Shown piece by piece: positions 1 through 5,293 of a stretch of 5,293 nucleotides of DNA. The notes below the pieces were generated by a model. It was not told where the DNA came from, did no database searches, and saw only the letters and a program-made list of their open reading frames with translations. Position numbers and translations under genes: made by a program. The stretch's first letter is position 1. The number at the start of each line of letters is the position of its first letter. The stretch comes from a virus (taxonomy: Duplodnaviria > Heunggongvirae > Uroviricota > Caudoviricetes), in IMG/VR virus record IMGVR_UViG_2695420658_000009. The stretch is one strand, 5' to 3'.

Positions 1-306
1 GAAGGAGTGTCCGTTAAACTCAGGCTACCTCAATTTGCGCTGGGAAGTGGTGCGCAAGTTGCGTCTAGTGGCGATATTTATGGTTCAGTGTGGGAAAACA
101 ACTGGTTAAGCACATGGCTGCATAATCATGTCGTTCGGGATATTCGTCTTGGCAGCATTGAATATAAAAACGTATGGCGCGACTACGGCTTTGGCGATGC
201 GTCAGGTTATGTTTTAACAGCCGCAATTAACAGCAATGCGGATGATATTGTCGACACTGTTGCCAGAAGGCCAATTCAGAAATTGATTGGGGGAATATGG
301 TACAAC
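1..306 (+). CDS. side tail fibre protein, distal C-terminal region (partial: 5' end upstream of window, last codons lost in N-run)
   Basis: Frame 1 is open from base 1; the GTG at 7 is internal, not a real start. The translation ...SGDIYGSVWENNWLSTWLHNHVVRDIRLG...RRPIQKLIGGIWYN parallels the C-terminus of the minus-strand fibre cassette (...RYVRDVRLG...RPIQKLINGTWYNVSQV*). It is followed by a Tfa chaperone gene, the usual fibre-chaperone order. Confidence 0.6.
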
Positions 307-862
307 NNNNNNNNNNNNNNNNNNNNNNNNNNNNNNNNNNNNNNNNNNNNNNNNNNNNNNNNNNNNNNNNNNNNNNNNNNNNNNNNNNNNNNNNNNNNNN
401 NNNNNNNNNNNNNNNNNNNNNNNNNNNNNNNNNNNNNNNNNNNNNNNNNNNNNNNNNNNNNNNNNNNNNNNNNNNNNNNNNNNNNNNNNNNNNNNNNNNN
501 NNNNNNNNNNNNNNNNNNNNNNNNNNNNNNNNNNNNNNNNNNNNNNNNNNNNNNNNNNNNNNNNNNNNNNNNNNNNNNNNNNNNNNNNNNNNNNNNNNNN
601 NNNNNNNNNNNNNNNNNNNNNNNNNNNNNNNNNNNNNNNNNNNNNNNNNNNNNNNNNNNNNNNNNNNNNNNNNNNNNNNNNNNNNNNNNNNNNNNNNNNN
701 NNNNNNNNNNNNNNNNNNNNNNNNNNNNNNNNNNNNNNNNNNNNNNNNNNNNNNNNNNNNNNNNNNNNNNNNNNNNNNNNNNNNNNNNNNNNNNNNNNNN
801 NNNNNNNNNNNNNNNNNNNNNNNNNNNNNNNNNNNNNNNNNNNNNNNNNNNNNNNNNNNNNN
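307..862. other. masked/unresolved bases (556 N)
   Basis: Run of n in the input. By context it hides the fibre stop codon and most of the plus-strand tfa gene. Confidence 1.
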
Positions 863-915
863 TGGTCAGCCGTGTGGATACGGCAAATCCTGAATGGCCA
901 CAAAAGCCTGAATAA
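863..915 (+). CDS. tfa: tail fibre assembly chaperone (Mu U / Tfa family), C-terminal 17 codons visible; start lies inside the N-run
   Basis: The visible end ...VSRVDTANPEWPQKPE* (TAA 913-915) matches the C-terminal RVD-x-ANPEWP motif I recall for Mu U-type Tfa proteins. It sits downstream of a fibre gene. Confidence 0.6.
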
Positions 916-920
916 AAATT

Positions 921-940
921 AAGGCCCGATAGCGGGCCTT
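921..940. terminator. bidirectional intrinsic terminator between convergent tfa genes
   Basis: Perfect 8-bp stem aaggcccg / cgggcctt with 4-nt loop atag. On the minus strand it is followed by AATTTTTATT (U-tract), on the plus strand by CTCTCATTCT (weaker). It lies exactly between the plus tfa stop (915) and the minus tfa' stop (967). Confidence 0.5.
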
Positions 941-966
941 CTCTCATTCTGGTTGTTCGGGAAACG

Positions 967-1503
967 TTACTGGCAGGCTGGAGGTGTCTGTGGATTCAAN
1001 NNNNNNNNNNNNNNNNNNNNNNNNNNNNNNNNNNNNNNNNNNNNNNNNNNNNNNNNNNNNNNNNNNNNNNNNNNNNNNNNNNNNNNNNNNNNNNNNNNNN
1101 NNNNNNNNNNNNNNNNNNNNNNNNNNNNNNNNNNNNNNNNNNNNNNNNNNNNNNNNNNNNNNNNNNNNNNNNNNNNNNNNNNNNNNNNNNNNNNNNNNNN
1201 NNNNNNNNNNNNNNNNNNNNNNNNNNNNNNNNNNNNNNNNNNNNNNNNNNNNNNNNNNNNNNNNNNNNNNNNNNNNNNNNNNNNNNNNNNNNNNNNNNNN
1301 NNNNNNNNNNNNNNNNNNNNNNNNNNNNNNNNNNNNNNNNNNNNNNNNNNNNNNNNNNNNNNNNNNNNNNNNNNNNNNNNNNNNNNNNNNNNNNNNNNNN
1401 NNNNNNNNNNNNNNNNNNNNNNNNNNNNNNNNNNNNNNNNNNNNNNNNNNNNNNNNNNNNNNNNNNNNNNNNNNNNTGCGACAATGTTTTTTAAATGCTG
1501 CAT
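967..1503 (-). CDS. tfa: tail fibre assembly chaperone, alternative copy (U'/Tfa'), body masked
   Basis: Minus-strand ATG at 1503-1501 gives MQHLKNIVA..., close to the Mu U N-terminus (MMHLKNI...) as I recall it. The ATG overlaps the stop of the upstream fibre cassette (TAATCATG). Bases 1000-1476 are N; the visible C-terminus is ...LNPQTPPACQ*. Confidence 0.5.
   Translation of the reverse strand: MQHLKNIVAXXXXXXXXXXXXXXXXXXXXXXXXXXXXXXXXXXXXXXXXXXXXXXXXXXXXXXXXXXXXXXXXXXXXXXXXXXXXXXXXXXXXXXXXXXXXXXXXXXXXXXXXXXXXXXXXXXXXXXXXXXXXXXXXXXXXXXXXXXXXXXXXXXXXXXXXXXXXXXXLNPQTPPACQ
1000..1476. other. masked/unresolved bases (477 N)
   Basis: Run of n in the input. Confidence 1.
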
Positions 1504-1505
1504 GA

Positions 1506-2432
1506 TTATACCTGCGATACGTTATACCATGTTCCGTTAATTAACTTTTGTATTGGTCTGAATACTGCCGGATCATCACCATCGACTTCACCGATAATAC
1601 CAAGCCCCGTGATTACATGGCCTGATTTTTCATACATCACGCCTTTCTTCATGGTCTAAACAACTCGTGTGCCAAGTCTGACATCTCTCACATAGCGGGA
1701 ATCAAAGTTACCGTAATCCGAGGGATTAACACGTCCCGTAATATTTATGGTTTTATTACTTTGAATGCTTCCGGAGACAAAGCGCATAACATGGACGTTA
1801 TTAGCATAAACATCCAGATTACCATCGCCTTTTTGTTTAAAGCCCGTGTCATTATCACCCAATACAATCGAATTACCGCCAAGAGCACTGGATGTTCCGA
1901 TACCCAGTGCACCATTCAGTTGACCACCAGATAACGGCAGTGCACCAACATCTCCTGCTGAAGGTTTTCTGGTGGTGTAAAATTCGGACCAGTCGGCTTC
2001 AAAACCATAACCATCACGGGCTGAACGATAAAAAATACCGCCATTTTTATAATTAATCCGAAACTGAGCTGCAGGACAACTTCCTTCTCCCATATAAAAA
2101 TGAATAATTAACGTTGATGCACCACTAATAGTTGCGTTATAGGCTCCGCTACTCCAGTTCCATCCAACTGCTTTATCATTCGCAACGGTGCTTCCTGTTT
2201 TCCCTAAGGCAAACGCACCAACATGACTTGCTTTTAATGTGATATCGGAGGAACCATCAAAAGCCACATTGCTTATTTTCCTGGCAGTTTTTAATTTTGC
2301 AGCTGTAGAAGCATTGCCGGATAGTTCACCAGAAAGGCCACCGCTGAATGTTTGTCGATTAGTCCAGGTATTCGCTGTACTGAGTAACGGTATTTTCTCC
2401 CCGCTTGTGCCGAGTTCTCGTAAACCGAGGTT
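1506..2432 (-). pseudogene. alternative tail fibre C-terminal cassette (S'v-like), promoterless and start-less, with an in-frame amber codon at 1656-1658
   Basis: The minus-strand frame is open from the crossover site (codon NLGLRELGTSGEK... begins at 2432) to TAA at 1506-1508, apart from one TAG at 1656-1658. It contains the fibre-typical glycine-rich motif ...GGNSIVLGDNDTGFKQKGDGNLDVYANN.... The 49 codons after the TAG stay in frame and align with the plus-strand fibre (…RPIQKLINGTWYN vs …RPIQKLIGGIWYN). Confidence 0.6.
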
Positions 2433-2440
2433 TTAGATAA
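2415..2440. other. gix/hix/pix-like site-specific recombination (crossover) site, 12-2-12 architecture
   Basis: TTCTCGTAAACC GA GGTTTTAGATAA differs at about 3 of 26 positions from the gix sequence TTCCTGTAAACCGAGGTTTTGGATAA as I recall it. It lies at the junction between the start-less fibre cassette and the invertase gene, where gixR sits relative to gin in Mu. Confidence 0.6.
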
Positions 2441-2494
2441 TGGCGGTTTCTGGCCTGCATGGCATGATTTGTGCTTTTGGACGGGAGATTCAGC

Positions 2495-2821
2495 GTGCTG
2501 ATTGGCTATGTAAGGGTATCAACAAATGACCAGAATACAGACCTGCAACGAAACGCTCTTGTTTGTGCAGGATATGAACAAATATTTGAAGATAAATTAA
2601 GCGGAACAAGGACAGGCCGACCTGGATTAAAACGTGCTTTAAAGCGCCTTCAAAAAGGTGACGCACTGGTTGTCTGAAAACTGGACTGACTGGGGCACTG
2701 TATGCGGCATCTTGTCGTGCTGGTGGTGGAAGCCTAGAAAAAGTATCGGGTGTTGCTGAACCGTGTTGATACATCAACTGCACCTGATATTGAGTGGCCT
2801 ACGAACCCTGTCAGGGAGTAA
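2495..2821 (+). pseudogene. pin: pin/gin-family serine DNA invertase, N-terminal 60 codons intact, then nonsense codons and an in-frame fusion to the 3' end of a tfa gene
   Basis: GTG at 2495 follows a GGGAGA Shine-Dalgarno (2483-2488). Translation VLIGYVRVSTNDQNTDLQRNALVCAGYEQIFEDKLSGTRTGRPGLKRALKRLQKGDALVV* matches the Pin/Gin N-terminus including the catalytic-serine motif YVRVSTNDQ. In-frame continuation is [45 protein letters not shown]. Stops are at 2675, 2687, 2735 and 2819. The last about 30 codons are a Tfa C-terminus (…[24 protein letters not shown]…), not invertase. Confidence 0.7.
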
Positions 2822-2993
2822 TCATTGGGATTATGCCGCAGCACGTCTTAAGCANCTTAGATGGTAAATGTCTCGCCTGTGCTATATTTTGTTTTTCGGT
2901 TAGTTAAATATCGTACGTTCATATTTGAACGTTCTGCCGGAATGCATTATCAATAGAGGTAAAGTCGCAACCCCAAATCGTAAAGGAAACCGT

Positions 2994-3018
2994 AGCACGT
3001 CTTAAGCAAGAACGTGCT
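2994..3018 (-). terminator. possible intrinsic terminator downstream of the methyltransferase gene
   Basis: Inverted repeat agcacgt (2994-3000) / acgtgct (3012-3018) with an 11-nt loop, 11 nt after the methyltransferase stop. On the minus strand it is followed by the U-rich stretch UUUCCUUUACGAUUU. Stem is short and the U-tract is interrupted. Confidence 0.3.
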
Positions 3019-3029
3019 GCGGTTGGATG

Positions 3030-3848
3030 CTATTTTTTCCCTGAAGCGGAAAACATTACTACAGTACCTTGAACCCTGGTTTTAACATTCTCGAAATGCT
3101 CTGAGAGTATATGTGTTAAGCCTTCTTCGGAATCTTTTGTGTTTGAAAAGATGCCTTTCTGATTGTAAATGCGCATCAGTTTTTGACCGAAGCTATTGTG
3201 CACAACTCCATCGCCAAGAATTGTGGCTCCGTATAGAGTTCCATCGTCAGTTAAGGCCTGCGCCGCATTGCGTATTACACAGCTTTTTGTAGATATATTT
3301 CCAGGCAGGCAGTGAAGAAGGTAAAACATGGAAATGGAATCAAATTGACCATGTAACGCCGCGGGATAAGGTTCAAAAACATCATGGCTAATTTTATGTT
3401 TAATTTTTGATTCCCCAGCCCTTGTAGATGCCGCGTTCAGGCTAGCTTCGTTCAAATCCATTAAAGATATCAGACTACTCTCAGGTACGTGAGTAAGGTA
3501 AAACCCAGTTCCAACACCAATATCCAGATGGTTGTTACCTAAATGTTCCAGAAAGTGTGGAAGAAGGTGTTCCTTTGTAGGACATCCCCATGCAAGCCGA
3601 TTTGATACTCCCAAAACCCACCAGTCATAAAGCTTTAGGGTAAGTGGTGTGTAAATTTTAGCCCCATCATCTGTGTTTNNNNNNNNNNNNNNNNNNNNNN
3701 NNNNNNNNNNNNNNNNNNNNNNNNNNNNNNNNNNNNNNNNNNNNNNNNNNNNNNNNNNNNNNNNNNNNNNNNNNNNNNNNNNNNNNNNNNNNNNNNNNNN
3801 GTATGCTTCGATACAGCAGGAGCCGAATGGCTGGAAGACCGTCACCAC
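3030..3848 (-). CDS. class I SAM-dependent methyltransferase (small-molecule/O-MTase-like; no DNA-MTase motifs seen); N-terminal part partly masked
   Basis: ORF of 272 codons with stop TAG at 3030-3032. It has the SAM-binding motif I HLDIGVGTGFYL followed by an acidic strand end (LISLMDLNE) and a later FDSISMFYLLHCLP segment, the canonical Rossmann-fold MTase order. No (D/N/S)PP(Y/F/W) or PCQ motif is present. The start is uncertain: GTG at 3846-3848 with no clear SD, and bases 3679-3800 are N. Confidence 0.65.
   Translation of the reverse strand: MVTVFQPFGSCCIEAYXXXXXXXXXXXXXXXXXXXXXXXXXXXXXXXXXXXXXXXXXNTDDGAKIYTPLTLKLYDWWVLGVSNRLAWGCPTKEHLLPHFLEHLGNNHLDIGVGTGFYLTHVPESSLISLMDLNEASLNAASTRAGESKIKHKISHDVFEPYPAALHGQFDSISMFYLLHCLPGNISTKSCVIRNAAQALTDDGTLYGATILGDGVVHNSFGQKLMRIYNQKGIFSNTKDSEEGLTHILSEHFENVKTRVQGTVVMFSASGKK
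3679..3800. other. masked/unresolved bases (122 N) inside the methyltransferase 5' region
   Basis: Run of n in the input. Confidence 1.
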
Positions 3849-3879
3849 ACAGTTCTACATCCAGGAATTTAGTGAGTAT

Positions 3880-4230
3880 ANNNNNNNNNNNNNNNNNNNN
3901 NNNNNNNNNNNNNNNNNNNNNNNNNNNNNNNNNNNNNNNNNNNNNNNNNNNNNNNNNNNNNNNNNNNNNNNNNNNNNNNNNNNNNNNNNNNNNNNNNNNN
4001 NNNNNNNNNNNNNNNNNNNNNNNNNNNNNNNNNNNNNNNNNNNNNNNNNNNNNNNNNNNNNNNNNNNNNNNNNNNNNNNNNNNNNNNNNNNNNNNNNNNN
4101 NNNNNNNNNNNNNNNNNNNNNNNNNNNNNNNNNNNNNNNNNNNNNNNNNNNNNNNNNNNNNNNNNNNNNNNNNNNNNNNNNNNNNNNNNNNNNNNNNNNN
4201 NNNNNNNNNNNNNNNNNNNNNNNNNNNNNN
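3880..4230. other. masked/unresolved bases (351 N) between the methyltransferase and the Rha-proximal ORF
   Basis: Run of n in the input. All three listed ORFs crossing it are open only because N cannot encode a stop. Confidence 1.
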
Positions 4231-4410
4231 CATGGTTCAATGGTCCGTCTGCCCCCTGTGGTGATGTCAGCAAAATCAGCCACTGCGCGAACCACAATAG
4301 CCCGGGAAGATGCTGAAGATCACCAGGTAAAGCTGTCAGCGCAGAAACTGGAAGAACTGCTCGCATCAATGGTTAAGGATGAGGTTGATCGCAATGATGG
4401 GATTTATTGA
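4231..4410 (+). CDS. hypothetical protein, C-terminal part (start hidden in N-run), ending at TGA 4408-4410; possibly an interrupted longer gene
   Basis: Plus frame 1 is open across all visible sequence with E. coli-like codon choice: ...MSAKSATARTTIAREDAEDHQVKLSAQKLEELLASMVKDEVDRNDGIY*. The same frame stays open for 29 more codons after the TGA, to TAA at 4498-4500. Minus-strand frames in 4296-4536 are broken by stops. Confidence 0.4.
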   Translation, partial: HGSMVRLPPVVMSAKSATARTTIAREDAEDHQVKLSAQKLEELLASMVKDEVDRNDGIY

Positions 4411-4536
4411 CGTCAGCGAGAGCAGAAGGAAGAACTGAATAACCTGAATGATTTACGCTCAATCAGAGCGATGGCGATTAGCGGCAATCACGCTCGATAA
4501 AATTAACCTCGGTGATCATCCGGGGTTTTGCATTCA

Positions 4537-5094
4537 TTAAAACCGCATCAACCTTTCCACCAATTGTTCTTTACGGGCAACGATCCACCCATGTTGCTCC
4601 AGATAAAATTTAAACCGTTCCAGAGTGCATACCATCGCATCGGCGGGGACTTTTTCTGTGAACTCGACCTGACCGTGTTTATCGAAGTGGATCAGTAATG
4701 CGCATCCATTATTTGGGGCGGGGGAGTTTTGTGCTGCAGGAGGACGTTTGTGGAGTTCTTCTTCCATTGCGTTAAATTTTTCAATGTAAGCTTCTTTTAG
4801 TCTGGCTGCTTTTTTGCCAGTAAATCCCATTACGAGGAACATGAAGCCGTCTTTTGTGATCAGGTAGCATCGTGATTCACGTTCTGCGCCGTTGCCAATT
4901 TCGACAGTCTGAACATCGGCCGAAAAGTTGGCTGATGTAAATTCGGGAGAGCAGTCGAGTGTGTCAATCTTAGCTAAAACGTGTTTATGTTGTTTATCGA
5001 AGTAGTCGGCAACAGCTTGAGAGGTGGTAACCAGGCGACCATCTTTGAAAAAGACTTTTGGTGACTCGTTAGAAAAAGTTATAGCTGTATTCAT
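4537..5094 (-). CDS. rha: Rha-family phage regulatory protein (antirepressor-like, Phage_pRha domain)
   Basis: ATG at 5094-5092 is preceded by GGAG with a 9-nt spacer. Translation MNTAITFSNESPKVFFKDGRLVTTSQAVADYFDKQHKHVLAKIDTL...YLITKDGFMFLVMGFTGKKAARLKEAYIEKFNAMEEEL... carries the Rha signature (LxMGFTGKKAxxxKxxYIxxFNxME). Stop TAA at 4537-4539. The TTG at 5109 in the ORF track is unlikely to be the start. Confidence 0.8.
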   Translation of the reverse strand: MNTAITFSNESPKVFFKDGRLVTTSQAVADYFDKQHKHVLAKIDTLDCSPEFTSANFSADVQTVEIGNGAERESRCYLITKDGFMFLVMGFTGKKAARLKEAYIEKFNAMEEELHKRPPAAQNSPAPNNGCALLIHFDKHGQVEFTEKVPADAMVCTLERFKFYLEQHGWIVARKEQLVERLMRF

Positions 5095-5104
5095 ATGTGA
5101 TGAC

Positions 5105-5118
5105 TCCAATTAATTGGA
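5105..5118. promoter_or_regulatory. perfect 14-bp palindrome TCCAATTAATTGGA overlapping the rha ribosome-binding site
   Basis: Exact dyad symmetry. The GGA of the rha Shine-Dalgarno (minus strand) is the last three bases of the palindrome. Candidate operator or SD-sequestering hairpin. Confidence 0.3.
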
Positions 5119-5121
5119 TGA

Positions 5122-5155
5122 TCACCACCTCTGACGCCAATCAGGGAGGTGGTGA
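5122..5155. promoter_or_regulatory. inverted repeat with 10-bp perfect arms in the rha leader/upstream region
   Basis: tcaccacctc (5122-5131) and gaggtggtga (5146-5155) are exact reverse complements separated by 14 nt; an inner tga/tca pair extends the stem. Confidence 0.3.
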
Positions 5156-5254
5156 GACGTACAGGGTTGGCGTAACCGGTCATCACAAAACCCGGCGCGG
5201 ATTTCTCCGCCCCTGCACGCCCCACCATAATGCGAATGTGGCAATGCTTAACGC

Positions 5255-5274
5255 AAAAAAAACCGCAAACGCGG
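5255..5274 (-). terminator. possible intrinsic terminator reading leftward (minus strand) upstream of rha
   Basis: On the minus strand: CCGC-GTTT-GCGG hairpin (plus coordinates 5263-5274) followed immediately by TTTTTTTT (plus 5255-5262). The stem is only 4 bp, so weak. Confidence 0.3.
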
Positions 5275-5293
5275 CTATGCGTTGTGATGTTAT

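What the first reader, a model, noticed from the sequence alone, without database searches (positions are those of the whole stretch)
1..2440. Mu G-segment-like invertible tail-fibre host-range switch
Two fibre C-terminal cassettes, each followed by its own Tfa chaperone, are arranged convergently around a shared hairpin terminator (plus: 1-915; minus: 2432-967). The minus-strand cassette has no start codon and its frame runs open right up to the core of a gix-like site next to an invertase gene. This is the architecture of the Mu G, P1 C and e14 P segments, where inversion swaps which variable C-terminus is fused to a constant fibre N-terminus. The two cassettes share only their extreme C-termini and encode different receptor-binding regions.
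Basis: partly seen in the sequence, partly recalled or inferred. Interest (0 to 1): 0.5.

Follow-up and report, generated by a model that had tools for sequence, protein, structure and literature searches.

The report
Dead remnant of tail-fibre inversion switch
This is a broken leftover of a well-known phage "flip-switch" that swaps tail-fibre tips (the Mu G / Shigella B-pinB type), sitting in a decayed Shigella sonnei-type prophage; here it has lost one recombination site, its fibre gene and its invertase, so it is ordinary and cannot flip.

Summary
The 26-bp site at 2415-2440 is 24/26 identical to bixR of the Shigella B-pinB system and 23/26 to Mu gix. The two Tfa genes are 82% and 85% identical to Mu U and U'. 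The invertase stub matches Gin residues 1-60 at 57/60.

In this window the switch is a fossil:
- Bases 1-32 are the terminal repeat of IS600. It cuts the plus-strand fibre to its last ~96 codons. In loci 100% identical to the window, lysis genes lie beyond the IS. There is no fibre gene there and no partner site.
- The minus-strand cassette carries a CAG>TAG amber at 1656-1658.
- The invertase gene has TGG>TGA at codon 61, further stops, and ends near codon 99.

Its prediction does hold in the sister lineage S. sonnei 53G, where an exact bixL sits inside an intact 918-aa fibre gene about 570-600 nt left of window position 1. Near-identical isolates carry the segment in both orientations despite the dead invertase, which implies flipping in trans where both sites survive. 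This is a known system and of low interest. Both tfa genes lie mostly in N-runs in my copy.

The parts
1..32 (-). Terminal inverted repeat (right end) of IS600. This is the truncation point of the fibre gene and probably the reason the contig starts here.
   Evidence: Reverse complement TGAGGTAGCCTGAGTTTAACGGACACTCCTTC. In L004 it continues into IS600 orfA and orfB. E. coli records annotate this stretch as 'IS3-like element IS600 family transposase', ending at this base. 53G-type loci match the window only from base 33.
33..306 (+). 3' stump of fibre cassette X, about the last 96 codons of the Stf variable part. It runs into the N-run; by homology the stop would be at about 319-321.
   Evidence: 100% identical to L010 (S. 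sonnei 53G) 12144-11871, inside the 918-aa Stf. 98.9% identical to the S gene end of the E24377A Mu-like prophage.
307..915 (+). tfaX, a Mu U-like tail-fibre assembly gene. Only the last 53 nt (863-915) are readable; the rest is N.
   Evidence: The visible end reads ...VSRVDTANPEWPQKPE*. The full gene in identical locus L004 4867-5394 is Caudo_TAP, E=7.9e-37. 82% identical to Mu U.
921..940 (.). Hairpin AAGGCCCG-ATAG-CGGGCCTT between the convergent tfa genes.
   Evidence: Fold -19.7 kcal/mol, z=-2.8. The terminator scan finds it with a T-run on the window's minus strand only.
944..1503 (-). tfaA, a Mu U'-like tail-fibre assembly gene. Only 944-999 and 1477-1503 are readable.
   Evidence: ATG at 1503 (MQHLKNIVA...). 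Homologue L004 4305-4838 is Caudo_TAP, E=4.8e-34. 85% identical to Mu U'. The stop is placed at 944-946 by register with L004.
1506..2426 (-). Silent fibre cassette A, the variable C-terminal part. It has no start codon and is broken by an amber codon.
   Evidence: Translation. Pfam gp37_C, E=1.4e-7. 84% identical over 93 aa to the Mu S' variable part. 98.6% identical to the expressed cassette of E. coli NCTC86.
1656..1658 (-). In-frame amber (CAG>TAG), 50 codons before the natural stop of cassette A.
   Evidence: Alignment with NCTC86. The same truncated 203-aa ORF occurs in S. sonnei assemblies.
2415..2440 (+). Din-family crossover site (bixR-like). Inner half 2415-2426, core GA 2427-2428, outer half 2429-2440. 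It is the only such site in this lineage.
   Evidence: Unique in the window. 24/26 identical to bixR and 23/26 to gix. No second site in L004 or L007, even at up to 6 mismatches.
2495..2740 (+). pin/gin pseudogene. Codons 1-60 are intact, with TGA at 2675-2677. Further stops follow and homology ends near Gin residue 99. It is then fused to a tfa 3' fragment.
   Evidence: 57/60 identical to Gin. tblastn covers Gin 1-99 with 3 stops in every relative. EC958 and NCTC86 annotate it as 'recombinase family protein, incomplete'.

Best explanation
The window holds the right-hand two-thirds of a Din-family (Gin/Pin/PinB) invertible tail-fibre segment. It belongs to a defective lambdoid prophage at the ompW-trp locus of a Shigella sonnei-type genome.

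In the ancestral phage, a serine invertase recombined two inverted 26-bp sites. One site lay inside the fibre gene stf and one lay next to the invertase gene. Each inversion fused the constant Stf N-terminus (~615 aa) in frame to cassette X (with TfaX) or to cassette A (with TfaA), changing receptor specificity.

In this lineage the device is dead for four reasons:
1. The invertase gene is a pseudogene. This lesion is old and is shared with E. coli ST131 and NCTC86.
2. Cassette A has an amber codon.
3. An IS600-associated deletion removed everything from the lysis genes to codon ~822 of stf. That includes the left site, the constant fibre part and, by inference from gene order, the intervening head and tail genes.
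4. Only one site remains, so no inversion is possible even with an invertase supplied in trans.

Shown here: the anatomy, the lesions, the missing partner, and site-bounded inversions in relatives. Inferred: the receptor switching, the Fis-enhancer function of the conserved gin 5' region, and deletion as the mechanism of loss.
For: - Site identity.
- Gene order and identities to Mu U, U', S' and Gin.
- Intact sister locus in S. sonnei 53G: a 918-aa Stf, with an exact bixL at codons 615-623 and 2,890 nt between the arms.
- Frame continuity across the core: the constant part reads ...IEYL|GLQE, and after a switch it would read ...IEYL|GLRELGTS.
- Half-site bookkeeping: outer halves stay with stfN (GGTATTCGATAA) or with pin (GGTTTTAGATAA), and inner halves travel with the cassette. 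NCTC86's left site is exactly the predicted recombinant joint.
- Clean inversions with breakpoints inside the 26-bp sites between isolates 99.4-99.96% identical in the aligned blocks: EC958 vs L026 and L039, and 53G vs L035.
- IS600 junction and upstream content.
- No target-site duplication: AAC on one side and ATT on the other.
- pin lesions.
- Amber codon.
Against: - The window's own genome is not available to me. The upstream context is read from loci that are 100% identical over the unmasked bases (L004, L007-L009, L011, L013), not from the window's assembly.
- About 1 kb of the 2.44-kb finding is N in my copy.
- I could not scan whole type-1 genomes to show that the left half of the segment is absent rather than moved elsewhere.
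- Receptor specificity of the cassettes was never tested.
Confidence: 0.9

Rival explanations
1. It is a working Mu G-like host-range switch. The left site and the constant fibre part lie just upstream of the window.
For: The architecture and the site are genuine. In S. sonnei 53G-type genomes the left site and a complete 918-aa Stf are present. Relatives flip despite the dead invertase.
Against: - Window 1-32 is the IS600 end.
- All five long assemblies that share this exact junction have non-fibre DNA beyond the IS and no second site.
- The invertase carries 3 stops and lacks its C-terminal half.
- Cassette A carries an amber codon.
- Head and tail genes are absent between the lysis genes and the fibre stump.
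Confidence: 0.03
2. The orphan site is still biologically active. With its conserved gin 5' region (the presumed Fis enhancer) it serves as a substrate for invertases of co-resident or incoming phages. It would pair with dix sites in other prophages and cause larger chromosomal inversions or deletions.
For: - Din sites and invertases cross-react. This rests on my recollection of Tominaga 1991 (not held); PMC3241671 only tabulates the family's common 26-bp consensus.
- The gin 5' 180 nt are ~97% identical to Mu.
- L035 shows an intact invertase with its own bixR-type site abutting this prophage's methyltransferase, 1 kb from the dead pin. This looks like an inter-element joint.
- Segments flip in trans in relatives.
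Against: No rearrangement ending at window 2427/2428 was seen in any type-1 locus. All five long type-1 assemblies read (L007-L009, L011, L013) share the same A|pin joint (for L007). Efficient Din recombination needs two sites and the enhancer in cis on a supercoiled domain, and long-range events are rare.
Confidence: 0.05
3. It is not a switch remnant at all. Two unrelated fibre/tfa modules from different prophages were brought together by mosaic recombination, and the 26-bp match is incidental.
For: The cassettes are mosaic. X resembles a Mu-like prophage S gene and A resembles P2/L-413C H and Mu S'. NCTC86 has 781-nt inverted arms, so homologous exchange also occurs.
Against: - The site is 24/26 identical to bixR and sits exactly at the frame-preserving position.
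- The U/U' order matches Mu.
- Sister genomes have the partner site.
- Inversion breakpoints map inside the 26-bp sites.
Confidence: 0.02

Closest known systems
Invertible B segment-pinB of Shigella (GenBank D00660; Tominaga, Ikemizu & Enomoto 1991, J Bacteriol 173:4079; sites as tabulated in PMC3241671)
   Same: - The outer half of the window's site and the core GA are identical to bixR, 24/26 overall.
- The left site of the sister lineage 53G is bixL exactly.
- It is a G-like segment joined to a constant region unlike Mu S. Here that region is a lambda Stf-type N-terminus (Pfam phage_tail_N).
- The host is Shigella.
   Different: - pinB was isolated as an active recombinase (from my memory of the abstract; the paper is not held). 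Here the invertase is a pseudogene.
- The inner half-site reads TTCTCG rather than TTCCTG.
- The left site and the constant region are deleted.
- I could not align to D00660 itself.
Phage Mu G segment-gin (NC_000929)
   Same: - Gene order S-U / U'-S' / gin, with convergent cassettes.
- 26-bp sites 23/26 identical.
- TfaX 82% identical to U and TfaA 85% to U'. Cassette A is 84% identical over 93 aa to S'. The Gin N-terminus matches at 57/60.
- Segment size is ~2.95 kb in 53G against 3.06 kb in Mu.
   Different: - The carrier is a lambdoid prophage with J, Lom and a 918-aa Stf, not a Mu-type myovirus.
- The constant part is unrelated to Mu Sc apart from short stretches.
- It is non-functional here.
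e14 P segment-pin and P1 C segment-cin
   Same: They share the Din-family logic: alternative fibre C-termini with their own tfa genes, and an adjacent serine invertase. e14 is likewise a defective lambdoid element.
   Different: The pix and cix sites have an AA core and different half-sites (table). The window's site is of the gix/bix (GA core) type. These systems retain an active invertase.

Membership tests
Din-family invertible tail-fibre segment (Mu G-gin / Shigella B-pinB type) | Two 26-bp dix-type crossover sites in inverted orientation bracketing the segment | tested here: not met
   Only one site is present (2415-2440). No second site was found in the window. None was found in ~5 kb (L004) or ~10 kb (L007) upstream in identical loci, at up to 3 mismatches or up to 6. 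The feature is met in the sister lineage 53G (bixL at L010 12744-12769).
Din-family invertible tail-fibre segment (Mu G-gin / Shigella B-pinB type) | Site sequence fits the Din consensus with the central dinucleotide of the G/B subgroup (GA) | tested here: met
   TTCTCGTAAACC GA GGTTTTAGATAA. It is 24/26 identical to bixR and 23/26 to gixR.
Din-family invertible tail-fibre segment (Mu G-gin / Shigella B-pinB type) | Adjacent intact serine invertase (catalytic N-domain plus C-terminal HTH) | tested here: not met
   Only Gin residues 1-99 are alignable, and they contain 3 stops. The first is TGG>TGA at codon 61. The C-terminal half is replaced by a tfa fragment.
Din-family invertible tail-fibre segment (Mu G-gin / Shigella B-pinB type) | Two alternative fibre C-terminal cassettes, each with its own tfa gene, arranged convergently | tested here: inconclusive
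   The layout is present. However, cassette X is cut to 96 codons by IS600, cassette A has an amber codon, and both tfa genes are mostly N in the window and are read from identical loci.
Din-family invertible tail-fibre segment (Mu G-gin / Shigella B-pinB type) | Constant fibre N-terminus with promoter outside the segment, joined in frame across the site core | tested here: not met
   It is absent from this lineage, where IS600 and then lysis genes lie upstream. In 53G the 918-aa Stf crosses bixL in frame, and cassette A would also join in frame.
Din-family invertible tail-fibre segment (Mu G-gin / Shigella B-pinB type) | Fis-dependent recombinational enhancer in cis, within the 5' part of the invertase gene in Mu and Hin | not tested
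   I tested only sequence conservation. Window 2495-2677 is ~97% identical to the Mu gin 5' coding region. The enhancer's position is from memory (Kahmann et al. 1985), and Fis binding was not assessed.
Din-family invertible tail-fibre segment (Mu G-gin / Shigella B-pinB type) | Segment found in both orientations | tested here: inconclusive
   It cannot be assessed for the window's lineage, where all type-1 loci share one orientation. In relatives with two sites, clean site-bounded inversions are seen: EC958 vs L026 and L039, and 53G vs L035.

The most novel reading that the evidence does not exclude
Across E. coli and Shigella, this prophage's fibre segment keeps flipping long after its own invertase died, driven in trans by invertases of other resident prophages. 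The orphan bix site plus enhancer left in the IS600-truncated S. sonnei lineage might still be cut and joined to dix sites elsewhere, making it a latent hotspot for chromosomal rearrangement.
Probability: 0.06. Interest if true: 0.35.

Novelty: already known. Interest (0 to 1): 0.12.

Why it matters
It matters little in itself. It is one more decayed prophage module in a Shigella-type genome, and the switch family has been known since the 1980s and 1990s.

The useful points are practical:
- Annotators should not read this locus as a live host-range switch.
- The IS600 junction explains the contig end.
- The comparison set shows, from sequence alone, that Din-type segments continue to invert in trans after their own invertase is lost. 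The half-site polymorphisms pin the crossover to the 12 bp around the core.

Tried and rejected
- An exact 50-mer from the window start was scanned against genome contigs and gave no match. The same pattern in viral contigs gave L004-L006.
- The complete E. coli genomes contain no record with the window's full arrangement. The best hits cover only 1672-5293, consistent with a Shigella source that is not in that collection.
- NCTC86 first looked like a simple inverted version of the window. Its two cassettes share 781-nt inverted arms and its second cassette differs from X. I therefore did not use it as proof of site-specific inversion, only for the recombinant half-site joint.
- L029 has stfN on both sides of the segment. 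That could reflect mixed orientations in the sample or a misassembly, so I did not rely on it.
- Tominaga 1991 (PMC208056) is not held, so statements about pinB activity rest on my memory of the abstract.
- I did not use the large protein searches, structure prediction or fold search. Sequence identities of 82-95% to Mu proteins made them unnecessary.
Full report
**What is in the window**

My copy of the window has four runs of N: 307-862, 1000-1476, 3680-3800 and 3881-4230. About 1.03 kb of the 2.44-kb finding is therefore unreadable, including most of both tfa genes.

The readable parts show the following:
- a plus-strand fibre C-terminal frame (1-306);
- the last 17 codons of a Tfa, ending ...EWPQKPE* at 915;
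- a GC-rich hairpin at 921-940;
- the two ends of a minus-strand Tfa (ATG at 1503);
- a minus-strand fibre C-terminal frame, open from 2432 and with no start codon before 2267;
- a resolvase-type gene starting at GTG 2495.

The hairpin folds at -19.7 kcal/mol (z=-2.8). It has a T-run only on the window's minus strand.

**Where it comes from**

Window 1672-5293 matches, at about 99%, a lambdoid prophage next to ompW and the trp operon in E. coli ST131 (EC958) and NCTC86. No complete E. coli genome has the whole arrangement.

Three IMG/VR loci (L004-L006) are 100% identical to the window over 1-306, 863-999 and 1477-2854. L004 is also 100% identical over 3801-3880 and 4231-5293.

An exact-protein look-up used the 203-aa ORF that ends at the window's amber codon. 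It returned chromosomes including HE616528.1, which is Shigella sonnei 53G (PMC5447701). The window is therefore of the S. sonnei type.

In all these loci the stretches that correspond to the N-runs are shorter than the N-runs, by 65, 26, 11 and 90 nt. Coordinates inside the N-runs are not in register. By register with L004, tfaA stops at 944-946.

**It is homologous to the Mu G / Shigella B switch**

*The site*
- TTCTCGTAAACCGAGGTTTTAGATAA occurs once in the window, at 2415-2440, with 0 expected by chance.
- At the annotated G-segment boundaries of phage Mu, both gix sites read TTCCTGTAAACCGAGGTTTTGGATAA, which is 23/26 identical.
- In the published table of Din-family sites, bixR of the PinB system is TTCCTGTAAACC GA GGTTTTAGATAA. 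That is 24/26 identical, with the core and outer half the same. bixL is TTCCTGTAAACC GA GGTATTCGATAA (PMC3241671).

*The genes*
- In the identical locus L004, both Tfa genes are Caudo_TAP (E=8e-37 and 5e-34).
- TfaX is 82% identical to Mu U, and TfaA is 85% identical to Mu U'.
- Cassette A is 84% identical over 93 aa to the Mu S' variable part.
- The invertase stub is 57/60 identical to Gin residues 1-60.
- The gin 5' 180 nt are about 97% identical to Mu at the DNA level.

In S. sonnei 53G (L010), and likewise in L012 and L014, the plus-strand fibre is a complete 918-aa Stf with a lambda-type N-terminal domain. It is preceded by Lom and J.

An exact bixL lies in inverted orientation at L010 12744-12769. 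That is codons 615-623 of Stf, with 2,890 nt between the arms. In window terms it would sit about 570-600 nt left of position 1.

The reading frame works as required. The constant part reads ...ATC GAA TAC C|TC| GGT TTA CAG (IEYLGLQ). The silent cassette reads ...C|TC| GGT TTA CGA GAA CTC (LGLREL). Exchange at the core would therefore fuse cassette A in frame. The TAA at 2433-2435 lies in the outer half-site and would stay behind.

**The window's own lineage is a relic**

*1. IS600 cuts the plus-strand fibre.*
- Window 1-32 is not fibre sequence. It is the terminal inverted repeat of IS600.
- In L004 it continues into IS600 orfA and orfB. E. coli records annotate the stretch as 'IS3-like element IS600 family transposase', ending at this base.
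- 53G-type loci match the window only from base 33. Type-1 loci (L004, L007-L009, L011, L013) match from base 1.
- Beyond the IS there is no fibre gene. Instead there are DUF1327, a P21-type holin, a NanS-p-like esterase, a second IS600, a DNA methylase and an antiterminator. These are the late-control and lysis region of the same prophage.
- The flanks are AAC on one side and ATT on the other, so there is no 3-bp target duplication. I infer an IS600-associated deletion running from the lysis genes to about codon 822 of stf. It would have removed the head and tail genes, the constant fibre part and the left site.
- No second site exists in L004 or L007, even at up to 6 mismatches.

*2. Cassette A has an in-frame amber.*
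- It is CAG>TAG at 1656-1658 relative to NCTC86, 50 codons before the natural stop.
- It is present in both S. sonnei locus types.

*3. The invertase is a pseudogene.*
- It has TGG>TGA at 2675-2677 (codon 61) and two further stops.
- Homology ends near Gin residue 99, where it is fused to a tfa 3' fragment.
- The same lesion is in every relative of this prophage that I examined: S. sonnei, EC958, NCTC86, L026, L032 and L039. It is therefore old.

**Evidence that the segment really inverted, and still does where two sites survive**

*Half-sites.* The outer half-sites are fixed to their flanks, GGTATTCGATAA with stfN and GGTTTTAGATAA with pin. The inner halves travel with the cassettes, TTCTCG with A and TTCCTG with X or C. 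NCTC86's left site, TTCTCGTAAACCGAGGTATTCGATAA, is exactly the recombinant joint predicted if cassette A is flipped into the expression position. This limits the exchange to the 12 bp between the polymorphic positions.

*Inversions in relatives.*
- EC958 against L026 and L039 shows a clean 3,119-nt inversion with collinear flanks. Identity across the aligned blocks is 98.5-100%, and the breakpoints lie inside the sites.
- 53G against L035 shows the same for the amber-marked allele, a 2,950-nt inversion at 99.8% identity.
- All of these genomes carry the dead invertase.

The inversions are therefore much younger than the invertase lesion, which implies action in trans. L035 has an intact 194-aa invertase only 1 kb away. 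Cross-complementation among Din invertases is established knowledge, which I take from memory of Tominaga 1991 and Plasterk et al. None of this can happen in the window's lineage, because it has a single site.

**Comparison and verdict**

The closest known systems are the B segment-pinB of Shigella and Mu G-gin.

| Defining feature | Result in this window |
|---|---|
| Two inverted sites | Fails |
| Intact invertase | Fails |
| Constant fibre part | Fails |
| Site sequence | Passes |
| Cassette layout | Inconclusive: layout present, but both cassettes damaged |

It is best described as a degraded copy of a known system. Novelty is 'already known' and interest is low.

**Limits**

- The upstream context comes from identical loci, not from the window's own assembly.
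- Whole genomes could not be scanned for a relocated left half.
- GenBank D00660 could not be aligned.
- Receptor specificity and enhancer function are inferred.

Noticed in passing
window 2842-3021 (+), especially 2855-2989: There is a full-length match to Rfam RF02799 CssrB, a Shigella chromosomal sRNA (191.9 bits, E=1e-42). The central 134 nt (2856-2989) are preceded by a single 'n' and flanked by the direct repeat GCACGTCTTAAGCA. They are absent from every otherwise identical S. sonnei locus and from EC958 and NCTC86. In EIEC strain CFSAN029787 the same 134 nt lie between the 5' end of ipaHe and the same class I SAM methyltransferase. This is either a real indel polymorphism or an assembly artefact.
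   Followed up: partly
window 5145-5232 (-): There is a match to Rfam RF01695, the C4 antisense RNA of the P1/P7-type immunity region (75.9 bits, above the gathering score). It lies just upstream of the ash and Rha genes (Rha 4537-5094, Pfam Phage_pRha).
   Followed up: no
window 2740-2823, 3801-3880, 4231-4410: The dead invertase gene is fused to a 3' fragment of another tail-fibre assembly gene (...VDTSTAPDIEWPTNPVRE*). Further tfa and DUF4376 fragments follow around the methyltransferase. These are leftovers of at least one more fibre module downstream of the switch, and the same scars are annotated in EC958.
   Followed up: partly
window N-runs 307-862, 1000-1476, 3680-3800, 3881-4230: Each N-run is longer than the corresponding sequence in the loci that are 100% identical on both sides, by 65, 26, 11 and 90 nt. 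They behave like gap-size estimates or padding rather than length-preserving masks. ORF coordinates that cross them, such as 967..1503, are unreliable.
   Followed up: yes
L035 4539-5206 and 6143-6400: One IMG/VR contig has an intact 194-aa Din invertase with its own bixR-type site. It follows a tape-measure gene and a 164-aa ORF and lies directly against this prophage's methyltransferase, 1 kb from the dead pin. In this contig the amber-marked segment is in the flipped orientation. It may be a joint between two elements made by site-specific recombination.
   Followed up: partly
L029 1-3838: This contig has the Stf constant region on both sides of the segment in inverted orientation, with an A|stfN joint and an X|stfN joint. 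It is either a misassembly caused by both orientations being present in the sequenced culture or a real inverted duplication.
   Followed up: no
L003 (E. coli NCTC86) 3562-4342 and 5779-6559: The two fibre cassettes share 781-nt inverted arms at 99% identity, starting at the crossover sites. In that strain RecA-type recombination could also invert the inner part, and gene conversion between cassettes has evidently occurred.
   Followed up: partly
L010 15431-18609 (S. sonnei 53G): Even in the lineage with an intact Stf, the tail-tip gene J is called as two ORFs (513 and 547 aa). The prophage is probably defective there too.
   Followed up: no

Follow-up and report, generated by a model that had tools for sequence, protein, structure and literature searches.

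A 26-bp sequence in a viral genome record from IMG/VR (IMGVR_UViG_2695420658_000009; "the window" below means the whole stretch that was analysed, 5,293 nucleotides long) very probably represents the invertase-proximal end of a tail-fibre cassette of the Mu G-segment type in a Phi4-type prophage, one that is flipped in trans in E. coli ST131 and of which the site in the window is an orphan relic. The locus and the idea of inversion in trans are already published for Phi4 of the ST131 strain EC958. Forde et al. described a 3106-bp invertible segment with a truncated invertase, listed its Phi4_3prime and Phi4_5prime sites, and, from the near-identity of the Phi1 and Phi4 sites, proposed action in trans, probably by the Phi1 invertase (Forde et al. 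2014, PLoS One 9:e104400). The evidence from population genomes that Phi4 inverts is an addition to that report. The features of the window are collected in the table.

Table. Features of the window that belong to the crossover site, the invertase remnant and the fibre cassette
Feature	Position	Strand	Details
Terminal 32 nt of an IS600 copy in the distal variable fibre gene	1..32	-	remainder of the IS falls outside the window, to its left
SvA, 3' part of the distal variable tail-fibre gene	33..306	+	ORF end ...RRPIQKLIGGIWYN; 5' end cut off by IS600; runs into a masked stretch
3' end of the tail-fibre assembly gene of SvA	863..915	+	homologue in L008: 187-aa ORF ending ...VSRVDTANPEWPQKPE
SvB, invertase-proximal variable tail-fibre part	1506..2432	-	no start of its own; in-frame TAG 1658-1656; Pfam gp37_C, E = 9.6e-8
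gix-type crossover site	2415..2440	+	23/26 Mu gix; 26/26 EC958 Phi4_3prime; 25/26 EC958 Phi1 invertase-side
Parts of the gix-type site	inner half 2415-2426; core GA 2427-2428; outer (invertase-side) half 2429-2440		
Spacer, site to invertase start codon	2441..2494	+	41/54 identical to Mu, 51/54 to EC958 Phi1
Din-family invertase remnant, ~81 codons	2495..2737	+	TGA 2675-2677, TGA 2687-2689, TAG 2735-2737
Predicted Fis-dependent recombinational enhancer region	2516..2600	.	5' coding part of the invertase gene; by homology
Tail-fibre assembly C-terminal fragment, joined to the invertase remnant where the deletion lies	2738..2821	+	ends ...VDTSTAPDIEWPTNPVRE-stop
135-nt insert	2855-2989		begins with a single N; flanked by 19-nt direct repeats CCGCAGCACGTCTTAAGCA / CCGTAGCACGTCTTAAGCA

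The assignment of the 26-mer as a Gin/Hin-type (Din-family) crossover site is secure. On the plus strand it reads TTCTCGTAAACCGAGGTTTTAGATAA and splits into TTCTCGTAAACC-GA-GGTTTTAGATAA, two 12-bp half-sites around a 2-bp core that agree at 9 of 12 positions once one of them is reverse-complemented, which bears out the imperfect 12-2-12 dyad claimed by the sequence-only reading. That reading had also put the match to gix at about 23 of 26 positions, and the figure turned out to be exact: gixR and gixL of Mu (gixL on the reverse strand) are both TTCCTGTAAACCGAGGTTTTGGATAA in the Mu genome (AF083977), and the window's 26-mer agrees with them at 23 of 26 positions. The site lies at the junction between the constant and variable parts of the tail-fibre frame, shortly before the invertase gene, whose GTG follows 55 nt downstream, and its place beside the invertase, also claimed from the letters alone, is the invertase-proximal end of the segment. 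Its GA core coincides with the G-segment boundary annotated in the Mu record. The site and the 5' region of the invertase share 91-95% identity with 22 Mu-like and P2-like phages.

A short motif of this kind could in principle resemble invertase sites by chance and have nothing to do with them, but we give that explanation virtually no weight. A search for gix at no more than 3 mismatches, a comparison with chance that had been set as a check in advance, returned 1 match in the window and none in 200 dinucleotide shuffles. The flanks are homologous as well, on one side to the variable part of the fibre and on the other to gixR-gin of Mu. Given that window positions 2420-2696 align without gaps to Mu 35017-35293 over 277 nt at 91.3% identity, the gix match is a homologous sequence and not a mere motif.

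The likeness to the Mu G segment extends well beyond the site. Mu and the window share the GA core, the distance from the site to the invertase start, and the order Sv/U ... U'/Sv', and across gixR and gin (which carries the sis enhancer) the first 100 nt of the invertase differ by one base. In the left half of the window stands a mirror-image pair made up of the 3' end of a fibre gene and an assembly gene that ends at 915, and window positions 863-997 are 98.5% identical to the U/U' junction region of Mu; the layout is therefore that of a Mu G segment, with the site at its invertase-proximal end. The differences are that the element in the window is a defective lambdoid prophage, that its invertase is dead and that the variable fibre parts are not those of Mu. 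A GC-rich hairpin, AAGGCCCGATAGCGGGCCTT, lies at 920-946 between the convergent assembly genes and resembles a bidirectional terminator; it falls in the stretch that is 98.5% identical to Mu.

The invertase beside the site is dead, as the sequence-only reading had claimed. The remnant opens at a GTG with MLIGYVRVSTNDQ..., and when it was translated and aligned to Gin, Phi1, PinE and Phi2, its three in-frame stops fell at codon 61 (TGA; Trp in Gin), codon 65 (TGA; Arg in Gin) and approximately codon 81 (TAG), after which the C-terminal half, including the DNA-binding domain, has been deleted. The Pfam Resolvase match is confined to the N-terminal part of the profile (positions 2-69 of 145), and RefSeq labels the remnant "recombinase family protein, missing C-terminus" and the fragment fused to it "tail fiber assembly protein, missing N-terminus". 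No functional invertase adjoins the segment in the window. In comparison with Phi1 of EC958, the site is conserved at 25 of 26 positions and its flanks at 51 of 54 and 193 of 210. The site is thus no better conserved than its surroundings, which suggests a recent death of the invertase, by two point mutations and one deletion; an intact site beside a dead invertase then requires no selection on the site.

The part of the invertase gene that survives is the part in which an enhancer would be expected. The enhancers of Gin, Cin and Hin lie within the 5' ends of their invertase genes, and in the native Hin system the proximal Fis site is about 100 bp from hixL. Window positions 2495-2594, the first 100 nt of the remnant, have a single mismatch to Mu gin. 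Taken together with the Hin spacing and the known enhancer location, this near-identity suggests that the predicted enhancer is probably retained in the remnant. A 15-bp Fis core, GACCAGAATACAGAC at 2528-2542, was considered and dropped, since mapping from the hin enhancer suggests a different register.

On the other side of the site, the minus-strand fibre frame reads I-TAA(2435-2433)-NLGLRELGTSGEK..., with the TAA inside the outer half-site; past the TAA it continues as NLGLRELGTSGEKIPLLSTANTW... and stays open from 2432 down to 1659. The sequence-only reading had noted this stop in the invertase-side half-site and the open frame beyond it, and had suggested that the fibre frame is completed only after strand exchange. 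This too held when the exchange at the core was simulated in silico: the constant part of the fibre came to run in frame into the variable part adjoining the site (...AAVIEYLGLRELGTSGEK...). By analogy with the known systems, a dimer of a Din-family serine invertase would bind the two 12-bp half-sites and, given an inverted partner site and an enhancer, occupied by Fis, within the 5' end of the invertase gene, would cut the GA core and swap the strands, so that either of two alternative 3' parts would follow the constant 5' part of the fibre.

Over most of its length the window shows about 99% identity to a defective lambdoid prophage that adjoins trpA/ompW in E. coli ST131, and comparison with Phi4 of EC958 makes the relationship precise. 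The identity of about 99% covers window positions 1672-2854, 2990-3678 and 4231-5293, and the two loci have in common the whole 26-mer (26/26), the truncated invertase with the same stops, its fusion to the same tfa fragment, and the neighbouring methyltransferase, Rha and ash genes. They differ in that the window has other alleles of the distal fibre and assembly genes and of the C-terminus of SvB (positions 1-1671 have no match), an IS600 in the segment, a CAG-to-TAG change in SvB, and the 135-nt ipaH-associated insert. They differ also in the partner site, which is visible in Phi4 of EC958 and absent from the window. In EC958 the window's 26-mer is found at c1487865-1487890, and the partner, TTATCGAATACC-TC-GGTTTACAGGAA, lies inverted at 1484784-1484809, inside a fibre gene.

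Whether the ST131 site recombines can be read from assembled genomes. The right-hand junction built by in-silico exchange at the core is 1104 nt long and includes the dead invertase and the deletion junction, and it is present in real genomes at 100% identity over its full length. Among 5,426 complete E. coli genomes, the inverted junction was found in 143 (at a coverage of at least 80%) and the junction in the window's state in 239. Four isolates from one patient, 26 core SNPs apart, differ in this respect: U12A is flipped, and U13A, U14A and U15A are not. In-silico inversion of the U13A locus at the core yields a sequence without a single mismatch to the U12A locus over 11,104 nt. Strand exchange thus takes place at the core of the orthologous Phi4 site of ST131, which is identical in sequence to the site in the window, and the U12A/U13A pair and the genomes with the recombinant junction indicate that inversion persists in ST131 although the resident invertase is dead in all of them. 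The consequences reach annotation: U12A has an intact fibre CDS of 941 aa (L034 503-3328), whereas in the window-like state, represented by U13A, the annotation gives this Phi4 gene as a pseudogene without a C-terminus (L035 799-3033), so the annotation of this gene depends on the orientation that was assembled.

Both orientations could also arise without any inversion in trans, either through RecA-dependent recombination between inverted repeats or as a polymorphism older than the death of the invertase. The sites do sit in a short inverted repeat, and the 1-kb stretch common to Phi1 is 97% identical. However, the inverted repeat of Phi4 is 36 bp long with 3 mismatches (Forde et al. 2014, PLoS One 9:e104400), too short for efficient RecA exchange, and the mismatches between half-sites place the exchange within the 26-mer, around the core. 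Isolates from the same patient also differ in orientation at a distance of 26 SNPs, and in EC958 itself a single DNA preparation gave the alternative orientation of Phi4, as a PacBio contig that assembled on its own (Forde et al. 2014, PLoS One 9:e104400). We consider it very improbable that either process accounts for the two orientations.

Inversion in trans accounts for them more readily: with the resident invertase dead and the site still recombining, an invertase of another prophage must act on Phi4 in ST131. The identical site there recombines with its partner 3.08 kb away, and occurrence of the inversion beside the same invertase remnant indicates that what is retained of the remnant suffices in cis. 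We infer the identity of the trans-acting enzyme. EC958 has intact invertases in Phi1 (199 aa) and Phi2 (190 aa), U12A has one of 199 aa in a P2-like prophage, and the crossover sites of Phi1 and Phi4 differ by 1-2 bases. Cross-complementation among Gin, Cin, Pin and Hin is classical. A precedent from experiment is the P segment of e14, a cryptic prophage whose fibre segment is inverted by an invertase encoded in a different prophage, PinQ of Qin (Kirigo et al. 2025, NAR gkaf1041). The parallel has limits, since the e14 pix sites of K-12, whose core is AA, agree with the window's 26-mer at 19-20 of 26 positions, and e14 keeps its own pinE, unlike the window with its dead invertase. The earlier proposal that the switch could be flipped in trans is in this way strongly supported for the ST131 orthologue, with its identical 26-mer and the same dead invertase. 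For the window itself it is probably wrong: the partner was not found there, and IS600 cuts the segment.

The insertion interrupts the cassette at positions 32/33, with the junction CCGTTAAACTCAGGCTACCTCA|ATTTGCGCTGG. The closest sequence to the window is the IMG/VR contig L008, whose identity to the unmasked window is 100% once the 135-nt insert, which it lacks, and 1 mismatch in 2990-3678 are set aside. In L008 the same junction leads into a full IS3-family element with orfA and orfB, labelled by RefSeq "IS3-like element IS600 family transposase", and the junction is also present in L017 and L025. Neither the window's IS600-fibre junction nor the full stretch 1477-3100 occurs in any complete E. 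coli RefSeq genome. A second IS600 copy is found in L008, 4.7 kb further on.

Relatives that lack the IS show what the cassette would have contained. L028 and L021 match the window from position 33 onward and have a partner site about 2.9 kb from the equivalent of the window's site, and in L028 SvA extends upstream to that partner. Across EC958, L028 and L021 the partner lies 2.9-3.1 kb away, inverted, with its core GA on the same strand sense. The window has no GA-core partner site in inverted orientation, and L008 has a single site and no partner in the 10.7 kb that were read of its 21.5-kb contig; the 5 kb beyond its IS hold neither fibre sequence nor a gix-like site. The constant fibre part is likewise absent from the window and from the 10.7 kb of L008. 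Comparison of L008 with L032 shows that synteny is kept on both sides and that other sequence now fills the interval where the constant fibre part and the partner would be expected.

The two variable fibre genes of the window are also damaged, so that it does not contain two intact alternative fibre genes with a constant part. SvA is truncated by IS600, and the full remnant in L008 amounts to 104 aa. SvB carries a CAG-to-TAG mutation: the amber codon at 1656-1658 is TAG in the window, L008, L017, L025 and L028, the position is CAG in L021, L006 and L020, and more distant alleles have CAA. Beyond the TAG, the frame runs for 49 further codons to its normal end (...FRPIQKLINGTWYNVSQV-stop). Distances across the masked parts of the window (N runs at 307-862, 1000-1476, 3679-3800 and 3881-4230) are unreliable, because these runs are longer than the same stretches in L008 (556 vs 491, 477 vs 451, 122 vs 111 and 350 vs 260 nt).

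It could be argued that the switch is nevertheless complete in the window's own genome and still flips in trans, with the partner lying just on the far side of a simple IS600 insertion. In ST131 an identical site flips, the predicted enhancer region has been kept, and L028 and L021, with the same alleles, do have a partner about 2.9 kb off. Moreover, the window ends inside the IS, and L008 lacks the 135-nt insert and was read over 10.7 of its 21.5 kb, so the partner could lie farther off or elsewhere in the chromosome. This reading is unlikely all the same. L008, L017 and L025 share the IS junction, and L008 runs for 5 kb past the IS without fibre or a gix-like site. Even with a partner, neither orientation would yield an intact fibre, since SvA has lost its 5' part to IS600 and SvB carries its TAG.

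Given that the cassette is cut, that the partner is gone in L008 and that the fibre genes are broken, the window's site is most likely an orphan relic. In this lineage IS600 has cut the cassette, the constant part and the partner would have been lost (as they are in the nearest relative), and both remaining variable fibre genes are broken. The orphan site could still bind an invertase, and it would find no local partner and no gene left to switch.

The 135-nt insert bears on the host. It is missing from EC958, L008 and every other related locus, and it is 100% identical to the sequence that separates an ipaH effector gene from the same methyltransferase in the EIEC strain CFSAN029787 and 8 other E. 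coli genomes. Its initial N may stand for an ipaH cassette that was collapsed or masked, or for a join between scaffolds. Together with abundant IS600, this ipaH-associated insert suggests a Shigella/EIEC-like host.

More generally, an inversion switch can lose its recombinase while its cis elements remain in use, served by enzymes of other prophages, as was already reported for the Phi4 locus in 2014. This leads to assembly artefacts and to annotation differences, a fibre gene being called a pseudogene or intact according to orientation, and it would also be relevant if cryptic fibre variants have host functions. Since the site in the window appears to be a relic, its practical value lies mainly in correct annotation. 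It is a long shot that the orphan site with its predicted enhancer serves as a substrate for the invertases of other prophages and pairs with distant GA-core sites, or that invertase-less cassettes of this kind are kept for phage defence. If it were so, the orphan site could drive large inversions or deletions in IS-rich Shigella/EIEC genomes, and invertase-less fibre cassettes could be retained because their trans-flipped cryptic fibre fragments serve in phage defence, as is reported for StfE2 and PinQ; a defence phenotype is shown for the e14 system (Kirigo et al. 2025, NAR gkaf1041), and none is known for the present locus.

Two further similarities were observed within EC958. Window positions 1672-2696 are 96.8% identical over 1 kb to Phi1 (L004 5094-4067), a stretch that takes in the variable part of the fibre, the site and the 5' end of the invertase. 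Phi1 is a P2-like prophage about 530 kb from the lambdoid Phi4, and similarity between the two could permit gene conversion or large rearrangements between prophages. In addition, a second copy of window positions 2724-2854 (the tfa C-terminal fragment), 88% similar, lies about 1 kb downstream in EC958 (L001 9105-9236); it belongs to a part that is masked in the window, in a region with several decayed tfa fragments.

Follow-up and report, generated by a model that had tools for sequence, protein, structure and literature searches.

The window, by which we mean the whole 5,293-nt stretch of DNA analysed here (virus record IMGVR_UViG_2695420658_000009), carries an amber codon (TAG, 1656..1658, minus strand) inside the reading frame of cassette A, which specifies one of two alternative tips for the C-terminus of a side tail fibre. 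This codon is very probably a CAG-to-TAG nonsense knockout of that tip and, because the invertase, the other cassette (cassette B) and the constant part of the fibre are also damaged, one lesion among several in a decaying prophage. In the mechanism that we propose, a single C-to-T transition on the coding strand, changing a CAG glutamine codon to TAG, would have inactivated cassette A before the sampled lineages of Shigella sonnei split, essentially all of which would therefore be carriers of TAG. The change would have removed the last 49 residues of the fibre, the conserved end of its tip domain, and in the lineage of the window the whole device would be dead, with a 60-aa invertase stump and the other cassette severed by an insertion sequence (IS). 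The amber is thus an ordinary nonsense pseudogene in a cryptic prophage and not a special coding device.

Amber codon and reading frame of cassette A

The locus is a Gin/Pin/PinB-type invertible segment of a lambdoid prophage adjacent to trpA, with two opposed fibre C-terminal cassettes that each have their own tfa gene (cassette B and tfa on the plus strand, tfa' and cassette A on the minus strand). Cassette A (1659..2426, minus strand), the alternative C-terminal part of the fibre, extends over 256 codons between the crossover core and the amber codon. It is silent in the window, where no sequence that could express it lies upstream, and its severed end (1506..1655, minus strand; 49 codons plus TAA) stands in public annotation as a 48-aa ORF. 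A sequence-only reading of the window had placed TAG in the minus-strand fibre frame and followed that frame through 49 further codons to a TAA, and both statements hold. TAG is read at positions 1658-1656 (cta on the plus strand at 1656-1658), and the translation of 1506-2444 on the minus strand (...FDSRYVRDVRLGTRVV, stop, TMKKGVMYEKSGHVITGLGIIGEVDGDDPAVFRPIQKLINGTWYNVSQV, stop) contains this single stop followed by 49 in-frame sense codons before the TAA at 1508-1506. The same reading had this TAA overlapping the start of tfa', which is wrong, as 2 nt separate it from the ATG at 1503-1501. It was right that the plus-strand cassette (33-306) has no stop across the homologous stretch (VVRDIRLGSIEYKNVW...RRPIQKLIGGIWYN).

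The ORF listing cuts the minus-strand frame in two, a 203-aa ORF (1656..2267) and a 48-aa ORF (1506..1652), and the product of the latter bears the public name 'putative tail fiber protein (GpH) [Shigella sonnei]'. Intact E. coli fibres end in exactly the 48 residues that follow the first residue past the stop, a threonine, and NCTC86 shows zero base differences from the window over positions 1506-1657; the downstream continuation is evidently no chance open frame. Further decay past the stop was not seen, which is compatible with a recent mutation but also with continued use.

The codon in related prophages and phages

Comparison of the codon across orthologous cassettes, a check that the sequence-only reading had proposed, gave CAG in all eight non-Shigella orthologues and TAG only in S. 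sonnei, where it was present at five of five loci (L005, L007 of strain 53G (HE616528), L010 and L011 among them). Of the three explanations offered by that reading, this supports a nonsense mutation in the non-expressed cassette. In DNA alignments, CAG is carried by the E. coli prophages in OZ040035 and NCTC86 and by Yersinia phage L-413C, and it is also found in the P2-like phages vB_EcoM-569R9, 899, P24B2, vB_YpM_22 and vB_EcoM-720R8; the six P2-like phages with CAG (L-413C included) are plaque-forming. In OZ040035 and NCTC86 the cassette makes up the 3' end of a tail-fibre gene that is annotated as intact, with a tfa gene behind it; in L-413C it does so for gene H, with G behind it. Orthologues that all stopped at this position ahead of a separate conserved downstream gene would have made positions 1506-1655 an independent small ORF, as the sequence-only reading had pointed out; instead, the annotated fibre CDS runs through to TAA in E. 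coli and in the six phages, and tfa or G begins 3-4 nt later.

By megablast, six complete E. coli genomes have a nearly identical copy of the cassette and P2-like phages have copies ~88% identical to it; cassette A is 98.7% identical to the 3' part of an intact 934-aa E. coli fibre. A 61-nt megablast query run against 5426 complete E. coli genomes detected the tip in six, all without TAG, and the exact 32-mer around TAG had no match in species-representative genomes, a set that probably contains no separate S. sonnei representative. With L-413C as the outgroup, only four changes in the 930-nt S. sonnei cassette are derived (a Thr-codon deletion, an Asn>Lys replacement, one silent change and the nonsense change), and these four are common to every S. 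sonnei locus examined, in both orientation states of the segment.

Public sequence data carry the same allele. At least 1000 public contigs under the name S. sonnei, from independent assemblies, carry the 48-aa ORF and at least 1000 carry the 203-aa ORF, an exact look-up of the 48-aa product retrieved 2201 blocks of public assemblies, and finished genomes such as 53G also carry products bounded by TAG. The unmasked part of the window is 99.7-100% identical to four of the eight loci retrieved by the 48-aa product (L005, L006, L008, L012). A sequencing or assembly error in a single record could appeal only to one ambiguous base elsewhere in the window (n, position 2856), and its probability is practically nil: base-call error is excluded because exact stop-bounded products recur on at least 1000 contigs of independent assemblies, finished genomes included. 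Taken together, the orthologue, look-up and outgroup results indicate that TAG is in all probability a real, fixed and lineage-specific point mutation of S. sonnei. The allele, which public annotations of S. sonnei already show as a pair of small ORFs, could serve as a convenient S. sonnei-specific marker.

These comparisons also bear on the proposal that the stop is overcome under some conditions, by amber suppression or programmed read-through, to give full-length cassette A, which we consider highly improbable. A supE-type (glnV) suppressor would revert the CAG>TAG change exactly to the ancestral Gln, and the 49 codons past the stop are undamaged. However, a gene that depends on suppression should combine a conserved stop with a cognate suppressor tRNA, whereas CAG stands in eight of eight non-Shigella orthologues, all phage orthologues among them, and ARAGORN found tRNA genes to be absent from the window. 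The stop is derived, confined to one host lineage and removes a conserved tip end, and the locus is otherwise decaying (invertase stump, IS truncation, tfa fragments), leaving the earlier suggestion of a fibre that needs amber suppression without support. Natural fixed amber suppressors are not a known feature of Shigella, which also counts against it.

Loss of the conserved end of the fibre tip

When glutamine was restored at the amber position, the cassette matched solved Mu fibre tips in phmmer searches (8JU3_A, 9e-55; 5YVQ_A, 5e-16), and Pfam gp37_C (PF12604) matched cassette A (1.4e-7). The phmmer alignments to 8JU3_A/5YVQ_A extend to residue 306/308 of the Gln-restored cassette; the 5YVQ alignment pairs cassette residues 231-306 with Mu S residues 424-502, and residues 422-486 of 8JU3_A (Mu S/S') are aligned with the severed end of cassette A. 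Among the segments aligned with Mu, FDSRYVRDVRLGT precedes the stop in cassette A, and the conserved motifs SGHVITG and RPIQ.INGTWYNV (RP.QK.INGTWYNV) lie past it. The plus-strand cassette B of the window ends in RRPIQKLIGGIWYN, the same terminal motif. Homology to the Mu S / P2 H-type tip therefore runs through to the C-terminal end. The severed 49 codons correspond by homology to the final ~50 residues of the Mu fibre tip, and the amber thus falls within the terminal tip domain.

In the fibres of Mu, P2 and T4, the tip domain is needed for receptor binding and for chaperone-assisted trimer folding. On the strength of the 5YVQ and 8JU3 alignments and of this general knowledge, the amber-truncated fibre is expected to be non-functional, because it would lose the end of a domain needed for binding and folding. 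The C-terminus has been described in this fibre family as the receptor-binding end, dependent on a downstream chaperone (PMC7460101; PMC9608196).

We also considered a functional arrangement, in which a shortened fibre is accompanied by an independent 48-aa protein, started from the ATG 3 nt past the stop and possibly by re-initiation, or in which the stop provides an OFF state and so makes an ON/OFF switch out of a host-range switch; its chance of being correct is very slight. The sequence TAG ACC ATG does place an ATG one codon past the stop, and the allele is fixed in S. sonnei and present in both orientations of the segment. That ATG, however, is no new start but encodes an ancestral Met inside the fibre (every orthologue has QTMKKG), with no convincing Shine-Dalgarno sequence before it in the window, and zero orthologues end at this position. 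The arrangement would also forfeit the conserved tip motifs held in common with Mu S, and fixation by drift is to be expected in a pathogen that is clonal, arose recently and is full of pseudogenes. A deliberately shortened tip, the remaining suggestion of the sequence-only reading, likewise finds no support in a stop that is derived and lineage-restricted and that removes the conserved tip end. Under the preferred reading, a nonsense knockout, cassette A of the S. sonnei prophage cannot give a complete fibre.

Decay of the invertible segment

One 26-bp Din-family (gix/bix-type) crossover site with a GA core, TTCTCGTAAACC GA GGTTTTAGATAA (2415..2440), is the sole site left in the window. In its right half the site is the same as bixR, from the B segment of S. 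boydii (Table 3, PMC3241671), and it differs from bix at two left-half positions; compared with the same table, the stf-side site of 53G is exactly bixL and the pin-side site of CP044151 is exactly bixR. Its partner is gone from the window, where an IS-bounded break lies at 32/33, and both sites are kept in 53G and CP044151.

Outside the segment lies the remnant of a pin-type serine invertase (2495..2677, plus strand), in which 60 codons, the 5' 180 nt of the gene, survive ahead of a TGA; beyond the TGA come more stops and then a fusion to a tfa fragment. Pfam Resolvase (PF00239) matches the remnant only at profile positions 2-69 of 145, so that what adjoins the segment is not an intact serine invertase but 60 codons of the Resolvase N-terminal domain. 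S. sonnei shares this stump with E. coli ST131 and OZ040035, so that the invertase would have died long before the amber arose.

Of cassette B, which encodes the other fibre tip, a 3' fragment is left (33..306, plus strand), detached from the rest of the fibre gene and with its last codons in a masked run. In S. sonnei 53G this fragment has its match at the end of a 918-aa fibre, and the 104-aa truncated cassette B product was found on 585 contigs. The truncation is caused by the end of an IS3-family element (1..32, no strand assigned), which matches L005 and not 53G; in L005 a transposase (HTH_Tnp_1 and rve domains) comes next and then phage lysis genes, with no fibre constant part. Complete genomes that match the window have the same IS in place of the fibre constant part and the second recombination site.

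The fibre assembly chaperone gene of cassette A, tfa' (967..1503, minus strand), is mostly N-masked in the window, and its equivalent in L005-L012 encodes an intact 177-aa Caudo_TAP protein. The tfa gene for cassette B (323..915, plus strand) is also mostly masked, with only its last 53 nt readable (...VSRVDTANPEWPQKPE, stop) and with an approximate start, the length of the masked run departing from the reference loci; its equivalent in L005-L012 is a 175-aa Caudo_TAP gene. The masked N-runs at 307-862, 1000-1476, 3679-3800 and 3881-4230 are 65, 26, 11 and 90 nt longer than in L005, respectively, either because the masks do not preserve length or because the source has small insertions, and feature coordinates inside the masks are approximate for this reason.

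Since the invertase is a 60-aa remnant, cassette B is cut by an IS and the constant part and second site have been replaced, the switch in the window is a fossil: in this lineage no fibre is expressible from either cassette, and no second recombination site is left. With cassette A incomplete and the switch a fossil, positions 1506-2426 (minus strand) should be annotated as one pseudogene and not as two small 'tail protein' genes.

Comparison with known systems

The locus resembles the Mu G segment with gin in having two opposed fibre C-terminal cassettes (S-U and S'-U' in Mu), each followed by its own tfa, 26-bp GA-core sites with a site inside the fibre frame, and an invertase gene just outside the segment, and the cassette A tip aligns to the Mu S and S' structures 5YVQ and 8JU3. 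It differs from the G segment in that the S. sonnei constant part is of the lambdoid Stf type (phage_tail_N) instead of the Mu S type, only 60 aa of the invertase remain and one tip has an amber codon. The window, moreover, is without the second site and the constant part, the place of which is taken by an IS in matching complete genomes. The S. sonnei crossover sites are in essence those known as bix from the B segment of S. boydii (Tominaga et al. 1991, cited in PMC3241671). The pinB of S. boydii is an active invertase, whereas the adjacent gene in S. sonnei is truncated.

Cassette A DNA is 88% identical to that of L-413C over 877 nt (the 3' part of gene H and the start of G), and the last 100 residues of the gene H tips of L-413C and related P2-like phages are nearly identical to cassette A. 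In contrast to cassette A, the phage genes have CAG in place of the stop and are read through; they come from working phages that have no inversion switch, and the N-terminal two thirds of the proteins are unrelated. The locus is also like Shigella cryptic-prophage pseudogenes, with point nonsense, IS3-family insertion/deletion, IS1 copies and gene fragments at one locus; we found no distinguishing difference, and this is the category to which the S. sonnei amber belongs.

Segment orientation in other S. sonnei

Other S. sonnei genomes have a whole fibre gene. The complete gene of strain 53G encodes a 918-aa fibre ending in cassette B (277 contigs), and in CP044151 and others the constant part is joined to cassette A, giving an 875-aa amber-stopped product (72 contigs). 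Comparison of the four junctions of 53G and CP044151 showed that the flanks are swapped within a shared 13-bp A-CCTCGGTTT-AC core. The segment thus occurs in S. sonnei in both orientations with exchange at the site core, an exchange that is impossible in the lineage of the window. The 13-bp overlap marks the exchange as site-specific recombination, and homologous recombination between long inverted repeats was rejected as the cause of inversion in S. sonnei because the junctions share only 13 bp at the dix core. Both states can also be seen in the record UGZB01000001.1 (L009, L010), the contig ends of which overlap by ~26 kb (offset 4,933,332 on both flanks) and carry the 2.9-kb segment in opposite orientations, which suggests a mixed culture with ongoing inversion.

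Both orientation states carry the same invertase stump, so an invertase encoded elsewhere must have acted, and a trans-acting invertase is implied by these sequences as the agent of inversion in S. sonnei. Cross-complementation between Gin, Cin, Pin, PinB and Hin is textbook knowledge, and inversion in trans is for this reason not new in kind. That the segment evidently still inverts in some S. sonnei despite its own dead invertase is nevertheless a mildly useful lead.

The orientation data also divide the claim, made in the sequence-only reading, that the amber changes what the switch can produce. The claim fails for the window, where the switch is a fossil, and stands for S. sonnei with a whole fibre gene: because both orientations occur there, one position of the switch yields an intact fibre and the other a truncated one, and because the segment still flips, the amber allele can reach the expressed position, as it has in the 72 contigs with the 875-aa product. 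This product may have some residual role in such strains. It is conceivable that an orphan segment, flipped in whole-fibre strains by an invertase elsewhere, works as an ON/OFF fibre phase switch or is rescued by a supE-like suppressor, the allele being kept because it is useful and not by drift, but we judge this very unlikely and retain the nonsense knockout as the explanation.

A different organisation was observed in E. coli. In OZ040035 and NCTC86, both cassettes share a proximal stretch of ~775 bp at 98-99% identity, which forms a long inverted repeat in the segment (L001 4001-4775 and 6225-7000, and likewise in L002 and L004; window 1672-2446). The two cassettes differ only in their last ~165 nt and in their tfa genes, and S. 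sonnei is without this ~775-bp duplication. Such a pattern suggests gene conversion between the cassettes or swapping of the tips only.

Other features of the window

Rfam family RF02799, CssrB ('Chromosome-encoded Shigella sRNA B'), matches positions 2842-3021 (plus strand) over its full length with 191.9 bits. Relative to S. sonnei L005-L012 and to E. coli, CssrB is a ~155-nt insertion flanked by a 15-bp direct repeat (AGCACGTCTTAAGCA), placed inside a hairpin between a tfa fragment and the methyltransferase gene, and because of it the window is identical to none of the complete genomes compared. In 9 complete E. coli genomes, EIEC CFSAN029787 among them, its 139-nt core recurs at 100% identity, and the insertion looks like a small mobile element.

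At the other end of the window, a C4 antisense RNA (RF01695, 75.9 bits; 5145-5232, minus strand) and a partial isrK-like match (23 bits, below the gathering score; 5256-5293, minus strand) lie upstream of Rha-family (4537-5094) and ash-family genes, a region that looks like the remnant of a P1/P7-type immunity module beside the fibre switch. Around the methyltransferase gene, tfa C-terminal fragments are found at 2724-2854 (plus strand), 3801-3880 and 4231-4410 (plus strand), and one tfa fragment is fused to the invertase stump. These scattered fragments are traces of repeated rearrangement at the prophage end, shared with E. coli ST131.

What the first reader, a model, noticed from the sequence alone, without database searches (positions are those of the whole stretch)
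4231..4500. Plus-strand ORF continues in frame through a TGA stop
Frame 1 encodes ...EDAEDHQVKLSAQKLEELLASMVKDEVDRNDGIY, then TGA (4408-4410), then 29 further sense codons RQREQKEELNNLNDLRSIRAMAISGNHAR before TAA (4498-4500). Both segments have coding-like codon usage, while the minus strand is closed by stops. Explanations are a recent nonsense mutation (consistent with the decay seen in pin and the fibre cassette), stop-codon read-through, or two tiny adjacent ORFs. The gene converges on rha with only 36 bp between stops.
Basis: seen in the sequence. Interest (0 to 1): 0.4.

Follow-up and report, generated by a model that had tools for sequence, protein, structure and literature searches.

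The report
Dead tail-fibre chaperone gene remnant
The reading frame that continues through a TGA stop is the leftover back half of a phage tail-fibre chaperone gene that has lost its front half and picked up a stop codon; it is an ordinary pseudogene that public E. coli annotation already flags.

Summary
Frame 1 of 4231-4500 reads ...DRNDGIY, TGA (4408-4410), 29 sense codons, TAA (4498-4500).

Openness alone is not significant, since 29 open codons have a chance probability of about 0.21. Homology settles it. Intact ~193-aa DUF4376 (PF14301) proteins sit at the same chromosomal spot in other E. coli strains: the right end of a prophage inserted in ompW, 36 bp from convergent rha. They align without gaps across the TGA (70% identity, E = 2e-40). 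They read Arg or Gln where the window has TGA, and they end in the same ...AISGNHAR-TAA.

Only residues 102-193 of that gene survive here. The N-terminal 101 codons, the start codon and the upstream fibre gene are gone.

NCBI's PGAP pipeline annotates the identical stretch in an ST131 genome as a pseudogene ("internal stop; incomplete; missing N-terminus"). The TGA was present in 78 of 78 loci recovered with the same flanks, including E. albertii, so it is old and not a sequencing error.

There is no SECIS-like fold, no Cys at the site in homologues, and no start codon for a second ORF.

Verdict: a decayed prophage pseudogene, already known, of low interest.

The parts
4231..4407 (+). DUF4376 tail-fibre-chaperone pseudogene, the part before the internal stop. 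It corresponds to residues ~105-163 of the intact 193-aa protein. Homology actually begins about 9 nt earlier, at ~4222 inside the masked run, as read from the unmasked ST131 copy L001 4992.
   Evidence: tblastn of the intact P393-F10 protein against the unmasked ST131 copy gives one gapless HSP: residues 102-193, 70% identity, E = 2e-40, with nothing of residues 1-101. PGAP pseudogene at L001 4992-5270. The window is 100% identical to L001 over 4231-4500.
4408..4410 (+). In-frame TGA nonsense codon.
   Evidence: Intact homologues have CGT (Arg), CGC (Arg), CAG (Gln) or CAA (Gln) at this codon. TGA is present in 78 of 78 loci with the same flanks.
4411..4497 (+). The remaining 29 codons of the pseudogene, its native C-terminus RQREQKEELNNLNDLRSIRAMAISGNHAR.
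   Evidence: 27 of 29 residues are identical to the C-terminus of the intact P393-F10 protein. The last ~70 nt are identical in DNA.
4498..4500 (+). Native TAA stop of the DUF4376 gene.
   Evidence: The intact genes in L005 and L006 end at the same TAA, 36 bp before rha.
4505..4527 (.). Hairpin AACCTCGG-TGATCAT-CCGGGGTT flanked by an A-run and a T-run. It is a likely bidirectional intrinsic terminator between the convergent genes. The window carries a C>T change that turns one G-C pair into a G-U pair.
   Evidence: Fold -11.6 kcal/mol, z = -2.23. The terminator scan finds it in L001 at 5297-5275. The single mismatch to ST131 lies in this stem.
4537..5094 (-). Convergent Rha-family regulator gene, apparently intact.
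   Evidence: ORF. PGAP product WP_001348267.1 at the equivalent L001 5307-5864.
3801..3880 (+). Visible start of a separate tail-fibre-assembly (Tfa) pseudogene fragment that precedes the DUF4376 remnant. The rest is masked in the window.
   Evidence: PGAP 'tail fiber assembly protein; incomplete; missing N-terminus' at L001 4719-4895, which equals window 3949-4125. Sequence read.

Best explanation
This is a non-functional remnant (pseudogene) of a phage tail-fibre chaperone gene of the DUF4376 family. It lies at the right end of a decayed lambdoid prophage integrated in ompW. In intact prophages the ~193-aa gene follows the tail-fibre gene directly and ends 36 bp before the convergent rha gene. 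Here a rearrangement removed the fibre gene and the first 101 codons, including the start codon and part of the DUF4376 domain. A base substitution also turned an Arg or Gln codon into TGA; CGA to TGA is the most economical route, and that step is inferred. Because the fragment has no proper start and only part of a domain, the stop has no consequence. The downstream 29 codons still look like coding sequence simply because they have not had time to drift. The order of the two lesions is inferred, not shown. A copy with the same 5' breakpoint but no stop exists elsewhere, which suggests that truncation came first or that gene conversion later replaced the 3' half.
For: (1) PGAP annotates the identical sequence as a DUF4376 pseudogene, 'internal stop; incomplete; missing N-terminus' (likewise UTI89 and 95JB1). 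(2) Intact 193- and 195-aa genes occupy the same position relative to rha, ash and the ompW remnant in L005 and L006. (3) One gapless alignment runs across the TGA, covering residues 102-193 at E = 2e-40, and nothing upstream matches residues 1-101. (4) Homologues have Arg or Gln at the site: SerU-LTIIb, Rac-SA53, P393-F10, O139, UC4315 and P0011. (5) The intact protein passes Pfam DUF4376 (58 bits against a cut-off of 25) and matches phrog_1141 'tail fiber protein' at 1e-89. The fragment no longer reaches Pfam DUF4376 even at E = 0.1. (6) The TGA is in 78 of 78 loci from three collections, and 77 share the same 5' junction, so it is not a sequencing error. (7) Further decay variants exist: a recombinant without the stop (P0005/L085) and a 78-nt deletion variant (P0024). 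(8) The neighbourhood is full of other fragments: a truncated pin-type recombinase, two Tfa fragments and a truncated fibre gene.
Against: The fragment is 98-100% conserved in roughly a thousand E. coli genomes, which could be read as constraint. However, the non-coding spacer upstream is equally conserved, and the diversity is too low to test selection. A GGAGG lies 10 nt before the in-frame ATG at 4240, so a 56-aa peptide cannot be formally excluded. Several gene callers do output it as a hypothetical protein (P0020, P0007). No expression data were available.
Confidence: 0.93

Rival explanations
1. Programmed recoding: the TGA is read through or decoded as selenocysteine, so that one protein is made across it.
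For: The frame stays open for 29 codons after the TGA. From my own knowledge, not tested here, TGA followed by C is a weak termination context in E. coli.
Against: The RNA downstream of the TGA folds no better than shuffles (z = -0.49), and Rfam finds nothing there. Homologues carry Arg or Gln at the site, not Cys. The ORF lacks its first 101 codons and its native start, so any product would be a partial domain. The 'Trp' proteins in metagenome databases come from DNA that has TGA, so they are a genetic-code artefact of gene calling.
Confidence: 0.01
2. The truncated fragment is a small functional gene in its own right, about 56-62 aa from ATG 4240 or an upstream GTG to the TGA. It could, for example, be a decoy that interferes with fibre assembly of incoming phages.
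For: A Shine-Dalgarno-like GGAGG lies 10 nt upstream of ATG 4240 in the unmasked copy. The fragment is present in many lineages, at two chromosomal sites (the ompW prophage and the Rac right end), and in E. albertii. PGAP annotates the 97-aa stop-free variant as a CDS (P0005).
Against: No promoter-like site lies near it. The only + strand match is about 280 nt upstream, at the level expected by chance, and a terminator-like hairpin lies between that site and the fragment. The fragment has lost about 30 positions of the DUF4376 profile and no longer scores. Its variants include stop, no-stop and deletion forms, which is the pattern of neutral decay. The flanking non-coding DNA is equally conserved.
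Confidence: 0.04
3. Sequencing or assembly error at 4408-4410, or a gene on the minus strand that explains the region better.
For: None beyond a priori possibility.
Against: The identical TGA is in hundreds of independent complete genomes and in 78 of 78 recovered loci. The minus frames carry 3-7 stops in the stretch. The longest antisense ORF (116 aa in L004) has no PHROG match and is not annotated.
Confidence: 0.01

Closest known systems
Intact DUF4376 (PF14301) protein of ompW-integrated lambdoid prophages, e.g. WP_373693747.1 (E. coli P393-F10) and WP_000701870.1 (O139:H1 P15-25)
   Same: It occupies the same chromosomal position, with the same 36-bp spacer and terminator before rha. It has the same C-terminal 29 residues (27 of 29) and the same TAA. 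It is 70% identical over residues 102-193.
   Different: The window copy lacks residues 1-101 and the start codon, has TGA in place of Arg or Gln, and is not preceded by a tail-fibre gene.
Rac-SA53 'tail4' and SerU-LTIIb 'stf2' (phage GenBank records KU052037, KU052038)
   Same: Both are full-length homologues (187 and 192 aa) lying immediately downstream of the side tail-fibre gene. They are 60-67% identical to the window fragment and span the TGA position with Arg or Gln.
   Different: Their extreme C-termini differ (…ISSN, …NFIVK), they sit at different attachment sites, and they are intact.
Tail-fibre chaperones carrying DUF4376 (phage Mu U/Tfa-type, Alteromonas phage V22 gp27, Campylobacter CJIE1 gene downstream of the H-fibre)
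   Same: They share the conserved C-terminal DUF4376 domain and the gene position after the fibre gene. The literature describes the domain as mediating fibre assembly and multimerisation (PMC7882524, PMC10579305).
   Different: The relation to them is shown only at the level of Pfam domain membership of the intact E. coli homologue. No function can be claimed for the remnant.

Membership tests
DUF4376 (PF14301) tail-fibre chaperone family | Match to the Pfam profile above the gathering score | tested here: not met
   The window fragment (89 aa, X at the stop) gives no DUF4376 hit at E <= 0.1. The intact homologue SerU-LTIIb stf2 scores 58 bits against a cut-off of 25, over residues 73-177. 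The fragment starts at residue ~102 and so lacks about 30 profile positions.
DUF4376 (PF14301) tail-fibre chaperone family | Significant sequence homology to bona fide members | tested here: met
   tblastn E = 2e-40 at 70% identity to the intact P393-F10 protein. E = 3e-22 and 2e-23 to phage homologues. The intact protein matches phrog_1141 at 1e-89.
DUF4376 (PF14301) tail-fibre chaperone family | Gene located immediately downstream of a tail-fibre gene | tested here: not met
   This holds in the intact loci L002, L003 and L005. In the window type, the upstream neighbours are a Tfa fragment and a methyltransferase.
Pseudogene (decayed prophage gene) | Full-length intact orthologue exists at the same locus in other strains | tested here: met
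   L005 2183-2764 and L006 2177-2764, next to rha, ash and the ompW remnant.
Pseudogene (decayed prophage gene) | Disabling lesions: truncation and/or a premature stop relative to orthologues | tested here: met
   Residues 1-101 are missing. TGA stands at the codon that is Arg or Gln in homologues.
Pseudogene (decayed prophage gene) | No expression or function | not testable with these tools
   No transcript or proteome data were available. The promoter scan gives only chance-level matches.
Selenocysteine / programmed UGA recoding | SECIS-type hairpin just downstream of the UGA | tested here: not met
   MFE -10.5 kcal/mol, z = -0.49 against shuffles. No Rfam match in 4231-4536.
Selenocysteine / programmed UGA recoding | Homologues with Cys or Sec at the aligned position, and a complete ORF upstream | tested here: not met
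   Homologues have Arg or Gln. The upstream ORF is truncated.

The most novel reading that the evidence does not exclude
The 5'-truncated DUF4376 fragment, which is widespread, sits at two prophage sites and has a chance Shine-Dalgarno sequence before ATG 4240, may be expressed as a small protein. This would be 56 aa to the TGA, or ~86 aa with leaky UGA-C read-through. It might retain the oligomerisation part of the chaperone domain and interfere with tail-fibre assembly of related superinfecting or co-resident phages.
Probability: 0.03. Interest if true: 0.35.

Novelty: already known. Interest (0 to 1): 0.05.

Why it matters
It matters little. The result removes a candidate recoding site and shows that the open frame after the TGA is residual coding signal in a dead gene. 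Two practical points follow. Gene callers treat this remnant inconsistently: as a hypothetical protein, as a 'putative tail component', as a 97-aa CDS, or as a Trp-containing product under the wrong genetic code. Masked N runs can also create false long ORFs.

Tried and rejected
- **SECIS or read-through structure.** I folded 4405-4470 and it was no better than shuffles. Rfam at a permissive E-value found nothing in the pseudogene.
- **Apparent sense-codon variants.** Proteins P0001-P0003 show Trp at the site. I fetched the DNA (L084) and it has TGA, so this is a translation-table artefact.
- **A closely related allele with a sense codon.** I scanned genome, viral and metagenome collections with NNN at the codon. 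All 78 hits had TGA, so the immediate ancestor was not recovered.
- **My first idea about the 3' end.** I thought ...NHAR-TAA was a secondary recombination junction, because phage 204576 and UTI89 diverge after 4488. I rejected this as a lesion once intact rha-linked genes were found to end in exactly the same sequence. It is allelic mosaicism, with two 3' contexts.
- **Selection test.** The polymorphism analysis had too few real variants: 4232 A>C, 4335 G>A (synonymous), and the 3' mosaic block.
- **Antisense ORF.** The 116-aa ORF in L004 has no PHROG match.
- **Solved structures.** There is no relative of the intact protein in the PDB by sequence.

Full report
**Observation.** Frame 1 of 4231-4500 translates as HGSMVRLPPVVMSAKSATARTTIAREDAEDHQVKLSAQKLEELLASMVKDEVDRNDGIY*RQREQKEELNNLNDLRSIRAMAISGNHAR*. 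The TGA is at 4408-4410 and the TAA at 4498-4500. Within this stretch frame +1 has only these two stops. The other frames have 3 to 8 each, and the three minus frames have 3, 4 and 7. The stop of the convergent rha ORF is at 4537-4539, so the intergenic gap is 36 bp. Openness alone is weak evidence: with the local composition, 29 stop-free codons have a probability of about 0.21. The finding starts at 4231 only because 3881-4230 is masked with N. The 245-aa 'ORF' 3673-4410 listed is an artefact of that masking.

**What it is.** The stretch is 100% identical to many complete E. coli genomes. In ST131 strain 4/1-1 (locus L001), NCBI's PGAP pipeline annotates exactly this stretch (L001 4992-5270, equal to window 4222-4500) as a pseudogene: 'DUF4376 domain-containing protein; internal stop; incomplete; missing N-terminus'. 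The same annotation appears in UTI89 and 95JB1.

The region is the right end of a prophage inserted in ompW, next to the trp operon. It is a graveyard of tail-fibre cassette debris. It holds a truncated fibre gene, a truncated pin-type recombinase, two fragments of tail-fibre assembly genes and an apparently intact SAM-dependent methyltransferase. These are followed by the DUF4376 fragment, rha and an 'ash family' CDS.

**Intact counterparts.** In E. coli P393-F10 (L005) and O139:H1 P15-25 (L006), intact 193- and 195-aa DUF4376 genes lie at the same place. They sit directly after a tail-fibre gene (L005) and 36 bp before the same rha-ash-ompW' arrangement. The intact proteins align with the window's conceptual translation right across the TGA. 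A tblastn of the P393-F10 protein against the unmasked ST131 copy gives one gapless HSP covering residues 102-193, at 70% identity and E = 2e-40. No trace of residues 1-101 is found.

At the TGA position the intact genes read CGT (Arg), CAG (Gln) or CAA (Gln). Phage homologues SerU-LTIIb stf2 and Rac-SA53 tail4 read CAG and CGC. The C-terminus after the stop, RQREQKEELNNLNDLRSIRAMAISGNHAR-TAA, matches the intact P393-F10 protein at 27 of 29 residues. The last ~70 nt are identical, including the stop, the spacer and the terminator hairpin.

**Family.** An intact homologue passes Pfam DUF4376 (PF14301, 58 bits against a cut-off of 25, residues 73-177). The intact P393-F10 protein matches phrog_1141 'tail fiber protein' at 1e-89. 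The window fragment no longer reaches the Pfam profile even at E = 0.1, because about 30 profile positions are missing. Published work describes DUF4376 as the conserved C-terminal domain of tail-fibre chaperones encoded downstream of the fibre gene: Mu U/Tfa type, Alteromonas V22 gp27 and Campylobacter CJIE1 (PMC7882524, PMC10579305). No solved structure is related by sequence.

**Population picture.**
- A match to 4231-4500 is present in 1,222 of 5,426 complete E. coli genomes. By record, 394 are at least 99% identical and 563 are 95-99% identical.
- Pattern scans with NNN at the codon, over one genome per species, IMG/VR and JGI/ENA metagenomes, returned 74 loci. Together with the loci already fetched, 78 of 78 carry TGA, and 77 share the same 5' junction sequence. 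One of them is Escherichia albertii.
- The lesion is therefore old and widespread. It is not recent and not a read error.
- There are two 3' contexts. One is followed by rha-ash (the window type). The other is followed directly by the ompW remnant, with a slightly different C-terminus …MMIGSN-TAG (UTI89 type).

**Protein database search.** This search added three informative variants.
- Proteins P0001-P0003 show Trp at the site. Their DNA (L084) has TGA, so this is a gene-calling artefact of an alternative genetic code.
- P0005, P0006 and P0008 have the same 5'-truncated start, but their 3' half is replaced from 'LEEL' onward by a Rac-type allele with CAA (Gln). They lie at the Rac right end near uspF and ompN.
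- P0024 is a 78-nt deletion between the direct repeats GAAGAACTG, which removes the TGA.

This assortment of stop, no-stop and deletion forms on a common truncated backbone is the signature of neutral decay and recombination among prophage ends.

**Rivals.**
- **Recoding (selenocysteine or programmed read-through).** This is not supported. The RNA after the UGA folds no better than shuffles (z = -0.49), and Rfam finds nothing there. Homologues have Arg or Gln rather than Cys, and the ORF has no proper beginning.
- **Two tiny adjacent ORFs.** This is not supported. No ORF of 25 aa or more starts after the TGA in that frame, and the only in-frame ATG would give a 9-residue peptide.
- **A minus-strand gene.** This is not supported. 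The minus frames carry stops, the longest antisense ORF has no family match, and none is annotated.
- **A small functional protein.** This is the only reading I cannot exclude: a product from ATG 4240, which has a GGAGG 10 nt upstream in the unmasked copy. However, no convincing promoter lies nearby, and a terminator-like hairpin lies upstream. The non-coding spacer is as conserved as the ORF, and the variation is too low to test selection.

**Mechanism.** Shown: the fragment derives from a full-length DUF4376 gene, has lost codons 1-101 and carries an in-frame TGA at an Arg/Gln codon. Inferred: the substitution was CGA to TGA, one transition from an Arg codon, since Arg occurs in several homologues. 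Also inferred: truncation preceded or was independent of the stop, because a stop-free copy shares the same breakpoint. It follows that the fragment has no function.

**Verdict.** This is an ordinary prophage pseudogene that public annotation already flags. Interest is 0.05 and novelty is 'already known'.

Noticed in passing
window 5145-5232 (-) and 5256-5293 (-); L001 5915-6002 (-) and 6026-6100 (-): Rfam finds a complete C4 antisense RNA (RF01695, 75.9 bits, gathering score 45). Just upstream it finds an isrK Hfq-binding sRNA (RF01394). This is cut off by the window end but complete in the ST131 copy, at 72.2 bits against a gathering score of 50. Both lie upstream of rha on its strand and inside the CDS that PGAP calls 'ash family protein'. 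From my own knowledge, the layout resembles the P1 immI (c4-icd-ant) and Salmonella Gifsy-1 isrK-anrP antirepressor modules. The 'ash' CDS call may therefore be questionable.
   Followed up: partly
L084 181-432; proteins P0001-P0003: Metagenome protein catalogues contain 83-aa products of this pseudogene with Trp at the TGA. The underlying DNA has TGA, so the gene caller used a TGA=Trp code on short contigs. This is a database artefact that could mislead a homology-based read-through test.
   Followed up: yes
L085 2496-2789 and L086 1773-2066 (Rac right end, next to uspF-ompN): The same 5'-truncated DUF4376 fragment, with the same upstream spacer, occurs at a second prophage site. Its 3' half is exchanged for a Rac-type allele, and it has CAA instead of TGA. 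PGAP annotates it as a 97-aa CDS.
   Followed up: partly
window 4351-4359 and 4428-4436: The direct repeat GAAGAACTG flanks the TGA. A natural 78-nt deletion variant (P0024, 60 aa, 4 contigs) joins the two copies and removes the stop.
   Followed up: partly
window 4509 (within hairpin 4505-4527): This is the only difference from ST131 genomes in 4231-4560. A C>T change in the terminator stem (CCCCGG to CCTCGG) turns a G-C pair into a G-U pair. Three IMG/VR loci (L015, L025, L028) share it.
   Followed up: partly
window 3030-3698 (-): An apparently intact class I SAM-dependent methyltransferase (WP_000240999.1 in ST131 and UTI89) is embedded among tail-fibre gene fragments. It looks like a moron-type cargo gene that survived while the surrounding phage genes decayed.
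   Followed up: no
window 2471-2677 (+), 2763-2830 (+), 3801-3880 (+): Other debris from the fibre cassette is present: an N-terminal 68-aa piece of a pin-type invertase ending in a stop, and two C-terminal pieces of tail-fibre assembly genes. Each assembly-gene piece ends in ...DIEWP(T/A)NPVRE and is followed by the same hairpin, CCGCAGCACGT...ACGTGCTGCGG. PGAP marks them all as incomplete.
   Followed up: partly
window 307-862, 1000-1476, 3680-3800, 3881-4230: Long masked N runs create false ORFs in mechanical ORF lists (for example 7-915, 3030-3848 and 3673-4410). The content of 3881-4230 can be read from L001 4651-5000.
   Followed up: yes

Follow-up and report, generated by a model that had tools for sequence, protein, structure and literature searches.

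Two dyad symmetries upstream of a prophage rha gene probably belong to a P1 immI-type module of IsrK and C4 regulatory RNAs

The two dyad symmetries stacked in front of the rha gene in a 5,293-nucleotide stretch of viral DNA (the window) are very probably the 3′ end and the target region of a regulatory module of the P1 immI type, in which an RNA of the IsrK (a1/b1) class, a C4 antisense RNA and an antirepressor-like gene follow one another. Judged from the sequence, the predicted folds and the analogy with related systems, rha would in all likelihood be the gene that this module regulates. An earlier reading made from the letters of the window (the sequence-only reading) had described a perfect 14-bp palindrome at 5105–5118 that covers the GGA of the rha Shine-Dalgarno sequence (SD) and, upstream of it in transcript order, a perfect 10-bp inverted repeat, and both are found exactly where it had placed them. 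It interpreted them as an operator and/or an RNA structure that controls rha translation. This interpretation is partly supported and turns out to be half right: the evidence given below agrees with an RNA-level control of rha translation and not with an operator.

Over its last 874 bases the window is 99.8% identical to E. coli chromosomes, with at least 80% of these bases covered in 447 records, and the stretch occurs in about 450 complete E. coli genomes, ST131 among them. E. coli strain 4/1-1 served as the reference locus (L001; window position equals L001 position minus 1581) and is identical to the window over positions 5080–5293; there the locus forms the right end of a lambdoid prophage in ompW, beside trpA. 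The product of rha belongs to the Rha family, matching Pfam PF09669 (Phage_pRha) with 95.3 bits against a cut-off of 29.9 and TIGR02681 with 81.3 bits against a cut-off of 45.95. The gene and the symmetries in front of it are as follows:

4537–5094, minus strand: rha gene, coding for a Rha-family regulatory/antirepressor-like protein of 185 aa (PGAP WP_001348267.1)
5096–5107, minus strand: rha initiation region, with the SD GGAG at 5107–5104, the site b2 at 5104–5096 and, just beyond, the ATG at 5094–5092
5105–5118, minus strand: 14-bp palindrome TCCAATTAATTGGA, as RNA the predicted hairpin UCCAA-UUAA-UUGGA, whose 3′ arm holds the GGA of the SD
5121–5131, minus strand: 3′ arm of the inverted repeat, or X box, GAGGUGGUGAU, with the core GGUGGUGA, nearly invariant in 27 loci
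5146–5155, minus strand: 5′ arm of the inverted repeat, UCACCACCUC, made up of the 3′ strand of the closing stem of C4 and 2 further nt

On the minus strand the order is therefore inverted repeat, palindrome, SD and ATG. An exact search returns the repeat as tcaccacctc (5122–5131) and gaggtggtga (5146–5155), perfect over 10 bp around a 14-nt spacer. Dinucleotide shuffles of the 3787 non-N bases of the window lead one to expect about 0.25 perfect 14-bp palindromes and about 0.10 repeats with 10-bp arms and a 3–20 nt loop per window, so that the statistics alone are suggestive and not decisive.

An Rfam scan at gathering thresholds gives two RNA matches, C4 and isrK, directly upstream of rha. 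The C4 match scores 75.9 bits against a threshold of 45 (E=1.4e-13) and covers model positions 1–87 of 87, and the isrK match (RF01394) scores 72.2 bits against a threshold of 50 at L001 6911–6837, which corresponds to window 5330–5256. A promoter sequence, TTGACA-18-TATATT, agrees with the consensus at 11 of 12 positions and stands just ahead of IsrK (L001 6947–6918), and IsrK ends in an intrinsic terminator composed of a stem at 5276–5261 and a U tract. With IsrK, C4 and the promoter lying upstream, the supposed rha leader is the downstream part of an IsrK–C4–rha transcription unit, in which rha starts 50 nt past C4 with no gene between the two. The sequence-only reading had passed over the C4 gene (5232–5145) as well as the a2 site in the loop of the repeat and the b2 site in the spacer between SD and AUG. 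The RNA genes and their pairing elements are:

5145–5232, minus strand: C4 antisense RNA gene (Rfam RF01695, clan CL00128)
5256–5293, minus strand: 3′ part of an IsrK-type sRNA of the c4-a1b1 class; the full RNA would occupy 5330–5256, past the end of the window
5179–5187, minus strand: antisense element b′, UGUGAUGAC, at the same place as P1 b′
5167–5173, minus strand: antisense element a′, ACGCCAA, ahead of AACCC in the single-stranded C4 junction, at the same place as P1 a′
5134–5140, minus strand: target a2, UUGGCGU, 7 nt complementary to a′ and matching in position the annotated a2 of P1

The RNA has what is characteristic of C4, a long closing stem around two hairpins, and covariation backs this structure. 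The canonical structure is also the minimum-energy fold (−47.4 kcal/mol), with a closing stem of 17 bp. Among 27 homologs aligned with MAFFT, double changes occur in 9 of the 17 pairs of the closing stem and in all five pairs of hairpin 1, and helix 3 is only 55% paired because loop 2, of variable length, is misaligned here. By homology with the annotated 77-nt C4 of P1, the mature RNA is predicted to extend over about 5226–5148 (~79 nt). The element b′ is made up of eight bases of the 12-nt loop of hairpin 2 and the first base of its 3′ stem strand. Upstream copies of both target sites are found in IsrK, namely the b1 decoy CAUCACA at 5289–5283 and, outside the window, an a1 copy, UUGGCGU.

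Two sites complementary to C4 lie downstream of it, the second at the ribosome-binding site of rha, which is the arrangement of the P1 immI type. The first, a2, sits in the 14-nt loop of the 10-bp inverted repeat, 5–11 nt past the end of the Rfam C4 match and 8–14 nt past the predicted mature 3′ end, and is a perfect 7-nt complement of a′ (duplex −10.3 kcal/mol). The second, b2 (GUCAUCACA, 5104–5096), is a perfect 9-nt complement of b′ (duplex −13.8 kcal/mol) and extends from the last base of the SD to 1 nt before the AUG, thus filling the spacer between them, whereas in most relatives it lies over the SD.

Comparison across loci indicates that these complementarities are maintained as the sequences change. 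Megablast against phages yielded partial matches alone, of 76–84% identity to the C4/IsrK part of the query, which made it necessary to add a distant blastn and to scan IMG/VR with a protein anchor; the loci compared are 15 phage or prophage loci from the distant blastn, P1, and 79 IMG/VR loci anchored on Rha relatives. In 16 of 16 other annotated phage loci that were fetched, P1 included, C4 is preceded by isrK or by the Rfam c4-a1b1 motif, and in most of the fetched phage loci the annotation places an antirepressor-type gene downstream of C4; Pfam finds ORF6N or Bro-N domains in the four downstream genes that were checked and Rha here. An nhmmer profile detects C4 in 48 of the 79 IMG/VR loci, and the divergent C4s of three loci (L026, L058 and L076) were parsed by hand. 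Among 36 loci there are 25 distinct combinations of a′ and b′, with 19 b′ loops and 11 a′ junctions, the two types reassorting independently among phages, and every one of these loci carries the complements of its own a′ and b′ in its downstream leader. The perfect match between b′ and b2 averages 7.96 nt for cognate and 4.44 nt for non-cognate partners, that between a′ and a2 7.04 and 4.10 nt, and the observed cognate totals were reached in 0 of 20000 permutations, the 36 loci being phylogenetically non-independent. In an unguided MAFFT alignment of 27 sequences, all five aligned a′:a2 pairs have changed on both sides and 99.2% of the cells are paired; as loop 2, with its variable length, and the leader are misaligned there, the b′:b2 pairing was tested by cognate versus non-cognate permutations.

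The following sequence of events would account for this organization. The single constitutive-looking sigma-70 promoter would drive the IsrK-type sRNA, and read-through beyond the IsrK terminator would produce C4 and then rha. C4 would take the fold with the 17-bp stem and, by homology with P1, would be excised as an RNA of ~79 nt; the mark of such excision in P1 is a 5′ cut by RNase P and a stable RNA of ~77 nt, and for the window it is transferred by homology. The a′ element (ACGCCAA) would then pair with a2 (UUGGCGU) and b′ (UGUGAUGAC) with b2 (GUCAUCACA), and the two pairings would block ribosome binding to rha, so that C4 would be a repressor of translation as its P1 homolog is annotated to be; by the same homology, IsrK would act through its a1 and b1 copies. 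Independently of C4, the leader would hide its own ribosome-binding site by pairing the box GGUGGUGAU with b2 around the hairpin UCCAA-UUAA-UUGGA. In the predicted ground state the X box already occupies b2, so that C4 would reach its target only by invading this stem.

It is in this C4-independent hiding of the ribosome-binding site that the palindrome appears to have its place. Its four central bases form the loop of the hairpin, so that the RNA stem has only 5 bp (−2.7 kcal/mol), and its perfection as a DNA dyad follows from the self-complementarity of the UUAA loop. In the predicted folds this small hairpin caps the helix between the X box and b2, and the two together form a composite stem (−13.9 kcal/mol) in which the SD and the spacer are hidden; in the full-transcript fold the freed box GUGGUGAU (5128–5121) pairs with GUCAUCAC (5104–5097, in b2). 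The transcript was folded in three contexts, from the start of IsrK, from C4 and as the leader alone, and in these the bases of the SD and b2 are paired with a probability of 0.77–1.0 each; for the bases of the SD by themselves the value is 0.78–1.0 in every predicted fold. Among the 27 loci, the X box pairs with the neighbourhood of b2 in the minimum-energy fold of 20 leaders, and pairing of the SD region is 0.66 against 0.54 in shuffled leaders (Wilcoxon p=3e-4, the loci not being independent). The sequence of the palindrome is not kept in the homologous leaders, nor by the closest Rha relatives (L023, L025 and L026), which have stems of the type GAUAAUCC...GGAAUAUC in its place. Small hairpins stand at the same place in P1, Stx2c/sal3, 1720a-02 (AGUUUU-CUAA-AAAACU) and YpM_41 (UUCCA...UGGAA).

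The core of the inverted repeat is conserved. The 8-bp core UCACCACC/GGUGGUGA occurs at the same place in 27 of 27 aligned homologous loci, where 85% of the cells are paired, compared with 34% for a partner shifted by one column, and five of its pairs have changed on both sides. Compensatory changes are seen in P1 (CCUGCCACC/GGUAGCAGG) and in a group of loci that includes L029 (UCGCCACC/GGUGGCGA), and the outermost two pairs (UC/GA) are confined to this window. The likeness of the arms to an SD and an anti-SD, to which the sequence-only reading had drawn attention, is genuine, and it arises because one arm is the 3′ end, ...CACCACC, that C4 RNAs conserve, and the other arm complements it. That reading had also named what would speak against it, namely symmetries neither conserved nor covarying in homologous rha leaders and a fold that leaves the SD unpaired. 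Conservation and covariation hold for the core of the repeat and fail for the sequence of the palindrome; since the SD is paired and features of the leader are conserved or covary, these grounds do not apply, and the control of rha translation at the RNA level that it had proposed gains support from the predicted folds and the comparison of sequences.

In the predicted folds the GGUGGUGA core has two possible partners, the 3′ strand of C4 or b2. As the dominant fold the inverted repeat was considered and rejected: the full transcript prefers the 17-bp stem of C4, its minimum-energy fold is without the repeat, and the repeat is predicted solely when the 5′ strand of C4 is absent, blocked or held open. 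The repeat would thus be an alternative pairing of the X box with the 3′ strand of C4, available only with the C4 closing stem open, and once formed it would uncover b2 and the AUG.

The same stretch contains an open reading frame that crosses the supposed leader and had escaped the sequence-only reading:

5091–5228, minus strand: 45-codon ORF with its AUG inside the 5′ strand of C4, ending AUGA on the rha start; counterpart of Gifsy-1 orf45

This ORF raises the question whether the main function of the dyads is translational coupling, the dyads keeping rha silent until the ORF has been translated; ribosomes would cross both dyads, melt the SD stem, stop at AUGA and re-initiate at rha. As the main function, such coupling is possible, and we would sooner bet against it than for it; it is compatible with the IsrK–C4 module and may be a second layer of control in it. 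The layout is that of the Gifsy-1 module, isrK–orf45 (STnc1160)–anrP (Hershko-Shalev et al. 2016, PMC4825925), with a terminated IsrK followed by an ORF over C4 that has the same 45-codon length and the same AUGA overlap, despite differing loop and leader lengths, and experiments have shown, for Gifsy-1 only, both the translation of orf45 and the need of anrP for it (PMC4825925). The folds point in the same direction, as holding the 5′ strand of C4 single-stranded is predicted to let the inverted repeat form and to abolish the composite SD stem. However, no recognisable SD precedes the AUG of the ORF at 5228, and the reading frame is not conserved among homologs. In the closest C4 relative, YpM_41, a stop follows 8 codons, in P1 and PhiR12_2 it follows 14, and in VT2-Sakai, TL-2011b and phi349 33–36; in another clade the ORF and the gene behind it form one continuous frame. 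The Gifsy-1 authors noted conservation at the nucleotide but not at the amino-acid level (PMC4825925).

A speculative extension, which we put forward tentatively and rate as rather unlikely, is that a three-way RNA switch, common to IsrK/C4 antirepressor modules at large, has the nearly invariant GGUGGUGA box as its hinge. In the off state the box may pair with b2 and the SD, and in the other state with the 3′ strand of C4, the second state perhaps arising when the C4 stem opens, for example by a ribosome at the conserved AUG in the 5′ strand of C4. The C4 gene may then be antisense repressor, part of the mRNA and arm of a toggle together, and IsrK may serve as an anti-antisense decoy for a′ and b′. 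As a corollary of such a switch, the 'Ash family protein' of Pfam and PGAP may be a translation of RNA genes and not a protein family.

PGAP extends the 45-codon ORF upstream into an 'ash family protein' (WP_001296031.1) over the DNA of IsrK and C4, and Pfam Phage_ASH (PF10554) matches the translation of this DNA with 53.8 bits, from which one might take the region for the 3′ end of a real protein gene and the dyads for incidental coding sequence. This is very unlikely, given that two structured RNA families match the same DNA with scores above threshold, that its base pairs covary while the frame shifts, stops or fuses among homologs, that the Pfam match spans IsrK and its intrinsic terminator, and that the Gifsy-1 authors, as mentioned, found nucleotides and not amino acids to be conserved. 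A conserved reading frame, as expected of an Ash protein, is not found despite the HMM match. With a frame that homologs do not share and DNA that consists of two covarying RNA genes, what is annotated here as an 'ash family protein' is probably the translation of an RNA gene.

It is equally hard to credit that the inverted repeat attenuates or terminates transcription between C4 and rha. Premature termination is the eventual outcome with the P1 and P4 RNAs of this type. This outcome in the homologous RNAs (summarized for P4 in PMC4825925) and the G+C-rich hairpin of the repeat (−19.5 kcal/mol) would favour such a role, but the repeat is followed by UCAUCCAAUUAAUU, without a U tract, the terminator scan does not call it, and in the predicted fold of the full transcript the C4 stem out-competes it. 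That TCCAATTAATTGGA is the DNA operator of a dimeric repressor blocking rha transcription, the other proposal of the sequence-only reading, is least credible of all: the dyad is perfect over 14 bp, with about 0.25 expected per window, and has an AT-rich core, as is typical of helix-turn-helix operators, but the 50-kb prophage holds no second copy at up to 3 mismatches (a search of the whole prophage for CCAA-N-TTGG dyads returns the original site alone), neither the closest Rha relatives nor any other homologous leader has the dyad, the predicted RNA fold depends on its 5-bp arms alone, and it lies in transcribed, structured RNA about 212–225 nt downstream of the transcription start at the only promoter-like site, so that it is neither conserved nor repeated nor at a promoter.

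The IsrK–C4 module, which thus remains the best explanation of the dyads, can be compared with several known systems. The immI region of P1 and P7, with c4 antisense RNA, icd and ant1/2, was reportedly described by Citron and Schuster in 1990. The P1 record (NC_005856) annotates a c4 of 77 nt, a2 4–10 nt past C4 and b2 11–18 nt before icd, designates a2 and b2 as C4 binding sites for 'repression of icd ant translation', and gives putative a1/b1 upstream of c4. In P1, the loop of the second hairpin of C4 holds b′, UCACUAAC, and the junction before AACCC holds a′, CUGUCAA. P1 and the window have in common the RNA family RF01695, the positions of a′ and b′, the order of a2 after C4 and then b2 at the ribosome-binding site, a hairpin of the C4 3′ strand and a downstream box with a2 in its loop, a small hairpin that abuts b2 (AGGUU-GUUA-AACCU in P1, UCCAA-UUAA-UUGGA in the window) and a controlled gene of the antirepressor type. 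The sequences of a′/b′ and a2/b2 are different, and hence the specificity. The icd gene is present in P1, whereas in the window there is none and the target is the rha start itself; with no intervening gene, the locus is immI-like in its working without having the gene layout of P1. Moreover, b2 ends within the SD in P1 and spans the last SD base and the SD–AUG spacer in the window. Unlike in P1, the upstream a1/b1 copies of the window lie in a terminated IsrK-type sRNA and no C1 operator is evident in the window. P1 is a plasmid prophage, whereas the module of the window belongs to a chromosomal lambdoid prophage.

The Gifsy-1 module resembles the window in more detail. In both, IsrK is followed by C4 with a 45-codon ORF over it that ends AUGA on the next start, a1 and a2 share the sequence UUGGCGU, and b2 is the pairing partner of GGUGGUGA. 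Downstream there is a gene with an ORF6N domain in Gifsy-1 and one with a Rha domain in the window, b′/b2 are UCGGUGAU/AUCACCG in Gifsy-1 and UGUGAUGAC/GUCAUCACA in the window, and the Gifsy-1 module is next to antQ, whereas that of the window is at the prophage end by ompW. In the numbering of PMC4825925, with the first AUG at +107, G28 and G31 fall in a1 (26–32) and C159 and C162 in a′ (158–164), with an identical a2 at 192–198. The published pairs G28:C162 and G31:C159 therefore map exactly onto a1:a′, which makes helix b-I of that study the a1:a′ helix. Mutants of a′ had the highest basal translation of anrP, 484 and 926 units compared with 4, and restored a1:a′ pairing gave 224 and 327 units compared with 4, a partial repression (PMC4825925); partial rescue by a1:a′ is the outcome one would predict if pairing of a′ with a2 is required as well. 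Processing of the Gifsy-1 region gives rise to STnc1160, an RNA of ~80 nt, and constitutive STnc1160, the equivalent of C4, did not relieve the toxicity of IsrK and made it more pronounced (PMC4825925), a result that does not fit a simple picture of C4 as the sole repressor. The Gifsy-1 study credits IsrK-driven refolding and the coupling of orf45 and anrP for the control; the portion of its text that was searched mentions neither the C4 of P1 nor a2/b2 pairing at the anrP ribosome-binding site (PMC4825925).

The authors of the IsrK study cite seqA–CI–seqC of P4 as a structural analogue (PMC4825925). P4 is like the window in having a small RNA processed from a leader transcript with complementary targets up- and downstream of it, but its output is termination of transcription of the replication operon and not a masked antirepressor ribosome-binding site. 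In the immI region of P22, the small sar RNA controls translation of the antirepressor gene ant. This RNA is a true cis-antisense transcript from the opposite strand, whereas the regulator in the window is encoded on the same strand and has short loop complementarities.

Antirepressor modules under the antisense control of C4 and IsrK are already known from the work of Weinberg et al. 2010 (PMC2864571) and from P1 immI, and the present locus adds to these modules; it is not a new kind of system. It corrects the annotation, in which a PGAP 'ash' gene and a supposed operator leader give way to two regulatory RNA genes and their target. The a2/b2 logic of P1, with many exchangeable specificities, extends to the IsrK-type modules, which precede Rha, ORF6N/Ant and Bro-N antirepressor genes in Stx, Gifsy and other lambdoid prophages. 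The comparison also allows the Gifsy-1 mutants in the literature to be read in concrete terms and gives a way into the question of how prophages control induction through antirepressors.

At the window locus, an "ash family protein" CDS lies over the RNA genes of the module:

5091-5293 and beyond (6672-6947 in L001, the E. coli 4/1-1 prophage locus), minus strand, "ash family protein" CDS (PGAP), whose translation matches Pfam Phage_ASH (PF10554) with 53.8 bits

The matching translation crosses the IsrK sRNA, terminator included, as well as the C4 antisense RNA, and the reading frame of this CDS is not kept among the homologs. The Phage_ASH family, at least at this locus, thus looks like a translated RNA gene. 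In a clade of five loci (L085, L087, L089, L090 and L092), the DNA of isrK and C4 is within an open frame of ~600 nt. The downstream antirepressor gene, of Rha type, continues this frame, and the annotated 380-aa "Rha" or "transcriptional regulator" proteins of these records therefore take in both RNA genes. The stretch in question is 832-1980 in PhiR47_1 (L089) and 832-1983 in mEp460 (L090).

Across the compared loci, the two specificity elements of C4, a' in the junction and b' in the loop, reassort independently (L029/L035, L041/L067/L084, L083/L031 and other loci). For example, the b' loop UUUCCGUAC is combined with two different junctions and the b' loop UUGGUUGAU with three, and in each case the leader targets a2 and b2 match. 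This reassortment with matching targets suggests that antisense specificities are exchanged as modules among prophages. L047 and 10 identical IMG/VR loci have intact C4 and a2 and a degenerate form (GGUGUUGA) of the X box, the conserved leader box between a2 and b2, with unrelated sequence in place of the portion made up of b2 and the antirepressor gene; this type of locus looks like a truncated module.

The end of the prophage that holds the invertase, tail-fibre and methyltransferase genes is a pseudogene patchwork. Features of the window outside the module:

2471-2677 (plus strand) and 3030-3848 (minus strand), L001 4331-5380, truncated Pin/Gin-type invertase gene with inverted tail-fibre assembly genes, and methyltransferase gene
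2842-3021, plus strand, full-length match to CssrB sRNA ("Chromosome-encoded Shigella sRNA B", Rfam RF02799), 191.9 bits against a threshold of 76
307-862, 1000-1476, 2855, 3679-3800 and 3881-4230, N runs that add up to 1506 bases

The truncated invertase gene adjoins the inverted tail-fibre assembly genes, the class I SAM-dependent methyltransferase gene is flanked by tail-fibre remnants, and the CssrB match is placed between the invertase and methyltransferase genes. The N runs hide some of the sequence of the tail-fibre genes and their neighbours, and ORF listings that span them are meaningless.

Gifsy-1 (L096) has a1 and a' at transcript positions 26-32 and 158-164, and an identical a2 copy at 192-198, 43 nt upstream of the anrP start. 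The published IsrK/orf45 point mutations G28A, G31A, C159U and C162U (PMC4825925) coincide exactly with the P1-type a1 and a' of this prophage.
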